This document shows, piece by piece, positions 1 to 64,000 of a stretch of 64,000 bases of DNA. Source of the stretch: Clostridia bacterium (GTDB lineage: Bacteria > Bacillota > Clostridia > Christensenellales > CAG-138); assembly GCA_017435905.1 (NCBI GenBank), contig JAFSEB010000047.1, positions 5,062 through 69,061 on the forward strand, read 5' to 3'. The position numbers were made by a program, and so were the translations under genes. Within the stretch, counting starts at the first letter, position 1. Each line of letters opens with the position of its first letter. The notes below the pieces were generated by a model. It did no database searches. It had not been told where the DNA came from and saw only the letters and a program-made list of their open reading frames with translations.

Positions 1-26
1 TCGATTTTCTGAAAGCCGCCGAGCTC

Positions 27-1265
27 ATGTACGTTCATCCGGAATTGACAAACTGTCCTCATTGCAACCGACACGCAAGTGTTATCCAGGATTTTATGTG
101 GAGTTGTCCGGAATGTCATAAGTACGGCGATGTGGTGGACTACGTTATGGCACTGGAGCATCTGGATTCAGAATGGGTTGCCATTAAACGCATCTGCCGC
201 ACTTTGCAAATCAAAGTTACCACCCTGGATGTCATCCACGCCGACGAGCTGATGGACAAGCAATTTGAAAACACCGGCGCACTGATTGATGGCTTCATCG
301 GGCGCGGTGTGTATCTACTCGCAGGCTCTCCCAAGATCGGCAAGTCATGGCTGGTGCTCTGGCTTGCTCACAGAGTTTGCCTCGGAGAAGATGTGTGGGA
401 ATTTAAGTCCAGACAGTGCGACGTTCTCTACATCAGCCTCGAAGATCCCGAGCGGCGCATCCAGTCCCGTGTGGCAGAAATCACCCGCGGTGAAACCGGC
501 AACCTCTGGTTCGCTACCGAAACCGAACTCATGGGTAGAGGCTTCGAAGAGCAGATCTCTGGATTTCTTTTTGAACACCCTTCCGTAAAATTCATCATCG
601 TGGACACGCTGCAGAAAGTCCGTCAGCTTCGCGCTGACCAATACAGCTACGCCGGGGATTACGAGGTCATCACCCAAATGAAATCCCTGGCCGACCGCTT
701 CGGCATTACAATCCTTCTCGTCCACCACACGCGCAAGGCAGGAGCCGCCGATCCCTTCTCCATGATCTCCGGCACAACCGGTCTCAGCGGCGGCGTGGAC
801 GGCTCGCTGGTGATGATCAAAGATGAACGCATGGATAACCGGGCAAAGCTCTATATCACCGGCCGTGACACACTGGATATGGAGATGGAGCTCATCTTTG
901 ACCGTGCATCTTCCACCTGGCAATTCCTCGGATACGGAGGCAAAGAGCGCGTCCAAAAACGGGATCGTTTGCTCAGCGAGGTGAATGACTTTCTCACCGA
1001 TGAAGGTCAATTCCACGGAACCGCATCCGAGTTGCTGACGATCCTTTCGGCCAGAACAGAATTGCAGATCAAGTCAGCAAATGCTCTGACTCGATTGCTC
1101 AATCCGCAGAAATCCATGCTTCAGTACGAGTACGGAATCCTCTACAATTTTGAAAGAACCGGCAAGGAGCGCACCCTGCATCTGACGCGAATCATCAATG
1201 ACGATAGTGACGATACCCTGACCCCCGGTAAAGATACCGTCACTATCGTCACAGAGCAAAAATGA
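27..1265 (+). CDS. Zn-finger + RecA/DnaB-like (RepA/AAA_25-type) replication ATPase of the mobile element (primase-helicase-like)
   Basis: N-terminal four-Cys motif CPHC..(15)..CPEC..GDVVDYV resembles the DnaG/CHC2 zinc finger. Walker A GSPKIGKS, Walker B-like KFIIVDTL, and the LLVHHTRK motif typical of the RepA/AAA_25 family are present. The frame stays open upstream to nt 3, so the true start may lie outside the window. Confidence 0.75.
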   Translation: MYVHPELTNCPHCNRHASVIQDFMWSCPECHKYGDVVDYVMALEHLDSEWVAIKRICRTLQIKVTTLDVIHADELMDKQFENTGALIDGFIGRGVYLLAGSPKIGKSWLVLWLAHRVCLGEDVWEFKSRQCDVLYISLEDPERRIQSRVAEITRGETGNLWFATETELMGRGFEEQISGFLFEHPSVKFIIVDTLQKVRQLRADQYSYAGDYEVITQMKSLADRFGITILLVHHTRKAGAADPFSMISGTTGLSGGVDGSLVMIKDERMDNRAKLYITGRDTLDMEMELIFDRASSTWQFLGYGGKERVQKRDRLLSEVNDFLTDEGQFHGTASELLTILSARTELQIKSANALTRLLNPQKSMLQYEYGILYNFERTGKERTLHLTRIINDDSDDTLTPGKDTVTIVTEQK

Positions 1266-1292
1266 GCCGATGCCACCATCGGCATCGGCTCA
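1263..1292. terminator. Shared convergent terminator hairpin
   Basis: Perfect 12-bp stem TGAGCCGATGCC / GGCATCGGCTCA with a 6-nt loop. On the minus strand it is followed by TTTTTGC, closing the 2692->1309 operon. It overlaps the stop codon of the plus-strand ATPase gene. Confidence 0.6.
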
Positions 1293-1308
1293 TCATAAAA
1301 TTAGATTT

Positions 1309-1896
1309 TCAATCTGTAGTTTGTTCTTCTCCCAGAGCACCTACACTTTCATACTCTTCTTGTCCAGCACCTCTATGAACCTGATTAATGTGAATGAGTT
1401 CTTGCATTACACCAATAATGCGCTTAGAGTAAATAACTTTTACAATCAGTTCCTCAAGCTCAGCACGCGTATTGCACTTGATAATATAACCAGCATCAGA
1501 CTCCGAATAAACATCGTCAGCGATATGCTGCTCGAGAATAACATTTACAGGATAATTGCTAATGCCGTACTGCAAATAGCAAACCCTGTACTTGTAACTC
1601 GGATAGGCAGGAGTGCTCAAATAGAACTCGTATTTGTGTTTTTCTTCCCCCTGCTTTCCCAAAGTTGTTTGAATATCGACTCTCTTCTCGACAGTTCCTA
1701 ACGCTGCAGATAATCCTGCTAATCCCGATTGTGTATAAGAATATACATGTCCAGAAAAAGTTGCTACTTTTCCCTGAACGATATTATTTGTTTCGTCCGC
1801 AATCTGATTTGCGATCTCCTCGACAACAGTATTTGGTGCCGTCAGATCAATATCGGCAAAATTCAGTTTGCTCGAAAGGTCAATTTTCGTTCCCAT
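1309..1896 (-). CDS. Hypothetical 195-aa protein, translationally coupled partner of the EEP enzyme
   Basis: ATG at 1896 is preceded by AAGGAGG with a 6-nt spacer and lies inside the last codons of the upstream gene (17-nt overlap). No TM segment, signal peptide or motif I recognise; acidic C-terminus. The longer 202-aa ORF start at 1917 lacks an RBS. Confidence 0.6.
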   Translation of the reverse strand: MGTKIDLSSKLNFADIDLTAPNTVVEEIANQIADETNNIVQGKVATFSGHVYSYTQSGLAGLSAALGTVEKRVDIQTTLGKQGEEKHKYEFYLSTPAYPSYKYRVCYLQYGISNYPVNVILEQHIADDVYSESDAGYIIKCNTRAELEELIVKVIYSKRIIGVMQELIHINQVHRGAGQEEYESVGALGEEQTTD

Positions 1897-2692
1897 GACA
1901 AACCTCCTTAATTTCAAAAACGATTGGAAAATGGTCGCTTATGTCCTCGTTCGGATATCCCTTATCAGTCAAAAACGAATGCGATTGCGTTTCAGTTATT
2001 ATTTTCAACTGATCTTTTGTGAAACGGTCATATAGTACAGGTCTAATCAAAACCTGATCATAAATATTCCAGAACACATTTCCAATCTGGTTTCCACTAT
2101 AAAAATGTGTCCCATACGGCTGTTTAAAGTCCCCCAAGAAGTTCCACATAGGATTGTAAAACATCTTAAACTCTTCGTCACCAACTACACGAGATTTTCT
2201 ACTCGCAACACTGTATGTAGGAATACCATGGAACATATCCGCGTCAATGCACCCTTCGTCAAAAGGATTGACATTAAAATCTCCAACAACAATCGTATTC
2301 TCAGTATTCAACGCCGCTTCAAGTTGGTTGATATCTGAAATTATTCTCCCAATTACCACGCGCCTCATTCCAGCACCTTGTGAATAAATCTGACTTGGTA
2401 AATGAACACAGCACAGAATATCTATTTTATTAATGACCTGCATTGATGCGTACTTCGATTGAGGGCCAGGCTCAACATTTAAAACAGATCCTAAAACAGT
2501 TATACGATCACAACCTGTTGCCATGTACCTACGCATTAGGATTCCTTTGTCGGATAACAAGGCAATCAGTTGATCAGCGTTAGCGGTATACTCCGCTAAT
2601 ACAACCATTGAAATCTCGTTCTCAACAATAACATCAAGAAGCACTGAATTGATATTATTATTTTTATGGGTATTCCAAAACAGCACTTTCAT
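1880..2692 (-). CDS. Endonuclease/exonuclease/phosphatase (EEP; DNase I/ExoIII fold) family protein, 270 aa
   Basis: All EEP landmark motifs occur in the correct order: FWNTH (beta1 Asn), VVLAE (Glu), CVHLP, VVGDFNVN (Asp/Asn), YDQVLI (Asp), ISDHFPI (Asp-His). GAGGA RBS lies 6 nt before the ATG. No signal peptide or TM. Confidence 0.75.
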   Translation of the reverse strand: MKVLFWNTHKNNNINSVLLDVIVENEISMVVLAEYTANADQLIALLSDKGILMRRYMATGCDRITVLGSVLNVEPGPQSKYASMQVINKIDILCCVHLPSQIYSQGAGMRRVVIGRIISDINQLEAALNTENTIVVGDFNVNPFDEGCIDADMFHGIPTYSVASRKSRVVGDEEFKMFYNPMWNFLGDFKQPYGTHFYSGNQIGNVFWNIYDQVLIRPVLYDRFTKDQLKIITETQSHSFLTDKGYPNEDISDHFPIVFEIKEVCHGNEN

Positions 2693-2735
2693 AATGCTTC
2701 CTCTTTTTCAACACAGGCGAAAAACTTACAAAATA

Positions 2736-2764
2736 ATTATAGCTCAAAACCTTTACAAACACAA
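2736..2764 (-). promoter_or_regulatory. Putative sigma-A promoter of the EEP cassette
   Basis: The minus strand reads TTGTGT-17 nt-TATAAT (perfect -10), about 40 nt upstream of the EEP start codon. Confidence 0.45.
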
Positions 2765-2956
2765 GCTCAGATAGATGGATGCATAACAAGGCACAGAACA
2801 GAAAAGCCTGTCGCAGTATTTAGTATTGATCATCGATAGTTCATTCTCCCCATTTTTAAAATTTCTCCCTCCCAGCGGTTCAACCCACTTCAAAAAACCA
2901 CAAGGTTATGTTAAGCTATAAATGCGAAACGCCTTGTACCAGAGAAAGGAGTACAA

Positions 2957-4120
2957 TTGGCAAAAAGAAGATCTAACGGCGAAGGAACACTTCGCCAGCG
3001 TCCCAACGGACTTTGGGAACTGACCCTCATGGACGGCTTCCAGAGTGACGGCAGACGCAAATATAAAAGTTTCTACGCAAAAACCCAGAAAGAAGTAAAA
3101 CAAAAGGCCCGGGCGTACCAGGACGCCAAGGCCGAGGGCATTGAGGTTGATGTGGTCTACTACTTCGACGAGTGGGCCGATCTGTGGTTCGAGAGCCACA
3201 AGGACAACATCATGCCCACCACACAGGAAAATTATCAATACACGCTGCGTATCCTCAAGGCCGCGTTCCCTCACAAGAAGATCCGCGACATCAAACCCTT
3301 TGACATTGAAATGATGCTCAAGAAGCTGCGCCGTGATGGGCGCTCCACTTCCTGCCTCACCCAATGCAGAGGCATGATGTATCAGATCATGAACAAGGCC
3401 GAGGCCAACGATCTCATCCGCAAGAACCCGGTGCGCTTCGCAGAAAAGATGCGATACCGCGAACCGGTGAAACGGAAGGATGCGTTCACGGCAGAAGAAG
3501 TCTCCATCCTCATGGAACGACTTCCCGAAAATCGCATCGGCCTCAGCATCCGTCTGATGCTGGGCACCGGCATGAGAACGCAGGAGCTCTTGGCCCTGGA
3601 ACCGCGCCACATCGAAACGGACGGCTCTCACATCCGCATTGAACAGGCCATCAATATGCAGAAAGGAACTGCGGTGGTCGGCTTACCCAAATCCCGGGAT
3701 AGCTACCGAACCATTCCCGTTCCTCAAAGTCTGCGATGGTGTGCTGTGGCTCTGAGGCAGACGGAGAAGAAGTTTGTCTGGGAGGAACGGAAGAAGGACA
3801 ATCCCTGCAATCCCTCTCACTTCCGCGATCAGTTCCGCAAGGCACTGGAAGCCATCCCGGAAGTTCCAACCCTCACGCCCCATTCCTGCCGACATACTTA
3901 CGTCTCGCAGATGCAAGCATTGGGTGTGGATCTCTCCACCATCCAGAGCATTGTGGGTCACGCCGATGTGGATATGACGCAGCATTACCTCCACGTACAG
4001 GAATCCATCCGACTGGATGCCATCGATCGGTTCAGCAAAGCCTTTCCAACAGGCCGCAGCGGACCGGATGATCCGGACGGAACTACCTGCGGGGTCATTC
4101 AATTCCCCAATGTGGGATGA
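2957..4120 (+). CDS. int: Site-specific tyrosine recombinase / phage-type integrase
   Basis: R..K..HxxR..H/Y catalytic pattern: GTGMRTQELLAL, LPKSRDSYRTIPV, TPHSCRHTYVS, GHADVDMTQHYLH. N-terminal MAKRRSNGEG is typical of ICE/IME integrases. TTG start with AAAGGAG RBS 5 nt upstream. Confidence 0.9.
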   Translation: MAKRRSNGEGTLRQRPNGLWELTLMDGFQSDGRRKYKSFYAKTQKEVKQKARAYQDAKAEGIEVDVVYYFDEWADLWFESHKDNIMPTTQENYQYTLRILKAAFPHKKIRDIKPFDIEMMLKKLRRDGRSTSCLTQCRGMMYQIMNKAEANDLIRKNPVRFAEKMRYREPVKRKDAFTAEEVSILMERLPENRIGLSIRLMLGTGMRTQELLALEPRHIETDGSHIRIEQAINMQKGTAVVGLPKSRDSYRTIPVPQSLRWCAVALRQTEKKFVWEERKKDNPCNPSHFRDQFRKALEAIPEVPTLTPHSCRHTYVSQMQALGVDLSTIQSIVGHADVDMTQHYLHVQESIRLDAIDRFSKAFPTGRSGPDDPDGTTCGVIQFPNVG

Positions 4121-4153
4121 TGTGACGCCCTGTCCAGAGTGTGCCATTGTAAT

Positions 4154-4204
4154 TCTGGTACGAACTCTGGTACGTAAAGTTCCGCGGAAAGCAAGTGTTC
4201 CGCG
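4154..4204 (+). repeat. Two pairs of short direct repeats between int and the att core (candidate integrase arm-type sites)
   Basis: TCTGGTACG at 4154-4162 and 4166-4174. GTTCCGCG at 4179-4186 and 4197-4204. Confidence 0.45.
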
Positions 4205-4254
4205 ACTTCTTGAATAAATGCGACAGAATGGACAAAAACGGCAGATTTCAGACG

Positions 4255-4290
4255 AAAAAAGACCTGAAATCTTACGATTTCAGGTCTTTC
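4255..4290 (-). terminator. Rho-independent terminator directly downstream of the tRNA-like 3' end
   Basis: Stem AGACCTGAAATC / GATTTCAGGTCT (12 bp, loop TTAC). On the minus strand it is followed by TTTTTTCG. It also lies ~135 nt after the int stop on the plus strand. Confidence 0.7.
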
Positions 4291-4335
4291 TGGTGGAGAT
4301 AAGCGGGATCGAACCGCTGACCTCTTGAATGCCAT
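4291..4335 (-). other. tRNA-Ala(GGC) 3' half (anticodon loop to CCA), att-site-like fragment, not an intact tRNA
   Basis: Minus strand reads ATGGCAT(loop, anticodon GGC)-TCAAG-AGGTC-AGCGG-TTCGATC-CCGCT-TATCTCC-A-CCA. The acceptor 3' strand implies G3:U70. The expected 5' anticodon-stem strand and everything upstream are absent. Confidence 0.6.
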
Positions 4336-4360
4336 CGGATTTTTGAGACATTCTTCAATT

Positions 4361-5317
4361 TCAGTACATAATGATCGCCCGGACAGGGCAAACGGGCGTG
4401 CAGTAGCCGCAGGTGAGGCACACGTTGTGGTCGACCTCGGCAAGACCGGTTTGGTTGTAAAAGATCGCACTGTTGGGGCAGGCCGCTTTGCAGGCGCCGC
4501 AGCCTTCGCAATCCTCCTGATTGATGTAGATCTTCTTTTTCGAAATATCCGGATTGTAATCCGCTGCCATCGTGCCGTCAAGGTAGGCAAGAATATCATC
4601 GATCTCCTCGGTTTTTCCGAAGCCGATCATAACAGAATCGATCTCCGGTTTCGAAAACACATAATCAAGCGCCTGCCGGTAATGTCCGGTAAGGTTTCCG
4701 CCACCGAAGGCTTTCATGGAAAAGATGCCCTTCCCCGCCCTTTTGCATGCGCCGATGGCTTCCATCATTTCATCCGCAGAGGCAAAACGGTTTCCGCTGC
4801 GAATACCAAGCCCTGCATAGTTGATCAGCGGAAATACCACGTCGAGCTCCTCCATCCTCGCTGCCGCTGCCGTTATATCCACATGGTGGGTGGAAAGACC
4901 GATGGCTTTTACAAGCCCACGGGACCGTGCATCCTTCAGCGCCCCCCATGCGCCCGCACGCTCTTCAAGCTGCCCGGACCGTACCTCATGCATCAAAAAG
5001 ATATCGATCGCATCCCGTTTCAGCGTCTGCCTTGCTTCCTCTATCGCTTCCATCATCCCGGCATAGTCGGCACTCAAAGATTTGGAGCAAATAACCACAT
5101 CATCAAATCCCCCATTTTCCAGCGCCTTTACGATATACGGATAAGCCTGATAATACTGTGCGGTATCAATAAAGTTGATACCGTTCTTTAGCGCATACCG
5201 AACGACCCTCGCCCCTGCGTCCACACTCAGCGCAAGCTGTGCAGGTCCGATCGGAAGCACGCCAAAACCAACAGCGCTTACTTTGATACCGGTTTTTCCC
5301 AATTCGTTCTTTTTCAT
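4361..5317 (-). CDS. Aldo/keto reductase with C-terminal 2x[4Fe-4S] ferredoxin domain
   Basis: N-terminal LGKTGIKVSAVGFG AKR pattern. C-terminal CEGCGACKAACP and CLTCGYCTPVCP motifs. Start chosen at MKKNELG (GGGA 6 nt upstream); the ORF is open to 5368. Confidence 0.85.
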   Translation of the reverse strand: MKKNELGKTGIKVSAVGFGVLPIGPAQLALSVDAGARVVRYALKNGINFIDTAQYYQAYPYIVKALENGGFDDVVICSKSLSADYAGMMEAIEEARQTLKRDAIDIFLMHEVRSGQLEERAGAWGALKDARSRGLVKAIGLSTHHVDITAAAARMEELDVVFPLINYAGLGIRSGNRFASADEMMEAIGACKRAGKGIFSMKAFGGGNLTGHYRQALDYVFSKPEIDSVMIGFGKTEEIDDILAYLDGTMAADYNPDISKKKIYINQEDCEGCGACKAACPNSAIFYNQTGLAEVDHNVCLTCGYCTPVCPVRAIIMY

Positions 5318-5524
5318 TTTCATTCCCGTTTTCTTTTTTGCCGTATACTGCCGGCGGATCCACATCATATTTGCAGTGTTGACAACAAAAATTATAGCAC
5401 TAATCTTCTCTCATTTCCATGCGGTTCACCGATCGTTATACCGCATTTTCATCAGCACTCGCATTTCCCACGGCAAAAGAGTATACTTTTTTTACAGAAT
5501 ACCAACAGAAGGAGGATGCTGAAT

Positions 5525-5734
5525 ATGCAAAAAATCATTCGCAATGCAATCCGCTGCAATATTTGCAATGAGGTCATCGAATCGAAACGTGTGCACGAAT
5601 ATAAAGTCTGCAGCTGTGGCGCCTGCGGTGTGGACGGAGGTCACGAATATCTGCGGCGGACATTCCGTGAGAAAGGCTGTTTTACCGAATTATCCGTCAC
5701 AGAAGTGCCGGAGGAAAACGTCGAACAGCATTGA
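5525..5734 (+). CDS. Small four-Cys zinc-ribbon protein (69 aa)
   Basis: CNICNEV...CSCGACGV motifs. AGGAGG RBS 9 nt upstream of the ATG at 5525. Confidence 0.5.
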   Translation: MQKIIRNAIRCNICNEVIESKRVHEYKVCSCGACGVDGGHEYLRRTFREKGCFTELSVTEVPEENVEQH

Positions 5735-5788
5735 AAAGCGAGCAATATGAAAGAGCCTTCGCAGGAAGGCTCTTTCGATTATTTCGGT

Positions 5789-6640
5789 TTATTCCGCGAT
5801 GCCGCAGACGCCGAAGCCGCCGGGGCCGCAATGCGTGGTAACAACGCCGCCTGTCGGGATCCAAAGGATCTCCCTGAAACCCATTTTTTCTGCCATTGCC
5901 TGTGCATTTTTGCGGATGCTGTCTTTCAGGCCCTTGGAATACACAAACGCAATGATCTCTTTTTTGAAATGATTGGCTTCCGGGAACTCCTGCAGAAGTT
6001 CAAGCGCAACACGATCCATCTTGCCGCGATACTTTTTCGTTGCTTTCAGAAAACCGCCCTGCAGCTCGATCAACGGGTTCAAAGAAAGGATCTTTGCGCC
6101 AAGGTAAGCTGCGTTGCTGACACGGCCGCCTGCACGCAGGTAAGCAAGATCGCCGGGGAAAAAGCCCATCCGCACCTGCTTGCATATCTCATGCACTTTT
6201 GCAATAACTTCTTCATGCGGTGCATCGGGGTTCGCTTCAAGATAACGGGCGACCAGGATCAGCACGAGTGACTGCCCTGCGGAAACATGTCCCGTATCGA
6301 TGCTGGTGATATTCTTCCTGCCCTCAGCCGCCAGGATCGCACTCTGATAGGAACAAGTCGTTACGGCAGAGTAAGCAAGATGCAGAATATGCCTGTCAGG
6401 ATATGCACTTTGGATCTCGTCAAAGACTTTTACGAAATCTTCCACGGTGCTGCCGCTGGTTTTTGTCAGGATCTTGGTGTTTTCAAAAAAGGAATAAATA
6501 TCTTCAACCGGAAAGGTGCCGTCATCCCGTGTTTCATCGCCAAAGGTCACGTGCATGGGAACGGTAACGATCCCGTATTGCTGCGCAAATGCGGCAGGGA
6601 TATCGGAACCGGTCTCTGCCAGCAGAATGTACTTGTTCAT
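5789..6640 (-). CDS. DegV family fatty-acid-binding protein
   Basis: Collinear with the DegV family (LLAETGSDIP..., TSGSTVEDF, GPGGFGV C-terminus). AGGAGA RBS before MNKYILL. Confidence 0.85.
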   Translation of the reverse strand: MNKYILLAETGSDIPAAFAQQYGIVTVPMHVTFGDETRDDGTFPVEDIYSFFENTKILTKTSGSTVEDFVKVFDEIQSAYPDRHILHLAYSAVTTCSYQSAILAAEGRKNITSIDTGHVSAGQSLVLILVARYLEANPDAPHEEVIAKVHEICKQVRMGFFPGDLAYLRAGGRVSNAAYLGAKILSLNPLIELQGGFLKATKKYRGKMDRVALELLQEFPEANHFKKEIIAFVYSKGLKDSIRKNAQAMAEKMGFREILWIPTGGVVTTHCGPGGFGVCGIAE

Positions 6641-6746
6641 TTCTTTCTCCTGTTCAACGGTAATCGGTATGCATCCATGCGAATTTATCATCTGTTATAT
6701 TAAAAAACAATGCATGATACAGAGAGTATGCTATTCAGAAAAGAGA

Positions 6747-6779
6747 ATTCCGAACTCTACCAATGGTAGAGTTCGGAAT
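6747..6779. repeat. 33-bp perfect palindrome / hairpin in the divergent degV-exonuclease intergenic region
   Basis: ATTCCGAACTCTACCA-A-TGGTAGAGTTCGGAAT. On the minus strand it is followed by TCTCTTTTCT, about 100 nt upstream of the degV start. Confidence 0.5.
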
Positions 6780-7027
6780 AATGCCTGTTTTTCTTGATTT
6801 TTCTGCATTTTATCTTTTTAACAGCCTTTTTCTGTTTTTTCCTGTCAAAGAATCATCGATGCATTTTTATCATCAGATGCCAAATATTCAGCCGATTGCC
6901 CGACAGTTTTCCCATCCATTTTCCATCCTTTTTTCAGCAAAGTCTTTCCCTTTTCGTCAGAATGTGAGAGAATAAAACAATGGAAGACAGGCGGTCAGCC
7001 GCTGAAACTTATCGCAGGAGTAAAACC

Positions 7028-7678
7028 ATGGGCAGCTTTGTGGTCATTGATCTTGAAATGTGCATCATTCCCAAAGGGGCAGGAAGAAAGATATACCCGT
7101 GGTACGGGGAGATCATTCAAATCGGTGCTGCCCTGCTCAATGACCGCTATGAAACGGTGGATACCTTCAAAACTTATGTATCGCCCGAATACGGCTCTAT
7201 TGACCGCTACATCGAAGCGCTGACCGGCATCACCAACGAGGATACCCGTTTTGCCCCACCCATTCGGCAGGCGCTTTCCGCTTTCATGCAATGGGTACCC
7301 CATGATTCTGTTTTCGTTTCCTGGAGCAATGCCGACAAGATGCAGCTTGAAAACGAAACAGCATGCAAGAATATTGATGTTCCGATGCTGCAGCAGTATC
7401 TTGATACATGGATCGATTGTCAGCAGCTTTTTGCAGAAGTCATGGATTCAAAGAAGCAGTATGGGCTGACGGATGCATTGATCATTGCAGACATCGATTA
7501 TGAAGAGCATGCGCACGATGCACTGGTGGATGCATGCAACACAGCAAAGCTGTTTGCGAAAATAAAGCGTGAGCCTGATATGCAGCTCAATCCCCTGTAT
7601 TGCAGCGAAGAAAATGCGGTTTCAGCCGTACACAACCCGTTTGCAGCGCTAAAGAACGCTAACCTGTCGGATAACTGA
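7028..7678 (+). CDS. DEDDh 3'-5' exonuclease (DnaQ/epsilon-like domain protein)
   Basis: Exo I VVIDLEM, Exo II SWSNADKMQL, Exo III HDALVDACN. AGGAG RBS 7 nt before the ATG at 7028. Confidence 0.8.
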   Translation: MGSFVVIDLEMCIIPKGAGRKIYPWYGEIIQIGAALLNDRYETVDTFKTYVSPEYGSIDRYIEALTGITNEDTRFAPPIRQALSAFMQWVPHDSVFVSWSNADKMQLENETACKNIDVPMLQQYLDTWIDCQQLFAEVMDSKKQYGLTDALIIADIDYEEHAHDALVDACNTAKLFAKIKREPDMQLNPLYCSEENAVSAVHNPFAALKNANLSDN

Positions 7679-7704
7679 TCGGCACGTTTGAAAGGAGAAC
7701 AGCC

Positions 7705-8568
7705 ATGGAAAGCAGCCTCCGTCCCAAAATTGCAATTTGCTACGACTTTGATAAAACGCTTTCCCCCGATGATATGCAGACCTTTACGCTCATCCCCTCT
7801 TTCGGGATCGATAAGGCTGTATTTTGGGATGCCTCCAACAAACTTGCGGTAGAAAACCGCATGGACAAAAACCTTGCCTGGATGTATGAACTGATCCGCT
7901 TCTCAAACTTTAACGACCGGTCCCTCCACCGGGATTATTTTCGGCAGGCAGGCGCAGATGTACCGCTTTACAGCGGCGTGACAGCGTGGTTTGATGCCGT
8001 AAACGCCTATGCCGGTCAATGCGGCATCGATGTGGAGCACTATATCATCTCCTCCGGGCTGAAGGAGATCATTGAGGGCAGCCCTATTGCCCATCACTTC
8101 GAAAGGATCTACGCCTCCTCCTACTATTACAATGCGGATGATGTGGCTGTATGGCCGGCACAGGCCATCAACTACACCAACAAAACGCAGTATATTTTCC
8201 GCATTGCAAAGGGCTTTCTTGAAGAATACGATGACCGTGTCAACGACAGCATGCCGGAGGGCGATCTTCGTATCCCCTACGAAAACATCGTCTATATCGG
8301 CGACAGCGAAACGGATATTCCCTGCATGCGCCTTGTTAAAAGCAAGGGCGGTTATTCCATCGGCGTCTTTGATCCCATCAAAAACAACCGCAGCCGTGTC
8401 CACCAGCTATTCAACGATGACAGGATCGATTTTTACGCACCTGCGGATTATACGGAAACCGGCGAGCTGTTCGGCTTCATGCGCAAGATCATTTGCGATG
8501 TCGCCGCAAAGGAACAGATCAAGGCGGAAAAAGAGCGGCTTTCCCTTCAGGCGAAAGGGTTGCTGTAA
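7705..8568 (+). CDS. HAD-superfamily hydrolase-like protein
   Basis: Motif I CYDFDKTL (DxDxT) and motif IV YIGDSETDIPCM. GAAAGGAG RBS. Confidence 0.7.
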   Translation: MESSLRPKIAICYDFDKTLSPDDMQTFTLIPSFGIDKAVFWDASNKLAVENRMDKNLAWMYELIRFSNFNDRSLHRDYFRQAGADVPLYSGVTAWFDAVNAYAGQCGIDVEHYIISSGLKEIIEGSPIAHHFERIYASSYYYNADDVAVWPAQAINYTNKTQYIFRIAKGFLEEYDDRVNDSMPEGDLRIPYENIVYIGDSETDIPCMRLVKSKGGYSIGVFDPIKNNRSRVHQLFNDDRIDFYAPADYTETGELFGFMRKIICDVAAKEQIKAEKERLSLQAKGLL

Positions 8569-8651
8569 AACACGGTCTATTTAAGCGCAATTTCAAAAGC
8601 CCCGGCAATAGCCGGGTATTCGTAAAACAGTAATATCTCAAAATACGGAGA

Positions 8652-8690
8652 AACGATGCTGAGTTAACTCAGGCATCGTTCCTTTTTATA
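8652..8690 (+). terminator. Rho-independent terminator after the exonuclease/HAD pair
   Basis: AACGATGCTGAG-TTAA-CTCAGGCATCGTT (one bulge), followed by CCTTTTTATATTTTT. Confidence 0.6.
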
Positions 8691-8768
8691 TTTTTCTGAA
8701 AAGTGTAACCTCACAACCCTAAACGGTGCTTATTAGGGTGAAGGCCTTTCAATACGGAAAGAAAGGAG

Positions 8769-9338
8769 ATGAAAGCCTTGGACGATAACAGAATCGTTGA
8801 ATTATATTTGCTGCGTGATGAAACAGCAATCAAGCAAACTACTGAAAATTATGGCAGCCGCTTGCGCTCGTTGGCGTATGGAATTGTCGGAGACCCGCAG
8901 ACAGCCGAAGAATGCGAAAACGATACTTACATGGAAGCGTGGAACACGATTCCACCCCATGAGCCAAGAAGCTATTTGTATGCGTTCCTCGCTCGGATCA
9001 CCCGTCACATTTCTTTGAACTGCTGCCGTGACCGCAGCCGATTGAAACGCAGCGCATTTATATGTGAACTCAGCGCAGAGATGGAGCAGTGTATTCCTGT
9101 CCCCGATGATGCCCAGTGCCGCATGGATGATATGGCGTTGAGCGATGCAATCAACGGATTTCTCAGTAAACTGGATGAGGAAAAAAGGAATATTTTTGTT
9201 CGCCGGTATTGGTATCTGGATTCCGTGGCTGCCATTTCCAAACGCTTTGCTTTATCTGAAAGCAAAGTGAAAACTACGCTCTTTCGTTGCCGTACCGGGC
9301 TTCGGGAGTATCTTGAAAAGGAGGGTTACACTTTATGA
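8769..9338 (+). CDS. RNA polymerase sigma-70 factor, ECF-type
   Basis: Region 2 (EDTYMEAW-like: ECENDTYMEAWNTIP) and region 4 HTH (VAAISKRFALSESKVKTTLFRCR). The start is ambiguous: the ATG at 8769 abuts GGAG, while TTG at 8778 has better spacing. Confidence 0.85.
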   Translation: MKALDDNRIVELYLLRDETAIKQTTENYGSRLRSLAYGIVGDPQTAEECENDTYMEAWNTIPPHEPRSYLYAFLARITRHISLNCCRDRSRLKRSAFICELSAEMEQCIPVPDDAQCRMDDMALSDAINGFLSKLDEEKRNIFVRRYWYLDSVAAISKRFALSESKVKTTLFRCRTGLREYLEKEGYTL

Positions 9339-10549
9339 GAGGAAATGAATTTTTAGATAAGATGGAGCTTATTGATCCTGCCTATGTTGAAGCGGCAGAC
9401 GCTACGCCGAAAAAGAAAAAAAGTGTTGGGGTTAAATGGGGAGCCGTTGCTGCCTGTTTTGCGTTGATGATTTTTGCAGGGACAAGGATTTTGCCACAAG
9501 ATGAGCCGGGACTAAACTCTGATCTGCCTATGCTATCGATTTCTGAAAACACAGCAGCAATGGGATATGAGGGATATATGGCTTATGATATTTCAGAACT
9601 TATAAATGCCAATCCTTGGAATGAAGATTCTGAGATATCCACACTGCCCGTTTATCAAAATTCTTTAACCTATGACGCAAACTTTATTGTATCGGGGGCG
9701 GATTTTGATAAGATGCAGGAGTTTATATTGGATGTTGCCGGGAGATTGGGACTTGATACAAATAACTTGACTATCACCGACAATGCGCCAGACGAAGAAT
9801 CTCAACAGAAGATAATTGAAAAGTTCCAAAGTGTAGGAGATGCTGTTCCATATGGATACTTTGACCCGACAAAATTGATCATTGACGCAGATGGAATAAA
9901 AATCGAAGTTGATCAATCTATGACAGCAAAAGTATCTTTCGATCCCGCAGTACAGCTTCCCGAAGAATATAACTTTACGCACTTTGCATCCTATGATGAT
10001 AAGATTGCCGTAGCTGAATATTTGAAAATCAAATACGAAGATTTTATCGGCATTGGTAACCCACAAGCGAATATATATGGCGGCGACTATAACATTTACA
10101 ATCAACAGATGTATTCCATCGAGTTTTTTAATGCAAACGGAAGCGAAATCGAGCAACTTATCAATTACAATTTCAATCGAGTGACTTTCGGTTGCGATGA
10201 TGAAGGCAAGCTGTTTATAGCAAGAGTATATCAGCCCGATTTGTCTGTCAAAATTGGAGATTATCCAATTATTAACTCGGAGCAGGCAAAAGAGTTGTTG
10301 TTAAATGGTAATTACATTACCACAGTTCCCTATGAAATTTCTAAAAAAAAGTTTATCAAAAAAGTGGAACTCATTTACCGTACAGGTGAACATGAAGGAT
10401 GTTTTATGCCTTACTACCGTTTCTATGTAGAACTGCCAGAAGATGAGCGGGAGAACGGACTGAAAACCTACGGAGCATATTATGTTCCTGCCGTGGAAAG
10501 TTCCTATATTTCCAATATGCCAGTATGGGACGGAAGTTTCAACAAGTAA
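9335..10549 (+). CDS. Putative anti-sigma factor / single-pass membrane protein
   Basis: ATGA overlap with the sigma gene. N-terminal cytoplasmic segment, a KKKK stretch, then a TM helix (WGAVAACFALMIFAG) and a ~330-aa extracytoplasmic domain. Confidence 0.6.
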   Translation: MRGNEFLDKMELIDPAYVEAADATPKKKKSVGVKWGAVAACFALMIFAGTRILPQDEPGLNSDLPMLSISENTAAMGYEGYMAYDISELINANPWNEDSEISTLPVYQNSLTYDANFIVSGADFDKMQEFILDVAGRLGLDTNNLTITDNAPDEESQQKIIEKFQSVGDAVPYGYFDPTKLIIDADGIKIEVDQSMTAKVSFDPAVQLPEEYNFTHFASYDDKIAVAEYLKIKYEDFIGIGNPQANIYGGDYNIYNQQMYSIEFFNANGSEIEQLINYNFNRVTFGCDDEGKLFIARVYQPDLSVKIGDYPIINSEQAKELLLNGNYITTVPYEISKKKFIKKVELIYRTGEHEGCFMPYYRFYVELPEDERENGLKTYGAYYVPAVESSYISNMPVWDGSFNK

Positions 10550-10630
10550 ACGAAACCGAAGAAATCCCTTTGGAACAAAGGGCGCACTTCTATACAGGGG
10601 CAAGCCCTGTATGTGCGCTCTGCGAGGCAG

Positions 10631-10663
10631 ACAGCCCGGACGATTGAAGTCCGGGCTGTTTTG
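10631..10663 (+). terminator. Rho-independent terminator downstream of the anti-sigma gene
   Basis: ACAGCCCGGAC-GATTGAA-GTCCGGGCTGT followed by TTT. Confidence 0.6.
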
Positions 10664-10847
10664 CGTCACTCCGTTCCGAACAAGGGGCTGCACCCCTTGC
10701 GCCGCTTTGCGGCTATCCCAAAGAGAAACCTCTGCACGAATAGCTTCGTACAGAGGTTTAACTGTTTTATGGACGCCGCCGATACTGCCGGGGTTTTTTC
10801 TATTTCACATGCTGTTTCACAGGGCTTATTTCCTTTGTGCCGCTGTT

Positions 10848-13800
10848 TTAATCACGGGTGACCACCAGCTTGTTGGCAGTGGTATGAAAGGTAAAGGTAT
10901 ACGTACCGCCTCTCGCCCTCAGCCTGCAGTTTTCCTGCACGGATGCTGACATTTCCCAGCCGCCGTTTCCGGTGGTATCGTGGATGGTGCCGCTATTGCC
11001 AAGCCAGATATCTTCGATCTTGATCTTGAATTCATGATCATCCGCAGGCAGGGCAACCTTCTTCACAACCGTGTTTTCCGCCTCACCGAAGCCCATGAAT
11101 TCTGCCTGATTCCAGCCATTGAAGCTGGCGGGCAGCACCACATCGGATTTCGGTTCGGGTTCTTCGGTGCTTTCCTTCTGCACCAGCACCATGGCGGAAA
11201 TACCGGCCACGCTGACGGCCCCTTCCGCCGTTCCGATCACTTCCGTGCCTGCCTTCGTGCCGTTTATGCAGATATCCCACTTGCCGGCAGGCAGGGTTAC
11301 GGTCTTTGCAGCAGTGTTGGCATTGAAAACGGTGTAGATGCTGCTCGCCGTTTCCCCTTCTGCCTTACTGCCATCGATCCAGAAGGAAACAAGCTTATCG
11401 GAAGCCTGCCGATTGAATACGGCAGCCCTCACTTCCTGTGCGGTGGAAAGCGAAAGTGCAGGATGCGCCTTACGGAAGGCGATCAGTCCCTTATAATACG
11501 CCGCATTGTCGGAATACAGCTTGTTTTCAAGGTTTCTCCACGCAAGGCAGTTAACTCCATCCGGTGCGTTATAGCTGTTTTCACAGCGGCCGCCGTTCTT
11601 CTCCGGCTTTTCACGAAGGAATTCTTCACCTGCATGGATGAACGGGATGCCCTGCGCAGTTAGATAAATGGCTGCGGCAAGGTTATTCATCTTCACGATA
11701 TCGGCATCAAGCCCGGCTTTTCCGGTAGAGATGATCAGCTTATCCGCCAGCGTATAGTTATCGTGGCAGGAAGCATACTGCACCACCTGTGTGGGGTCGG
11801 AAGTCCACCAGGGATTCGCCATCCAGTTGATTGCAAGATCCCCTTCCCCACCGCTGCCGGAAACAAAGCCGAGGGATTTACCGTTGTTGCCGCCAAGCAG
11901 GTTGCGCATATTATCGGAAAAGTAGGCAAAGCCTTTCGTTTTGGAGGCATTGCCCTGCTTTGCCATTTCGGTGCCGGGTCTCTTGTTGGTACCGTCCATA
12001 TCCCAGCCCTCGCCGTAGAAGATCACGTCGGGGCGGAACTTGTGTACTTCTTCCACGATCTTGTTGATGGTGCCGATGTCGATCAACCCCACAAGGTCAA
12101 AGCGGAAGCCGTCAATGTGGTATTCTTTCGTCCAGTAAAGAACGGAATCCACAATATACTTGCTGACCATCTCCCTTTCGGAAGCGGTGTCGTTGCCGCA
12201 GCCGGAGGTATTGGAATCCACACGGGAAAAGTAGCCCGGAACGATCCTGTTGAAAGAGAAGGTATCCGCATCGTAAACATGGTTGTACACCACGTCCATT
12301 ACAACGCTGATGCCGTTACGGTGCAGGGCGCTGACCATCTTCTTCATTTCGCTGACACGCACCTCTCCCTTATAGGGATCGGTGGAATAGGAACCTTCGG
12401 GAACATTGTAGTTCAGCGGATCATAACCCCAGTTGAAGTTTTCACATTTGGTCTCATCCACGGAAGCATAATCGTAAACGGGCAGCAGATGCAGATGAGT
12501 GATGCCAAGGTATTTTATATGGTCAAGCCCGGTGGGAGTCTTTCCATCGGCAGAGGTGGTACCTTCCTCCGTAAGTGCCATGAACTTACCACGCCACTCA
12601 CTCTTCACACCGGAGCTTTCATCGATAGAGAAGTCACGCACATGCAGCTCATAAATGACAGCATCTGTATAGGAAGCAATGGGATTCGGGTTCACATCGA
12701 AAGCCCAGCCCTCCGGATCGGTGGAAGCAGGATCGATGACCATGCCGCGCATACCGTTCACACCGGCGGTACGGGCATAGGGATCGATGGTCTCAACGGT
12801 CTCGCCGTTCACAAGCACTTCGTAAGTATAATAGATGCCGGAAAGGTCGCCATCCACAGTAACCGTCCATTCGCCCTTATTGCCGCTGTTGCCGTTCCCC
12901 ATAGCGAATGACCTGATCAGGTCATTCGTGCCTGCGGTACCGCTTTGATACAGCTTCACGCTGACACTTTCCGCCGTAGGCGCCCACACTTTGAAGGTGG
13001 TGAAGTCTTCGCTCCACTCTGCACCGAGATCGTTGTCGGTATAGGTAAATTCTGCCGCAAACCGATCGGAAGCATAGACAGCACTCATGCCGATATCATA
13101 CAGGGTATCTTTGAAGCTGTCCTGCTCATGAAAGAGGACCTTGTAGCGGTAAAGTGTTTTGAGATCCATCTTCTCGCTGAGCTTGAAAACGTATTTCCTA
13201 CCGAAGGAGGAATCATCCGCCGTCATGGTGATGGGATCGTTCGCATCCTTGGTATTGACGATGGTAAAGGCAGTAGAAGGATCGGTAACGGCAGCGCTTG
13301 TCTCAACGCTAACGGTGTTGTTGTCATAATCGTATTCCACGGAAGCGATCTTATTGGCATAGACCACATCATCGGAAAGCATGATGACAGCGGAAGCATT
13401 GCCTGCCGCTGCATACACATCGATGGTGCCGGAAACGATGGTGGAAAGATCAACGGTGACTTGCGCCTCTTCCGCAGCCCAAAGGTTTGCACCAACACTC
13501 TTGCGGAATTTGAAATTCAGGCCCTGTGTGGCACGTCCTGCAAGGGCGATTTTCGACGTTGCTTCACCGCCGTCTGCAGTAAGGTCGTACTGCTTTGTCA
13601 TCTTGGAATTCCAGGCATAGATATTCCAGTTTTCATAGTTCTTATCTGCCCGGTCATAGTGCACATTGACGGTAACGGTATTGGTATCCTTGGAGGGATC
13701 GCAGAGCAAAAAGGGGCCTCTGTTATCCACTGCCCGGCTGTTCAGGGGGTCGGTGACCCACTGATCGCCGATTTTGAACTTATATTGATGGATGCCGCCT

Positions 13801-13850
13801 TTTGTCTTGTTCACGAAGATACTCCGGATTTCATAAGAATTCTTTGCCAT
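10848..13850 (-). CDS. pulA: Type I pullulanase (GH13) with N- and C-terminal carbohydrate-binding modules
   Basis: Signature NWGYDPLNY; GH13 regions GFRFDLVG, YGEGWD, ASCHDN. Start chosen at MAKNSY (AGGTGG RBS 7 nt upstream); the ORF is open to 13994. No signal peptide is visible. Confidence 0.9.
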   Translation of the reverse strand: MAKNSYEIRSIFVNKTKGGIHQYKFKIGDQWVTDPLNSRAVDNRGPFLLCDPSKDTNTVTVNVHYDRADKNYENWNIYAWNSKMTKQYDLTADGGEATSKIALAGRATQGLNFKFRKSVGANLWAAEEAQVTVDLSTIVSGTIDVYAAAGNASAVIMLSDDVVYANKIASVEYDYDNNTVSVETSAAVTDPSTAFTIVNTKDANDPITMTADDSSFGRKYVFKLSEKMDLKTLYRYKVLFHEQDSFKDTLYDIGMSAVYASDRFAAEFTYTDNDLGAEWSEDFTTFKVWAPTAESVSVKLYQSGTAGTNDLIRSFAMGNGNSGNKGEWTVTVDGDLSGIYYTYEVLVNGETVETIDPYARTAGVNGMRGMVIDPASTDPEGWAFDVNPNPIASYTDAVIYELHVRDFSIDESSGVKSEWRGKFMALTEEGTTSADGKTPTGLDHIKYLGITHLHLLPVYDYASVDETKCENFNWGYDPLNYNVPEGSYSTDPYKGEVRVSEMKKMVSALHRNGISVVMDVVYNHVYDADTFSFNRIVPGYFSRVDSNTSGCGNDTASEREMVSKYIVDSVLYWTKEYHIDGFRFDLVGLIDIGTINKIVEEVHKFRPDVIFYGEGWDMDGTNKRPGTEMAKQGNASKTKGFAYFSDNMRNLLGGNNGKSLGFVSGSGGEGDLAINWMANPWWTSDPTQVVQYASCHDNYTLADKLIISTGKAGLDADIVKMNNLAAAIYLTAQGIPFIHAGEEFLREKPEKNGGRCENSYNAPDGVNCLAWRNLENKLYSDNAAYYKGLIAFRKAHPALSLSTAQEVRAAVFNRQASDKLVSFWIDGSKAEGETASSIYTVFNANTAAKTVTLPAGKWDICINGTKAGTEVIGTAEGAVSVAGISAMVLVQKESTEEPEPKSDVVLPASFNGWNQAEFMGFGEAENTVVKKVALPADDHEFKIKIEDIWLGNSGTIHDTTGNGGWEMSASVQENCRLRARGGTYTFTFHTTANKLVVTRD

Positions 13851-14202
13851 GGTATGCCCACCTGTCAGATCATTCATGGAATTCATTACTGCAGCGCTCC
13901 CTGCCTTTGTATCATTATGTGCAAAGGTAACGGAAGGCCGCTGTTGCTTCATAGGCTGCCTTGCTGCCGGATCATGATCCGCCGGAAGGCACACTGCCGC
14001 CGCTCAACACATATCGGCTCACAATGCCCCGCCAGGCGTGTCGGCAAAGCGGAAGGGCTTTTATAGATGATGTTGGTGTTGCCGCCGGAAAGAGCGAATA
14101 CTCGAATTTGATGCACTTATTTTGCCCATCTTGATGCGTGTCATGCGCATCGCCGTCCATGTCATGACGCCCTTTCGGCACGATCATTATGATAACGTTT
14201 TC

Positions 14203-14231
14203 ATTATAGATGAATCGGGCTTTTTCTGCAA
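14203..14231 (-). promoter_or_regulatory. Putative promoter far upstream of the pullulanase gene
   Basis: The minus strand reads TTGCAG-17 nt-TATAAT. This would give a ~340-nt 5' leader. Confidence 0.4.
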
Positions 14232-14339
14232 CAGGTCATACATATGAAAAACGTCAAAGCCAACATTTTCGTATAGACCTCCACTGTTTTATCTGCGGTA
14301 TTTTTGCATCGGAACACTTTCTGAAATAAAGCGCCGGAA

Positions 14340-14378
14340 AGAAAAAGCGGTGTAGTTTCAAGGAGTACTACACCGCTT
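14340..14378 (-). terminator. Rho-independent terminator of the Sel1-repeat gene
   Basis: AAGCGGTGTAGT / ACTACACCGCTT 12-bp stem. On the minus strand it is followed by TTTTTCTTTCC. Confidence 0.7.
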
Positions 14379-14389
14379 CATTCTTTCTT

Positions 14390-16282
14390 TTATTTCATTT
14401 GTGCAAGGAGGTTTTCCGCATAGGCCTTTGCCTCTTCATCATCACCCCGCATCGCATCCTTGAAAAACGCAATTGCCGTATCCTCATCGGGTTCTTCCAT
14501 CATCCACCCGTTCAGGTAAAACTCGCCAAGACGTGCCATGGCCATGGGGTTGCCCTCTTCAACCGCTTTTTCAAAGCACTGCATTGCCCCTTCGGCATCC
14601 ATGTAATCATCCTCTTCCATCTCGATGATGCCGAGAAGGCACTCTGCCTTACCATACAGTTCGCCATCATAGGTCGGGAAGTTGCGCAGGATCTCCCATG
14701 CTTCGCCTGCATTGCGCTCCGTGCCGATCCCTTTCAAATGCATATAGGCAAGCTCATACAAAGCATAGTTCTCGCCCTTTTCAGCTGCAAGGGACAACAG
14801 GCGGAAGGCGGTTTTGATATCCTCATCTGTAGCGGCCAAAAGATCGCGGAGCGTCAGCGCAAAATCCGTAAGGACAAAGGGATCGTCGTCAAGTTCTGCC
14901 GCTTTCTCATACCAGTAAGCGGCTTTGGGAATATCCTGATCCCGGCGGCCGCCGTACCGCTTTCCGGATGCGTATATGCCGGCAAGGCGATGTGCGCCCG
15001 AGCTGCAGCCGAGTTCTGCCGTTTTTTCAAACAGCTGCACCGCTTTTTCCGGGTCATAAAGACTGAGTTCAGTATTATCATAGATCTTGCCTGCCGAAAA
15101 AGCGCATTCGCCGTCACCAAGCTCCGCACCTTTAAGGAAAAACTCCAGCGCTTTGACCTGATCTGCCTCTCCGCTGCCCTGCTCAAGGCACCGTTTCCCC
15201 TGTTTGCGCAGCGATTCGATCTCATGTTTCAAAGCGTTTTTCTTTTCATCTTCACGGCGTGCTCTTTCCAGCTCAGCCAGCCACCGCGCCGCACCCTTAT
15301 GCCCCTTTTCCGCAGCCAGACGGCATATCTCCTCCGCCTTCTTCATTCCCACGGCGCCGCCGATCGTGTTTTTAAAGTCCATGGCATGTCTGAACAAGGC
15401 TTCCGTATAACCCTTGTCGAGAGAAAGTTCAAAATACTTCTCGGCAAGCTTTGCATCCTTCTCTTTTGCCCAGTATTCGCTCATGATGTACAGCGCCTCG
15501 CCGGTGGGTTCTTCCATCGCAATGCGCGACAGAATAGCGGCTGCCCCGTCCTTGTCGCTTTCGGTGCCAAAGCCGTAATAGCGCATTTTGGCTTCCATGA
15601 ATTCCGCTTCGCTGTCCGCATCGACAGCTTTTTTGAAATAAGGATAGCTTTCGTTGTACCGACGAAGCGCATAATAGTATTTGCCAAGACGCATCATGGC
15701 AGGCACGCTGTCCGCCTTTGCCGCATCACGGTAATACTGCAGCGCTCTTTCCATATTCTTTTCGCAGGGACCCCCATTTTCATAGTATTCGCCGCAGGCA
15801 AACATGGCATCCTCATTTCCGAATTCGGCCGCACGAAGGTAATAGCCAAGCGCCTTGGCATCATCTTTTTGCGTGCCAAGTCCTTCTTTATACATATAGG
15901 CGCAGAAAGTCAGAACGTCCCTGCTGCCCCGTTCCGCAAGGGATACAAGCCGAGGCAGCGCCTTTTCATACTCCTTGCGGTGATAGAGAATCTTTGCATC
16001 GCTGACTTCCTTTTGCAGCCGCAGCTCCGGCAGGTTATTGATTGCGCCCGCATGGCCCTGTGCAGCGGCTTTTTCCCACCACATGATGGCTTTGTCATAA
16101 TCCGTTCTGACACCCTGACCTTTGAGGTAAATTACGCCGCAGTTGAACTGAGCCGCCTTGTCGCCAAGGTTTCCCGCTTCTATCCAGGCCTCCAGTGCCT
16201 TTTCATATTTTTTTGCATTGTAAAGACCCATACCCTTTTCAAACAGCTGGTTCGGATCTTTTTTTCTGCTGAAAAGTCCCAT
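14390..16282 (-). CDS. Sel1-like (TPR-type) repeat protein, 630 aa
   Basis: Many ~36-aa repeats of the Sel1 pattern (A..W..KAAEQG...A...LG..Y..G.G). AAAGGAG RBS. No signal peptide. Confidence 0.8.
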   Translation of the reverse strand: MGLFSRKKDPNQLFEKGMGLYNAKKYEKALEAWIEAGNLGDKAAQFNCGVIYLKGQGVRTDYDKAIMWWEKAAAQGHAGAINNLPELRLQKEVSDAKILYHRKEYEKALPRLVSLAERGSRDVLTFCAYMYKEGLGTQKDDAKALGYYLRAAEFGNEDAMFACGEYYENGGPCEKNMERALQYYRDAAKADSVPAMMRLGKYYYALRRYNESYPYFKKAVDADSEAEFMEAKMRYYGFGTESDKDGAAAILSRIAMEEPTGEALYIMSEYWAKEKDAKLAEKYFELSLDKGYTEALFRHAMDFKNTIGGAVGMKKAEEICRLAAEKGHKGAARWLAELERARREDEKKNALKHEIESLRKQGKRCLEQGSGEADQVKALEFFLKGAELGDGECAFSAGKIYDNTELSLYDPEKAVQLFEKTAELGCSSGAHRLAGIYASGKRYGGRRDQDIPKAAYWYEKAAELDDDPFVLTDFALTLRDLLAATDEDIKTAFRLLSLAAEKGENYALYELAYMHLKGIGTERNAGEAWEILRNFPTYDGELYGKAECLLGIIEMEEDDYMDAEGAMQCFEKAVEEGNPMAMARLGEFYLNGWMMEEPDEDTAIAFFKDAMRGDDEEAKAYAENLLAQMK

Positions 16283-16355
16283 ACGAATTTGCTCCTTTTA
16301 CGATATGAAAATGATAAAAAGCCAACATTATATTAGCAAAAAGCCCGACAAGCTG

Positions 16356-17087
16356 TCAATCAAGAGGTTCCTGCTCCGCTTCCCGTTCAACATAGTAAGC
16401 TTCCCCCGTTTCGATGCAGTAAGCCGCAAGGCAGCCGCCGAAAACACAGCCGCAATCGATGGCGATATGTCCGTTTTCCGCATATATGAGCGGTTTTCCG
16501 TCACGGCGGATCATCGGTGTGGGCGTATGCCCCGTAACAAGAAAGATCCTGCTGCCCGGGAAATAGTTTTTGCCGTAATCGGGGCGCTCCCAAATGAGTT
16601 CTTCCGCCTCGTAATCGGAAAGCTCACGCTTCGCATCAAAGTTTGAAAGCCCTGCATGCACAAGTACATAGAGGGATCCACCATGTTCCACCGTTTCATA
16701 CAGGGACGCTTCCGCAAGATAAAACAGAATATCCTGCTGCACAGGGCGCGGCAGCTTCCGAAACTGCTCAAAGGTATTCGCACCGTGTTTTTCTATCCAC
16801 ACACGGAATGCAAGCAACACATCCGCATCGAGGGATGCAACGCTTTCCTCCGTGATCTCTTCCATCAGCGGTTTAAGCGCACCGAGCATCATAGCATCGT
16901 GATTGCCAAGGATGTAAATGACGTTTTGGCGTTCCATCAGATCCTGTATGACACGGATAGGTTCCTCTCCCCGATCCATCGCATCACCGAGCACAAAAAG
17001 GGTATCCTCTTCCCGAAGAGCGAGCTTCTCCATCAGCTGCATGTATTCCCGAAAGCAGCCGTGGATATCCGCCATTACATAGTTCAT
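16356..17087 (-). CDS. Metallophosphoesterase (PPP-family Ser/Thr phosphatase / ApaH-like)
   Basis: Motifs ADIHGC, GDAMDRG, GNHD, VHAG, GHTP. GGGAGGG RBS before MNYVMADIHG. Confidence 0.85.
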   Translation of the reverse strand: MNYVMADIHGCFREYMQLMEKLALREEDTLFVLGDAMDRGEEPIRVIQDLMERQNVIYILGNHDAMMLGALKPLMEEITEESVASLDADVLLAFRVWIEKHGANTFEQFRKLPRPVQQDILFYLAEASLYETVEHGGSLYVLVHAGLSNFDAKRELSDYEAEELIWERPDYGKNYFPGSRIFLVTGHTPTPMIRRDGKPLIYAENGHIAIDCGCVFGGCLAAYCIETGEAYYVEREAEQEPLD

Positions 17088-17186
17088 ACGAATCCCTCCC
17101 TTGACAAAGAATGAGACAGCAGCTTCCATAAACGGGAGGCTGCTGCCTATCTGTATTCTTCATATTCCGTGTTTTTCCTGCTTGAT

Positions 17187-17894
17187 TTATTCGATATTTG
17201 CCCGTTTCAGCGATTCTTCGATCATTCTCATATGGTCGCTGACAGCCTTTGCGGCAGCGGCAACGTCCCGCCGTTTGATCGCCTCAAGCACAGCCTCGTG
17301 CTGGCTGTTGATGTGGTCTTCGTTTTCGCCCTGCTGCAAAATGAGCGCACGCACGCCATGGATATGCTCGTTGATCAAAGATTCGCATGCACTGAGCAGG
17401 GTGGAAAGCAGCGGATTTCCCGATGCCTTTGCAACCGCAAAGTGAAACTGCCAGTCAAGCGCCGCCTTGACCTGTTCATTCTGTTCCGCACGGATACGGG
17501 CGATCAGTTCTTCCATCAGAACGATATCTTCAAAGGTCGCCTTCTCCGCCGCAAGCATTGCGCTCTCTTCTTCAAGGGCATGGCGCAGCTGATAGGTATG
17601 CCTGAAAGAGCCGTTTTCCAGCACCATCATGATGCCAAGCGGTTCCGACATGCTGCTGCCAATATTATTTGCAATGTAGTAGCCGCTGCCGTGCAGGCAC
17701 TCTACGATGCCAAGGACCTCCAGGGTTTTGAGCGCCTCCCTGACCGTGGAGCGGGAAAGGCCAAACTCCTGGCAAAGAAGTCTTTCGCTCGGCAGCTTAT
17801 CGCCTTTTTTCAGCGCCCCGGTGGAAAGGTTATGCTTGATCTGCGCTATGATCTGCTGCAGCATGTTCGGCGGCTGTATCTTTGTAAAATGCAT
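17187..17894 (-). CDS. GntR-family transcriptional regulator, FadR subfamily (FCD C-terminal domain)
   Basis: N-terminal wHTH LPSERLLCQEFGLSRSTVREALKTLEVLGIV and an all-helical C-terminal domain. AAAGGAAG RBS. Confidence 0.85.
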   Translation of the reverse strand: MHFTKIQPPNMLQQIIAQIKHNLSTGALKKGDKLPSERLLCQEFGLSRSTVREALKTLEVLGIVECLHGSGYYIANNIGSSMSEPLGIMMVLENGSFRHTYQLRHALEEESAMLAAEKATFEDIVLMEELIARIRAEQNEQVKAALDWQFHFAVAKASGNPLLSTLLSACESLINEHIHGVRALILQQGENEDHINSQHEAVLEAIKRRDVAAAAKAVSDHMRMIEESLKRANIE

Positions 17895-17970
17895 GAAAAC
17901 TTCCTTTGGAAAAAATAAGTTCGATAATAATATTTTATATTATCCCTTGGTGACAAAAAAAGCAAGATGT

Positions 17971-18020
17971 AAAACAAACAAAAATGCACCGCAGACCAAA
18001 AAATCGGTTCTGCGGTGCAT
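17971..18020 (-). terminator. Rho-independent terminator of the peptide ABC operon
   Basis: ATGCACCGCAGA / TCTGCGGTGCAT stem. On the minus strand it is followed by TTTTGTTTGTTTT. Confidence 0.7.
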
Positions 18021-18032
18021 CGAGGAGAGTCG

Positions 18033-18989
18033 TTACATGTATTTTACGCAGGAAACAAAGTGACCGGGAGCGATCTCCTTGAGCGGGATGTTCTCCTTGG
18101 TGCAGGCTTCCGTGCGTTCCGGGCAGCGTGCCGCAAAACGGCAGCCCGGTTTGGGGTTGATGGGGCTCGTCAACTCGCCGTGGATGACCTCCTGCTGGGA
18201 CATACGCTTGTTCAGCTTCGGCAGCGGGATGGATGCAAGCAGAGCCTTCGTGTACGGGTGCAGCGGATTGCGGAACAGCTCATCGGAAGATGCAAGTTCC
18301 ACATTCTGACCAAGGTACATAACGGCGATCTCATGAGAGATATGCTTGACCACGGAAAGATCGTGCGTGATGAACATGTAGGTAAGGCCCATGTCCTTCT
18401 GGAGGTCCATCAGCAGGTTCAGGATCTGTGCCTGAATGGAAACGTCGAGTGCGGATACCGGCTCATCACAAACGATGAATTTCGGATTGACCGCAAGCGC
18501 ACGGGCAACGCCGATACGCTGGCGGCGGCCGCCGTCAAGCTCATGGGGATACGCCACAGCAAGACGCTCTGCAAGGCCTACGGTATCCATCAGCTCGCTG
18601 ACTCGCTTGTTGATGGCTTCCTTGCCCCTGATGGACTTGGTGACCAGAAGCGGCTCGGCGATCAGTTCGCTGACGCTCAGACGGGGATCAAGAGAGGAAT
18701 ACGGATCCTGGAAAATGATCTGCATTTCCTTCTTGAGTTCCTTAATGCGGTGCTTGCTCTGTTCAAGCACGTTCTCACCGTTGAACAGAACCTGACCGTC
18801 CGTAGCTTCGATGAGGCGAAGGATCACACGGCCAAGGGTGCTTTTGCCGCAGCCGGATTCACCGACAACGCCAAGTGTAGTGCCCTGATAGATCTTCAGG
18901 TTCACATCGTCAACAGCGTGGAGCGGGCCCGCAGGAGTGCTGAAGTATTTCTTCAGGTGTACTGTTTCAATAAGCGGTATGTTTGCCAT
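18033..18989 (-). CDS. Oligopeptide/dipeptide ABC transporter ATP-binding protein (OppF/DppF-type)
   Basis: Walker A GESGCGKST, signature and Walker B FIVCDEPVSALD, and the C-terminal oligopeptide-transporter extension. Confidence 0.9.
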   Translation of the reverse strand: MANIPLIETVHLKKYFSTPAGPLHAVDDVNLKIYQGTTLGVVGESGCGKSTLGRVILRLIEATDGQVLFNGENVLEQSKHRIKELKKEMQIIFQDPYSSLDPRLSVSELIAEPLLVTKSIRGKEAINKRVSELMDTVGLAERLAVAYPHELDGGRRQRIGVARALAVNPKFIVCDEPVSALDVSIQAQILNLLMDLQKDMGLTYMFITHDLSVVKHISHEIAVMYLGQNVELASSDELFRNPLHPYTKALLASIPLPKLNKRMSQQEVIHGELTSPINPKPGCRFAARCPERTEACTKENIPLKEIAPGHFVSCVKYM

Positions 18990-19002
18990 TTGCCCTCTCC
19001 TT

Positions 19003-19983
19003 TCACTGATTTACGTTGCTGAACAGGTGGCACCTGATCTTGTGCTCGCCATCCTGATAGACGGGAGGATCGACCTCTTTGCAGATCTCCATGCACTTTT
19101 TGCAGCGGGGATTGAACTTGCAGCCCTTGGGAAGGTTGGTGGGATCGGGCATCAGGCCGTCGATCTGCTCAAGGCGGTCACGCTTTTCTTCAATGTTCGG
19201 AATGGAATTGAAGAGGCCTTCCGTATAAGGATGGTGATATTTGCCTTCGAAAAGGTCTTCCACGCTGCCGTATTCGATGATCTCACCTGCATACATAACG
19301 CCGACCTTTTCGCAGGTCTGGGCAATGATACCCATATCGTGGGTGATCATCAGCAGGGAGGTCTTCAGCTTTTCCTTCAGCTCGTTCATCATAGCAAGCA
19401 CCTGCGCCTGAATGGTAACATCGAGCGCCGTGGTGGGTTCGTCCGCAATGAGGAGCTGCGGATTACAGCTGAGTGCGATGGCAATGACAACACGCTGCTT
19501 CATGCCGCCGGAGAACTGGTGGGGATAATCATTCTTGCGGTTGCCGGGAATGCCGACGAGCTCAAGGATCTCCTCTACCCTTTCTTCGATCTGCTCTTTT
19601 GTTTTGTTATCATGGTTATGGAGTGCAAGCGCTTCTGCGATCTGCTTGCCTACCGTGATAACGGGATTCAGGGAGGTCATCGGATCCTGGAAGATCATGG
19701 AGATCTTGCCGCCGCGCATTTCACGCAGCGCAGTATCGTCCATCTCCGCTACATCCTGACCCTGGAAATAGATCTTGCCATCGGTCACTCGTGCCGTCCT
19801 GTCGGGCAGCAGGCGGAGGATCGCCAAAGCAGTGGAGGTCTTGCCTGCGCCGGTCTCACCGACAAGGCCAAGGGTCTCCTGCTCGTTGATGGAAAGATCG
19901 ATACCGTTTACCGCATAAACGGTCTCCATATCGGTCTTGTAAATGACCTTCAGGTTTTCGATTTTCAGAAGTTCTTTTGCCAT
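19003..19983 (-). CDS. Oligopeptide/dipeptide ABC transporter ATP-binding protein (OppD/DppD-type)
   Basis: Walker [34 protein letters not shown] at 19983 has a GAGGTGA RBS; the ORF-track start at 19992 is GTG. Confidence 0.9.
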
Positions 19984-19993
19984 ATCTGTCACC

Positions 19994-20902
19994 TCAATCC
20001 TTCAGTTTGGGATCCAGTGCGTCTCTGAGGCCGTCACCGATCAAAGTGATGGAAAGAGCGGAGAGCACAATGCAGATGCCCGGGATCGTGATCAGGTAGG
20101 GGTAAGTCCAGATATACTGCTTTGCAGAGGCAAGCATGGAGCCCCATTCCGGGTTCGGAGGCTGGATGCCAAGGCCAAGGTAGCTCATGGAGGCAGCCGT
20201 CAGGATCATACCGGCGGAGGAGAATGCCATCTGGCAGATGATCGGGCTCAGGGAGTTCGGGATGATGTGCTTGACAATGATCCTGAAGTCGCTGGAACCG
20301 CAGGCTCTTGCAGCTTCAATAAACTCCTGTCCTACCAGCGTTACCACCGCAGAACGCACAAGGCGTGCATATGTTGCGATGGACGAGAAGGAAAGTGCGA
20401 TAAGAAGGTTAGCGAGGTTTGCACCAAGCGCCGCAACAACGGCCATCGCCAACAGGATGGACGGCACGCTGGAAATGATATCCATAATGCGCATGATGAT
20501 GAAGTCCCACTTTTTGCCGTAGAAGGCAGCTGCCGCACCGAGAAGACCGCCGACCACCGCTGCGCAGGAGGTGGCGATGATACCGATGGAGAGCGAGACG
20601 CGGGCACCGTGGATCACGCGGGCGAAGATATCACGGCCGTATTCATCGGTGCCGAAAATATGTGCTTCACCGCTGAAAAAGCCCTTCAGGCTGGGAGAAA
20701 CAAACCTTGCATCCTGGTTGCTGGCGATCGCTTTTTCGTCAAAGTCTGCGATCAGATCCGCAAACACCGCAAAAATAACGAAGAAGCAAAGGATGCAGAC
20801 GCCAAGCATTGCGGTACGGCTCTTGCGGAACTGGCGCAATATCATGGCCATCCTGGATTTTTTGCGCATAGCGCGCTTCTTTTCAACCGTTGTATTGCTC
20901 AT
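19994..20902 (-). CDS. Peptide ABC transporter permease (OppC/DppC-type)
   Basis: Polytopic membrane protein with the binding-protein-dependent transport EAA-like loop ([15 protein letters not shown]). 4-nt overlap with the upstream permease gene. Confidence 0.9.
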
Positions 20903-21876
20903 GCTGCCACCTTACCTTTCACGGTCTTCTTTGCGCGTTTGCCGGCAGCCTGATACTGCGCCTTGACGCGCGGATCAAGCATGGAATAAACGATGTCAAC
21001 AAGCACCATAACAAGGCAGAACGTGAAGGAGAACATGATGGTGATCGCCATGACCTGCGGGATATCCTTCAGATTGATACTGTTCACGAGAATGGAGCCG
21101 ATACCGGGGATGGAGAACACGTTCTCGATAACGACGGAGCCGCCGAGCATGTGTGCGAAGTTGATGCCGCAAACGGTAACGATGGGAAGGAGCGCATTGC
21201 GAAGCGCATGGTTCAGAATAACGCTCTTCTCCTCTGCGCCCTTGGCACGGGCGGTACGGACATAGTCCGCACGGATGCACTCGAGCATGGTGGAACGGGT
21301 GATCTTAAGAAGACCGCTCGCACCGGGCAGGATCATCGTCAGAAGCGGCAGTATGAAGTGCGCAGGGGTCGTAAGGCCTGCCGTGGGCAATACACCGAGA
21401 ATGACGCCAAAGAGCAGCATCAGCATCAAGCCAAGCCAGAAGCCGGGCACTGCACCAAGCATCATGGCAAAAACGGTGGAAACGAAGTCCGTTACGCTGT
21501 ACTGTTTGACAGCCGCAAGAATGCCAAGCGGCACACCGATGAGCACCTCACCGATAATAGCCATCATGGAAAGCTTCAGCGTAGTGGGGAAACGGGCGGT
21601 GATCTCAACGAAAACCGACTGACGGGTACGCCAGGATTCGCCGAAATCAAGCCTTGTGATGACGCCCCACATGTAGTCGCCAAGGCGAACCAGGAAGGGG
21701 CGGTCGATACCGAACTCGTGGTTGAGCGCATCAACAGCAGACTGCGGTGCGCTGGAACCAAGGATCTGCCTGCCGGGATCTCCGGGTGTTATGGACATAA
21801 TGCTGAACACCAGGAGGATCACGCCGAGCATCGTCGGAATGATGAGAAGTATTCGCTTCAGAAAATACCGATACAA
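20899..21876 (-). CDS. Peptide ABC transporter permease (OppB/DppB-type)
   Basis: N-terminal YFLKRILLIIPTMLGV is typical of OppB/DppB; YVRTARAKG loop. TTG start with AGGAGGG RBS 7 nt upstream. Confidence 0.9.
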   Translation of the reverse strand: MYRYFLKRILLIIPTMLGVILLVFSIMSITPGDPGRQILGSSAPQSAVDALNHEFGIDRPFLVRLGDYMWGVITRLDFGESWRTRQSVFVEITARFPTTLKLSMMAIIGEVLIGVPLGILAAVKQYSVTDFVSTVFAMMLGAVPGFWLGLMLMLLFGVILGVLPTAGLTTPAHFILPLLTMILPGASGLLKITRSTMLECIRADYVRTARAKGAEEKSVILNHALRNALLPIVTVCGINFAHMLGGSVVIENVFSIPGIGSILVNSINLKDIPQVMAITIMFSFTFCLVMVLVDIVYSMLDPRVKAQYQAAGKRAKKTVKGKVAA

Positions 21877-21900
21877 TCTCTTTCCCTCCTATCTTTTGTT

Positions 21901-22926
21901 TCAGGTAAGATAAGCGTTGAGCATCGTCAGGGTGCCTTCAACAGCCTTCATGTTGGTCCTTTCATAGCTGTGGGAAGCGTATACACCGGGACCGATCAGG
22001 CCGTGACGTACATCGCGTCCTGCGATCAGCGCCACAACGGGATCGGAAATATAACCCTGATAACAATCCACAGCGAAGTCAACATCGTTCGCAAGCGCAA
22101 GCTGAATGAACTTCGTTACCATTGCATTATTATAAGGACCGTAGTTATCACGGGCTACGATGGAAACACGGGTCTCGCTGCCTTCAAGGCCTTCACCCAC
22201 ACAGCCCATATCCACGCCAAGAAGCTCTACAACATCCTCAGGGATGGCAGTGCCGCCTGCATGCAGTACTTCTTCGTATACGGTGAAGCCAACATAAACC
22301 TTGCGGTTCAGCTGGATCTTGTTTTCCGCAACATATTTGCTGAACGCCAGCAGGATGGCAACGCCGATCTTATCATCGAGGAAGCGGGACTTGATATAGC
22401 CATCCGTAGAATGGACAAAGCGGGGTTCAATACTGATAAAGTCGCCATTTCGGATGCCGAGCGCTTCCACATCTTCTTTGGAAGAAACAAGCTTATCAAG
22501 CACCAGCTCAATGTTGTCATAAGTACGAACAACGCTGTAATTGTCGTTTACATGGGTGGATGCGTTTTCCAGCATGATGGTACCTTCATAAGTACCGTTA
22601 AACTTTGTATGAACGGTCACATTGCAGTTTTCCGCATTGTTGGCATTCAGACCGCCGACACGGATGATCTTCAGCCTGCCGTTGGGCTTGATGCCCTTGA
22701 CCTGAGCACCGAGAGTATCGGCATGGGCCATCAGCATCACAGGATCACCCTCGCCGCCGAGGCAGTACATCATGCCGCCCTTGACCTGATACTTCACGTC
22801 AAAGCCCATGCCTTCCACTTCTTCGGTGAGATACTTCAGTACTTCCTCAAAGAAGCCGGAAGGGCTGGGGATCGCAAGCAGCTTTTCAAGCTGCTCCAAT
22901 AAATAATCACGATAGTCGGTAACCAT
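21901..22926 (-). CDS. M42-family metallo-aminopeptidase (glutamyl aminopeptidase/'endoglucanase'-like)
   Basis: Collinear with the M42/FrvX family (LMAHADTLG, SRFLDDKIG, YEEV, GPG..ASHSYER). GGAGG RBS before MVTDYRD. Embedded in the peptide transporter operon. Confidence 0.8.
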   Translation of the reverse strand: MVTDYRDYLLEQLEKLLAIPSPSGFFEEVLKYLTEEVEGMGFDVKYQVKGGMMYCLGGEGDPVMLMAHADTLGAQVKGIKPNGRLKIIRVGGLNANNAENCNVTVHTKFNGTYEGTIMLENASTHVNDNYSVVRTYDNIELVLDKLVSSKEDVEALGIRNGDFISIEPRFVHSTDGYIKSRFLDDKIGVAILLAFSKYVAENKIQLNRKVYVGFTVYEEVLHAGGTAIPEDVVELLGVDMGCVGEGLEGSETRVSIVARDNYGPYNNAMVTKFIQLALANDVDFAVDCYQGYISDPVVALIAGRDVRHGLIGPGVYASHSYERTNMKAVEGTLTMLNAYLT

Positions 22927-23017
22927 TTTTACCTCCATAATATCGGTGCCTTCGGCCCCCGGGAGTTTCCTCCGGAGGGCCGAAGGCATTGGTTCATGTG
23001 TCAGAGTTCAGTATGAT

Positions 23018-24529
23018 TTATTCTGCGGTCTTCCAGGAGCACTCGTAGAAGTAAACCACGTTGGGGGAATGGAGAGTCATGTTCAGGTCGCTGGTGCAGC
23101 CGATGTTGGTGTAACGGTGATAGAGCATGACCCAGCCGGAATCTTCCTGCACGAGGCGGTTGAGTTCCTTGTAGTACTCAACGCGTTCTTCTTCGTTGGT
23201 GGCGCTGCGGCCGAGTTCGAAGAGTTCATCGATGCGGGGGTTGTTGATGCGGGGGAGGTTGAAGGCGTCGATGGCGTCGGAGTCGAAGAGGATGCTGTAA
23301 GCGTCCATATCCCAGGCAACGCCGTTGTAAACAACGAGGCCCATGATGCCGATGCTGTAGTTACCCTTGCAGGCATCATCGATGAAGTTGCTGTTTACTT
23401 CGATCTCAGCATTCAGGCCGATGGCAGCAAGGTTCTCCTGAAGGATGGGAGCGATCTTCTCGCCGAAGGAGGTAGCGCCGATCTTGCCGATATCCATGGG
23501 AACGGAGATGCCGGACTGGGCGATGAGTTCCTTCGCCTTTTCGAGGTTGTAATCATAGGTGACGGCAGTCTCATCGTAGCCGAGCATCATGGGGCTTACG
23601 ATGTTGGAGGATTCAATACCAAGACCGTCAACGGCAACTTCCACCATGAAGGCACGGTCTACGCAGTAGTTGACAGCCTGACGCACGAGCGGGTTGTCAA
23701 AGGGCGCAACTTCGGTGTTCATGTGGACGCAGGTGATGTGGGGAGACTGGGTCTGGAAGATGGTGATGGTATCCATCGCATTGAACTTTTCATAGTTCGC
23801 AGTGCTGATATCCATGATGTTGACTTCGCCGGTCTCAAGAGCAACAGCGGAAGCGGTGTTGTCGCTGAAGATGCGCATGACGACATCCTTGATGGGGGCG
23901 ACGCCGCGATAGTAGTCTTCAAACGCTTTCAGGGTGATGGAGCTGCCAACAACACGCTCTACCCACTCGTAAGCGCCGCAGCCGATGGGCTTCTCAGCAA
24001 AGCCTTCTGCGCCGACTTCTTCATAGTAGGCTTTGGGCAGAACGTAAAGCTGAACAACGTTCTCAAGGAAGGAAGCGTAAGGAGCAGTCAGCTTGACCTG
24101 AGCGGTATACTTTTCGGGTGCGGAAGCACTTTCAAAGTTCGCAACAGTGGTGCCGATGTAGGTGGAAGCTGCAGCCTGCTGGATGGTGAAGGCAACGTCT
24201 TCCGCAGTTACTTCAGTGCCGTTGTGGAACTTAACGCCTTCTTTGATCTTGAAGGTGTAAGTCAGACCGTCCGGGGAAATCTCATAGCTTTCCGCAAGAC
24301 GGGGTTCCATTTCGCCGCTGTCATGGTTTACGAAGTAGAGGGGCTCGTAGATCTGCCTGTAGAGGTTGTGTTCTGCAGTCAGAGTACGGAAGTTCGGATC
24401 AGGGCTGTTGATATCGCCGTCGAGGCAATAGTTCAGCACTTTTCCGCTGCCTGCATCGTTCTTGGAGCAGCCGAACATAACGCCCATAGCCATCGCAAGA
24501 ATCACCAAGAGAGCAATTGTCTTTTTCAT
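23018..24529 (-). CDS. Peptide ABC transporter substrate-binding lipoprotein (family 5, OppA/DppA-type)
   Basis: Lipoprotein signal MKKTIALLVILAMAMGVMFGCS. SBP family 5 length and pattern. GAGGAGG RBS. Confidence 0.9.
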   Translation of the reverse strand: MKKTIALLVILAMAMGVMFGCSKNDAGSGKVLNYCLDGDINSPDPNFRTLTAEHNLYRQIYEPLYFVNHDSGEMEPRLAESYEISPDGLTYTFKIKEGVKFHNGTEVTAEDVAFTIQQAAASTYIGTTVANFESASAPEKYTAQVKLTAPYASFLENVVQLYVLPKAYYEEVGAEGFAEKPIGCGAYEWVERVVGSSITLKAFEDYYRGVAPIKDVVMRIFSDNTASAVALETGEVNIMDISTANYEKFNAMDTITIFQTQSPHITCVHMNTEVAPFDNPLVRQAVNYCVDRAFMVEVAVDGLGIESSNIVSPMMLGYDETAVTYDYNLEKAKELIAQSGISVPMDIGKIGATSFGEKIAPILQENLAAIGLNAEIEVNSNFIDDACKGNYSIGIMGLVVYNGVAWDMDAYSILFDSDAIDAFNLPRINNPRIDELFELGRSATNEEERVEYYKELNRLVQEDSGWVMLYHRYTNIGCTSDLNMTLHSPNVVYFYECSWKTAE

Positions 24530-24620
24530 AATGGTCCTCCTCATTATTTTTATTTTAAAAATCATGGCTGATTTTTAAAAACCTGGAATTGTGTTTGGAT
24601 CAACGATTTTTTGATTTGCT

Positions 24621-26021
24621 TTATTCTGTCTCGGTACAGACTTTTCCGGGATTAAGGATCCCGTTGGGATCGAATACATGTTTGATGCCTGCCATCAGGC
24701 CGATCTGCTTCTCGCCGATGCTGCTTTTGAGCGCATCCCGTTTCACAAATCCTATGCCGTGCTCACCGGATACCATGCCGCCGAGTTCCTTTGCGTATTC
24801 ATACATGGCATCAAAGCCGGATGCAAGACCCTTGTCCCACTGTTCCTGCTCCACGCCATCCCTGCAGAGGTAGACGTGCAGGTTGCCGTCGCCTGCATGG
24901 CCGAAGTATTCGATGCGAAGACCGCTTTGCTCGGAAATGGGTGCAAGCTTCTCCACGAACGCCTCGATGTTTGCCCTGGGAACGACCACGTCGCACTCAT
25001 CAAGCTGCCCTGCGGATGCTTTGATGGCTTCAAGGAATGCGCCTCGGGCTTTCCACACGGCACCGCTGCGCTCTTCCGTATCGACGATGTAGCAGTCGAT
25101 AGCGTTTTCGCCGAGGCAGATCTCAGCAGAATGCTCGATCCGCTCCATGACATCCCGTTCGCTGCCGCCGTCATAGGTAAGAAGCAGCGCCGCTTCGCCG
25201 GGGAATTTGGGGAACGGGCGGCCAAGATATTCCTCCGTCAGGGCGATCGCCCTTCTTGTCAGGAATTCCACCGCAGTGGGCTCTGTGCCGGAGCAGATGA
25301 TCTTCGGCACCGCCGCAACGGCATCCGCAAATGTCTCAAACCCTGCAAGAACGCTTACGGTAACAGCCGGTTTGGGAACGAGCCGCAGCGTAGCCTCTAC
25401 GATGACGCAAAGCGTGCCTTCCGAACCGATGATCAGATCCTTGAGGCTGTAGCCGCTGCTGTTTTTTACCGTAGCCGCACCGAAGGTCTCGATGCTGCCA
25501 TCCGCAAGCACGCAGGTCAGCGACATGACATAATCCCTTGTAACGCCGTATTTTACGGCACGCATGCCGCCTGCATTGGTGCTGATGTTGCCGCCGATGG
25601 TAGCGGTCTTTTCGCCGGGATCGGGCGGATAAAGGAATCCGTGCTCATCCGCAAAGGCTGCAAGCTCCATCAGGAGCACGCCGGGCTCCACGGTCACGGT
25701 CATGTTCGTTTCATCAAGGCTCTTGATGCGGTTCATGGCGGTCATATCAAGGACGATGCCGCCTGTTACCGCCACCGCCGCACCCACAAGTCCCGTGCCG
25801 CTGCCGCGGGTCACAACGGGGATGCGCCTTTCGTTGCAATAAGCAAGCACAGCGGAGACCTCTTCTGCCGTACGGACCTTGATCAGGCCCTCCGGCATGC
25901 AGTGAACACCTTCAAGTTCATCGTGGGAATAATCCTCGCTGATGCGGTCGCCGAACAGCGCACGCTGTTCGCCAACGATGGCACAAAGCCGGGAACGGTC
26001 GGTCTCGGTCATGTGTTTCAC
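24621..26021 (-). CDS. FAD-linked oxidase, GlcD/D-lactate dehydrogenase-like (LctD-type, Etf-coupled)
   Basis: FAD_binding_4 pattern (RGSGTGLVGAAV, GGNISTNAGG) and a C-terminal FAD-oxidase domain (HAGDGNLH, GEHGIG). Overlaps the etfA stop. Start is GTG at 26021 or ATG at 26012. Confidence 0.85.
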   Translation of the reverse strand: MKHMTETDRSRLCAIVGEQRALFGDRISEDYSHDELEGVHCMPEGLIKVRTAEEVSAVLAYCNERRIPVVTRGSGTGLVGAAVAVTGGIVLDMTAMNRIKSLDETNMTVTVEPGVLLMELAAFADEHGFLYPPDPGEKTATIGGNISTNAGGMRAVKYGVTRDYVMSLTCVLADGSIETFGAATVKNSSGYSLKDLIIGSEGTLCVIVEATLRLVPKPAVTVSVLAGFETFADAVAAVPKIICSGTEPTAVEFLTRRAIALTEEYLGRPFPKFPGEAALLLTYDGGSERDVMERIEHSAEICLGENAIDCYIVDTEERSGAVWKARGAFLEAIKASAGQLDECDVVVPRANIEAFVEKLAPISEQSGLRIEYFGHAGDGNLHVYLCRDGVEQEQWDKGLASGFDAMYEYAKELGGMVSGEHGIGFVKRDALKSSIGEKQIGLMAGIKHVFDPNGILNPGKVCTETE

Positions 26022-27226
26022 TCTTCCTCCGCCCCCTTTCTCTTTGCTTTGTACTGTTCGATCTCTTCGATCAGGTGGGGCAGGAATTCGCCCGCATCGC
26101 AGCAGTAGCCGATATGTGCGATCTTGAAGATCGAAGCTTCGGGATCATTGTTGACGGCAATGATCAGATCTGTGGCCTGCATGCCTGCCGCAAACTGTAC
26201 GGAACCGGAAATGCCAAGTGCGATGATATATTTGGGTTTGACCGTTCGGCCGGAAAGACCGATCTGGTGCTTGACGTCGAAATGGCCGGCTTCCACCATG
26301 GGTCTTGTGCAGCCGAGTCTTGCGCCGAGAAGCTCTGCCAGTTTCTGTGCATCCTCAAGATTCTTCCTTGAAGCGCATCCGCGGCCCACAGCCACGATGG
26401 CGTCGGCTTCGCTCAGATCCTTCTCCGCATTTTTATCTGCAGCGCTGACGATCTCGATCCTGCCGTCAAAGGCAGGCAGTTCCATTTGCAGGATGCGTCC
26501 TGTGGTGCTGCACGCAGCTTCCGGTGCATCGAATACACGGTAGCGTACGGTGCACATCTGCGGACGGGTACGGGTGACGATGGATGCCATCACATTGCCG
26601 CCGAATGCAGGACGGGTCTGCAAAAGCTCACCGTTTTCACGCATTTCAAGGAGCGTGCAATCCGCCGTAAGACCGGTTTTAAAGCGAGCCGCCAACCGGG
26701 GCGCCAAAGAACGGCCGGCGATGGTTGCGCCGATCATCACCACAGCCGGACGGATGCGGCGGATCGCATCCTCGGCACAGGCGGAAAAGCGCAGGGGTTC
26801 AAAGGCGTGAAGCGCCTTATCATCATACACATAAACCTCATCCGCACCCTGCCTGGAAAGCGTTTTGGCTGCTTCCGCCGTTTCGTTTCCGATGAGGATG
26901 ACGCTGATGGGCATCTTGCCGCCGGAAAGCTCTCTTGCTTTTCCGAGAAGTTCCAGCGTGACCGGGTGCAGCGTTCCGCCAAGGAACTCCGCCACTACGG
27001 TGATCCCGGACCAGCTGTCGATATCTGCGGCCTTATTCTCCTGAACCTCAAGAGAAAGGGCGCCGGCAGGATCCGCCTTCAAACACTGTTTACATAAGCG
27101 GCAGCCTTCACCGATAACAAGGTTTCCCTTATCATCCTGTGAGATGGCACCGAAGGGACAGGTCGCGATCAGTTTTTGTGCCGCTGCCTGTGTGATTTTA
27201 CTTTGATCGATCCGGATCAAGTGCAC
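26018..27226 (-). CDS. etfA: Electron transfer flavoprotein alpha subunit with N-terminal ferredoxin-like Cys-rich domain
   Basis: EtfA core (ALGISGSVQFAAGM, FAD-binding C-terminus) preceded by CPFGAI...CRLCKQC. GTG start at 27226 has a GGAAGGAG RBS. The ORF is open to 27292, which would overlap etfB by 34 nt. Confidence 0.85.
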   Translation of the reverse strand: MHLIRIDQSKITQAAAQKLIATCPFGAISQDDKGNLVIGEGCRLCKQCLKADPAGALSLEVQENKAADIDSWSGITVVAEFLGGTLHPVTLELLGKARELSGGKMPISVILIGNETAEAAKTLSRQGADEVYVYDDKALHAFEPLRFSACAEDAIRRIRPAVVMIGATIAGRSLAPRLAARFKTGLTADCTLLEMRENGELLQTRPAFGGNVMASIVTRTRPQMCTVRYRVFDAPEAACSTTGRILQMELPAFDGRIEIVSAADKNAEKDLSEADAIVAVGRGCASRKNLEDAQKLAELLGARLGCTRPMVEAGHFDVKHQIGLSGRTVKPKYIIALGISGSVQFAAGMQATDLIIAVNNDPEASIFKIAHIGYCCDAGEFLPHLIEEIEQYKAKRKGAEEE

Positions 27227-27258
27227 CGCACTCCTTCCTATATCAAAATATCGGGCTG

Positions 27259-28050
27259 TCAGATGATCTTTTCTTTCGCAAGCAGTTCGCAAAACGCTTC
27301 AGCGGCTTCCCGGGAAGTGCCTTGGAAGAAGCTGCGTTCCTGGTTATGCTCCGGTGCAAATACACGTTCCACACCGGTGGCAGAACCGTTCGTGCCGTAA
27401 TGCTTCGGGTCTTTATCCTGAAGATCCGCAAGGGAAAGCACGTTCACCCGGTAGGACGACAGCGCCTTCATTCGCCTGAAGGAAGGAAGCCTCGGCATGT
27501 TCATATCCTTCTCAACGGAAACAAGGAACGGCAGCCTGATGCGGTAAGTGCATTCGCTGCGCTCCAGCGTAGTGGTAACAAGCATAGCCCCCTCCCCTGC
27601 GTCCGCAAGCGCCGTTGCGTTGGAAACGTGAGGGATGCCCAGCATTTCTGCCATTTCGGGGCCGACCTGTGCGGTATCACCGTCCGTTGTCTGCTTGCCG
27701 CAAAGGATCAGATCCGGAATGCCGATGGCTTTTACCGCTTCGCTCAAAGCCTTGCTGGTGGCGAGAACATCGGAGCCGCCAAGCGCACGGTCGGAAACAA
27801 GATACGCTTCATCGGCACCCATGTACAGCGCTTCTTTCAGGGAGGATTCCGCCTGCGGCGGACCCATGGAAAGAACCGTTACCTGCCCGCCGTACAGCTC
27901 ACGCAGCCGCAGCGCTTCCTCCACCGCAAAGAGATCGAATGGGTTCAGCTTGCCGCGTGCGCCGTCTCGCATCATATTGCCGGTAACGGGATCCAGCGCA
28001 ACTTTATTCGTTCCGGGCACCTGTTTCATGCAAACAATAATTTTGATCAT
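27259..28050 (-). CDS. etfB: Electron transfer flavoprotein beta subunit
   Basis: MIKIIVCMKQVPG..., LILCGKQTTDGDTAQVGP are typical EtfB motifs. AAGGTGA RBS. Confidence 0.9.
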   Translation of the reverse strand: MIKIIVCMKQVPGTNKVALDPVTGNMMRDGARGKLNPFDLFAVEEALRLRELYGGQVTVLSMGPPQAESSLKEALYMGADEAYLVSDRALGGSDVLATSKALSEAVKAIGIPDLILCGKQTTDGDTAQVGPEMAEMLGIPHVSNATALADAGEGAMLVTTTLERSECTYRIRLPFLVSVEKDMNMPRLPSFRRMKALSSYRVNVLSLADLQDKDPKHYGTNGSATGVERVFAPEHNQERSFFQGTSREAAEAFCELLAKEKII

Positions 28051-28066
28051 ATCTTCACCTTGCGCT

Positions 28067-28089
28067 TTAAAATGGTCTGACCATTTTAA
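28067..28089. promoter_or_regulatory. Perfect 23-bp palindrome, FadR/GntR-type operator (TGGTCTGACCA core) in front of etfB
   Basis: TTAAAATGGTC-T-GACCATTTTAA lies 17-39 nt upstream of the etfB start codon. It is downstream of a TAAAAT -10-like hexamer (28105-28110, minus strand). Confidence 0.6.
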
Positions 28090-28457
28090 TCGAACAAAAA
28101 TGTAATTTTACGAGAAACACAAACAAACGCCGCTCGTTTTCAGCATTTTTTCAGGTCTCTGCTTGCCGTAATGCGATTGATTGATTTAAGTAACAGACGA
28201 AATCAAGAAAAAGAGTTTAAAATTTGGGTGGAGAAATTGGGTTATGATACAGTATGGTCTAACCACTTGCGTTCACTATACAAGATGAGGAATGCATTGT
28301 CAATACGGTTTTTTTATTTTCCGTATCCGTTTTCCAAATATCATCCATGCTTTTTCAACATGCAAAAGCATTCCGTCTTCCTGCTTTCTTGACAGAAAAA
28401 GGCTGCCATTGTATTCTAAAATCACGTGTTTTCTGTAAAAAAATCAGGGTGAGACTA

Positions 28458-31091
28458 ATGAAAAAAACGGTTATCGGCATACTGGCACATGTGGATGCGG
28501 GAAAAACAACGCTGAGCGAGGCCATGCTTTATTTGAGCGGCACCCTCAGAAAGCCCGGCCGTGTTGACCACGGAAATGCCTTTCTTGACAACGATATACA
28601 GGAACGGGAACGGGGCATCACCATTTTCTCCAAGCAGGCGGTCTTCTCCCTTCCGGGGCACGATGTCACGCTGCTAGACACCCCCGGGCATGTGGATTTT
28701 TCCGCCGAGATGGAACGGGCATTGCAGGTGATGGATTGCGCCGTGCTCGTGATCAGCGGCACGGACGGCGTACAGGGACACACCCGCACCCTTTGGCAGC
28801 TTCTTTCCCATTACGGCGTGCCTGCCTTTGTTTTTGTAAACAAGATGGATCTTGCCGGTGCACAAAAGGAGCATATCCTTTCGCAGCTGCAGCAGCAGTT
28901 GAGCGGCAGCATCGTGGACTTTACCGCAAAAACCCCACTTCGGGACGAAGCATTGGCCACTGCCGATGAAGCCTCCCTTGAAGAATACCTTGAACATGGC
29001 AGGTTAGCCGATGATACCGTCCGCTCCCTCGTCGGGCAGCGCAAGGCTTTCCCCTGCTATTTCGGTGCGGCGCTGAAATTTGACGGCGTATCCGCATTTT
29101 TGGAAGGGCTTGATGCCTTTGTCCCCTCTCCGCAATACGGCGATGCATTCGGAGCAAAGGTATTCAAGATCTCCCGTGACAGCAAAAACAACCGTCTTAC
29201 CTGGATGAAGATCACAGGCGGCGTTCTCCGTCCGAAAACGGTCCTTTCATTCCTGAAAAACGATATGCCTGTTGAGGAAAAGGCCGATCAGCTGCGCCTG
29301 TATTCGGGTGCAAAATTCGAAGCTGCAGATTGCGCAGCGGCAGGTTCCGTGATCGCCGTAACAGGTCTTTCCGCCACCTATGCCGGGCAGGGGCTCGGCA
29401 AAGAAAAGGATGCCGCCGATGCTTTTCTTGAGCCTGTGCTGAACTATCGGCTCATTCTGCCCGAAGGCACGGAACCGCACACGGTGCTGCCGAAGCTCAG
29501 GCAGCTTGAAGAAGAAGATCCGCTGCTTCGCATCCTTTGGAACGAGCAATGGCGTGAAATCCATGTGCGGCTGATGGGACAGGTGCAGCTTGAAGTGCTC
29601 AAGCGGCTGATCCGTGACCGCTTTTCCCTTGATGTCAGCTTTGATGCAGGAAAGGTGGTTTATAAAGAAACCGTTGCAAACACGGTGGAAGGCGTCGGCC
29701 ACTTTGAACCTCTGCGGCACTATGCGGAAGTGCACCTTCTCATCTCCCCCGGCGAACGGGGCAGCGGCGTCAGGATCGCATCCTCCGTTTCCACGGATGT
29801 ACTGGACCTGAACTGGCAGCGGCTCATCTTCACGCATCTTTTGGAGCGGGAGCATCCGGGCGTACTGACCGGCTCTCCGCTGACGGATGTCAGCATCACC
29901 CTTGCTGCCGGGCGTGCGCACCTCAAGCATACGGAAGGCGGCGACTTCCGTCAGGCGACATACCGTGCTATCCGTCAGGGATTGATGCAGGCGGAATCCG
30001 TGCTCCTTGAACCCTTCTACGATTTCCGTCTGGAGCTGCCCCATGCCAATGTGGGGCGTGCGCTCAACGATCTGCAAAACATGGGCGCTGTTACGGAGCC
30101 GCCTGAAATCCAAGGCGATGTCACGCTCCTCAAAGGCTATGCCCCCGTTGCAGGTCTGCAGGACTACTGGCAGGAGGTGACCGCTTACACACGGGGACTT
30201 GGACAGCTTTCCTGCTCCCTTCGAGGCTATGAACGCTGCCGCAGCGCACAGGACGTGATCGATTCCATCGGCTATGACCCCGAGCGTGATACCGAAAACC
30301 CGGCGGATTCCGTCTTTTGCAGCCATGGAGCCGGCACTGTCATAAAATGGAGCGAAGTGCCTTCCCATATGCACCTTGAAAGCTGTCTTAAGCCCCAAAG
30401 GGAAAGTGCACCGGCTGCCGCTCCCTCCCCCGTTCGCCGCAGCTATGGCGCAGCCCTTGATAAGGAGCTTGCCGCCATCTTTGAACGCACCTACGGCAAG
30501 GCGGACGAGCGTGCATTCCGCCCGCAGCAAAAGAGCGCCGCACGCCCTTCGCTGAGGGAAAGCTATCATATTGCGCCAAGGGAAAATAAGCCGGAATACC
30601 TGCTGGTGGACGGCTACAACATCATCTTCTCCTGGGAAGAGCTGAAAGCCCTTGCAAAGGAAGATCTGGCAGCTGCCCGTGGGCTTCTTGAGGATATTCT
30701 TGCGGACTACAGAGCCTTCCACGATTGCACTGTGATCCTCGTATTCGATGCGTACATGGTAAAGGGCAATCCCGGATCCGTGGAAAAACGGAACGGGATC
30801 TACATCGTCTACACAAAGGAAGCGGAAACGGCGGATGTTTACATTGAACGTACCACATACGCCCTTGGCAAAAACTGCAGCATACGGGTCGCCACCTCCG
30901 ATGCGTTGGAGCAAATGATCATCCTCGGTCACGGCGCCCTCCGCATCAGTGCCAATGCCTTTCGCCTTGAAATGGAGGAAACGGCAGGCAGGATCGCAGA
31001 GCTGGTGCGTGCGTACAATGCAAAGAACACGGAAAAGCACCGCATCCGTGATGCTGCACGCATCCGCAGCGGTGACAACAAAACACAGTAA
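28458..31091 (+). CDS. TetM/EF-G-like translational GTPase fused to a C-terminal Rae1/YacP-type NYN ribonuclease domain (877 aa)
   Basis: G1 AHVDAGKT, G2 RGITI, G3 DTPGH, G4 NKMD, and collinearity with ribosomal-protection proteins. The last 165 aa (from 30594) carry LLVDGYN, LVFDA, TKEAETADVYIE, VATSDALEQ, GALR as in B. subtilis YacP. Confidence 0.85.
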   Translation: MKKTVIGILAHVDAGKTTLSEAMLYLSGTLRKPGRVDHGNAFLDNDIQERERGITIFSKQAVFSLPGHDVTLLDTPGHVDFSAEMERALQVMDCAVLVISGTDGVQGHTRTLWQLLSHYGVPAFVFVNKMDLAGAQKEHILSQLQQQLSGSIVDFTAKTPLRDEALATADEASLEEYLEHGRLADDTVRSLVGQRKAFPCYFGAALKFDGVSAFLEGLDAFVPSPQYGDAFGAKVFKISRDSKNNRLTWMKITGGVLRPKTVLSFLKNDMPVEEKADQLRLYSGAKFEAADCAAAGSVIAVTGLSATYAGQGLGKEKDAADAFLEPVLNYRLILPEGTEPHTVLPKLRQLEEEDPLLRILWNEQWREIHVRLMGQVQLEVLKRLIRDRFSLDVSFDAGKVVYKETVANTVEGVGHFEPLRHYAEVHLLISPGERGSGVRIASSVSTDVLDLNWQRLIFTHLLEREHPGVLTGSPLTDVSITLAAGRAHLKHTEGGDFRQATYRAIRQGLMQAESVLLEPFYDFRLELPHANVGRALNDLQNMGAVTEPPEIQGDVTLLKGYAPVAGLQDYWQEVTAYTRGLGQLSCSLRGYERCRSAQDVIDSIGYDPERDTENPADSVFCSHGAGTVIKWSEVPSHMHLESCLKPQRESAPAAAPSPVRRSYGAALDKELAAIFERTYGKADERAFRPQQKSAARPSLRESYHIAPRENKPEYLLVDGYNIIFSWEELKALAKEDLAAARGLLEDILADYRAFHDCTVILVFDAYMVKGNPGSVEKRNGIYIVYTKEAETADVYIERTTYALGKNCSIRVATSDALEQMIILGHGALRISANAFRLEMEETAGRIAELVRAYNAKNTEKHRIRDAARIRSGDNKTQ

Positions 31092-31111
31092 ACCAAAACG
31101 GAGAGTTTGAT

Positions 31112-31681
31112 ATGACGGAAAGAGAAAAGGCGCTGGCCGGTTTGGAATTTATCCGGGGCGACAAAGACCTCAAAAAGCAAAGGGACAGGGCCGAAGCGCT
31201 TTGCTTCCGCCTGAATGCCGCATCCCCCGAAAAGCAGGAGGAGCGAAACGCCATCCTGCAGGAACTGATCGGGGATATCGGCGAGGACTGCTATATCAAA
31301 TCGCCCTTCATCTGCGAATACGGCTCCTATATTTCCCTTGGGAAGAACTTTTTTGCGAATTACAACTGCAAGCTGATGGACGGCGGCAGGATCGCCTTCG
31401 GCGATCACGTTTTGGTTGGCCCCGACTGCACATTCGTCACCGCAGACCACGCCATCGACCCGGAAAGGCGGCTTAAAGGATACCAGATTTTCAGACCCAT
31501 CACCGTTGGAAACAATGTTTGGTTCGGTGCCGGCGTCATCGTTTGCCCCGGCGTTTCCATCGGCGACAACTGCGTGATCGGCGCCGGCAGCGTTGTCACG
31601 AAGGATATCCCTGCCAACTCTGTTGCGGTGGGCAATCCCTGCAGGGTGATCCGCAAGGTCTCCGGCAGCGATTCGGAATAA
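31112..31681 (+). CDS. Sugar O-acetyltransferase (maltose/galactoside acetyltransferase family, left-handed beta-helix)
   Basis: N-terminal Mac domain (MLAGELY-like: ALAGLEFIRGD) and hexapeptide repeats (VWFGAGVIVCPGVSIGDNCVIGAGSVV). Confidence 0.85.
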   Translation: MTEREKALAGLEFIRGDKDLKKQRDRAEALCFRLNAASPEKQEERNAILQELIGDIGEDCYIKSPFICEYGSYISLGKNFFANYNCKLMDGGRIAFGDHVLVGPDCTFVTADHAIDPERRLKGYQIFRPITVGNNVWFGAGVIVCPGVSIGDNCVIGAGSVVTKDIPANSVAVGNPCRVIRKVSGSDSE

Positions 31682-31702
31682 ACAGCATAAAGCAGACAAT
31701 AT

Positions 31703-31743
31703 CAAAACGATCCTCTGCAAACTGCAGAGGATCGTTCGTTTTA
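31703..31743. terminator. Bidirectional terminator between convergent genes
   Basis: AACGATCCTCTGCA-AAC-TGCAGAGGATCGTT (14-bp perfect stem), flanked by A- and T-runs. Confidence 0.7.
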
Positions 31744-31747
31744 ATAT

Positions 31748-32650
31748 TTATGCTTTATCCGACCGCTTTGCTTTCCGTTCCGCATGGAGCTTTTCCATGG
31801 AGAAGCCACGCCCCGTTACTTCCTTCACACGGGATACCGTGACGAATGCATTGGCATCCGCACGGCGAATGGCTTCGTGTACGGCATGCAGCTTGCGCTG
31901 CTGCACCACACAGAGGATCGCCTTTCCTGCCGCCCGTTCAAAACCCGTTTCCATCAGCAGCATGGAAACGCCCACATCAAGGTCATTAAGAAGCGTTTCA
32001 CGAATATTCTCATACTGCTCCGATATCACCAGCAGCTGGATCTGTTCCTGCCCCATCACCACCACTCGGTTCATGGCAAGGGTGGTCAAAATAAGTGCCA
32101 GCACACCGTAGAGGATCTGTTCCGGCGTAGAGAAAAACGCCTGTGCGCCAAGGATGATAAAATCCACCACGTACAGTAATGCCGCCACGGAAATATGCGT
32201 GTATTTTCCGATGACCATTGCAAGGATATCCGTGCCGCCGGTAGAAGCACCCTGCCTGACGATCAGCCCGATGCCGATGCCAAGGATCAATCCGCCGAAA
32301 ATACTCGAAAGCATGATATTGCCTGCGGAAAACGCAGCAAGGCCGGGTATCCGCTCAAAAACGCCGAGAAGAGCCGGGTAGAGAACAGAGCTTGCAAGGG
32401 TGGTCAGCGCAAAATACTTGCCAAGAACCGCCGCACCAAGAAGGAACAGCCCTACGTTGATCACAAACACCGCAAGGGAAAGATCGACGGAGAAAAAGTG
32501 ATCGATGGAAAGGCCGATGCCCGTGGAACCGCCCATCAGGATGCCGTTCGGGACAATGAAAACGGAAACCGCCAATGCATTGCAGATATTACCCAGCAAT
32601 ACACCGGAGCCCGTTGTGATGTATTTACGGATCGTACTGTTTTTCATCAT
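31748..32650 (-). CDS. YitT-family membrane protein (DUF161/DUF2179)
   Basis: Five TM segments followed by a C-terminal soluble DUF2179-like domain. The start is ambiguous (ATG at 32650 or 32647). Confidence 0.8.
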   Translation of the reverse strand: MMKNSTIRKYITTGSGVLLGNICNALAVSVFIVPNGILMGGSTGIGLSIDHFFSVDLSLAVFVINVGLFLLGAAVLGKYFALTTLASSVLYPALLGVFERIPGLAAFSAGNIMLSSIFGGLILGIGIGLIVRQGASTGGTDILAMVIGKYTHISVAALLYVVDFIILGAQAFFSTPEQILYGVLALILTTLAMNRVVVMGQEQIQLLVISEQYENIRETLLNDLDVGVSMLLMETGFERAAGKAILCVVQQRKLHAVHEAIRRADANAFVTVSRVKEVTGRGFSMEKLHAERKAKRSDKA

Positions 32651-32792
32651 TCCTCCACCGCCGCAGCGCATGCGGTCTCTTGTACTTTTTTCGATTGTAT
32701 CCGCTTGCTTTTCCCCTTGTCAACACGCAGCAGGGCTGCCATGCATGGAGATATGGGCAGTATCCCATAAATCTTTTTTATGTTTCCGCCTT

Positions 32793-34184
32793 TCAGGAAC
32801 GGCATACATTGCTCATTGCATCGATCTCCTTTTTGACACGGTAAAAGATGAGATAGGATGCTGCTACATTCAGAATATCCGCCGTGGCTTGCGTCCACAC
32901 GATGCCGATGGCACCGAAGAAATGGTCCATCAGAAACAAAATAGGGATATTGAGCACCAGCTGTCTGATCACCGCAAGACACAGGGAGATGCGCCCACGG
33001 TTCACAGACTGCATCAAATGCACCATGTGGAAACTCAAAAACATGAAGGGCGTTGCAAAGCAGCGTGCCTCCAAAAATGCGGTACCGAGATGCACCGTCT
33101 CCGGATCGGAAATGAAGGCCCGCATTACATAGGGGGCGAACAGCCTGTACAGCACCACGCTTACTGCCGCAACGATCACGCCGTAAAGCCTTGCCTTCGA
33201 AAAGAAGGCGTACATGCGTTTATGATCCTTTGCTGCGTAATTGTATGCCACAAGGGGCACCATGCCAAGGCAAATGCCGATGCCGATATTGAGCGGAAGC
33301 CTTTCCACCTTCAGCACAATGCCGATAGCAGCAAGGGCGATATCGCCATGGGCGGCGGAAAGGCGGTTGATCACGATCGTGGTCAGGTCAAAGAGCAGTA
33401 TGCTTGCAGCTGCAGGAAAACCGACGGACAGCATAGAGCTCAGCGAGCTTTTTTCAATGTGTTCCAACCGTTTCGGCAATGCAAGAACGGTATGTCCCTG
33501 CAGTTTTTGATAGATGCGGATAAAGTAAATGAGTGCGATCACGTTGGAAAGCATGGTGGCAATGGCTGCACCCATGACCTCGTAGCCATCCGGCAGCAGC
33601 ACAAACATAAAAAGCGGATCAAGCGCCACGTTGAGCATGCCGCCAAGGCTCAAGCCGAATGCTGCCTCTTTTGCGTGCCCCACATTGCGCACCATGGCGC
33701 TCATGCATTGGGAAAGCACCGCAGGCACACCGCCGATGATCACCACACACACAAGATATTGCCTTGCATAGCCGATGGTATTTTCGCTTGCACCGAGAAG
33801 GTGCAGCAGCGGATCCATGAAGATGAGGCAAAGGAGGGAAAACAGCAGCGCCGCAGCCCCTGCCATCACGATGCTGAAGGATGCGACCCTGCTTGCTTCC
33901 TCCTCTTCCTTTGCACCGAGAAGCCGCACCGTCAGCGTGCCGCCGCCCGTACCGAACAGGTTTGCAAGGGCTGTTGTCATCAAAAAAACAGTCAGCACCA
34001 ACGCCGATGCCGCTACCATGTAGGGGTTATCCGTCTGCCCGATAAACCATGTATCCGCAATGTTATAGATCAGCGTGATGAGCTGGCTTGTGATCGTGGG
34101 GATCGCCATTTTCATCAATGCCTTTGATATCGGCATCGTTTCAAATATGGCTTTTGTTTCTTCACCTGTATGCGCAGCTGCCAT
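32793..34184 (-). CDS. MATE-family efflux transporter
   Basis: 12-TM profile. N-terminal PISKALMKMAIPTITSQLITLIYNIADTWFIG is typical of the MATE/NorM family. Confidence 0.85.
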   Translation of the reverse strand: MAAAHTGEETKAIFETMPISKALMKMAIPTITSQLITLIYNIADTWFIGQTDNPYMVAASALVLTVFLMTTALANLFGTGGGTLTVRLLGAKEEEEASRVASFSIVMAGAAALLFSLLCLIFMDPLLHLLGASENTIGYARQYLVCVVIIGGVPAVLSQCMSAMVRNVGHAKEAAFGLSLGGMLNVALDPLFMFVLLPDGYEVMGAAIATMLSNVIALIYFIRIYQKLQGHTVLALPKRLEHIEKSSLSSMLSVGFPAAASILLFDLTTIVINRLSAAHGDIALAAIGIVLKVERLPLNIGIGICLGMVPLVAYNYAAKDHKRMYAFFSKARLYGVIVAAVSVVLYRLFAPYVMRAFISDPETVHLGTAFLEARCFATPFMFLSFHMVHLMQSVNRGRISLCLAVIRQLVLNIPILFLMDHFFGAIGIVWTQATADILNVAASYLIFYRVKKEIDAMSNVCRS

Positions 34185-34256
34185 TGCGGAAGGCTCCTTT
34201 GGTTATATTCCGCATTTGATTGTACTCCTTCCCTATCCTTCCGTCAATTCCCACAG

Positions 34257-34297
34257 AAAAGAGAACCACCGGCTGTTAAACCGGTGGTTCTCTTTTT
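34257..34297. terminator. Bidirectional terminator downstream of the CoA-transferase/SDR/MaoC operon
   Basis: GAGAACCACCGG-(8 nt)-CCGGTGGTTCTC, flanked by AAAA and TTTTT. Confidence 0.7.
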
Positions 34298-34329
34298 GAA
34301 AGCGGGTTTACCGCTGTTTTGTTTTTGGC

Positions 34330-34758
34330 TTACGCCTTTCGGGGCAGCATCAGCGCTTCGCCGTCTGCAACCACTTCACCGGCACTGTTGCGGCAGGTGG
34401 TGGTCAGAATAACACGGTTGCGCTCCGCAATGATCTCCTTCACTTCCACTTCGGTGGTGATGGTCTCACCGTCGCCGTCAAAGAAGACGGGGGCACGGAA
34501 GTTGATGCTCTGCTTGGCATATACAGCACCTTCGCCGGGAAGATACTGGCCAAGAACTTTGGAGATAAAGCCGGCGAGGATCATACCGTGAGAAATGTTT
34601 TTGCCGAACTTCGTCTTCGCCGCATATTCGGGATCAAGATGGATGGGGTTATGGTCGCCGGTCACCTTTGCGAAGGCTTCCACCACATCCTTGGTGATCA
34701 CATCCTGCACAGCGTATTTCTGTCCGACAGAAAGATCGCGAATGGTATAGCTGTTCAT
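34330..34758 (-). CDS. MaoC-like (R)-specific enoyl-CoA hydratase/dehydratase (hot-dog fold)
   Basis: GDHNPIHLDPEYA hydratase motif; 142 aa. Confidence 0.85.
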   Translation of the reverse strand: MNSYTIRDLSVGQKYAVQDVITKDVVEAFAKVTGDHNPIHLDPEYAAKTKFGKNISHGMILAGFISKVLGQYLPGEGAVYAKQSINFRAPVFFDGDGETITTEVEVKEIIAERNRVILTTTCRNSAGEVVADGEALMLPRKA

Positions 34759-34770
34759 GCTGCTGCTCCT

Positions 34771-35496
34771 TTAGTGCATGTAAAGGCCGCCGTTGACGCT
34801 GAGGGTCTCGCCGGTGATGTAGCGGGATTCATCCTTCGCAAGGAAGAGAACGGCGTTGGAGATATCTTCGGGAGTACCCATAGCACCGAAGGGGATCTTG
34901 GCGTTAATCTTCGCCATGGCCTCTTCGGGGATAGCCGCGGTCATCTCGGTGGCAATGAAGCCGGGGGCCACAGCATTCACGGTGATGCCGTAGCGGATGA
35001 GCTCGAGCGCAAGGGACTTGGTGAAACCGATGAGACCGGCCTTGCTGGCGGAATAGTTCGCCTGGCCGAAGTTGCCCATCAGGCCGATAACGGAAGAAAT
35101 GTTGATGATGCGGCCGCTCTTCTGCTCGATCATGCCGGGCATGACCGCCTTGCAGGTGTGGAACGCACCGGTGAGGTTGGTGCCGATCACGGCATCCCAC
35201 TGCTCACGCTGCATCTTCTTCATGGTGGTGTCACGGGTGATACCTGCGTTGTTCACAAGAACATCGATCCTGCCATGCTTTTCAAGAATCTGTGCGATGC
35301 CTGCGTTCACGCTTTCCTGATCCGCAACATCCATCTTCACATGCTCAAACTTGCCTTCATAGGCCTTAAACGCATCGCTGAGGTTGGGAACATTCCTGCT
35401 GGTGATCACAACAAACGCATCGCCCTGCTTGAGGAAGTCGAGTGCGACCTGTGCGCCAATACCTTTTGTACCGCCGGTAACAACTACGATTTTCAT
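34771..35496 (-). CDS. Short-chain dehydrogenase/reductase (3-oxoacyl/3-hydroxyacyl reductase, FabG-like)
   Basis: TGGTKGIG cofactor motif, NNAG, and the S...YSASK catalytic motif. The start at MKIVVVTGG is uncertain; the ORF is open to 35571. Confidence 0.8.
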   Translation of the reverse strand: MKIVVVTGGTKGIGAQVALDFLKQGDAFVVITSRNVPNLSDAFKAYEGKFEHVKMDVADQESVNAGIAQILEKHGRIDVLVNNAGITRDTTMKKMQREQWDAVIGTNLTGAFHTCKAVMPGMIEQKSGRIINISSVIGLMGNFGQANYSASKAGLIGFTKSLALELIRYGITVNAVAPGFIATEMTAAIPEEAMAKINAKIPFGAMGTPEDISNAVLFLAKDESRYITGETLSVNGGLYMH

Positions 35497-35580
35497 TTCT
35501 TCGTACTTTCTGCGGGACTTCCCCCGCATCTCCTTTTCGCTAAAAATGGATACTGGGACCTTATCGGTCAAAAACCGGAA

Positions 35581-36240
35581 TTAGAACTCCATCTTCTTGA
35601 GGTCGGGGCTGATGATCAGCGGAGCATCCGTTGCAGCCTGGATCTCTTCGACGGTGAACTCGGGGTTGTACTCCTTGAGGACGATGCCCTCATCAGTCAC
35701 ATCCATCACGCCCATTTCGGTGATGATGATGTCAACGCAATCAAGCGCAGTGTAGGGCAGTTTGCACTCCTTCAGGATTTTCGGCTTGCCCTTTGCGGTG
35801 TGCTCCATGGCAACGATGGTACGGCGGGTACCGACGAGAAGGTCCATGGCGCCGCCCATGCCGGGCATACGCTTGCCGGGGATGATCCAGTTGGAAAGGT
35901 TGCCGTGCATATCAACTTCAAGACCGCCGAGGATGCAGGCATCCACGTGGCCGCCGCGAATGAGGCCGAAGGACATGGCGCTGTCGATGTAGCAGCCGCC
36001 GTCCTGCAGGGCAGCAGGCATACCGCTGGCGTTAACAACGTTCATGGGGTCATAGTTTTCATCGGTCAGTTTGCCTGCGCCGAGGATGCCGTTTTCCGTC
36101 TGAAGGAAAACGTGCACGCCTTCCGGAAGGAAGGAAGGCACAAGAGAGGGGATGCCGATGCCAAGGTTGACGACGTCGCCGTCATGCAGTTCCTGCGCAA
36201 CACGCTTTGCAATGAAGCTTTTGATCATTTCCTTATCCAT
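35581..36240 (-). CDS. 3-oxoacid/acetate CoA-transferase subunit B
   Basis: Collinear with AtoA/ScoB/CtfB (LQTENGILG, GGFGLIRGGH-like, SENG region). Confidence 0.85.
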   Translation of the reverse strand: MDKEMIKSFIAKRVAQELHDGDVVNLGIGIPSLVPSFLPEGVHVFLQTENGILGAGKLTDENYDPMNVVNASGMPAALQDGGCYIDSAMSFGLIRGGHVDACILGGLEVDMHGNLSNWIIPGKRMPGMGGAMDLLVGTRRTIVAMEHTAKGKPKILKECKLPYTALDCVDIIITEMGVMDVTDEGIVLKEYNPEFTVEEIQAATDAPLIISPDLKKMEF

Positions 36241-36241
36241 C

Positions 36242-36934
36242 TTAGTTCTCCTTCTTTTCCCTTACAACGATGTAGTCTACAAGGATACCGGGGGTCACGA
36301 TGTCTTCCGGTGCGATCTCGCCAACTTCGACCAGGTTGACGGCCTCAACGATAACGAGGTCAGCAGCCATAGCCATGAGGGGGCTGAAGTTGCGGGTGGT
36401 GCCCTTATACCAGACGTTGCCCATCTTGTCGACCTTTTCGCCGCTGATGAGCGCAACATTTGCACGGATGGGCTTCATGATGAGGTAGTCACGGCCGTTG
36501 ATGGTGGTCTTGCACTCGGTGAAGGGGCTGTCTTCCACGATGGTGCCGACGCCGGTGGGGGTGATGACGCCGCCAAGGCCCATGCCGCCCGCACGGATCA
36601 TTTCGGCGAGGGAGCCCTGGGGAACGAGGTCGACCTTCAGCTTGCCGGCTGCCCAAAGCTCACTGGCTTCGGGGTTGGTGCCCATGTGGCTGCCGATGTA
36701 GCCGGTCATCTTGCCGGAGTGGATAAGCTTGGCCCAGCCATAATAGTCGCTGCCATCGGGGCCGCCCTGCTTTGCAGAGTCGTTCATGATGCCGGTGATG
36801 TTTTCAACATCGCTGTTCTCCATGGCCTCGATAACGTCATGCGCCGCACCGCAGGCAACGAAGCCGCCGAACATAACCGTGGAGCCGGAAGGGATCAGCT
36901 TTGCAGCTTCTTCCGCCGTAATGATTTTTGCCAT
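36242..36934 (-). CDS. 3-oxoacid/acetate CoA-transferase subunit A
   Basis: Collinear with AtoD/ScoA/CtfA (GSTVMFGGF, ELVPQGSLAE, GGMGLGG). GGAGGAAG RBS before MAKIITAEEA. Confidence 0.85.
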   Translation of the reverse strand: MAKIITAEEAAKLIPSGSTVMFGGFVACGAAHDVIEAMENSDVENITGIMNDSAKQGGPDGSDYYGWAKLIHSGKMTGYIGSHMGTNPEASELWAAGKLKVDLVPQGSLAEMIRAGGMGLGGVITPTGVGTIVEDSPFTECKTTINGRDYLIMKPIRANVALISGEKVDKMGNVWYKGTTRNFSPLMAMAADLVIVEAVNLVEVGEIAPEDIVTPGILVDYIVVREKKEN

Positions 36935-37189
36935 TTTCTTCCTCCTAAATAATAATTTCACAGGCTTCCGCCCTGCAAAAAACAAGGTTTTTTTGTTTTT
37001 TGCGGTGTATCTGTATTGTTTTCACACACCAAAAACGGGCAAGAGCCTTTCTTACCTACCTGCTGAGTATAGCATGCATAATATCACTTTGTCAACTTTT
37101 TCGCAATATACAGTTTGTCTATTAACAAACGTTATTTTGTTATTCTTACAATATGTATGAAGAAGTCGATCCAAGGGAGGCGACCTCAT

Positions 37190-37224
37190 AAAAATACCTG
37201 CCGACCGGAAAGATCGGCAGGTAT
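37190..37224 (-). terminator. Terminator of the orphan gene
   Basis: ATACCTGCCGA / TCGGCAGGTAT 11-bp stem. On the minus strand it is followed by TTTTATG. Confidence 0.55.
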
Positions 37225-37270
37225 TGACCATGATTGGCTGTATTGATCGCCCTCGTACCGCACGGCAGGA

Positions 37271-38377
37271 TCACCGCTGCTTCTCCCCTGCCCCGAATAC
37301 ATCCTCATATGTGGAATATGCGCCTCTTCCGTGAGCGATCTCCTTCGCTTCCGAAAGAACGCTTTCCACAGCCGGCCTTACCTTCGCCTGCCGTTTTTTG
37401 AATTCGGAAAGCAGTTCATCCCCGGTAAAACCCTCTTCGATCAGTTCGGCCAAAATCTGTTCCGCGAATTCGCCTTCTGCATCGCTTTGCACCGGTGCGG
37501 CGTCAGGTTCCTCCGGATCCGGCACGGCTTGCACAGGTTCAGCAGTAATCATGCCCTCTCCTGTCTTTTCCATATATTCTTTAAGATAGCAACATGCTTC
37601 GTAGTAGAAATCAATACTACCGTTAAGCTCGTTATTTATTTCCGTAAACTTTTTTACTACTTCTTCTACACGTTCTTCTTCGTATAGTTTTTCCACAAGT
37701 ATAACATCAATAATAAAGCAAATTTTATAGAACCATTCTTCATCGGACTTAATTCCGTAAATAAGCTTTTCGGCAGCCCTTTCAGCCTCCTTGAGCAGCT
37801 TTACAAAAAGTGAATTTTTGTTTATTTCTCTTGCTTTATACACCGTCTTTATTGCTTTAATATACCAGAAAACAGCATCAATAATCTTGCTGTCTATCTC
37901 AACTTCCCGAATATGTTTTTTTATTTCCACACCGTTAAATGTAGCAAACCAGTAATCACCTTTGGTCATTCCACCGTCCGGATTAAGAACCCGTCCGCCA
38001 TACTTGCCAAGCATGATTCCATCCCAATATTCTTTGTCTACAAATGGTCTCGGCAAATAGATCGCTTCTCTCTTATAGTATTCGTACTGGTTTTGAAGAG
38101 ATCTTGACCTGTCACATTCTTCTTTATCATATATTTTGATACTCTTGGATGGATCAATATCGAATTTGCATCTATAGTATCCGTTCCGAATCTCCTGATT
38201 GAAGTACCAAGAATTGACAATCCTATCCCATACAAGCTCGGTAATTTTATGGTTCATGTATGCTTTGTAAATCCAGAAAGGGACCCAGATCACCAAGATG
38301 CCGATGAGCAGCGCTTCCACCATGCTTGGCTCATTTCCAAGAATGATATCCCCGATACCTAATCCTACATTCATCAT
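37271..38377 (-). CDS. Orphan 368-aa protein with an N-terminal membrane anchor (AT-rich, no recognisable domain)
   Basis: Long uninterrupted ORF with an RBS (GGATGGTG 5 nt upstream) and a hydrophobic N-terminus (EALLIGILVIWVPFWIY). The K/E/Y-rich body is followed by an acidic/Pro-rich linker and a C-terminal tail of higher GC. Confidence 0.6.
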   Translation of the reverse strand: MMNVGLGIGDIILGNEPSMVEALLIGILVIWVPFWIYKAYMNHKITELVWDRIVNSWYFNQEIRNGYYRCKFDIDPSKSIKIYDKEECDRSRSLQNQYEYYKREAIYLPRPFVDKEYWDGIMLGKYGGRVLNPDGGMTKGDYWFATFNGVEIKKHIREVEIDSKIIDAVFWYIKAIKTVYKAREINKNSLFVKLLKEAERAAEKLIYGIKSDEEWFYKICFIIDVILVEKLYEEERVEEVVKKFTEINNELNGSIDFYYEACCYLKEYMEKTGEGMITAEPVQAVPDPEEPDAAPVQSDAEGEFAEQILAELIEEGFTGDELLSEFKKRQAKVRPAVESVLSEAKEIAHGRGAYSTYEDVFGAGEKQR

Positions 38378-38524
38378 GTTAACACCATCCTTTTTTTAAA
38401 ATCTGTGCAGGAGGAAATTCTGAATTGATATTGTAATTTATAAAAAAGTATAGCACAGCACGGGTAAATAGAAAAGGAATATACAGTATGTGTAACAGGG
38501 GCGCAGTTTCAAATCCTGTTTCTG

Positions 38525-38568
38525 CAAGCATAAAAAATAGAATGGACAAGCATAAAAAATAGAATGGG
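38525..38568. repeat. 22-bp tandem duplication (CAAGCATAAAAAATAGAATGGR x2)
   Basis: 38525-38546 and 38547-38568 are identical at 21/22 positions. The second copy forms the left arm of the adjacent hairpin. Confidence 0.7.
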
Positions 38569-38592
38569 CATCACGTTGATGCCCATTCTATG
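38559..38592 (-). terminator. Strong hairpin/terminator downstream of the duplicated tRNA-Gln 3' end
   Basis: ATAGAATGGGCA / TGCCCATTCTAT 12-bp stem plus 3 inner pairs with one bulge. On the minus strand it is followed by TTTTTTATGC. Confidence 0.6.
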
Positions 38593-38598
38593 TAATCT

Positions 38599-38619
38599 TG
38601 GCTGCGGAACTAGGATTCC
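38599..38619 (-). repeat. 21-nt direct-repeat copy of the tRNA-Gln 3' end (att-like scar)
   Basis: TTGGCTGCGGAACTAGGATTC at 38599-38619 is identical to 38799-38819 (the last 20 nt of tRNA-Gln plus 1 nt), exactly 200 bp apart. Confidence 0.75.
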
Positions 38620-38768
38620 TTCGGCTCACCTCGGCATGCTTGCTTGCGCTCCGCGCTGCGCAATTCGCCTGTTCGCCGAAGCCGGCCGCTAAAAACGCTG
38701 CACTGCAGCGTTTTTCCCTCGCATACGCTCGGACGCAGCTTCGAATCCTTCTATCCTATAAGCAAATG

Positions 38769-38795
38769 AAAAAACCGCTCGTTGAGCGGTTTTTT
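38769..38795. terminator. Terminator hairpin immediately after tRNA-Gln, inside the repeat-bounded insert
   Basis: AAAAAACCGCTC-GTT-GAGCGGTTTTTT. Bidirectional by symmetry. Confidence 0.6.
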
Positions 38796-38799
38796 CATT

Positions 38800-38873
38800 T
38801 GGCTGCGGAACTAGGATTCGAACCTAGACAATACGAGTCAGAGTCGTAGGTGCTACCATTACACAATTCCGCA
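38800..38873 (-). tRNA. tRNA-Gln (anticodon CUG)
   Basis: Hand-folded cloverleaf: acceptor TGCGGAA/TTCCGCA, anticodon stem TACGA/TCGTA with loop CTCTGAC, T arm CTAGG-TTCGAAT-CCTAG, discriminator G, encoded CCA. 74 nt. Confidence 0.9.
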
Positions 38874-39062
38874 ACATCTTTTGTAAAAGAAATCCCAGAG
38901 TGCCGTACATCCCCTATATAACACCCGCCTCTCGGCAGGTGGGTGTATTGTGGCGGCTTCAGCTTACCAAGCGCAATGAAGGTGGCATCATCCAACCAAC
39001 GCATACTCCCGATGTTATTCTGTGGGTTTATACGGAGACACACGCACACCACAGGATTTAAA

Positions 39063-39139
39063 TGGTGGGATTAGTTGGGATCGAACCAACGACCTCTACG
39101 ATGTCAACGTAGCGCTCTGACCAGCTGAGCTATAACCCC
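39063..39139 (-). tRNA. tRNA-Val (anticodon GAC)
   Basis: Hand-folded: acceptor GGGGTTA/TAATCCC, D arm GCTC-AGCTGGTCA-GAGC, anticodon stem CTACG/CGTAG with loop TTGACAT, T arm GTTGG-TTCGATC-CCAAC, encoded CCA. 77 nt. Confidence 0.9.
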
Positions 39140-39260
39140 ATTCGTTTAGCGCAAGTACTATTATACACATTTACAAAAACTTTGCAAGCATTTTTTTGCT
39201 GCCTGCGCCCTTCATTTTCGAAAAGCGCAGGCAAACAGGCTTTTTTTGCGCAAAAAAAGT

Positions 39261-39911
39261 TTATTTCATGGCCTGCATTTGGGCAATGAGCGCCGCAGGA
39301 TCCGCCGCTTTGAAAACGCTGCTGCCGGAAACGAGCATTGTGGCGCCTGCCTTTACACAGAGGGCTGCCGTTTCCGCATTGATGCCGCCATCCACTTCGA
39401 TCTCGTAAGTATAGCCACGCTCCTTCTTCAACTGCGCAAGCCGCCCGATCTTTTCAAGGGCGCCCGAAATGAACTTCTGTCCACCGGCACCGGGGTTCAC
39501 GCTCATCACAAGCACAAGATCACACTCGCTGAGCACGGGCTCCACCGCCACCACCGGCGTGCCGGGGTTGAGGGCGATGCCTGCCTTCATCCCTGCAAGG
39601 CGGATCTTCTGCAGCGTGCGGTGGGTGTGCTTGTCCGCCTCAACGTGGAAGGTGAGATAGTCCGCACCTGCCTCCTTAAAAGGATCGATATACGTTTCCG
39701 GATGCTCCACCATGATGTGCACATCGATCGGCAGCTCGGTATAGGGCCTTACCGCCTTGCACATGGCAGGACCGAAGGTGATGGTGGGCACAAAGGTGCC
39801 GTCCATCACATCGAAGTGAACAGCATCCGCTCCCCACTCCTTCAGCCGTGTTACATCGCGGCCCATGTTGGCAAAATCCGCAGAAAGGATGGACGGTGCG
39901 ATCTTAATCAT
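39261..39911 (-). CDS. rpe: Ribulose-phosphate 3-epimerase
   Basis: APSILSADF, HFDVMDG, MSVNPG..GQ motifs; 216 aa. Confidence 0.95.
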   Translation of the reverse strand: MIKIAPSILSADFANMGRDVTRLKEWGADAVHFDVMDGTFVPTITFGPAMCKAVRPYTELPIDVHIMVEHPETYIDPFKEAGADYLTFHVEADKHTHRTLQKIRLAGMKAGIALNPGTPVVAVEPVLSECDLVLVMSVNPGAGGQKFISGALEKIGRLAQLKKERGYTYEIEVDGGINAETAALCVKAGATMLVSGSSVFKAADPAALIAQMQAMK

Positions 39912-40782
39912 ACTTATGTTTCCTCTTTTCTTTCAGTTCTTCGAGTATTTCAAGATAACGGTCATAACGTTCACGGGAAAGCGCCTCCGTATCAAGCAGC
40001 GGCTTCACGGCACAATCCGGTTCGCTGGCATGCAGGCACTTTGCAAAGCGGCAGCCGTCCGCATGTTCACGCATTTCGGGATACAGGGAAGCAAGATCCT
40101 CCGGCTCCATGGTCTCCGCATCAAGCAGGCTGAAGCCGGGCGTATCTACCAGCGCACCGCCCCAGGCAAGCCAAAGCTCCGCATGGCGTGTGGTATGCCG
40201 CCCCCTGTCCGTTTTACGGGAAAGACCGCCGACAGCAAGAGAAAGCTCCGGCAGGATGGCATTGAGCAGCGAGGATTTTCCCACTGCAGACTGTCCTGCA
40301 AAGCAGCACACATTGCCCCTGATCTCATTTTTCAGAGCATCGAGCCCCTCCCCCGTATGGGCGGATACGGCGCAGCAGGTATAGCCCGTGGGCGCATACT
40401 GGCGCAGGATGGAAGCATACAGTTCTTCATCCCGTTCATCGCACTTGTTGAGCACCAGCACCGGCGTGATCTTTGCGCTTTCACACTGCAAAAGAAGCTT
40501 ATCCACCAGCAGCAGATCGGGCTTTGGAGCGGATGCGGCCATCACGATCACAAGCTTATCCACGTTCGCCACCGCCGGACGGATCAAAAGATTCTTTCGG
40601 GGCAGGATCTCCGTGATGCGGCCATCCTCCCCTTCCTTTTTCTGAAAGCTGACCCGGTCACCGGGAACGGGCGTGACGCCCTCTTTGCGGAAGCGGCCGC
40701 TTGCCTTGCAGACATATTCCGCTCCCGAATCCTCAAGGACGGAATAGAAGCTGCCGATCCCTTTTAAAATCAAACCTTCCAA
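39904..40782 (-). CDS. rsgA: Ribosome small-subunit-dependent GTPase A
   Basis: Circularly permuted GTPase: LNKCD then GQSAVGKSSLLN. C-terminal zinc knuckle CRFAKCLHASEPDC. Confidence 0.95.
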   Translation of the reverse strand: MEGLILKGIGSFYSVLEDSGAEYVCKASGRFRKEGVTPVPGDRVSFQKKEGEDGRITEILPRKNLLIRPAVANVDKLVIVMAASAPKPDLLLVDKLLLQCESAKITPVLVLNKCDERDEELYASILRQYAPTGYTCCAVSAHTGEGLDALKNEIRGNVCCFAGQSAVGKSSLLNAILPELSLAVGGLSRKTDRGRHTTRHAELWLAWGGALVDTPGFSLLDAETMEPEDLASLYPEMREHADGCRFAKCLHASEPDCAVKPLLDTEALSRERYDRYLEILEELKEKRKHKYD

Positions 40783-40798
40783 GCAGGCTCCTTCCTCA

Positions 40799-42658
40799 TT
40801 ATCTGACAGAGAACTTCACGGTGCAGCGGCGATATTCCGCTCCGCCGACATAAACGATGCATTCATGCTCGCCGCCCGTACGCATATAGGCAGTAAAGGA
40901 AACGGGCTGCTGCGAACCGACGGGCAATGTGGTTTCATACAGCACGAGTTCCACACCGTTTTCGAGCACTGTGGTAACAACCACGGTTTTTTCTTCATCC
41001 GCAATATCGATATTGAAGGCCATATCCGCACTGTACTGTCCAAGCTGTGTGCGGCATACCCAAAGCTCCGCCGTTACGGTGGAAGGCACGGTGATGTTGG
41101 CAGAAGGCGTCTGGCGCAGCACCGTTTCCTCCGCCGCAAGGATATCGGGCACCTCCGGGTGAACGATGATATGGGAGAATCCGGCATCAAGAAGGATCTC
41201 GAGCGCCGCATCGAGCTGGGTGGGGGTGGAGACAAGCGAGGGCATTTCCACGCTTACCGAAGCCGTACCGCTTACATACACGTTGATTGTATCGCCTGCA
41301 AAGGTATCCTCCTCCGGCAGCGGATCCTGCTGGTAGATCTGCCCGGCAGGCATGTCGCTCGGCCCGTATTCCACCGCACCGATCTCAAGATCAAGGCCAT
41401 GGATGGCCGTCAGCGCTTCCTCAACGGTCATGCCAATGAGGCTCGGCACGGTCTCCGTATCGTTGCCGCTGCTGACAATGACGCTGATCACATCGCCTTC
41501 CTGTCCCTTTGTTCCTACATTCGGCGTTTGGAAGATGATCTCGCCATCTTCGTATTCATCGCTTGAGCGGTACTCCGTCACCGCAAGCGCAAAGCCCCTG
41601 AGCTGCACGAGCGCTTCCGCTTCGCCGATGGGCTTTCCCACCAGCGTGGGCACCACATATTCATCCCCTGTCAGCTCATCGTCACGCATGGCACGGGCAA
41701 TGAAAAACAGCGCCGTAAAGAGGCCGAGCACCACCACCAGCGAAAGGGCGATATTGCCGATGCTGCGGGCAGAGGATTTTTTCTGCGTGTTCTTTTTCGG
41801 CGAGATCCTTGCGAATTTGCCATGGGGCTCGCGCAGCGCACGCTGCAGGTCCGACTTCATCTGCCGGGCGGTGTAATAGCGCATGTTGAGATTTTTTGCG
41901 GATGCCTTTACCACCACATCGCTCAGCGCCCGGGAGATCTTCGGGTTTACCTGAATAGGGGGCTGGATGTCCTCCTGCAGATGCTTGAGCGCCACCGTAA
42001 CGGAATTGTCGCCGGAAAAAGGCACATTGCCCGTGAGCATTTCAAACACCATGATGCCGCAGGAATAGATATCACTGCCGGCGGTGGCATTGTCGCCCCG
42101 TGCCTGTTCGGGAGAAATATAGTGTACGGAACCGATCACGTTGGTGCCTGCAAAGGTGCGTGTTGTGGCAGCCGCATCCCTTGCAATGCCAAAGTCCGTC
42201 AGTTTTGCCTTGCCCCTCGGGGTGATGATCACGTTCTGCGGTTTCACATCCCGGTGGATGATGCCCCGTTCGTGGGCATGGGAAAGCGCATCAAGGATCT
42301 GGCAGGCATAGTTGACCGCAGCACGGGGCTGCAGCTGACCTTCTTCACGGATGATCTCCTTGAGGGTCTTGCCTTCCACATATTCAAGCACGATGTAGCT
42401 GCAGTCGCCATCCTCACCCACATCGTAGGAACGCACGATATTCTCGTGGGAAAGCATCAGCACCGCCTGTGCTTCCCGTTCAAAGCGGCGCACGAATTCC
42501 ATATCGTCCCGGTGTTCATCCTTGAGCACCTTGAGCGCCACGGTGCGGTGACGTTCTTCATCGTACGCCTTGTATACATTTGCCATACCGCCCGTGCCGA
42601 TGAGGCTTTTGATGCGGTAACGACCAGATATAAGCTGACCTTCCGAAACCATTACCAC
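40799..42658 (-). CDS. prkC: Ser/Thr protein kinase with three PASTA domains (PrkC/PknB-type)
   Basis: Hanks kinase motifs GTGGMANVYKA, HRDVKPQN, DFGIA. One TM segment, then three PASTA repeats. Confidence 0.95.
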   Translation of the reverse strand: MVMVSEGQLISGRYRIKSLIGTGGMANVYKAYDEERHRTVALKVLKDEHRDDMEFVRRFEREAQAVLMLSHENIVRSYDVGEDGDCSYIVLEYVEGKTLKEIIREEGQLQPRAAVNYACQILDALSHAHERGIIHRDVKPQNVIITPRGKAKLTDFGIARDAAATTRTFAGTNVIGSVHYISPEQARGDNATAGSDIYSCGIMVFEMLTGNVPFSGDNSVTVALKHLQEDIQPPIQVNPKISRALSDVVVKASAKNLNMRYYTARQMKSDLQRALREPHGKFARISPKKNTQKKSSARSIGNIALSLVVVLGLFTALFFIARAMRDDELTGDEYVVPTLVGKPIGEAEALVQLRGFALAVTEYRSSDEYEDGEIIFQTPNVGTKGQEGDVISVIVSSGNDTETVPSLIGMTVEEALTAIHGLDLEIGAVEYGPSDMPAGQIYQQDPLPEEDTFAGDTINVYVSGTASVSVEMPSLVSTPTQLDAALEILLDAGFSHIIVHPEVPDILAAEETVLRQTPSANITVPSTVTAELWVCRTQLGQYSADMAFNIDIADEEKTVVVTTVLENGVELVLYETTLPVGSQQPVSFTAYMRTGGEHECIVYVGGAEYRRCTVKFSVR

Positions 42659-43374
42659 ACCTCCCCATTCTTGACGAGCACAACGCTTATATTATCCGTT
42701 GAACCTGCGTTGAGCGCCAGTTTGACCAGCGCATCGCAGGCGTTTTCCAAATTACTGTGTTTTTCTATCATTTCGACCATAGTTCTGTCATCAAGCTCGG
42801 AATACAATCCGTCCGAGCAAAGAAGCAGGATATCGTTTTCTTCCCAGGCGCACTCAAACACATCCACCTTTTCATTGGCCCGTGTGCCAAGGGCACGGGT
42901 GATGAGGTTGCGCCGGGGGTGGTGAAGCGCCTCTTCCTTTGTGATATACCCGGAGGCAAGAAGCTCCGCCACGTAGGAATGATCCACCGTGATCTGGGTG
43001 AGCTTTCCGCCGTGGTAATGATACAGGCGGCTGTCGCCCACATTTGCCGCAATAAAACGGGTCTTGAAAATAAGCGCCAGCACAAGCGTGGTGCCCATGC
43101 CGCGGCACTCCGGGTGGCTGCCTGCATACTGATAAACGGCAGTGTTGGCACGGTTTACGGCATTTTTGACAAGGCCGGCCGGGCTTCCCGAACCGCCCTT
43201 TCTGAGCTCTGCCGCAACGTGTTCCACCGCCAAGGCGCTTGCCACATTGCCCGCACTGTGCCCTCCCATGCCATCCGCAACGATCGCAAGGGATATTTCA
43301 CCGTATTTCGGCACATAGACGCTGTCTTCATTGTTTGCCCGTTTTCCCGTTACGGAACGTGCGGCATAGATCAT
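42652..43374 (-). CDS. stp: PP2C-family Ser/Thr phosphatase (Stp/PrpC)
   Basis: NEDS, VADGMGGH, LLCSDGL, GSTDNISVVLV motifs. Confidence 0.95.
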   Translation of the reverse strand: MIYAARSVTGKRANNEDSVYVPKYGEISLAIVADGMGGHSAGNVASALAVEHVAAELRKGGSGSPAGLVKNAVNRANTAVYQYAGSHPECRGMGTTLVLALIFKTRFIAANVGDSRLYHYHGGKLTQITVDHSYVAELLASGYITKEEALHHPRRNLITRALGTRANEKVDVFECAWEENDILLLCSDGLYSELDDRTMVEMIEKHSNLENACDALVKLALNAGSTDNISVVLVKNGEVW

Positions 43375-44423
43375 GCATTGCCCTCCTGCTGTTCAAGCAC
43401 ACGGCGGCGAAGCTGGCCGCATGCGCCTTCAATATCGGATCCCATCTCCCTGCGGATGGTGGCGGAAATACCAAGATCCGTCAGCCAGCCCATGAACTGC
43501 TCCGCATCCTTACGGGTAACACCCATCAGGTTGCGTTCTTCCACATGGTTGAGGGGGATGAGGTTGACATGGCAATTCATCCTGCGAAGGCGTGAAGCAA
43601 GCTCTTCCGCATGCTTTCTTTCGCTGTTTTTGTTTTTGATAAGCGCATATTCAAAGATGACACGGCGGCCGGTCTCCTCCGCATATTCCCTTGCGGCGGC
43701 AAGAAGCTCCGCCATGGGATAAGCGGCGTTTACCGGCATAATAGTGCCCCGGATAGCATCGTTCGGCGCATGCAGCGACACGGAAAGCGTCACATGAGGC
43801 GCTTCCTTCATGAAGCGGCGCAGCTGCGGCACAAGACCGCAGGTGGAAAGCGAAATGTTGCGGGGGCTGATGTTCATGCCGTCGGGGTCGCTGACGAGCC
43901 GCAGGAAACGCACCACGTTTTCGTAATTATCGAGCGGTTCGCCGCTGCCCATGAGCACGATGTTCGTTACGGAACGTTTTCTTCCCTCATCGCAGGGCAC
44001 ATCCCTTTCCGCACAGGCAACAAAACTCAGTATTTCGCCGGCTTCAAGGTCACGCGCGCAGCCGTTGAGGGTCGATGCGCAGAAGGCGCAGCCCATCCTG
44101 CAGCCCACCTGCGTGGATACGCAGAGGGTGTTGCCGTATTTATAGCGCATGAGAACGCCTTCCACAAGGTTGCCGTCCTCCAGCTCAAACAGGTACTTGA
44201 TGGTGCCGTCCTTTGCGCTGATGCGCTTGTCGTAAATGCGTGCACCGCCGAAGTGAAGCGAGGAAAGCTTTTCACGCAGCGCTTTGGAAAGATTCGTCAT
44301 CTCCTCCGGGCGTGCGCCCTTTGAAAGCCATGCAAAGACCTGCTTCGCACGGAATTTGGGTTCGCCAAGTTCCGCCATCAGTTCCTGCAGTTCCGCTATG
44401 TTTTTCGAAGTCAGTCCCGTCAT
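43371..44423 (-). CDS. rlmN: 23S rRNA (adenine2503-C2)-methyltransferase, radical SAM
   Basis: EPKFRAKQVFAWL N-terminus and CRMGCAFC radical-SAM cluster motif. Confidence 0.95.
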   Translation of the reverse strand: MTGLTSKNIAELQELMAELGEPKFRAKQVFAWLSKGARPEEMTNLSKALREKLSSLHFGGARIYDKRISAKDGTIKYLFELEDGNLVEGVLMRYKYGNTLCVSTQVGCRMGCAFCASTLNGCARDLEAGEILSFVACAERDVPCDEGRKRSVTNIVLMGSGEPLDNYENVVRFLRLVSDPDGMNISPRNISLSTCGLVPQLRRFMKEAPHVTLSVSLHAPNDAIRGTIMPVNAAYPMAELLAAAREYAEETGRRVIFEYALIKNKNSERKHAEELASRLRRMNCHVNLIPLNHVEERNLMGVTRKDAEQFMGWLTDLGISATIRREMGSDIEGACGQLRRRVLEQQEGNA

Positions 44424-45736
44424 GCCTGTTCCGCCTGTTTTTTCTGAAATTTTGCAAGGAAAAATCCTTCCGTCCCGTCAAGGTGCGGAAAGAGCTGCAG
44501 CATGCCGTCCTTTGCCCGTGCATGGAGCGTTTCGGGCAGATAGGGCGTCAGATCCGCTGCGGAAAAATCGCTGTGGCGCTGCAAAAACGCCGCAGCACGT
44601 TTTTCGTTTTCAAGGGGTGAAATGGTGCAGGTCGCATAGAGAAGCGTTCCGCCCGGCTTCACGTATTCCGCCGCCGTATCAAGCAGTTTTTCCTGAATGG
44701 CAGCGATCTCTTCAATGACGGCCGCGGATTTTGCGTACCTTGCATCCGGCTTTCCCTGCACGCCGAGCCCGGAGCAGGGTGCGTCGAGAAGCACCGCATC
44801 AAAGGCATGCCGGTATTCCGCCGCATAGACGGAAGCATCTCTTGTTTCGGCGGATGCATTTTTCACATTGAGCCGTGCAAGGGTCTTTTGAAGCAGCTCC
44901 GTTCTGTGTTCGTGAAGCTCCCATGCGTCGATTTTGCCCCCGTTCTCCATCAGCATGGAAAGGTAAGCGGTCTTACCGCCGGGCGCAGCGCAGGCATCAA
45001 GCACATGCATGCCCTCCTTCGCACCGAGGGCACGGCACACGAGCATGGCGCTTTCGCTCTGCACGGTGATCTTCCCCAGCCTGAAAAGCGGATCGGCTGC
45101 CACATCAAAGCCCTGCTTCAGTTTGAACGCATCGGGAACGATGCTGCCCCGTTCAAAGCCGATACTGCGGTTTTCAAGTTCTTTTTCAAGTTCCGCCGCA
45201 GTATACGGCGCCTGCGCACGGACGGTCAGTTCACGCACATCTGCGGAAAGCAGCGCCTCCGTGAACGTTTCGCCGTAGGCATCGCAGTAAAGATCCACAA
45301 GATAGCGGGGATAGCTGTAGCGGATGCTGAGATACTGCCGGGGATCCTCCGGCATGGGAACGGGCTTGTCCGCATCACGGCAAAGCGCACGCATCACACC
45401 GTTCACATAGCCTGAAAGCGCACCCTTGCCGATCTCCTTTACAAGCTTCACGCTTTCGTTGCAGGCGGCGCTGTGGGGCACATCCATAAAAAGCGCCTGT
45501 GCCGCACCGAGGCGAAGAATGCCCCTTATCATCGGCTTCTGGCTGCCCTTGATGTACTGCGAGAGCACATGGTCGATATAAAGAAGGTGGTCAAGAGTCT
45601 CGTACACCGCCGCACTCACCCACTTTGCGTCCTGCCGGGAAAGCCCCCGCTCTGCCTCTTTCAGGCGCAGGTTGGCATAAGCGCCCCGGTCGGTGATATC
45701 CACAAGTGCTTCAAGGGCGGTGCGTCGAATACTCAT
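44420..45736 (-). CDS. rsmB: 16S rRNA (cytosine967-C5)-methyltransferase
   Basis: NusB-like N-terminal domain, SAM motif DACAAPGGKT, and catalytic Cys pair (DAPCSG, YATCT). Confidence 0.9.
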   Translation of the reverse strand: MSIRRTALEALVDITDRGAYANLRLKEAERGLSRQDAKWVSAAVYETLDHLLYIDHVLSQYIKGSQKPMIRGILRLGAAQALFMDVPHSAACNESVKLVKEIGKGALSGYVNGVMRALCRDADKPVPMPEDPRQYLSIRYSYPRYLVDLYCDAYGETFTEALLSADVRELTVRAQAPYTAAELEKELENRSIGFERGSIVPDAFKLKQGFDVAADPLFRLGKITVQSESAMLVCRALGAKEGMHVLDACAAPGGKTAYLSMLMENGGKIDAWELHEHRTELLQKTLARLNVKNASAETRDASVYAAEYRHAFDAVLLDAPCSGLGVQGKPDARYAKSAAVIEEIAAIQEKLLDTAAEYVKPGGTLLYATCTISPLENEKRAAAFLQRHSDFSAADLTPYLPETLHARAKDGMLQLFPHLDGTEGFFLAKFQKKQAEQA

Positions 45737-46659
45737 TGCAATACCTTTCCGTTTAAATCATGTCCCCGAAGGGCGGTCTTTGCATCCATGCGCTTTGCGC
45801 CGGGGAACTGCAGCTCGACCACTTCGATCACGCCGTCGCCCGCATCCACAAACAGTCCCTTTTTGGGGTCTGCGATGATGCACTTACCCTGCGTACCTTC
45901 GGAGGGAAGATCCGTCTTTTTCGTTTTCCAAAGCTTGATCACATCCCCATCGCACAGGGCAAAGGCGCCGGGCCAGGGATTCATGCCTCGCACCCTGTCA
46001 TGGGCATACTGCATGCCACGGGCGAAGTCCACATGGCCATCCTCTTTTTTGAGCATGCCGCACTTTGTGGCTTCCGCTTCGTTTTGGGGCGTGCGTGTCA
46101 GCGTTCCGGCTTCAAGGGCATCGATGGTCTCCCTGAGCAGTTCTGCGCCGAGTACGGCAAGGCGGTCAAACAGTTCGCCTGCGGTCTCATCTTCCCCGAT
46201 GGGGGTCTTTTTCACAAGAAGGATATCGCCGGTATCAAGGCCCACATCCGTCATCATGGTGGTGACGCCGCTTTCCTTTTCGCCGTTGATCACCGCCCAC
46301 TGAATGGGGGCGGCGCCCCTGTATTTGGGCAGGATGCTGCCGTGTACATTGATGCAGCCGTATTTCGGGATAGCGAGGTTTTCCGCACTGAGGATCTGCC
46401 CGAAGGCAGCGGTGACCATCAGATCGGGCGCAAAGTCACGAAGCGCCTTCACGCCTTCCGGCATGCGGATCTTTTCGCATTGGAACACGGGGATGCCGTG
46501 TGCAAGGGCCATCGCCTTTACGGGCGGCGGCGTCATCACGGCTTTGCGGCCGACGGGCTTATCGGGCTGGGTAAATACATGCAGCGTATGCCCTTGCTCA
46601 ATAAGCATTTTCAGGGACGGCAGGGCAAAATCCGGCGTGCCAAGGAATGCGATCCTCAT
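45733..46659 (-). CDS. fmt: Methionyl-tRNA formyltransferase
   Basis: MRIAFLGTPDFA, HGSILPKYRGAAPIQWAVING. Confidence 0.95.
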   Translation of the reverse strand: MRIAFLGTPDFALPSLKMLIEQGHTLHVFTQPDKPVGRKAVMTPPPVKAMALAHGIPVFQCEKIRMPEGVKALRDFAPDLMVTAAFGQILSAENLAIPKYGCINVHGSILPKYRGAAPIQWAVINGEKESGVTTMMTDVGLDTGDILLVKKTPIGEDETAGELFDRLAVLGAELLRETIDALEAGTLTRTPQNEAEATKCGMLKKEDGHVDFARGMQYAHDRVRGMNPWPGAFALCDGDVIKLWKTKKTDLPSEGTQGKCIIADPKKGLFVDAGDGVIEVVELQFPGAKRMDAKTALRGHDLNGKVLQ

Positions 46660-47141
46660 TCGCCGTCCTCCTCCTCGTATTCCTCGGTATAGCCTTCCGG
46701 CGGATCGGTGATAAGGCGCTTATAGACCTTGCCGTCAAGGTGGTCGGTCTCATGCAGCATGGCACGGGCAAAGAGACCTTCGCCTTCGTATTCGTAAAGA
46801 TCGCCGTTGCGGTCATAAGCACGGCAGCGCACGAAGTTGGGGCGCACCACATAGCCGCTTTCGCCCGGGAAGGAAAGGCAGCCTTCAAAGCAGCCCTGTT
46901 CGCCGGAGGTCTCAATGATCTCGGGGTTCACAAGTTCCACAAGACCGTCGCCGCAGTCGATGACCGCCACACGGCGAAGGATGCCCACCTGCGGACCTGC
47001 AAGGCCTACGCCGTTGGCGTCATACATGGTCTCCGCCATATCGTCAAGAAGAGCAGCAAGTTTGGCATCGAATTTTTCAACGGGACGGCACTGTTTGTAC
47101 AGGCAGGAAGCATCCCCGGTAAAGATCTTGCGTTTTCCCAT
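46656..47141 (-). CDS. def: Peptide deformylase
   Basis: GVGLAGPQVG, EGCLSFPG, HETDHL motifs. Confidence 0.95.
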   Translation of the reverse strand: MGKRKIFTGDASCLYKQCRPVEKFDAKLAALLDDMAETMYDANGVGLAGPQVGILRRVAVIDCGDGLVELVNPEIIETSGEQGCFEGCLSFPGESGYVVRPNFVRCRAYDRNGDLYEYEGEGLFARAMLHETDHLDGKVYKRLITDPPEGYTEEYEEEDGE

Positions 47142-47255
47142 TTTTCATTCTCCTTTGTCAGCAAATCATATTATTATATCCCATTTTCCGTGGGGGTGGC
47201 AAGCCGCGCCGCCCGAAAAAGCAGGTTTCACGCTCTTTTTCGGGGCGGATGAGCC

Positions 47256-49532
47256 TTAGAACATGTTGGTGGGGTTCACCTCGATCTCGCTCATTCCCGG
47301 GCGCCTGTGGATATCGTGAAAGGCATAGGCGGCACGGATGGCTGCGGCGGTGTGCTTTGTTCTTGCAAGCTTCAAAAGCACCTGATAGCGGTACACGCCC
47401 TCACGCCGCCTGATGGGCGCCGGCGATGCTTCAAGATAAAGGAGCTCCGGTCCCGTTGCCCCGGCTGCGGCAAGAGCTGCTTCCACCGCTTCTTTCAAGC
47501 CTGCTGCAATGCGGTTCGTCTCCTCCGCAAGGATATCCTCGTTTTCGCCGGTGAGCACCGTGCGAAGGAACAGACCGTAGGGCGGAAAGAGCGCCGCACG
47601 CCTTGTCATGATCTCGTATTCGTAAAAGCCCGGATAGTCATGCTTCGCCGCAAGCTCGATCACGGGGTGATCCGGCGTATAGGTCTGCAGGATGACACGG
47701 CCGGTCTTCTCCGCACGCCCTGCCCTGCCCGCTACCTGTGCAAGCAGCTGAAACGTGCGCTCCGAGGAGCGAAAATCGGGAATATGGAGCATGGAATCCG
47801 CCGCAATAACGCCCACAAGGGTCACATTGGGGATATCGAGCCCCTTGGCGATCATCTGCGTGCCGATGAGCACCTGTGCACCGCCGCTCTGAAAACGGCT
47901 CAAAAGCGCCTCATGGGCATTGTGGGTACGCGTGGTGTCATGATCCATCCTGACGGTGGTCACGCCGGGAAAATGGGTCAGAAGCTGCTCCTCTACCTGC
48001 TGTGTGCCCACGCCGAAAAATTTAAGATACGGTTTTCCGCATTCCGGACATACCGTGGGGATACGGGCGGTCTCGCCGCAATAGTGGCATTTCATCATCT
48101 CGCCCGATTTGTGGTATGTCATGGAAACATCGCAGTTTCTGCACTTCATCACATAGCCGCAGCCACGGCAGGAAACAAAGGTGGAGTATCCCCTGCGGTT
48201 CATGAACAGGATGGCTTGCTCCCCGGCATCAAGGCAGCGCTTCAGTGCAGCGTAAAGGGATGCGCTGAAAATGCTGTTGTTTCCCGAAAGGAACTCGTTT
48301 CGCATATCCACCACTTCCACCTCGGGAAGAGGCTGCCCGTTGGCACGTTCCGGCAGCGAAAGCAGCTTGTAAGTGCCTGCAAGCCCCCGTTTGTATGCGG
48401 CAACGGAGGGCGTGGCGCTGCCAAGCACGAGCACCGCCCCCGACAGCTTTGCACGCCTTGCGGCCACTTCCACCGCACCGTAACGGGGCGTCATTTCGCT
48501 GTAATAAGAAGGTTCGTGTTCCTCATCCACAATGATAAGGCGCAGGTTTTCAACGGGAGCAAAGACGGCGCTTCTTGCGCCGATGACCACATCCACCTTG
48601 TTGAGGCGGATGCGCCGCCACTCATCATACCGCTCCCCTGCGCTGAGGCGGCTGTGCAGCACCGCCACACGCTCGCCGAAACGACTGTGGAACCGCTCCA
48701 TAGCCTGCGGCGTCAGGGAGATCTCCGGCACCAGCACAATGGCCTTGCCGCCCTCCTTTACGACTCTTGCAATGGTCTGCATATAGACTTCCGTTTTACC
48801 GCTGCCCGTGATGCCGTAAAGAAGGCATGTGCCCTCCTTTGCATCAAGGCATTCTACAATGCCCTCATAGGCTTGCTGCTGGGCCTCCGTCAGCGGAAGC
48901 GGCTCCGTTTTCTTTTTCACGGTATGGTGGAAGGGGTTGCGGAAACTTTCCTTCCCCTCCTCTTCCAGTATGCCCTTTTTGAGGAGTGCGGCAATGGCAC
49001 CTGCCGCACCGGGGATAAAGGCGGTGATATCCGCCGTGCTCATATACGTTCCCGTTTGGGACAGGATCTCGAGCACCTCCGTCTGCTTCGGGGCACGGGA
49101 AACGCCTGCCTTTGTTAAAAGGGCATCCATTTCCTTTTTGGCATCCACCCCTTCACGGATGCGCACCGTTCTCACGGTCTTTTCCTTGATGCGGCTTCCG
49201 CGCATTTGTGCAGGGATCATCAGCCGAAGGGCATCCACAAGCAGGCAATGGTAAGACCCTGCGATCCAATAAGCGAGCTTGATCTGCTCCTCCGTCAGCG
49301 CAGGGTAGGGCTCCATGGTGCGCAGGATGGGCTTTAGCACAACGCTGTCCACATCGGTCGTTTCGCTCACTTCCAGCACAAAGCCTTCCGTTTTGCGGTT
49401 TCCTGCACCAAAGGGCACGATCACACGCTGACCCGGGCGCACTTGAAGCTCTTCCGGCACGGTATAGGTGAACAGCCTGTCCACATTCGCATGGGCAATA
49501 TCGATGATCACACGGGCAAACACGCTGCACAC
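47256..49532 (-). CDS. priA: Primosomal replication-restart helicase PriA
   Basis: Walker A GITGSGKTEVY, DEEH box, and a Cys-rich zinc region CRGCG..CRNC..CHYCG..CPECG. Confidence 0.95.
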   Translation of the reverse strand: MCSVFARVIIDIAHANVDRLFTYTVPEELQVRPGQRVIVPFGAGNRKTEGFVLEVSETTDVDSVVLKPILRTMEPYPALTEEQIKLAYWIAGSYHCLLVDALRLMIPAQMRGSRIKEKTVRTVRIREGVDAKKEMDALLTKAGVSRAPKQTEVLEILSQTGTYMSTADITAFIPGAAGAIAALLKKGILEEEGKESFRNPFHHTVKKKTEPLPLTEAQQQAYEGIVECLDAKEGTCLLYGITGSGKTEVYMQTIARVVKEGGKAIVLVPEISLTPQAMERFHSRFGERVAVLHSRLSAGERYDEWRRIRLNKVDVVIGARSAVFAPVENLRLIIVDEEHEPSYYSEMTPRYGAVEVAARRAKLSGAVLVLGSATPSVAAYKRGLAGTYKLLSLPERANGQPLPEVEVVDMRNEFLSGNNSIFSASLYAALKRCLDAGEQAILFMNRRGYSTFVSCRGCGYVMKCRNCDVSMTYHKSGEMMKCHYCGETARIPTVCPECGKPYLKFFGVGTQQVEEQLLTHFPGVTTVRMDHDTTRTHNAHEALLSRFQSGGAQVLIGTQMIAKGLDIPNVTLVGVIAADSMLHIPDFRSSERTFQLLAQVAGRAGRAEKTGRVILQTYTPDHPVIELAAKHDYPGFYEYEIMTRRAALFPPYGLFLRTVLTGENEDILAEETNRIAAGLKEAVEAALAAAGATGPELLYLEASPAPIRRREGVYRYQVLLKLARTKHTAAAIRAAYAFHDIHRRPGMSEIEVNPTNMF

Positions 49533-49717
49533 CTCCTTTTACCGTATAATTCAGCAATTTATTATACCATACCGCAGGCGGAAGAAAAAGAGTGCCGTTG
49601 CCCCGATACATGCCGCCGTGATAAAATGGATTTGTCGCTTCCCGGGCGACCCTTTCTTTCCAAAGAAGTTTTATACTGTTTATCAGAAAAACGAACGCAT
49701 GTGAAAGGAGAACGATT

Positions 49718-50548
49718 ATGTACGGTGCCATCATCGGCGATATCGTCGGTTCCAAGTATGAATTTTTCAATATCAAAACAAAAAACTTCCCCCTCTTCTC
49801 CCCCGGGTGCGACTATACGGATGATTCCATTATGACCGTGGCGGCGGCAAAGGCGCTGCTGCGTGCCCACAATGAGGAAGCACCCGATTTATTCCGCATT
49901 TTCACGGAGGAAATGCGTGCCCTCGGGCAGGCATACCCCGATCCCATGGGCGCATACGGCACACGCTTCATCGGCTGGCTGTTCACGGATGATCCTGCAC
50001 CTTACAACAGCTGCGGCAACGGCAGCGCCATGCGTGTTTCCCCCTGCGCACTCTACGCACAAACGCTGGAGGAAGCCCTTTTCCTTGCGGAAGCCTCCGC
50101 TGTGATCACCCACAACCACCCGGAGGGCATCAAAGGTGCAAAAGCCACCGCCGCCGCCATCTTTCTTGCAAAGACCGGCAGCAGCAAGGATGAGATCGCC
50201 GCATATATCCGACAACACTTTTACCCCCTTGCAAAGACCCTTGCCGAGATCCGCCCCTCGTACAGCTTTGACGGCACCTGCCAGGGAACCGTGCCGGAGG
50301 CGCTGACCGCTTTCCTTGCATCCACATCCTTTGAGGATTCCATCCGCAACGCTATCTCCATCGGCGGCGATTCGGACACCATCGGCGCCATCACGGGCTC
50401 CGTTGCCTATTCCTACTACCGCCGTGCCGGCGAAGACCTTTCCGCCTACCGCAAAAAAGCGGAAGCGTATTTGCCGAAGGAATTTGTGACGGTGATCGAG
50501 GAGTTTGAAAGGGTTTGTGTGGAGAGGAACGGGGAATCGAACAAATAA
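49718..50548 (+). CDS. ADP-ribosylglycohydrolase (ARH/DraG) family protein
   Basis: GAIIGDIVGSKYEF, YTDDSIMT, GNGSAMR, GGDSDTIGAITG (metal-binding motifs of the ARH fold). AAAGGAG RBS. Confidence 0.85.
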   Translation: MYGAIIGDIVGSKYEFFNIKTKNFPLFSPGCDYTDDSIMTVAAAKALLRAHNEEAPDLFRIFTEEMRALGQAYPDPMGAYGTRFIGWLFTDDPAPYNSCGNGSAMRVSPCALYAQTLEEALFLAEASAVITHNHPEGIKGAKATAAAIFLAKTGSSKDEIAAYIRQHFYPLAKTLAEIRPSYSFDGTCQGTVPEALTAFLASTSFEDSIRNAISIGGDSDTIGAITGSVAYSYYRRAGEDLSAYRKKAEAYLPKEFVTVIEEFERVCVERNGESNK

Positions 50549-50559
50549 GGAGAAATACC

Positions 50560-51354
50560 GTGGTCTACCGTATCGATTCGTTGGATGAATCCGCATATAA
50601 TCCCATTACGCAAAAAGAATATGACGCTTCCTGGGTCATTCTGAGGCTCACGGACAGCCGGGATTACCAGTTGCTTACAAGCAGCAGCGGCTACGCCTAT
50701 TGCGTAAAGATCAGCCGCAAAGAGCATCCCAAATGGAAAACAGCCGTAGGAGACTTCATCTCCTTTCATGAAGGAAGCGGCTGCAACGCCCTTCTTGTTA
50801 TGTCCGAGGATGTGCTTGCTGCAGTGCGATCCGATTATGCCGGTCATTCCTGCCGTGATCCGTTTCTAAGACAATATGAGCCGCCTGTCCTCATCCACAG
50901 CACACCCTTGCCCTGTTATGAAAAGATCCTGCAGGATCAAATGCTCAAAAGCTGGAACAGACTGCAGGCGGAGGGTGCATTAAGCGAAACACAGCCCATC
51001 GGTGCAAAGCTTGGTGATCCGGTCGATTTTCGTAACTACATCATGTTTGGCGATGGCGTGAGCAGCGAGATCGTAGTAAATTCAAAGCAGATTGGCAGGA
51101 TCGCCATGGATGTCAATGCGCCGTACCAAACAGGTGCAAGGCTGTATTTTGACGCAGCGAAAATGGCTGCGGACGGATTGCTTCTCCGTGACGGCTGCCA
51201 CATAAAAGTAAAGGATGCGCTTCCGCTTTCCCCCTATCTTATCTTCGCCGCAACATGGGAAACGATCGGGCTTGAAAAACAACTTTCTACGCCTGCGGAG
51301 TTTTCAGCCCTTGCTGATGAAGCTTTTTCCCGGCGTTTCAAACACGCTCTTTAA
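50560..51354 (+). CDS. Hypothetical 264-aa protein co-transcribed with the ARH gene
   Basis: GTG start 7 nt after an AAGGAG RBS and 12 nt after the ARH stop. No secure motif. The C-terminal half has an H-S-T ... IL..Q.L.S pattern reminiscent of H-x-T ADP-ribosyl/2'-phosphotransferase folds (weak). Confidence 0.55.
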   Translation: MVYRIDSLDESAYNPITQKEYDASWVILRLTDSRDYQLLTSSSGYAYCVKISRKEHPKWKTAVGDFISFHEGSGCNALLVMSEDVLAAVRSDYAGHSCRDPFLRQYEPPVLIHSTPLPCYEKILQDQMLKSWNRLQAEGALSETQPIGAKLGDPVDFRNYIMFGDGVSSEIVVNSKQIGRIAMDVNAPYQTGARLYFDAAKMAADGLLLRDGCHIKVKDALPLSPYLIFAATWETIGLEKQLSTPAEFSALADEAFSRRFKHAL

Positions 51355-51415
51355 CAGAAACGAAGGTATCGGCCGAATGGCCGATACCTTCGTTTTTCTT
51401 TATTTCTCTTGGTTT

Positions 51416-53053
51416 TTACTGTCTGAGGATATTTTCCCACTTGTCCACAAGGGTGCGGATATCCACTTCGAGAATGCCTGCAAGCATTTCTGCGGAAGCA
51501 TCGCTTTCCCAATCCGTATGTTCGATGAGCACGCCGAGTCGGGCAGCCTCTGCCTGCAGCTTCGCCGCATGGTGCGCTTCTTCAAGCTGCTTTGCGGCAG
51601 GTGCACTTTCCGCCTGCGGCGATGCACAGCAGCTGCAGCTGCTTCCGCCAAAAACGGTGTATTCTTCCAGCAGCGACGGCACTTCCACATGGTAGCCAAG
51701 CGCCTTCACGGCCTTTTCATAGCTTGCAAGGGCTTCCTCTTCGCCGTGCACAAGGAAGACGCAGTTGGGCTTGTTGCCGATGCCCTCGATCCACTTGATG
51801 AGCTCATCCCTGCCTGCATGACCGGAGAAGCCTTCGATGCGCTCGATGGCGGCATTGACGAAAATACTTTCGCCGAACAGCTTGACCTTTTTCGCACCGT
51901 CAAGAAGGATCCTGCCGAGGGTGCCGACAGCCTGATAGCCGGAGAACACCACCGTGGAATCCGCACGGAACAGGTTGTGCTTCAAATGATGGCGAATGCG
52001 GCCTGCATCGCACATGCCGGAGGAGGAAATGATGATGTTGCAGCCCTTTTCCGCATTGATGAGTTTGCTTTCATCGGCAGTACGGGCAATGCGGAGGTTG
52101 TCAAATTCAAAGGGCGAACTGCTCCTGGCGATGGCCTTGGCTTCCTCATCGTAATAGCCTTCCGCACAGCTGCGGTAAACGTTGGTGGCGTTGATGCCAA
52201 GGGGACTGTCGATATAAACGGGCACCTTTTCAAGACCGGGCACGGCGTTTTTAAGAAGCAGCCGCTTAATGTAATAGAGAAGCTCCTGCGTTCTGCCCAC
52301 GGCGAAGGACGGGATGACGATGTTGCCGCCCCGGGCAATGCCCATCTTCAGCACGGAGATGAGTTCCGCTTCCTTCGCTTCATCGGAGGATTCCTGATGG
52401 TTCCTGTCGCCGTAAGTACCCTCGATGATCAGATAGTCCGCACCCTGCACCTGCTTTGGATCGCAGATGATGGGCCTGTCGCTGCGGCCGATATCGCCGG
52501 AAAAGACGAGTTTGGTGGTGTTGCCGTCTTCCTCCGCCCAAAGCTCGATGGCAGCGGAGCCGAGAAGGTGGCCGATATCGTTGAAACGGGCGGTAACACC
52601 CTCCGCTACGGTGACGACCTGCCCGTAGGATACAGGGCTGAAGCGCTTGAGTGTCTCCTCCACATCCTTCATGGTGTAAAGGGGCTCCACAAGGGGCTTG
52701 TTCGCACGCATGTTTTTGCGGTTCTGGTATTCCGCATCCTGCTCCTGAATGTGACCGCTGTCGGGCAGCATGATGCCGGAAAGCTCCGCCGTGGCTTTCG
52801 TAGCGATAATTTTGCCCTGAAAGCCCTTCTTCACCAGCAGCGGAAGAAGACCGGAATGGTCGATATGGGCATGGCTCAGAAGCACCGCATCGATGGAAGC
52901 GGCGTCAAAGGGGAAATTTCCCTCGCCAAGCTCCGTTTTTTTATCCGCACCCTGACGCATACCGCAATCGAGCAGTATGTTCTTTCCGTTGGCATTGACA
53001 AGATGGCAGGAACCCGTTACGCAGCGGGCAGCGCCGCAAAACTTGATCTTCAT
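51416..53053 (-). CDS. MBL-fold beta-CASP ribonuclease (CPSF73-like)
   Basis: HAHIDHSG metallo-beta-lactamase motif, then beta-CASP and RMMBL regions (SGHAGRDEL), plus a ~100-aa C-terminal extension. ATG at 53053 has an AAAGGAA RBS; the track start at 53059 is TTG. Confidence 0.85.
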   Translation of the reverse strand: MKIKFCGAARCVTGSCHLVNANGKNILLDCGMRQGADKKTELGEGNFPFDAASIDAVLLSHAHIDHSGLLPLLVKKGFQGKIIATKATAELSGIMLPDSGHIQEQDAEYQNRKNMRANKPLVEPLYTMKDVEETLKRFSPVSYGQVVTVAEGVTARFNDIGHLLGSAAIELWAEEDGNTTKLVFSGDIGRSDRPIICDPKQVQGADYLIIEGTYGDRNHQESSDEAKEAELISVLKMGIARGGNIVIPSFAVGRTQELLYYIKRLLLKNAVPGLEKVPVYIDSPLGINATNVYRSCAEGYYDEEAKAIARSSSPFEFDNLRIARTADESKLINAEKGCNIIISSSGMCDAGRIRHHLKHNLFRADSTVVFSGYQAVGTLGRILLDGAKKVKLFGESIFVNAAIERIEGFSGHAGRDELIKWIEGIGNKPNCVFLVHGEEEALASYEKAVKALGYHVEVPSLLEEYTVFGGSSCSCCASPQAESAPAAKQLEEAHHAAKLQAEAARLGVLIEHTDWESDASAEMLAGILEVDIRTLVDKWENILRQ

Positions 53054-53147
53054 TGGCAATTCCTTTCAATGGCAGTAAATGGTAAATAACGCTTTCTATA
53101 CTTTATTATATGCACTTTCCCTTTTCCAAACAAGTGCCTTTGCTTCT

Positions 53148-53189
53148 CAATAAAAGGAAAACGTGCCGCACAGAAAGCTGTGCAGCACG
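53148..53189 (-). terminator. Terminator of the SEC-C motif gene
   Basis: CGTGCCGCACAG / CTGTGCAGCACG stem (one mismatch). On the minus strand it is followed by TTTTCCTTTTATT. Confidence 0.55.
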
Positions 53190-53203
53190 CATTGTTGACG
53201 GGA

Positions 53204-53707
53204 TTATTGATCTTTTCCGCAGCACTTCTTGTACTTTTTGCCGCTGCCGCAGGGGCAGGGATCGTTGCGGCCAACGGTCTCTTCCTTGACGAAAACCTTG
53301 GCAGCACGGAATTCCTTGGTGATCTCACGGCGCTTTTCTTCGGAAAGAACGCCATCCCACTCCTTGAGGTGGTAAAGCCAATCGGCCTTGGCATCGAGCA
53401 TGTTGAAGTAAAGCTTCTCGAAATCCACGTCAAGGGATACTTCGGTATCGCTTTCAAGGGATTCAAGGTCGATCTCCTGCTTCAGGCTGGTGTTGATGCC
53501 ATCGATGAAGCCGGCGAATACGATGTCTTCCATGCCGAAGGTCTCGGCAAGCTCGGAAACCTTGCCTGCGTAAACTTCGGTGTGGTTGGCAAGGATCTTC
53601 TTGTAGTTTTCGGTCTCAAGATCGAAGTATGCATTCCAGAACTCATGCTGTTCCTGATGGCTGCGCTGCATCTCTGCGACCTGTCTCCACTGAGAAAAAA
53701 GGCTCAT
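53204..53707 (-). CDS. SEC-C metal-binding motif protein
   Basis: C-terminal [14 protein letters not shown]. Start at MSLFSQW (GGGGGAG upstream); the ORF is open to 53725. Confidence 0.7.
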
Positions 53708-53851
53708 AGTATATATCTCCCCCATGATTGGGCGGACAGCTTTCGCTGCCCGCCGCTATTATTATTTTTTGCTTTTCTTATGGTACTGGATTTACACCGC
53801 TCAGTCAAGATATTCCTTGGCCTTCGGCTTCCTTTCAAAAAGGATGTTTTC

Positions 53852-55021
53852 TTATTTGACGCCGGTCTTCACGCCGTTCGCCATTTTGGTGATGATCTCC
53901 GAATCATAGGCAAAGGTGGATTCGTTCTTCTGCACCACTGCTTCCTGTGCGTACTCAACAAGCCGGTCCACGAGCTGACGGAAGGAAATACCCATGGGTT
54001 CGAAGAGATAGAAGGCAAAAGAACCGGGAATGGTGTTGATCTCGCTGACATAGAGCGCTTCCGTTTCGCTGTCAAGCATGTAATCCACACGGACAACGCC
54101 CTTGCACTCCAGCATGCGGAAAATATCGGCGGTGAAGGCACGGACGGTCTCGGTCAGAATATCGGAGATGGGCGCAGGCACCTGACGGGAAAGCCCCTTC
54201 ATGCCCTTGCCGCCACGGGTGTATTTATCCTCAAAGGTGAGAAATTCTTCCCATGAAGCAGGCTGCTCGCAAAGGGATACCGTGGTTTTTCCGTTGCCGC
54301 CAAGGCATGCGCAGTTGATCTCGACGGGCTTATTGAGCCCCTTTTCGATCAGGATGCGCCTGTCGTAAGCGCAGGCGATTTCCATGGCGTTTTCAAGGGA
54401 GGCACGGTCCGCCGCACGGCTGATGCCGATGGAAGAACCGAGGTTTGCGGGCTTCACATAGACGGGATAGCCCAGCGCCTCCGCCCTTTCGATCACAGCT
54501 TCGGGGGTTTCCTTCCACTCGCTGCGGTAGCAGTAGGTGCTGTCAAGCACGGGGAGCCCCATGCTCTTGAACACGGATTTCATGATGATCTTATCCATCC
54601 CCACTGCGCTGCCGGTAACGCCGCAGCTTGTGTAAGGGATGTTGGCAAGCTCGAACAGACCCTGCATGCTGCCATCCTCACCGTGCATGCCGTGGAAGGC
54701 GAGGATCGCACAGTCGATATCCGCAACCTTCTGGGCTTTTGCACCGAACAGACCGCCGCTGCCAAGGGTATAAAGCCCCTTCATGCCGGGAACGGGCGGC
54801 AGGATGACACGGGTAAGCCCCTTCTGATCCGGATTGAAGTTTTTATACGTTTCCACCTTGCGAAGCGGTTCACCGATGTACCATTCGCCTTTGCGGGAAA
54901 CATATACGGGGAAAGCATTGTACTTGGATTTATCCGCATTTTCCAGGATCTGCAGACCGGAAATGACGGAAACATCATGTTCCGCCGCACGGCTGCCGAA
55001 CAACACGGCAAGATTCAGCAT
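53852..55021 (-). CDS. ddl: D-alanine--D-alanine ligase
   Basis: N-terminal LAVLFGSRAAEHDVS, HGMHGEDGSMQGLFE, and the ATP-grasp core. ATG at 55021 has AAGGAG 10 nt upstream; the alternative at 55030 abuts the RBS. Confidence 0.9.
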   Translation of the reverse strand: MLNLAVLFGSRAAEHDVSVISGLQILENADKSKYNAFPVYVSRKGEWYIGEPLRKVETYKNFNPDQKGLTRVILPPVPGMKGLYTLGSGGLFGAKAQKVADIDCAILAFHGMHGEDGSMQGLFELANIPYTSCGVTGSAVGMDKIIMKSVFKSMGLPVLDSTYCYRSEWKETPEAVIERAEALGYPVYVKPANLGSSIGISRAADRASLENAMEIACAYDRRILIEKGLNKPVEINCACLGGNGKTTVSLCEQPASWEEFLTFEDKYTRGGKGMKGLSRQVPAPISDILTETVRAFTADIFRMLECKGVVRVDYMLDSETEALYVSEINTIPGSFAFYLFEPMGISFRQLVDRLVEYAQEAVVQKNESTFAYDSEIITKMANGVKTGVK

Positions 55022-55035
55022 ATGATTCATTCTCC

Positions 55036-56670
55036 TTACTCCCGATAGTTATCGGGCAGGTCATTTTCAAACAGTACCACGCAGCCGGGCTCCGTGTAAA
55101 GCGGAAGCTTCTCCGTTGCCTCGGTAAGGGATGCTGTGCGCACAAGGCAGCTTTCCGGGAAGCCTGCCTCCAGCAGACCTTCGCAGATGGGATCCGCATG
55201 GGCTTTGCCGATCACGATGGCGATATCCGTACACTTTGCCATGTGGCGTCCGAACTCACGGTTCAGCTCCGCCTCTTCCGCGCCGAGTTCCACCATGCCG
55301 GGCGTTACGCAGATGCGCCTTGCCGGGAAGGAAGCGAGAACGTTGAGCGCTTCACGGGAACCGACAGGGTTGGCGTTGAAGGCGTCGTCGATGACGGTCA
55401 CCGTGCCGGGGATAAGCTGCAGGCGGTGTTCCACCGCTTCCACCTTACCGATGCCGGCAGCGATCTCATCAAGGGTCAGGCCGAGTTTAAGCGCAAGAGC
55501 CGCTGCACCGGTCAGGTTTACGATGTTGTGGCGGCCGAGCAGCTTTGCTTTGCAGCGGACAGAGTCGCCGTTTTCGGCAACCAGCGTGAATTCGCTGCCA
55601 TCGGGGCCGACGGTAATATCGGCCGCACGAAGGTAGAGATCCTCCCCTTCCGTGCCGAACAGGTATTTCTGCCGCAGCGCAGAGGAAGCGAACATGGCAC
55701 GGCAGTTTTCATCATCGCCGTTGAAGAAGCAGCAGCCGTCGGGCATGAGACCTTCCGCCAGTTCCCCCTTTGTTTTGATGACGCCCTCAAGGGAACCGAA
55801 GGTCTCAAGGTGCTGCTTGCCCACAGCGGTAATGATGCCGTACTGCGGTTTGACAAGGGTGCACAGCTCCTTGATATCGCCCTTATAGCGTGCGCCCATT
55901 TCGGCAATGAAGATCTCGTGGTGATCTTCAAGCTGACCGCGGATAACCCGGGTCACGCCCATGGGAGTATTGAAGCTGCCGGGGGTAAAGAGCACGTCAT
56001 ACTTTTCCGCAAGGATGGTGCCGAGGGCAAACTTGGTACCGGTTTTGCCGAAGCTGCCGGTGATGCCGATCTTGGTGACATCCGTCCTTTTGGCGAGCTT
56101 CTTCTTCGCATCGTTAAAGTACCACTTTTTCACGGCACTTTCGATGGGATAGGTGACAAGGTACGCAAGAAGAACAAAGAACGGCAGCAGCATGCCGGGC
56201 AGATAGCGCAGGAAATTGGGCCAGAGGAACTGGAACCACGTCATCCTGAATTCTTCAAAGGTGGTCTTGTAGAAAAACGCAGCCGTAAAGAGGATGCCGA
56301 GGATCAGCTCCGCTGCGATCAGCCGCTTCACCCTGCCCGTAAAGGCAAGGGGCTTGATGTGTTCCTTCTTCGTGTAGGCATGATACTGAAGCAGCAGCAT
56401 CACAAGGTACACGATATCCGCAAGGGCATAGGAAATGCCGTAAAGGGCGCCGCCCATGCTGTAAAAGAGCACATAGCCGCAGCGGAACGCCATGGCGATC
56501 ACGCCGATCATCACATAGGGCAGCACATCGGAAACCACATGTTTGAAGACCCACTTCAGGTACATTTTGCCCTGATAGCTCTCAAGCTGCAGCATATGGA
56601 TGAGCGGCAGCGAAGCGAGCACCACGCCGATGGCGGCTGCAAGCATATAAACATAACTCGTAATCGTCAA
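55036..56670 (-). CDS. murF: MurF-like Mur ligase (UDP-MurNAc-tripeptide--D-Ala-D-Ala ligase family) with a ~190-aa polytopic N-terminal membrane domain
   Basis: P-loop ITGSFGKTGTK at ~residue 205. Central and C-terminal Mur ligase domains (DDAFNANP, VTPGMVELG). About five hydrophobic helices precede the P-loop. TTG start with GAGGAG RBS 7 nt upstream. Located directly upstream of ddl. Confidence 0.75.
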   Translation of the reverse strand: MTITSYVYMLAAAIGVVLASLPLIHMLQLESYQGKMYLKWVFKHVVSDVLPYVMIGVIAMAFRCGYVLFYSMGGALYGISYALADIVYLVMLLLQYHAYTKKEHIKPLAFTGRVKRLIAAELILGILFTAAFFYKTTFEEFRMTWFQFLWPNFLRYLPGMLLPFFVLLAYLVTYPIESAVKKWYFNDAKKKLAKRTDVTKIGITGSFGKTGTKFALGTILAEKYDVLFTPGSFNTPMGVTRVIRGQLEDHHEIFIAEMGARYKGDIKELCTLVKPQYGIITAVGKQHLETFGSLEGVIKTKGELAEGLMPDGCCFFNGDDENCRAMFASSALRQKYLFGTEGEDLYLRAADITVGPDGSEFTLVAENGDSVRCKAKLLGRHNIVNLTGAAALALKLGLTLDEIAAGIGKVEAVEHRLQLIPGTVTVIDDAFNANPVGSREALNVLASFPARRICVTPGMVELGAEEAELNREFGRHMAKCTDIAIVIGKAHADPICEGLLEAGFPESCLVRTASLTEATEKLPLYTEPGCVVLFENDLPDNYRE

Positions 56671-56681
56671 ATCGTATCTCC

Positions 56682-57440
56682 TCAGGCAAAAAATGCCTTC
56701 ATGACCGCAGCAAACTGCGGGTATTTATCGGCGTAGGAAAAGTGCCCTGCGCCCTCAAGAACCGCAAGCCCCGCCTTTTTGATGTTCTTCTCCATCACCT
56801 TTGCCTGATAAAGCGGCGTGGCGGTATCCTGATCGCCCCAAACAAGAAGCGTTTCGTTTTCAATGGCGGAAAGCCTGTCGGTCAGGTCAAGGTTCACAAC
56901 ACGCTTGAAGGTATCCCGCATCACATCCGTTTTCAGGGCGCGGTAGTCTGCGCTGCCGGCATTTTTCTGTTTTTCGCTGATGTGGAATGCCTTATCCAGC
57001 AAGCCGATCTTTGCAAGGCGTTTGAGCGCTTTGAAGGAATAGACACGGATGTAATACTTTGCGCCCCGCTTTGGCTTTACGCCTGCCGCATCCACAAGTA
57101 CGAGCCTTGAAAACAGCGTATGATCCTCCGATGCAAGAAGAATGGTGACCCTGCCGCCGAAGGAATGGCAGATCAGATCGCACCCACGGATGCCGAGGGT
57201 CTCGATAAAGGCTTTCGTCATCGCCGCATATTCCGGTACGCCCCAGGCCGTAGGCGGTTCCTTTGTTTCGCCGAAGCCCGGAAAATCGATGGCGATGGCT
57301 TCATAGCCAAGCTGTGTCATGCAGTTCATGATGGGACGCACCGCTTCGATGCTGGCGCCCCAGCCGTGCAGGATGAGTACAGGTTTTCCATGCCCCTGCC
57401 TTTCGTAATGGATCCTGATCCCGTTTATCTCACAAAACAA
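56682..57440 (-). CDS. Alpha/beta-fold hydrolase
   Basis: HGWG oxyanion region, nucleophile elbow CHSFGG, C-terminal GAGHF. TTG start. Confidence 0.75.
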   Translation of the reverse strand: MFCEINGIRIHYERQGHGKPVLILHGWGASIEAVRPIMNCMTQLGYEAIAIDFPGFGETKEPPTAWGVPEYAAMTKAFIETLGIRGCDLICHSFGGRVTILLASEDHTLFSRLVLVDAAGVKPKRGAKYYIRVYSFKALKRLAKIGLLDKAFHISEKQKNAGSADYRALKTDVMRDTFKRVVNLDLTDRLSAIENETLLVWGDQDTATPLYQAKVMEKNIKKAGLAVLEGAGHFSYADKYPQFAAVMKAFFA

Positions 57441-57453
57441 CGTCCGCTACCCC

Positions 57454-58722
57454 TTACTTTTTCTTCAGGCTGCGGAATTTTTCCACATAGCCGATCTTAT
57501 TGCTTTGCTTCACACGGGCAAAGGCCATGGCGCCTGCAGGCACATCCTGTGTAATGGTGGAGCCTGCAGCGGTGTAGGCATCATCCCCCACCGTAACGGG
57601 CGCCACAAGGTTGGTCTGGCAGCCGAGGAACACATTGTTCCCCACGGTGGTGCGATGCTTTTTAAAGCCGTCATAATTGACGAACACGCAGCCGCAGCCC
57701 ACGTTGACGCCGCTTCCCACATCCGCATCGCCGATATAGGAAAGGTGCGGCAGCTTGGTGCCTTTGCCGACGCTGGAGTTCTTGACCTCCACAAAATCGC
57801 CGATCTTGCAGCCGTCTGCGATTTCCGTCTTCGGGCGAAGGTTCACAAAGGGCCCGACGGTCACGCTGTCGCCCACCGCCGCATCGTTTGCAACGACATA
57901 GGTCAGGGTGCAGCCCTTGCCGATACGGGTATCGTGAAGCTGGCAGCCGCCTTTGATGACGCTTCCCTCGCCGATGACGGTATTGCCGGAAAGCGTTACG
58001 CCGGGGTGGATGACCGCATCACGGCCGATGATGACATCCTCTCCGATATGGGTGGAAACGGGATCGAGCACCGTAACGCCTGCCGCAAAATGCTTTTCGA
58101 GCACCGATGCCTTCAGGAGCGATTCGCACAGGGCGATGCCTGCCCTGTCCGTTACCTGCGGCACGGAAGCGGCGCTGATCATCAGTTCATGGGTCTCCAC
58201 GCCCTCCTCCGCAAGCAAAGCGGCGCAATCCGCAACGCTGTCGGCAGGGTCTGCTTTAAGGAGCGCCTTGAGAAGCAGCGTGCCCTCGAAGCAGAAGACG
58301 CCGGAAGGCTGCAGTTCCTCTGTTTCCTCATCGGAGAAAACGAGCATTGCCGCCCTGTCTTTCCCTGCGGCACGCACCACTGCGTCGATATAATCCACTT
58401 CAAGCAGGGGAAGATTTCCGTAAAGAACGAGCACAAGCCCATCCCCTGCCGCCTCGATAACGCTGCGGGCAGCAAGAAGCGCATCCGCTTCGCCCAAAGG
58501 GGCCAGCTGGATGAAGCAGCGTGCCCTTTTGCCCACATGGGCAGAAATAAGGCCGCTTGCATTTTCAACGATCGCCGGGCAGGACAGCGAACTTTCCGCC
58601 ACGCCCGGGAGCATACGGTCGATGATCGGCTTTCCGCCAATTTCATGAAGCGCAGTGGGCTTTGCGCTGTTCATGCGCATACCCGCTCCGGCTGCAAGAA
58701 TGACGGCTGCAGATGCTTTCAT
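57454..58722 (-). CDS. glmU: Bifunctional GlcNAc-1-P uridyltransferase / GlcN-1-P acetyltransferase-like protein
   Basis: ILAAGAGMRMNS..KPTALH nucleotidyltransferase motif and a C-terminal hexapeptide-repeat beta-helix. The N-terminal domain looks divergent. Confidence 0.8.
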   Translation of the reverse strand: MKASAAVILAAGAGMRMNSAKPTALHEIGGKPIIDRMLPGVAESSLSCPAIVENASGLISAHVGKRARCFIQLAPLGEADALLAARSVIEAAGDGLVLVLYGNLPLLEVDYIDAVVRAAGKDRAAMLVFSDEETEELQPSGVFCFEGTLLLKALLKADPADSVADCAALLAEEGVETHELMISAASVPQVTDRAGIALCESLLKASVLEKHFAAGVTVLDPVSTHIGEDVIIGRDAVIHPGVTLSGNTVIGEGSVIKGGCQLHDTRIGKGCTLTYVVANDAAVGDSVTVGPFVNLRPKTEIADGCKIGDFVEVKNSSVGKGTKLPHLSYIGDADVGSGVNVGCGCVFVNYDGFKKHRTTVGNNVFLGCQTNLVAPVTVGDDAYTAAGSTITQDVPAGAMAFARVKQSNKIGYVEKFRSLKKK

Positions 58723-58871
58723 TGAAGTCCTTTCTCTCCGCCGCAGGGCAGCGGAGTTCACAAATAATATAATGATGTGTCGTTTTGATGATCGCCCGTT
58801 AAGACGGGCTCATTATGCACACATGTGCCTTTGTGTAAAGCACGGGTGCACGCTTCCCTTTTTTTGCAGTC

Positions 58872-59327
58872 TTATTCCTGCGGAAGTTCTGCGGCGCAGT
58901 GGGGGCAGCGGGTCGCTTCATCCCTAATGACTTCGCAGCAGTAGGGGCAGGTGCGGGGTTCCTTTTCCGGTTCGGGAGCAGGTTCTTCCTTCTTTTTGAT
59001 GTCCTTGAGCGCAGTGATGCCCTTTACCATCAGGAACACGCAGATAGCCATGATGAAGAAATCAAGCACGGTGGTAATGAAGGAGCCGTAAGTAAAACAG
59101 GCTGCACCGGCTTCCTGTGCGGCAGCAAGGGTCTCATAGCTGTTGCCGTCAAGGGCGATGAACAGCGTGGAAAAATCAAGACCGCCGGTCAGAAGGCTGA
59201 TAAGAGGCATGAAAAGATCGTTGACAGCGCTGGTGACGATCTTGCCGAATGCACCGCCAATCATAACGCCGACTGCCATATCCACCACATTGCCTTTGAA
59301 TGCGAACTCTTTGAACTGTTTGAACAT
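58872..59327 (-). CDS. mscL: Large-conductance mechanosensitive channel with a C-terminal CxxC..CxxC zinc-ribbon tail
   Basis: [20 protein letters not shown], two TM helices, then [32 protein letters not shown]. Confidence 0.9.
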
Positions 59328-59495
59328 AACGTGCCTCCATACATGATTATTCTATGTTACTATACCACCAGAAAAGCAAAGAAACAAGAAAGGATACAGA
59401 AAATTCATCTTCCCGGGCGCTGTTTTCCGTATGCATAAAGAAAGAACGCCCGTTTTTTGCCGTGCGTTCCGCTTTTTAGATGCATGATAGGTGTT

Positions 59496-60785
59496 TTAAA
59501 GTATGTGCCTCTCCGAAAGCAATCTGTTTACACGCAGTTCGGAGAGTTTTTCCATCAGTTCCGCATTGGCACGGAACATGCTCTCCCGGATCCTGTTATG
59601 GGGCGGATGCTTACCGCTTTTGTACGTTTCGATCACATCCCCATAGCGTTTTTCCGCCATCGCCACCGCATCCTTCCAGGAAAGGTACAATTCCTCCGCC
59701 GCAGCTTCCCCTACCCTTCGCACCGTTTGCTTCTGCCCGTACAGCTTCATAAGACAGGCGAACAGGCTTACCGGCGTTTCCGATATCAGGAAGCCGTTTC
59801 TTCCGTCCGTTACGCCTTCCGCCGCACAGCTTCCCTTTACAAGCACCGCCGGAAGCGATGCGGCAGCCGCTTCCCGTACCACAAGGCCGTTTGTATCAAA
59901 GGTGGACGGAAACAGGAAAAGATCCGCACGGCAGTACCAGGCACGCATCAGCTCCCTGTCAAGAACGGGACCGACGAAAATGCACTTGGAACAAATGCCG
60001 CATTTTGCTGCATATTCCTCCATTTCCAGCCGATCATTCCCTCCTCCGAGAATCACAAAGCGAAAATCCTTCCCCTCTTCTTCAAGGCCTGCAAGAGCAT
60101 CAAAAACAATACGGATACCTTTATACCACATCAACCTGCCCGCAAAAAGATACACGGGAACATCTGCCGGAAGATCATACCCTGCCGTTGCTCTTTGCAC
60201 CGCATCCGCACAGAGGCGTCCCTTCGGCATATCCACACCGTTGGGCATCACGGTATATTCTCCTTCATAGCCAAGGGCACGCAGATTTTCCCCTGCCCCG
60301 CGACTCACAGCCCACACCGCATCGGATGCAGCAATGTTTTCCACCAATGCACGCCTGCATGTTTCCTGCAGCGCTTTGTTTTTCGTGAGGTTTGCGATAT
60401 CGATATCGAATTTCGTGTGATATGTCATCACGATGGGCGCATCTGCGACCTGCCGGATCTGCCGTGCCATCCACCCGGATACGATCGGACAGTGGCAATG
60501 GAGCAGCTGCACCTTTTCCGCTGCAATGCGGCTCACCGTTTCCGGCGAAAAGGGAATGCCGGCCATGTATCCCTCCATTTTCCGAAACGAAACGCTTGGG
60601 TAGCGCTGTATGGGGAAGCGGTAGTTTTCATCCGCTGCCCCCGGGTTTGCCGGAACCACCACAACAGGCTTATGCCCCATAGCCATAAGCTCTTTTGCGT
60701 AATTTGCGGTCGCCATCGCCACACCGTCATACTGCGGCGGAAACGAATCGTTCAAAAGGCATACCGTCTTCGGATCACTTGCCAT
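59496..60785 (-). CDS. GT-B fold glycosyltransferase (GT4 family)
   Basis: N-terminal VCLLNDSFPPQYDGVA and a C-terminal EAAAASLP... E-x7-E-like region. AAGGGG RBS. Confidence 0.8.
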   Translation of the reverse strand: MASDPKTVCLLNDSFPPQYDGVAMATANYAKELMAMGHKPVVVVPANPGAADENYRFPIQRYPSVSFRKMEGYMAGIPFSPETVSRIAAEKVQLLHCHCPIVSGWMARQIRQVADAPIVMTYHTKFDIDIANLTKNKALQETCRRALVENIAASDAVWAVSRGAGENLRALGYEGEYTVMPNGVDMPKGRLCADAVQRATAGYDLPADVPVYLFAGRLMWYKGIRIVFDALAGLEEEGKDFRFVILGGGNDRLEMEEYAAKCGICSKCIFVGPVLDRELMRAWYCRADLFLFPSTFDTNGLVVREAAAASLPAVLVKGSCAAEGVTDGRNGFLISETPVSLFACLMKLYGQKQTVRRVGEAAAEELYLSWKDAVAMAEKRYGDVIETYKSGKHPPHNRIRESMFRANAELMEKLSELRVNRLLSERHIL

Positions 60786-60911
60786 ATATACCCCTTTTTC
60801 CGCACTGCCGTGCCATATTTCATCCCAAAGAGAATATCACTTCATCATTAAAATCTTTTTGCAAAAATGCAAAACTATTGTGTCTTTTCGGGATATACAA
60901 CTCTTTTGCAG

Positions 60912-60951
60912 CAAAAAAGAGCTTTCCGTTTATTCGGAAAGCTCTGTTTTT
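60912..60951. terminator. Bidirectional terminator after the MATE gene
   Basis: AGAGCTTTCCG-TTTATT-CGGAAAGCTCT, flanked by AAAAAA and TTTTT. Confidence 0.7.
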
Positions 60952-60960
60952 GGTTTGTTC

Positions 60961-62337
60961 TCATGCGGCAGCCTGATTGAGGGGATTCCATGTGCCCCTT
61001 GTAAAGGCGATCAGGTACAGGGTAAACACAAGCAGGTTGTGGGCGATCATGCTGCCCCATGCCGCAACAAGACCGAAATCCATCACCTGCGTAAAGATGA
61101 ACGTGCCGACGATGCGCACGCACCACATGCCAAGTACATTATAAAGGAAGGGTGTACGGGTGCGTCCCACGCCAAGATGCATGCCTTCCACAATGATGGA
61201 AAAGCCGTAGAAAGGCTCCGATACCGCCACCATACGCAGTACCGTGGTGCCAAGACGGATGACCTCTGCGTTGTCGGAGAACAGGGATACAAGTGCCGGC
61301 GCAGCAAAGAAAAGCGCAGCACCGGAAAGGATCATCAGCGACTCTTCGATGGGGATGAACATGGCGGAAAGGGCTTTCATCTGCTTATTGTCACGGGCAC
61401 CATAAGCGTTTCCCGTCAGCGTGGCGGCAGCGGTCTGCATGCCGTAAGCAGGGATGTAAAAAGCGGATTCCACCGTGTTTGCAATGGTATGTGCCGCCGT
61501 GGATACGCCGCCGAGGGAATTGATCATTGCCGCAAAGGTCACAAAGCCAAGGCAGCTGCCAAGCTGCTGCATCATATTGGGGAAGGTGATCTTCCAGCAG
61601 GGTTTGAGGATCTTAGGATCCGGCCGAAGCGACTCGCCCTTTGGAGAGATGAGCGGATGGTGCCACAGGACAAGGGAGATGTGAATGCCGCCCCAAAGAT
61701 AGGCGATGGCACTTGCTATCGCCGCACCGATCACGCCGAGGTCTGCACCGATCATGGTAAAGCTGATGCCTGCAACGGTGATGGTTCTTGTAGGATAGAT
61801 AAGCAGGAAATTGAGGATCACATTCAAAAGGTTCACGATGATACCCACCTTCATGGGCGTTTTCGTATCGCCTGCAGCACGAAGCGCCGTTCCGAAGATG
61901 GCGGAAGCAGTCCTTGGCAGCATGGGAAGATACAGTATCATGAAATATGTTGCGGAAAGCTGCTGAATGTGGGGATCCACCTGCATCCAAACGGGTACCC
62001 ACCTGCTCAGCGACACGGGGATCAGCGTGCTGATGATGCCAAGCACCAGCACCACAAAAGCAGCCTGTGCCGCCGCATGTTTGGTGACGGCTTTATCCCT
62101 TGCGCCGCACGCCTGTGCAATGAGTGCAAGAAAGCCGACGCCGAAGGCGGAAACCGTGCTGTGTACAAGCCATCCGACGGTGCTCGTTGCGCCGACAGCG
62201 GCAACGGCATCCGTGCCAAGGGTGCCGACCATGGCCGTATCCACATACTGCACGGCGGTCTGCATCACCTGTTCCATCATCGTGGGCCAGGCGAGAGCAA
62301 CGATCATACCTGCAAGCCCTTTTTTGCTGTGTTCCAT
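60961..62337 (-). CDS. MATE-family efflux transporter
   Basis: 12-TM profile. N-terminal ALAWPTMMEQVMQTAVQYVDTAMVG is typical of MATE. Confidence 0.85.
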   Translation of the reverse strand: MEHSKKGLAGMIVALAWPTMMEQVMQTAVQYVDTAMVGTLGTDAVAAVGATSTVGWLVHSTVSAFGVGFLALIAQACGARDKAVTKHAAAQAAFVVLVLGIISTLIPVSLSRWVPVWMQVDPHIQQLSATYFMILYLPMLPRTASAIFGTALRAAGDTKTPMKVGIIVNLLNVILNFLLIYPTRTITVAGISFTMIGADLGVIGAAIASAIAYLWGGIHISLVLWHHPLISPKGESLRPDPKILKPCWKITFPNMMQQLGSCLGFVTFAAMINSLGGVSTAAHTIANTVESAFYIPAYGMQTAAATLTGNAYGARDNKQMKALSAMFIPIEESLMILSGAALFFAAPALVSLFSDNAEVIRLGTTVLRMVAVSEPFYGFSIIVEGMHLGVGRTRTPFLYNVLGMWCVRIVGTFIFTQVMDFGLVAAWGSMIAHNLLVFTLYLIAFTRGTWNPLNQAAA

Positions 62338-62460
62338 GGAATGATTATCCTCTTTATATTTTAGATAAAAAACCGGGAGCGGAAAAGCGTTTGAAAAATG
62401 CGATGCGCCGAATGCGCTGCTTTTTGGATTATCTCACATTCCTTCGTTTCGCACAATAAG

Positions 62461-62491
62461 CGAAAAAGCGGGAGTATACATTTCTCCCGCT
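62461..62491 (-). terminator. Terminator of the TetR gene
   Basis: AGCGGGAG / CTCCCGCT stem. On the minus strand it is followed by TTTTTCGCTT. Confidence 0.6.
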
Positions 62492-62506
62492 TTGTATGCT
62501 TTTGTT

Positions 62507-63022
62507 TTATCTTCCTTTATATTCTGCTTTGAGAATGGCATCCATTTCTTCCGGCGTTTCCACACAGCCGCCTGCAAGCCACATTTTGATCATGGCATTG
62601 ATGCCGTTTCGGAAAAATTCGATATGGTACTTCAGGTATTGGTTGTCAAAATCGCTTGCGGCACGCTTTGCATCGTAGATCATGATCTGATGCTTTTCAT
62701 CATAGCCGAGTTTGAAATAGGTTTTATAGAAAAGCTGATTATCCCGGATATGGGTAAACATTTTGACGGCACCCGTTGCTTCCCGTGTATCCTCATCGGT
62801 AAAGAGCTCCGAAAATTCCTTTTCAAGCTTTTCCCGCAGATGATCCGCAAGGTCGTAAATATCGATATAGTTGGCATAAAAGGTGCTGCGGTTGAGTTCC
62901 GTCTTTTTGCAGATATCGGAAACGGTGATCTCCTTCAGTTCCCTTTCCTGCAGAAGTTCCACAAATGCCTTTTCGATCTTTTCCACGGATTCCCGGCGCC
63001 GCTTGTTGTTTTTCGTATTCAT
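62507..63022 (-). CDS. TetR/AcrR-family transcriptional regulator
   Basis: N-terminal HTH ITVSDICKKTELNRSTFYANY; 171 aa. Divergent from two small membrane-protein genes. Confidence 0.85.
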   Translation of the reverse strand: MNTKNNKRRRESVEKIEKAFVELLQERELKEITVSDICKKTELNRSTFYANYIDIYDLADHLREKLEKEFSELFTDEDTREATGAVKMFTHIRDNQLFYKTYFKLGYDEKHQIMIYDAKRAASDFDNQYLKYHIEFFRNGINAMIKMWLAGGCVETPEEMDAILKAEYKGR

Positions 63023-63134
63023 TTTATTATTCCAACACCTGTTTTAATTTTGGTGATTGTTTTGCTCACCGCAAACCATTATACTGCAATTGTATTAAAA
63101 AGACAACTGTTGTTTTATTAGGAGGTAACCGATC

Positions 63135-63503
63135 ATGAAAAAAAGCAGTTTTGTGGCGCTCGTTCTCGGCACGGTAAGCGGTGTGCTGTTTGCCCTCGGC
63201 ATGTGCATGGCGCTTCTTCCCGAATGGAACGCCTTTACGGAAGGCATCGTATTCGGCGCTGTCGGCATTGTGCTTGGCATCGTCACCCTTTGCATCTGGC
63301 GCAAAATGGAAAACAAAGCCCCCATCAAACTCAACGGAAAAAACGTGCTGTTTGCGCTGTTTGCCGTTGTGGGTGCGCTGATTCTCGGCCTTGGCATGTG
63401 CTTTGTGATGGTATGGGATAAGATCGTTGCGGGCACGCTGATCGGGCTTGTAGGGCTTGTGATGCTCATCTCCCTCATCCCCATCAGCAAGGGCATCAAA
63501 TAA
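63135..63503 (+). CDS. Small integral membrane protein (4 predicted TM helices)
   Basis: AGGAGG RBS 8 nt before the ATG. Internally repeated hydrophobic pattern (LGMCMALL / LGMCFVMV). Confidence 0.65.
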   Translation: MKKSSFVALVLGTVSGVLFALGMCMALLPEWNAFTEGIVFGAVGIVLGIVTLCIWRKMENKAPIKLNGKNVLFALFAVVGALILGLGMCFVMVWDKIVAGTLIGLVGLVMLISLIPISKGIK

Positions 63504-63506
63504 AAA

Positions 63507-64000
63507 ATGAAAACGGAAAGGGTCATAAGAAGCGCCGCATTGGGTCTTCTCATCAACTTTTCCTACAGCATCTACCATGCTGTGCTGGGTTTCACCTCGC
63601 ACTCATGGTGGTTTATCGCCATAAGTGTTTATTATACCGTTCTCAGCATCATGCGGTTTGCGCTGCTGCTGATGGAACGGCATAGCCGGCACGATCCGGC
63701 GGAGGCAAAGTTTGCGGAGCGCTTCACGGGCTTCCTGCTACTGGCGCTCTCCTTCTGCTTTGTGGGCACGGTGATCCTTTCCGTGGTCACAGACCGGGGC
63801 ATCCGCCACCACGAGATCGCAATGATCACCATTGCGGTTTATACGTTTACGAAAATGACCCTTGCGGTCATCAATCTTGTCAAAGTCAAAAAGCTGGATC
63901 TGCCCATTCACAGGGCGCTCAGGAGCATATCCTTTGCGGATGCCTTTGCAGCGGTCTATTCCCTGCAAAGGTCCATGCTGGTCTCGTTTCCCGGCATGGC
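63507..64000 (+). CDS. Membrane protein, 3'-truncated by the window edge
   Basis: ATG at 63507 lies 4 nt after the previous stop. The frame stays open to the end of the window (my own translation: MKTERVIRSAALGLLINFSYSIYHAVLGF...), with several hydrophobic helices. It is not in the ORF track because it lacks a stop. Confidence 0.55.
   Translation, partial: MKTERVIRSAALGLLINFSYSIYHAVLGFTSHSWWFIAISVYYTVLSIMRFALLLMERHSRHDPAEAKFAERFTGFLLLALSFCFVGTVILSVVTDRGIRHHEIAMITIAVYTFTKMTLAVINLVKVKKLDLPIHRALRSISFADAFAAVYSLQRSMLVSFPGM

Follow-up and report, generated by a model that had tools for sequence, protein, structure and literature searches.

A candidate two-gene anti-phage module pairing an EEP-fold phosphodiesterase with an acidic partner protein in gut and rumen Clostridia

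Abortive-infection genes may be embedded in type I restriction-modification (R-M, hsd) operons. Examples are PrrC and RloC, each a one-protein anticodon RNase fused to an ATPase; PrrC occupies a slot there of the kind described below. Enzymes of the EEP fold act not only on DNA but also on RNA, lipids, inositol phosphates and protein-DNA adducts. To our knowledge, validated defence systems are scarce in gut and rumen Clostridia, and we know of no dedicated downstream partner for EEP enzymes of the ExoIII, APE1 or DNase I type. Within the literature searched, the sole EEP domain in a defence system is that of ArmC in ARMADA type II, which is predicted to be inactive and belongs, as a fusion with a YprA helicase, to a system of four genes (PMC12458937, PMC13463889). 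Unlike ArmC, the EEP protein of the cassette analysed here stands alone and has an intact active site. Together with the small acidic protein encoded next to it, it may constitute a self-contained, horizontally mobile anti-phage or abortive-infection (toxin-antitoxin-like) module, a reading that we hold with somewhat more confidence than doubt.

The cassette lies on the minus strand of the window (the whole 64-kb stretch of DNA that was analysed) and consists of two genes that overlap by 17 nt. Gene 1 (1880..2692, read from 2692 to 1880; 270 aa; MBQ7113679.1) encodes, judging by its open reading frame, AF2 model and motifs, an EEP-fold (DNase I/ExoIII-like) phosphodiesterase that is the predicted effector. 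Gene 2 (1309..1896, read from 1896 to 1309; MBQ7113678.1) is an open reading frame for an acidic protein of 195 aa, the predicted regulator, which could be an inhibitor or a sensor. The coordinates and overlap of the original prediction were reproduced, as was the AAGGAGG ribosome-binding site (RBS) of gene 2 (1903..1909, minus strand), which lies within the final codons of gene 1, 6 nt 5' of the ATG at 1896. Gene 1 has an RBS of its own, GAGGA, at about 2703-2699. The RBS placement and the gene overlap suggest translational coupling of gene 2 to gene 1, which may make their co-expression 'obligate', as had been proposed.

At the 3' end of the cassette, the hairpin and T-run noted earlier proved to be a strong intrinsic terminator (1261..1294, minus strand) with a 15-pair stem that includes 8 G-C pairs, and a 4-nt loop; flanked by convergent genes, it could serve both. 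For the 5' end, the original prediction had given the cassette its own promoter, TTGTGT-17-TATAAT (2736..2764, minus strand). The boxes and spacing are present as described (TTGTGT at 2764-2759, a 17-nt spacer, TATAAT at 2741-2736), but promoter status is only plausible. Specifically, the -10 box is perfect and the -35 box weak, a consensus scan missed the site because just three of the six -35 positions agree with the consensus, and promoter-like sites in a local scan show no excess over chance (5 against 5.1 expected from shuffles). The region upstream of the cassette contains no convincing operator palindrome, and an Rfam scan of window positions 1-5000 returned no RNA element, which argues against an RNA antitoxin.

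The cassette has been acquired horizontally and is foreign in base composition. Its GC content is 38.9% (GC3 0.35-0.37) against 52.6% for the whole window, and it is the lowest-GC 1.5-kb stretch in the 64 kb (bottom 0.3% of windows); the integrase gene is at 54.6% and the helicase-like gene at 52.4%. The earlier claim of a low-GC, foreign cassette stands, but a 62% line that had been taken for the core chromosome is unrepresentative, the rest of the window averaging 52.9%. The cassette sits between the replication and integrase genes of its carrier. On one side, the plus strand encodes an AAA_25/RadA-DnaB-like replication protein (27..1265; PF13481, E = 9e-25), whose gene is clipped by the window start; it has 436 aa when complete and is entire on contigs L023 and L024. 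On the other lies a plus-strand tyrosine integrase gene (2957..4120; PF00589, E = 1.2e-22), divergent from the cassette, and this arrangement recurs on contigs L023 and L025. No att repeat common to the integrase end and contig L024 was found, and no tRNA lies nearby.

The AF2 model of gene 1 is confident (pLDDT 87.5, pTM 0.88) and is predicted to have the four-layer alpha/beta sandwich of the EEP/DNase I-like superfamily. Its top Foldseek matches in the PDB are NExo, ExoIII, APE1, Mth212, DNase I, LINE-1 EN, TDP2 and EEPD1 (E about 1e-9, probability 1.00, TM 0.5-0.6, identity 11-16%), and the best 50 of 178 matches at E <= 0.001 are all EEP enzymes. The EEP catalytic landmarks had been described as complete and ordered, and all eight residues (N7, E34, H97, D138, N140, D212, D253 and H254) are indeed found in this order and do not vary among the relatives compared (79 close, 26 distant), with few exceptions (N7 is gapped in two distant sequences, and there is one D253N). 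A family-specific segment, YNPxW, is invariant across the 105 EEP relatives. PF03372 scores 20.0 bits against gene 1 (E = 6.5e-4), under its gathering cut-off of 24.5, so that it is the structure model and the motifs that carry the EEP assignment; among the gene 1 homologues, only a minority have precomputed PF03372 or PF19580 matches. By these scores, gene 1 represents a divergent EEP subfamily that the PF03372 model does not capture.

Its product is predicted to be a catalytically competent, cytoplasmic phosphodiesterase, nearest to the DNA-acting members of the fold. The substrate is probably DNA, although, given the diversity of EEP substrates, the fold alone does not fix it. That the pair serves housekeeping DNA repair, the enzyme being an AP endonuclease of Xth type or a 3' phosphatase and the partner its accessory factor, is scarcely credible, even with ExoIII, NExo and APE1 among the nearest structures. 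Identity to these structures is only 11-16%, and the NCBIfam/TIGRFAM search of gene 1 matched no Xth or ExoIII model, which places it outside the Xth family (best scores: MnuA, 13 bits with a cut-off of 185; PRK05421, 9 bits with a cut-off of 144). H97, which we take to correspond to the second catalytic His of DNase I, would stand where APE1-type enzymes have Tyr. Furthermore, the pair has a patchy distribution (a partner-seeded search of 185,579 species genomes gave 22 loci) and a foreign GC content, and resides on mobile elements and in defence islands.

The partner encoded by gene 2 (pI 4.9) had been said to carry no placeable motif, and Pfam, NCBIfam, PADLOC and PHROGs all came back empty, as did comparisons with PDB sequences using shallow and deep profiles. 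Its AF2 model is moderate (pLDDT 74, with residues 53-83 disordered, among them a DIQxxLG loop at 74-80 that is nevertheless conserved), and the protein has an acidic tail. The Foldseek results (best E 0.2 in the PDB and 2.8e-3 in BFVD, TM < 0.3) were taken as no match; with such a model, a relative of the same fold could have been missed. Across 111 relatives, Pfam revealed no common domain and no HTH, RHH or AbrB domain, with five single-member matches at chance level, and PADLOC gave only scattered single matches of the same kind. The family comprises 596 representatives at 50% clustering, all without annotation; a third homology search with a deep alignment brought back the same close family with no new names or taxa, and a profile-profile comparison found no relation between the gene 2 and EEP families. 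Net charge and pI favoured none of the models: with two acidic proteins, charge offers no pointer to a DNA-mimic inhibitor.

Neither protein matches any of the 5027 models of PADLOC-DB 2.0.0 (2023), and the partner fits no characterised family, as the original prediction had anticipated. The open-access full-text literature searched yielded no system of an EEP enzyme plus a small partner, and hits for EEP together with defence were unrelated abbreviations or the inactive ArmC domain. Relative to the 2023 database and the open-access literature searched, the pair is undescribed.

Pairing of the two genes is strict. An EEP gene lies immediately upstream in 20 of the 22 partner-seeded genome loci, and of 80 EEP-seeded metagenome loci, 77 have a partner gene immediately downstream, the remaining three offering less than 400 nt of room. 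The proposed pairing of homologues is thus borne out, with both genes on the same strand and near-overlapping in essentially every locus that has room for both; with few exceptions, the more than 100 related loci maintain an intergenic distance of -17 to +33 nt. With a deeper profile, the small ORF 3' of distant EEPs (29-39% identity) is also homologous to the partner (E 1e-9 to 1e-52), and these distant pairs, down to about 29% EEP identity, come from two plasmids and from contigs that resemble prophages. Enzyme and partner co-diverge (Mantel r = 0.94, 0 of 999 permutations as high), the partner evolving faster (36% against 47% EEP identity at the far end). No third gene is common to the loci, the commonest neighbour cluster occurring in only 14 of 88. 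The enzyme and its partner are predicted to interact physically.

Decay of the pair appears to be unequal. The EEP gene is truncated beside an intact partner in Thomasclavelia (by an IS insertion) and at locus L011, the pattern predicted for a pair in which the enzyme is the harmful member. Loci L085 and L090 possibly have a broken partner with an intact enzyme, but both are on low-coverage contigs. Two apparent natural EEP-partner fusions, P0244 and P0343, were rejected as deletion chimeras of the two genes. A further protein, P0332, is longer and has an unrelated C-terminal extension.

These features also bear on another reading, in which the pair is a plain addiction module (type II-like toxin-antitoxin, TA) that stabilizes its host elements and R-M operons and has no anti-phage role. 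We regard this as rather unlikely. Type II TA systems consist of adjacent, co-transcribed genes with co-evolving products, which the overlaps or short gaps and the co-divergence reported here match; the two genes appear translationally coupled, are carried by integrative elements, plasmids and prophages, and the enzyme half is found broken while the partner persists. However, the enzyme gene comes first, the partner lacks the HTH/RHH-type DNA-binding domain of type II antitoxins, and repeated sites in type I R-M operons and defence islands are more typical of defence cargo. As many TA modules are themselves defensive, the addiction and defence readings overlap.

The pair recurs in more than 100 gut-bacterial loci, and its family is found mainly in Clostridia of the gut and rumen. 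Its neighbours are mostly defence or mobile-element genes, and the pair is mobile between contexts. The check that had been proposed, for homologues beside known defence genes, came out qualitatively in favour, with copies adjoining or within such systems (type I and II R-M, Abi, Hachiman and others) and on integrative elements, prophages and plasmids. Specifically, one copy shares an integrative mobilizable element with AbiEi/AbiEii, GmrSD-HNH and two EcoRI-type methylases; other homologues neighbour Hachiman, GmrSD and AbiH. Another adjoins an Eco47II R-M system and a CAP12/Pycsar-type TIR protein; one is next to PDC-S34, and PDC-M38 is found on the same element as the pair. A conserved pair beside defence genes in unrelated contexts marks, qualitatively and through guilt by association, a candidate defence system.

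The pair occupies exactly the slot between hsdS and hsdR, and is co-directional with them, in at least 20 of 88 loci and in three or more separate lineages. Since PrrC occupies such a slot, the complex might act as a similar guard that monitors type I R-M, its nuclease being freed when a phage anti-restriction protein disables the R-M system. This is quite unlikely, as the window copy and many others lack type I R-M neighbours, so that the module must also work alone. Because of the repeated insertion between hsdS and hsdR, one may also conceive of an NTPase-free immune module, made of an active EEP-fold DNase and a controller of unplaced fold, which serves as a PrrC-like second line, here a DNA-cutting complex of two proteins, triggered once phages have disabled type I restriction. 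The EEP fold is not known as an active effector in prokaryotic defence. In this specific form, the idea is unlikely.

Prophage copies lie near the integrase, upstream of the terminase or by the tape-measure gene. The distant relatives upstream of the terminase or after the integrase, together with the window copy between replication and integrase genes, would fit a pair that serves the mobile element or phage, be it by degrading host or competitor DNA, by aiding packaging or replication, or by excluding superinfecting elements through cleavage of incoming DNA. Such a service is very unlikely to be its purpose, considering that close relatives reside in chromosomal R-M operons without phage or packaging genes and that the prophage position varies, which fits accessory moron genes rather than a fixed core function. 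A packaging-nuclease role, which the pre-terminase position in some prophages had suggested, was rejected because of these close relatives in R-M operons that lack phage genes.

The available data support the original prediction of an EEP effector coupled to a sensor or antitoxin, with defence or toxicity being indicated by genomic context only. In the favoured anti-phage or abortive-infection module, the EEP enzyme would be an effector that damages nucleic acid, probably DNA. The acidic partner would bind the enzyme and either hold it inactive or restrict its target, acting as an antitoxin/inhibitor or as a sensor/specificity subunit. Infection would then disturb the complex and release the nuclease, which might attack phage DNA, host DNA or both. 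Counted against this explanation are the loci with ordinary chromosomal neighbours (L035-L037), a partner that lacks a type II-style DNA-binding domain and is, at 195 aa, large for an antitoxin, and the wide substrate range of the fold, which leaves DNA unfixed as the target.

If confirmed, the module would bring an active EEP-fold nuclease into the effector repertoire of bacterial immunity and assign a function to an unannotated partner family of about 600 clusters at 50% identity. It would, furthermore, provide a compact model (1.4 kb, no ATPase) for how a nuclease is kept latent and released. In the recurrent hsdS-hsdR slot, a layering of defence that is linked to restriction-modification could be put to the test.

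By its predicted fold, the cassette enzyme resembles ExoIII/Xth, NExo, APE1, Mth212, DNase I, LINE-1 EN and TDP2, with which it shares the ordered catalytic set of Asn, Glu, His, Asp-x-Asn, Asp and Asp-His; it differs from these nucleases in its low identity to them, in the YNPxW segment and in its dedicated downstream partner. With the PDC-S/M candidates of PADLOC, the pair has in common the type of evidence, namely a conserved gene set enriched in defence islands, but, unlike that series, it has no counterpart in PADLOC-DB 2.0.0. Like PrrC and RloC, many close homologues of the cassette are found inside hsd operons, and the predicted effector is a latent nuclease; unlike them, the cassette comprises two genes and lacks an NTPase, its enzyme has an EEP fold and probably acts on DNA, and the pair also occurs far from hsd genes. 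To AbiE, DarTG, colicin DNase-Im and barnase-barstar, it bears no relation in sequence or structure, and its partner has no known antitoxin or immunity fold. As in those modules, however, two co-diverging proteins are encoded by a coupled two-gene operon that is mobile and associated with defence islands, and it is the enzyme half that decays first.

The enzyme and its partner constitute a self-contained two-gene unit that moves together. In the window, which derives from a Clostridia bacterium MAG, the gene for the EEP (DNase I/ExoIII-like phosphodiesterase) enzyme, protein 1 (minus strand, 2692 to 1880; 270 aa; MBQ7113679.1), overlaps by 17 nt the gene for the partner, protein 2 (minus strand, ATG at 1896, end at 1309; 195 aa; MBQ7113678.1), just as first placed, and an AAGGAGG motif (minus strand, 1909-1903) lies 6 nt 5' of the second ATG, within the end of the EEP gene. 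As the original prediction of a coupled pair implied, homologues adjoin each other elsewhere. A partner profile, searched against one genome per species, recovered 22 loci, all from gut or rumen Clostridia-type MAGs. In 20 of them a same-strand EEP gene immediately precedes the partner; of the remaining two, one is a contig edge and one a remnant. An EEP profile returned at least 558 loci from metagenome contigs, and among the best 80, which were inspected, the partner lies directly downstream in 77 (gaps of -10 to +33 nt, except in loci L085 and L090, where the partner reads frameshifted), while the other three leave less than 400 nt of room. In nearly all of the 27 loci from a viral-contig collection (25-47% identity), a small ORF of 125-197 aa begins no more than about 15 nt after the EEP gene, and 21 of these ORFs match the deep partner profile (E 1e-9 to 1e-52). 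The same profile matches the ORF following the EEP gene on a Bacillus cereus plasmid and a Clostridium estertheticum phage-plasmid, found by searching plasmid records with the EEP protein. The most distant, Acinetobacter-type EEPs are the sole group in which the downstream gene could not be related to the partner. Across 79 non-redundant pairs, pairwise identities of the two proteins correlate with r = 0.94, a value reached by 0 of 999 Mantel permutations, with the partner diverging faster (36% vs 47% identity at the far end). No third gene is common to the loci, the most frequent neighbour cluster occurring in 14 of 88.

The cassette is closed by a strong intrinsic terminator (1294-1261; stem of 15 pairs, 8 of them G-C, loop of 4, T-run), where a hairpin had first been noted. 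The proposed promoter, TTGTGT-17-TATAAT, is present 5' of the EEP gene (2764-2736), but only three of the six bases of its -35 element agree with consensus, it is absent from the consensus-scan list, and promoter-like sites occur at chance level (5 vs 5.1 expected). An imperfect 16-nt direct repeat (2703-2718 and 2751-2766; 75% identical, 48 nt apart) spans this candidate -35 element and the EEP gene's 5' leader; it may be fortuitous or form a pair of operators. No 1.5-kb stretch of the 64-kb window (52.6% GC overall; integrase gene 54.6%, replication gene 52.4%) is lower in GC than the cassette, which has 38.9% and a GC3 of 0.35-0.37; its distinct AT-richness thus stands, but the 62% originally quoted for core chromosome is unrepresentative, as the window minus the cassette averages 52.9%.

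Flanking the cassette are an AAA_25/RadA-DnaB-like replication gene (27-1265, plus strand) and a tyrosine integrase gene (2957-4120, plus strand), and the remainder of the element, visible on other contigs bearing the identical pair, includes an HTH_17 excisionase-like gene and an Xre-type regulator. Beyond the window's left edge, two genes of the same element (L024, 5345-7161), for a 361-aa AbiL-like AAA_15/AAA_21 ATPase and a 244-aa DUF3226 protein, together match PDC-M38, a candidate system of PADLOC (E = 4.5e-120 and 3.5e-90), making this small integrative element a multi-system defence carrier. The window holds two further AT-rich patches. The first (9335-10549, GC 0.36-0.41) holds a 404-aa ORF for which no Pfam match is recorded and which has a single hydrophobic segment near its N-terminus; this ORF lies directly 3' of an ECF-type sigma factor gene (8769-9338) and is possibly an anti-sigma factor. 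The second (37271-38377, minus strand, GC about 0.41) holds a 368-aa uncharacterised ORF whose C-terminal half is acidic.

By fold and active site, protein 1 belongs to the EEP superfamily, and it lies outside every curated EEP family checked: it scores 20.0 bits against Pfam PF03372, below the cut-off of 24.5, and NCBIfam has no family for it. Its AlphaFold model, built on an alignment of 38 homologues, is confident (pLDDT 87.5, pTM 0.88), and its Foldseek neighbours are DNA-acting EEP enzymes, namely NExo, ExoIII, APE1, Mth212, DNase I, LINE-1 endonuclease, TDP2 and EEPD1 (E about 1e-9, TM-score 0.5-0.6, identity 11-16%). The catalytic landmarks are present in the order first described, and N7, E34, H97, D138, N140, D212, D253 and H254 are invariant among 105 relatives (79 non-redundant close, 26 distant), the only exceptions being one D253N and gaps at N7 in two of the distant sequences. 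Equally invariant is YNPxW, a segment specific to the family. Such invariance indicates, at the level of sequence, that protein 1 is under selection for catalysis. The DNase I active site uses two histidines and that of APE1 a tyrosine; H97 and H254 presumably correspond to the DNase I arrangement. That this enzyme serves housekeeping DNA repair is highly improbable, because its distribution is sporadic, its base composition foreign and its carriage mobile, and it has no Xth-family match.

The partner family is unannotated. Protein 2, in which no motif could initially be placed, indeed has no family match in Pfam, NCBIfam, PADLOC or PHROGs. When 1.84 billion representatives were searched with a profile built from 40 close homologues, 596 proteins were gathered (E <= 0.001), nearly all single-domain and 160-200 aa long; 111 diverse members share no Pfam or PADLOC match, and the deep profile has no match in the PDB. 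One homologue (P0332, 376 aa) is extended at its C-terminus by about 190 aa that show no obvious relationship to either partner or EEP. The AlphaFold model of protein 2 is of moderate quality (pLDDT 74), with a helix at the N-terminus, an antiparallel sheet, helices towards the C-terminus and an acidic tail lacking structure; Foldseek searches of PDB and BFVD gave no significant neighbour. The model's low-confidence residues 53-83 hold part of the family's most conserved motif (Q76, L79, G80), a pattern that would be expected of a segment folding on a binding partner.

The neighbourhoods of the pair, as the original prediction expected, associate it clearly, if qualitatively, with defence and mobile DNA. 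HsdR is the most frequent neighbour, immediately 3' of the partner, with HsdM and HsdS immediately 5' of the EEP gene; this exact hsdS-[pair]-hsdR slot in co-directional type I R-M operons recurs in at least 3 lineages, including Anaerotignum lactatifermentans, and at least 20 of 88 loci (L112, 3037-10800; L029-L031, L152-L154, L098-L117). These embedded copies suggest, by analogy, a PrrC-like guard of restriction, but many copies have no hsd neighbours, so the module must also act alone, and we regard a dedicated guard role as unlikely. An integrative mobilizable element beside guaA (integrase, NikA-like, AAA_25, Mob_Pre, TnpV) bears some copies; besides the pair, its cargo comprises AbiEi/AbiEii, two EcoRI-type methylases and GmrSD-HNH. 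Neighbours in Thomasclavelia spiroformis are Hachiman (HamA and helicase), GmrSD and AbiH; elsewhere, the pair adjoins Eco47II restriction with a C5 methylase, a TIR protein of CAP12/Pycsar type or PDC-S34. DUF4365, RelA/SpoT and SIR2 genes are found near it on the B. cereus plasmid. The TIR protein (289 aa; PF10137, E = 1.7e-38) is directly upstream of the pair at L098 (5116-5985) and four related loci. Distant pairs in prophages sit near the integrase or upstream of terminase, like accessory genes; on one prophage-like contig (L119, 9548-10504), the gene of a DUF4062 protein (E = 6e-29) stands between such a pair and the terminase gene downstream. In one lineage the pair has ordinary chromosomal neighbours.

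Decay of the pair is asymmetric. In T. spiroformis (L032-L034, 6257-8600), an IS with an rve-family transposase splits the EEP gene, leaving a 132-aa remnant beside an intact partner, an arrangement that recurs in many samples, and at L011 the EEP gene is truncated and the partner intact. Conversely, at L085 (880-1309) and L090 (700-1400) the partner reads as frameshifted near codon 50, whether through sequencing error or as a real pseudogene, with the EEP gene intact. As both of these possible reverse cases are on contigs described as low-coverage (1.28 for L085; no figure for L090), the asymmetry is only a hint that the enzyme is the dangerous half. Also in line with a dangerous enzyme, two database "fusions", rejected as natural fusions, are deletion chimeras of the pair: P0244 retains just ~93 residues from the EEP N-terminus, so that most of the enzyme, catalytic core included, is gone, and P0343 lacks the C-terminal SDH active-site motif.

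The best-supported reading, to which we give somewhat better than even chances, is a toxin-antitoxin-like abortive-infection module. Its effector would be the predicted active EEP nuclease, held or directed by a partner produced with it in stoichiometric amounts; infection would perturb the complex and release the nuclease from control. Several features of the partner point against a classical antitoxin, namely that it is without a DNA-binding domain, encoded second and fairly large, and it could instead be a sensor or specificity subunit.

Neither protein matches PADLOC-DB 2.0.0, in line with the initial impression of an undescribed system, and a search of open-access full text found no defence or toxin-antitoxin system composed of an EEP enzyme and a small partner. 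In the literature searched, the sole EEP domain found in a defence system is that of ArmC from ARMADA II, which is predicted to be inactive (PMC12458937, PMC13463889), whereas the active site of protein 1 is conserved. Compact accessory modules with a nuclease effector are familiar in defence islands; the composition of EEP and partner is not, and the pair is worth an experiment.

Follow-up and report, generated by a model that had tools for sequence, protein, structure and literature searches.

A Rae1/YacP-type NYN ribonuclease domain fused to a Tet/EF-G-like translational GTPase in gut Clostridia, with a possible role at stalled ribosomes

The fusion gene and its domains

The gene described here lies on the forward strand of a 64-kb stretch of Clostridial DNA (called the window below), and its translation gave one uninterrupted open reading frame of 877 aa without an internal stop, as had been claimed in a preliminary description prepared from the sequence alone (Table 1). 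An in-frame ATG at 28347 would give a longer frame; the start codon was placed at 28458 because the N-termini of the homologues all read MKK..IGILAHVDAGKT and a Shine-Dalgarno-like sequence, GGGTGAG, is found just 5' of this position. The promoter-like site further upstream is regarded as a candidate only, since the regional total of such sites was not above that of shuffled sequences, and a search of 27900-31900 for Rfam leaders or attenuators returned nothing meaningful. The maa-like gene that follows is probably co-transcribed with the fusion gene and is outside the fusion system; it is missing at the syntenic locus of an 83%-identical relative (L031). A terminator-like hairpin closes the transcription unit.

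The chromosomal surroundings of the fusion gene are syntenic and non-mobile. No conserved operon partner emerged, as the next-downstream ORFs of 80 related loci formed clusters of three at most. As such a partner, ylmH, a gene of ribosome quality control (PMC11317155), was considered and rejected: it lies directly downstream of the fusion gene or overlaps its stop codon in 5 of 84 related loci, is absent from the side of the fusion gene in the 64-kb window, and shows a linkage restricted to a few lineages.

Residues 1-596 were assigned by Pfam to a five-domain Tet/EF-G-like translational GTPase. The GTPase motifs AHVDAGKT (10-17), RGITI (52-56), DTPGH (74-78) and NKMD (128-131) are present, including the switch II His, and domains II-V follow in EF-G order, which places the protein in the translational GTPase superfamily and agrees with the G1-G4 motifs and the EF-G collinearity reported earlier for the first ~640 residues. 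Across 81 diverse relatives, the G-domain residues A10, V12, D13, G15, K16, T17, T55, D74-H78, K129 and D131 are invariant. The EF-G_D2 and EFG_III matches were both slightly under their Pfam gathering scores; domains II and III were modelled by AF2 with pLDDT >90, and the top Foldseek matches were ribosome-bound EF-G structures. The tip of domain IV carries motifs that are specific to the fusion family, GVGHFEPLRHYAEVH (412-426) and GRAHLKHTEGGDFRQAT (485-501), which are near-invariant family-wide, common to unfused relatives of the GTPase and missing from the same genome's own EF-G, which is encoded separately on contig C32.

The GTPase body ends in a conserved extension with the motif GYDPExDxxNPxDSVFCSHGAG..V.W..V...MH, modelled at pLDDT ~96 with strands at 618-622 and 625-629; S618, F620, G624 and H639 are conserved in at least 90% of relatives, and residues 597-640 have no Pfam match. 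Unfused relatives carry this extension too and terminate just past its end. It is followed by a tether, 60-109 aa long among 81 relatives (median 76), in which AF2 placed disorder at 649-667 and 685-705. The median charge in the same relatives is -1 in the first segment (acidic to neutral on average) and +5 in the second. A Pro/Ala/Arg-rich linker of ~70 aa had been proposed for this region, which has more structure than that: variability or disorder is limited to ~641-667 and 682-713, whereas 597-640 form a folded and conserved part of the GTPase and 668-681 a conserved helix. Overall, the AF2 model consists of a confident EF-G-like body and a confident NYN domain with two disordered stretches between them.

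The similarity of the last 165 aa to Rae1/YacP, previously noted by eye, was borne out by NYN_YacP (PF05991; residues 715-863, E = 1.6e-45, 155.5 bits, gathering score 24.6) and by an alignment of the C-terminal part to the B. subtilis YacP/Rae1 crystal chains 5mq8/5mq9 (E = 2.6e-24). Four active-site Asp residues and a GYN motif after the first of them are hallmarks of Rae1/YacP (Matelska 2017, PMC5499597). In the fusion, GYN occupies 719-721, after the first Asp, and a long C-terminal helix spans 832-870. Loss of the NYN acidic residues had been named earlier as a possible objection; in the alignment all four Asp are kept, and D718, Y720, N721, D764, T786, D793 and D815 are invariant in 81 relatives. 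Both catalytic centres are thus intact, and their sequence conservation reflects strong purifying selection.

Table 1. Coordinates of the fusion gene, its domains and residues, and adjacent features in the window
Feature	Residues	Position	Strand	Remarks
Promoter-like site TTGACA-17-TATTCT		28389..28417	+	Candidate; consensus scan, 10/12 matches; ~40 nt 5' of start codon
Whole gene, Tet/EF-G-like GTPase fused to Rae1	877 aa	28458..31091	+	Stop codon 31089-31091
G domain	1-224	28458..29129	+	Pfam GTP_EFTU, residues 5-224, E = 2e-51
P-loop AHVDAGKT	10-17	28485-28508	+	G domain; switch I Thr = Thr55
Catalytic-position His78 of DTPGH	78	28689-28691	+	G domain
NKMD	128-131	28839-28850	+	G domain
Domains II and III	233-395	29154..29642	+	Pfam EF-G_D2 233-311, EFG_III 341-395
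Domain IV	398-512	29649..29993	+	Pfam EFG_IV; alignment to TetM, TetO, EF-G
Domain V	515-596	30000..30245	+	Pfam EFG_C, E = 4.1e-14
Conserved C-terminal extension of GTPase	597-640	30246..30377	+	Helix and beta-hairpin
Tripartite tether (73 aa)	641-713	30378..30596	+	Variable segment, conserved helix, variable basic segment
Conserved 14-aa helix of tether, DKELAAIFERTYGK	668-681	30459-30500	+	AF2 helix 666-679
Rae1/YacP NYN ribonuclease domain	714-877	30597..31088	+	Pfam NYN_YacP
Asp718	718	30609-30611	+	B. subtilis D7
Asp764	764	30747-30749	+	B. subtilis D53
Asp793	793	30834-30836	+	B. subtilis D81
Asp815	815	30900-30902	+	B. subtilis D104
Maa-like hexapeptide acetyltransferase gene		31112..31681	+	Pfam Hexapep and Mac; 20 nt 3' of fusion gene
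Intrinsic-terminator-like hairpin		31706..31736	+	14-bp stem

Spread of the fusion and its relation to free rae1

A 99%-identical protein of 877 aa was found on another contig, and the best 120 homologues listed are all full length with an identical Pfam set. Full-length homologues number in thousands, forming >150 clusters at 50% identity. In a sample of 400 genomes of the class Clostridia, which also served for the co-occurrence analysis, ~149 genomes have the gene as a single continuous frame of 843-934 aa. An assembly or frameshift artefact, for which a frame break between ~30300 and 30600 in related genomes would have spoken, is ruled out by these counts, and the fusion is a real gene. 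Mapping of the architecture, as the preliminary description had suggested, placed it as a single copy in ~37% of the sampled genomes; among gut Clostridia, e.g. Faecalibacterium, Blautia and Roseburia, no fewer than 600 genomes at species level have it. The architecture is not new, since the gene in the window belongs to a family in print since 2015: the TetM-like/NYN_YacP fusion appears in Atkinson 2015 (PMC4342817) and in Matelska et al. 2017 (PMC5499597), where it is recorded from 'ten species' or 'some Clostridia' and no function is settled on (resistance mechanism?). The earlier remark that experimental work on the fusion was not known agrees with our literature search, which found no experimental test of it. 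What is added to those surveys is the share of the class sample, the number of species-level genomes and the apparent replacement of free rae1.

NYN_YacP is present in 261 of the 400 genomes, nearly always as one copy, and in frames of either ~170-200 aa or 843-934 aa. Of these 261 genomes, 156 also have a fusion-type GTPase and 105 have free Rae1 only; none combines the fusion with a genuine second Rae1. Four genomes with two NYN matches were considered as cases of co-occurrence and explained otherwise: two by 21-bit noise, one by a gene broken between two contigs, and the last by two fusions in a 61%-complete MAG. The genome of the window has one NYN_YacP match, the fusion itself.

Gene order leads in the same direction. 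At 20 of 20 free-rae1 loci the gene occupies the rlmB-rae1-sigH slot, with all three genes present in 16 and a single flanking gene in four (rlmB in 17, sigH in 19). Contig C35 of the window's genome has the order mrnC-thyX-rlmB-sigH, a sigH-like sigma-factor gene following rlmB directly and the rae1 slot being empty. Among 20 other fusion genomes, no NYN gene was found after rlmB, and in eight of them sigH follows with a gap too small for rae1. The ancestral rlmB-rae1-sigH slot is thus empty in fusion genomes. In the NYN tree, 81 fused and two free domains group together in a single clade (SH-aLRT 97), which lies within the Rae1 sequences of Clostridia, and the fused domain descends from the rae1 gene of this class. 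The fusion appears to take the place of free rae1. The mutual exclusivity could also stem from a fusion that merely keeps Rae1 activity, its GTPase doing something unrelated.

The GTPase also exists alone. Unfused proteins of ~650 aa, 44-49% identical to the body of the fusion, share its domain IV motifs and C-terminal extension, and eight genomes have the GTPase without any Rae1. The body is considered a ribosome factor in its own right, because it represents a distinct subfamily with unfused relatives, some of them in Rae1-less genomes. Four sampled unfused GTPases form one clade (SH-aLRT 100) and may be either the ancestral form or the product of secondary NYN loss. The gene of one such relative (L002) overlaps an RlmK/L-like methyltransferase gene.

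Proposed function and alternative explanations

From sequence we infer that members of the fusion family bind ribosomes, hydrolyse GTP and cleave RNA. Stalled or collided ribosomes are where free Rae1 makes its cuts, the products of which feed tmRNA (PMC12407103; PMC13622287; bioRxiv 10.64898/2026.10.09.757949), and in B. subtilis the cut in the mRNA is translation-dependent and falls 12 nt upstream of the A site (PMC12407103). We consider it reasonably probable that the fusion is this lineage's Rae1, an endoribonuclease acting on stalled or collided ribosomes that is permanently tethered to a Tet/EF-G-like GTPase. The data are best read as a Rae1 that a GTPase docks on the ribosome for the surveillance of stalls, which retains the mRNA surveillance put forward in the preliminary description. 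The position of ylmH beside the fusion gene in 5 of 84 related loci also speaks for this reading. Two premises of that description have to be given up: the view of Rae1 as an A-site endoribonuclease is outdated, having been withdrawn by the same laboratory, and with the cut at -12 the modules can no longer be assigned to the same ribosomal site. The tether must bridge a distance: on a single ribosome, the factor-binding site lies a long way from the reported position of the Rae1 cut, and either the tether spans this gap or the modules need to act on neighbouring ribosomes.

In the proposed mechanism, the GTPase body in its GTP form would dock in the ribosomal factor-binding site, where its private His-rich domain IV tip might reach the decoding centre and select ribosomes with a blocked A site or blocked translocation. 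The tether, with its acidic segment, conserved helix and basic segment, would let the NYN domain reach mRNA at the ribosome edge, and cleavage would occur at the site reported for free Rae1, which is the collision interface, 12 nt 5' of the A-site codon. Hydrolysis of GTP at the sarcin-ricin loop could time release or license cleavage, and the truncated mRNA would pass to trans-translation or ribosome quality control. The preferred geometry, which is the least certain step, would have the GTPase on the trailing one of the two ribosomes in a disome, whose translocation is blocked, and the nuclease at that ribosome's mRNA entry side. It is a tentative and rather speculative extension of this scheme that the fusion serves as a Rosetta stone for Rae1 recruitment, with the body on the trailing ribosome of the disome, the NYN domain on the inter-ribosome mRNA and GTP hydrolysis gating a single cut. 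If true, the fusion would be a one-polypeptide, GTP-gated bacterial no-go-decay enzyme; in Bacilli and cyanobacteria, free Rae1 would either need a GTPase at the factor site or itself bind collided ribosomes close to the side of factor binding or of mRNA entry; and the unfused relatives of ~650 aa would represent translation factors that sense stalls, a class so far unrecognised.

According to a 2026 preprint by the group that first described Rae1 as a nuclease associated with ribosomes, a structure of Rae1 bound to collided ribosomes is needed before the mechanism is understood. In the fusion, Rae1 and a factor-site GTPase have been joined covalently by nature since ancient times, which offers a testable clue to the nuclease's working place and possible gating. 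The fusion is also the sole Rae1 in many dominant gut commensals, Flavonifractor being another besides the three genera named above, and surveys of 'Rae1 presence' (PMC13622287) make no mention of the variant.

It is unlikely that the two modules are independent, the fusion only securing their co-expression or co-localisation near ribosomes and GTP hydrolysis having no control of cleavage. Each module exists and presumably works alone, as the 105 genomes with free Rae1 and the eight Rae1-less genomes with the GTPase suggest, and the tether, besides its length and partial disorder, differs in size between relatives. However, a 14-aa helix and a charge asymmetry are both conserved in the tether, which argues for constrained physical coupling, and the fusion has been maintained in many families and in 600 or more species-level genomes, with the fused NYN domains forming a single clade.

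That the NYN domain cuts rRNA or tRNA, with the GTPase docking on defective, idle or immature ribosomes for their turnover, maturation or inactivation, seems to us quite improbable. A role of this kind was once proposed for Rae1 (PMC5499597) because the ancestral rae1 gene neighbours rRNA-processing and modification genes (mrnC, rlmB); the overlap of the unfused relative L002 with a methyltransferase gene would suit it, and a factor-site-bound protein with a basic tether is nearer to rRNA than to the mRNA exit. Yet every experimentally mapped Rae1 substrate is a translated mRNA (PMC12407103, PMC10351889, PMC13622287), the NYN domain is by its sequence a close and apparently catalytically intact rae1 descendant, and fused and free Rae1 were never found together in the sample, which fits a fusion that keeps Rae1's job.

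It is very unlikely that the gene encodes a tetracycline ribosomal protection protein extended by an RNase, i.e. the variant resistance mechanism suggested by Atkinson 2015, in line with the earlier view that the gene is not a tetracycline-resistance determinant. The likeness to Tet(M)/Tet(O) is genuine and includes the five-domain EF-G-like body of ~640 aa, a short G' region and the length of loop III. The top-scoring NCBIfam model, and best-scoring curated family, is tet_protect (403 bits), the solved structures that align best across domains IV-V include TetM and TetO, and some databases label relatives as the TetM/W/O/S family. Against this, the NF012153 score of 403.1 reaches only some half of the 775 set as curated cut-off, and all specific Tet models are far off (TetM/W/O/S 261.9 against 1100; Otr(A) 309.7 against 900). 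In loop III, which is of equal length, TetM ...GLYYSPVST... aligns with GRAHLKHTEGG, so that the tip YYSPVS, including Pro509, which overlaps the drug (PMC7456112), is replaced by RAHLKHTE; according to published mutants, loop conformation counts for more than individual residues (PMC4750697), a point that weakens this argument. Loop I lacks two residues relative to TetM/TetO and bears an invariant motif of its own, and the C-terminal extension is unlike TetM's. The fusion also differs in its added nuclease, its syntenic context without mobile-element genes, the lack of an attenuator leader upstream (Rfam, 27900-31900), its single-copy presence in over a third of the sample and its replacement of a housekeeping rae1 gene. 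TetM-family labels on some public records, if taken at face value, could inflate resistome estimates from gut metagenomes.

A stress- or phage-triggered shut-off toxin or defence effector, which the preliminary description had also entertained, is extremely improbable: fusions of nucleases with NTPases are common in defence systems, but no PADLOC-DB family matched at E <= 0.01, the context has no defence-island, toxin-antitoxin or mobile character, and the gene replaces a housekeeping gene, with one copy per genome and stable synteny.

Comparison with known systems

With EF-G, the GTPase body shares the overall fold (Foldseek), the GTPase motifs and a loop III His that aligns with EF-G's loop His. 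It differs in that EF-G's long loop I (GGxGQ[YF]G) is replaced by one that is four residues shorter and of other sequence, and its TIGR00484 (EF-G) score of 253 bits, against a cut-off of 659.4, leaves it outside EF-G. With the free Rae1/YacP of B. subtilis (PDB 5mq8/5mq9; PF05991), the C-terminal domain shares the NYN_YacP fold, the GYN motif, the four Asp, the C-terminal helical tail and the one copy per genome. Whereas free Rae1 of the sampled Clostridia is a frame of ~170-200 aa between rlmB and sigH, the fused domain sits behind a 640-aa GTPase and a 73-aa tether, and its gene has left the ancestral slot for another place in the genome.

The bacterial collision sensors MutS2/RqcU and SmrB, and eukaryotic no-go decay by Hbs1-Dom34 with Cue2/NONU-1, resemble the proposed system by analogy only, in that an NTPase or ribosome-docking module is combined with an endonuclease at stalled or collided ribosomes and feeds rescue. 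The folds are unrelated (ABC-type ATPase and SMR nuclease, as against translational GTPase and NYN nuclease), and no homology is implied.

Reality, spread and anatomy of the fusion

The joining of a Tet/EF-G-like GTPase to a C-terminal NYN_YacP (Rae1) domain is real. Translation gave one uninterrupted frame of 877 codons, the start codon of which is backed by a GGGTGAG ribosome-binding sequence close 5' and by homologues, all with the N-terminus MKK..IGILAHVDAGKT. The C-terminal part was aligned to the B. subtilis YacP/Rae1 crystal chains 5mq8/5mq9 (E = 2.6e-24) and, together with the Pfam domain set (see table), this alignment therefore confirms the single GTPase-NYN_YacP frame of the preliminary description. 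An AlphaFold2 model built with an alignment of 81 relatives as input had a mean pLDDT of 91.3 and a pTM of 0.74, and its top PDB matches in Foldseek were ribosome-bound EF-G structures.

An 877-aa protein 99% identical to the fusion is present on another contig. In a search of 5.8 billion proteins the best 120 matches were all 860-920 aa long with the identical Pfam set, and among the 50%-identity representatives listed as matches, full-length clusters at E < 1e-194 numbered more than 150. When species were scanned with one genome each, at least 600 matching stretches were returned; the best 80 were all full length and came from Oscillospiraceae (Flavonifractor, Lawsonibacter, Intestinimonas, Dysosmobacter and Faecalibacterium prausnitzii), Ruminococcaceae, Acutalibacteraceae, Lachnospiraceae (Blautia, Dorea, Roseburia, Anaerobutyricum, Marvinbryantia, Herbinix and others), Peptostreptococcaceae, Eubacteriaceae and Monoglobales. 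A frame break into two genes, named earlier as the mark of an assembly artefact, was not seen in relatives. In one sampled genome, G121, a GTPase match (588-aa frame) adjoins an NYN match (351-aa frame) in separate frames, possibly a frameshifted or split copy. Two full-length fusion genes (L069 and L085) come from MAGs that bear the labels Alloprevotella sp. and uncultured Bacteroides sp.; their contigs are more likely to be mis-binned Clostridia contigs than a sign of transfer. The source genome is an exception within its own order, where 15/15 sampled genomes (0.8-2.6 Mb, five other families) had neither NYN_YacP nor a fusion-type GTPase.

The architecture itself is already known, having been reported in 'ten species of clostridiales' as a possible novel resistance mechanism (Atkinson 2015; PMC4342817) and in 'some Clostridia' with unclear function (Matelska et al. 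2017; PMC5499597). It is unmentioned in the 2023-2026 Rae1 papers searched for it, and no experimental work on it was found in the literature searched, a search that lay outside the original 2017 Rae1 paper. What is new here is that no sampled genome carries both fused and free (unfused) Rae1, that the ancestral slot stands empty, that fused NYN domains fall in a single clade and that the GTPase also has unfused relatives; the anatomy of the tether is likewise new.

The stretch between the modules, previously described as a linker, is indeed variable and predicted to be disordered in two segments, but residues 597-640 and 668-681 are conserved and structured. Across relatives the tether is 60-109 aa long (median 76) and consists of a variable segment, slightly acidic on average, followed by the conserved helix and a basic segment. 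Four Cys/His positions around the predicted beta-hairpin of the GTPase extension, C594 (69/81 relatives), C621 (71/81), H623 (57/81) and H639 (75/81), may form a metal-binding knuckle; the C-terminal ends of the four unfused GTPase relatives examined read MHC or IHC.

The fusion gene stands alone, flanked by a divergent etfB-etfA-lctD operon and convergent yitT and matE genes, and no Rfam leader was found for it. The Maa-like gene directly 3' is missing from L031, a locus of a relative with 83% identity that is syntenic in other respects, and seems to have been inserted recently into the fusion's transcription unit. Neighbours differ in other lineages. In 5/84 related loci ylmH, whose product acts in ribosome quality control (PMC11317155), either follows the fusion gene directly or overlaps the fusion's stop codon; in the source genome ylmH is found apart from the fusion, on contig C5.

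Coordinates of the fusion gene, its segments and associated loci
Feature	Location	Strand	Remarks
Fusion gene	window 28458-31091	+	877 codons
GTP_EFTU	residues 5-224		Pfam
EF-G domains II, III, IV, C	residues 233-596		Pfam
Conserved Cys/His positions (four)	window 30237-30374 (residues 594-639)		in GTPase C-terminal extension
Conserved GTPase C-terminal extension	residues 597-640		helix and beta-hairpin, pLDDT about 96 (AlphaFold2, relatives' alignment)
Variable, predicted disordered segments	residues 641-667 and 682-713		AlphaFold2 disorder limited to 649-667 and 685-705
Conserved helix	residues 668-681		motif [DE]xELxxIFxRT[YF]G
NYN_YacP	residues 715-863		Pfam, 155.5 bits against a cut-off of 24.6
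Maa-like hexapeptide acetyltransferase gene	window 31112-31681	+	20 nt 3' of fusion gene
Predicted strong terminator	window 31706-31736		3' of Maa-like gene
ylmH next to the fusion gene in related loci	L073, L089, L091, L099, L104: about 5550-6420 in each
thyX inserted between mrnC and rlmB	source genome C35:2036-5270	-
Locus of an unfused 650-aa GTPase gene	L002:5986-8872 (genome G189)	-	8-nt overlap with upstream RlmK/L-like (UPF0020) methyltransferase gene
Adjoining GTPase and NYN matches	G121, contig C2 126183-128758

Fused and free Rae1

The only NYN_YacP match in the source genome (2.24 Mb, 93.75% complete) is the fusion. Among 400 genomes of the same class, 261 had NYN_YacP, accompanied in 156 by a fusion-type GTPase (E <= 1e-120); at least seven of these 156 encode an unfused GTPase and a free Rae1, leaving about 149 with fusions, and 105 genomes had free Rae1 only. 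A fusion together with a genuine second Rae1 was found in none of the 400. The domain was nearly always single-copy, in frames of about 170-200 aa or 843-934 aa; four apparent double matches were rejected as noise, a gene split across two contigs or a low-quality MAG. Eight genomes (G018, G038, G051, G072, G104, G148, G228 and G396) had the GTPase without any Rae1, in frames of 658-729 aa in those examined, and two of them, G018 and G148, are congeneric with G306, where the fusion is complete. The nuclease domain would thus seem to have been lost or, in some cases, the assembly to be fragmented.

Free rae1 was located within the rlmB-rae1-sigH slot at 20/20 loci sampled from diverse families, with all three genes at 16 and, within the short flanks covered, a single flank gene at the other four (rlmB at 17/20, sigH at 19/20). 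In the source genome the corresponding order on contig C35 is mrnC-thyX-rlmB-sigH, with rlmB overlapping the sigma-factor gene; read from its first start codon, the rlmB frame would carry an N-terminal extension of roughly 100 aa, rich in Lys, Glu and Arg. No NYN gene followed rlmB in any of 20 other fusion genomes, and in eight of them sigH came so soon after rlmB that rae1 would not fit between the two. In the NYN-domain tree the 81 fused domains and two free ones formed one clade (SH-aLRT 97) nested among Clostridial Rae1, the genes of the two free domains being still located after rlmB. The simplest history is that a copy of a Clostridial rae1 was joined to a Tet-like GTPase gene that already existed or was co-evolving with it, that the ancestral copy was then lost and that the fusion has since acted as the cell's Rae1.

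Proposed action and comparison with TetM and EF-G

Any activity of the fusion we infer from homology and comparative genomics. In the conservation alignment (81 relatives, 40-64% identity) the P-loop, switch I Thr55, DTPGH78 and NKxD of the GTPase were invariant, as were D718, Y720, N721, D764, T786, D793 and D815 of the NYN domain, where the four Asp match D7, D53, D81 and D104 of B. subtilis Rae1. Both enzymatic centres are thus under purifying selection. Functional uncoupling of the two modules is, in our judgement, improbable.

The premise that Rae1 cuts in the A site has been superseded in later literature. Rae1 requires collisions (bioRxiv 10.64898/2026.10.09.757949) and produces trans-translation substrates (PMC13622287); the literature reports no structure in which Rae1 is bound to collided ribosomes. 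We propose that the GTPase body would dock at the factor-binding site and place its private domain IV tip inside the decoding centre, picking ribosomes that are stalled, or blocked in translocation through running into a stalled one; the tether would bring the NYN domain to mRNA at the ribosome edge, and GTP hydrolysis would license the cut or time release. In the geometry we favour, the GTPase body would sit on the trailing ribosome, since the -12 cut site of the leading ribosome adjoins the trailing ribosome's mRNA entry, on the same side as its factor site. A nuclease aimed at rRNA or tRNA is a slightly poorer prospect than uncoupled modules.

That the fusion is a variant of tetracycline protection is very improbable. 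The best curated family was tet_protect, for which the score of 403 bits compares with a cut-off of 775; scores also lay far under the cut-off for every specific Tet model and EF-G model. Loop III of domain IV is GRAHLKHTEGGDFR in the fusion, GLYYSPVSTPADFR in TetM and GSYHDVDSSEMAFK in EF-G; the TetM tip, including Pro509, which overlaps tetracycline (PMC7456112), is therefore not conserved. The sub-cut-off scores and this tip uphold the earlier advice against reading the gene as a tetracycline-resistance determinant. Least probable of all is a defence toxin; PADLOC gave no match for the fusion, and no mobile-element or defence genes were found near it.

To return to the proposed ribosome-docking GTPase, its unfused relatives (about 650 aa, 44-49% identity) share the loop I and loop III motifs and the C-terminal extension, stop a few residues past that extension and likewise do not reach the Tet cut-off, so that they and the fusion GTPase make up a distinct translational-GTPase subfamily, most members of which carry Rae1. 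One unfused gene, at L002, belongs to a genome (G189) that also has a free Rae1 on a separate contig. Loop I (GVGHFEPLRHYAEVH) is near-invariant inside the fusion family and shorter than that of TetM and of EF-G. As a caveat to the loop III comparison, that loop is equal in length to TetM's, and mutants described in print point to loop conformation weighing more than individual residues (PMC4750697); residual tetracycline protection by the fusion is conceivable, if unlikely.
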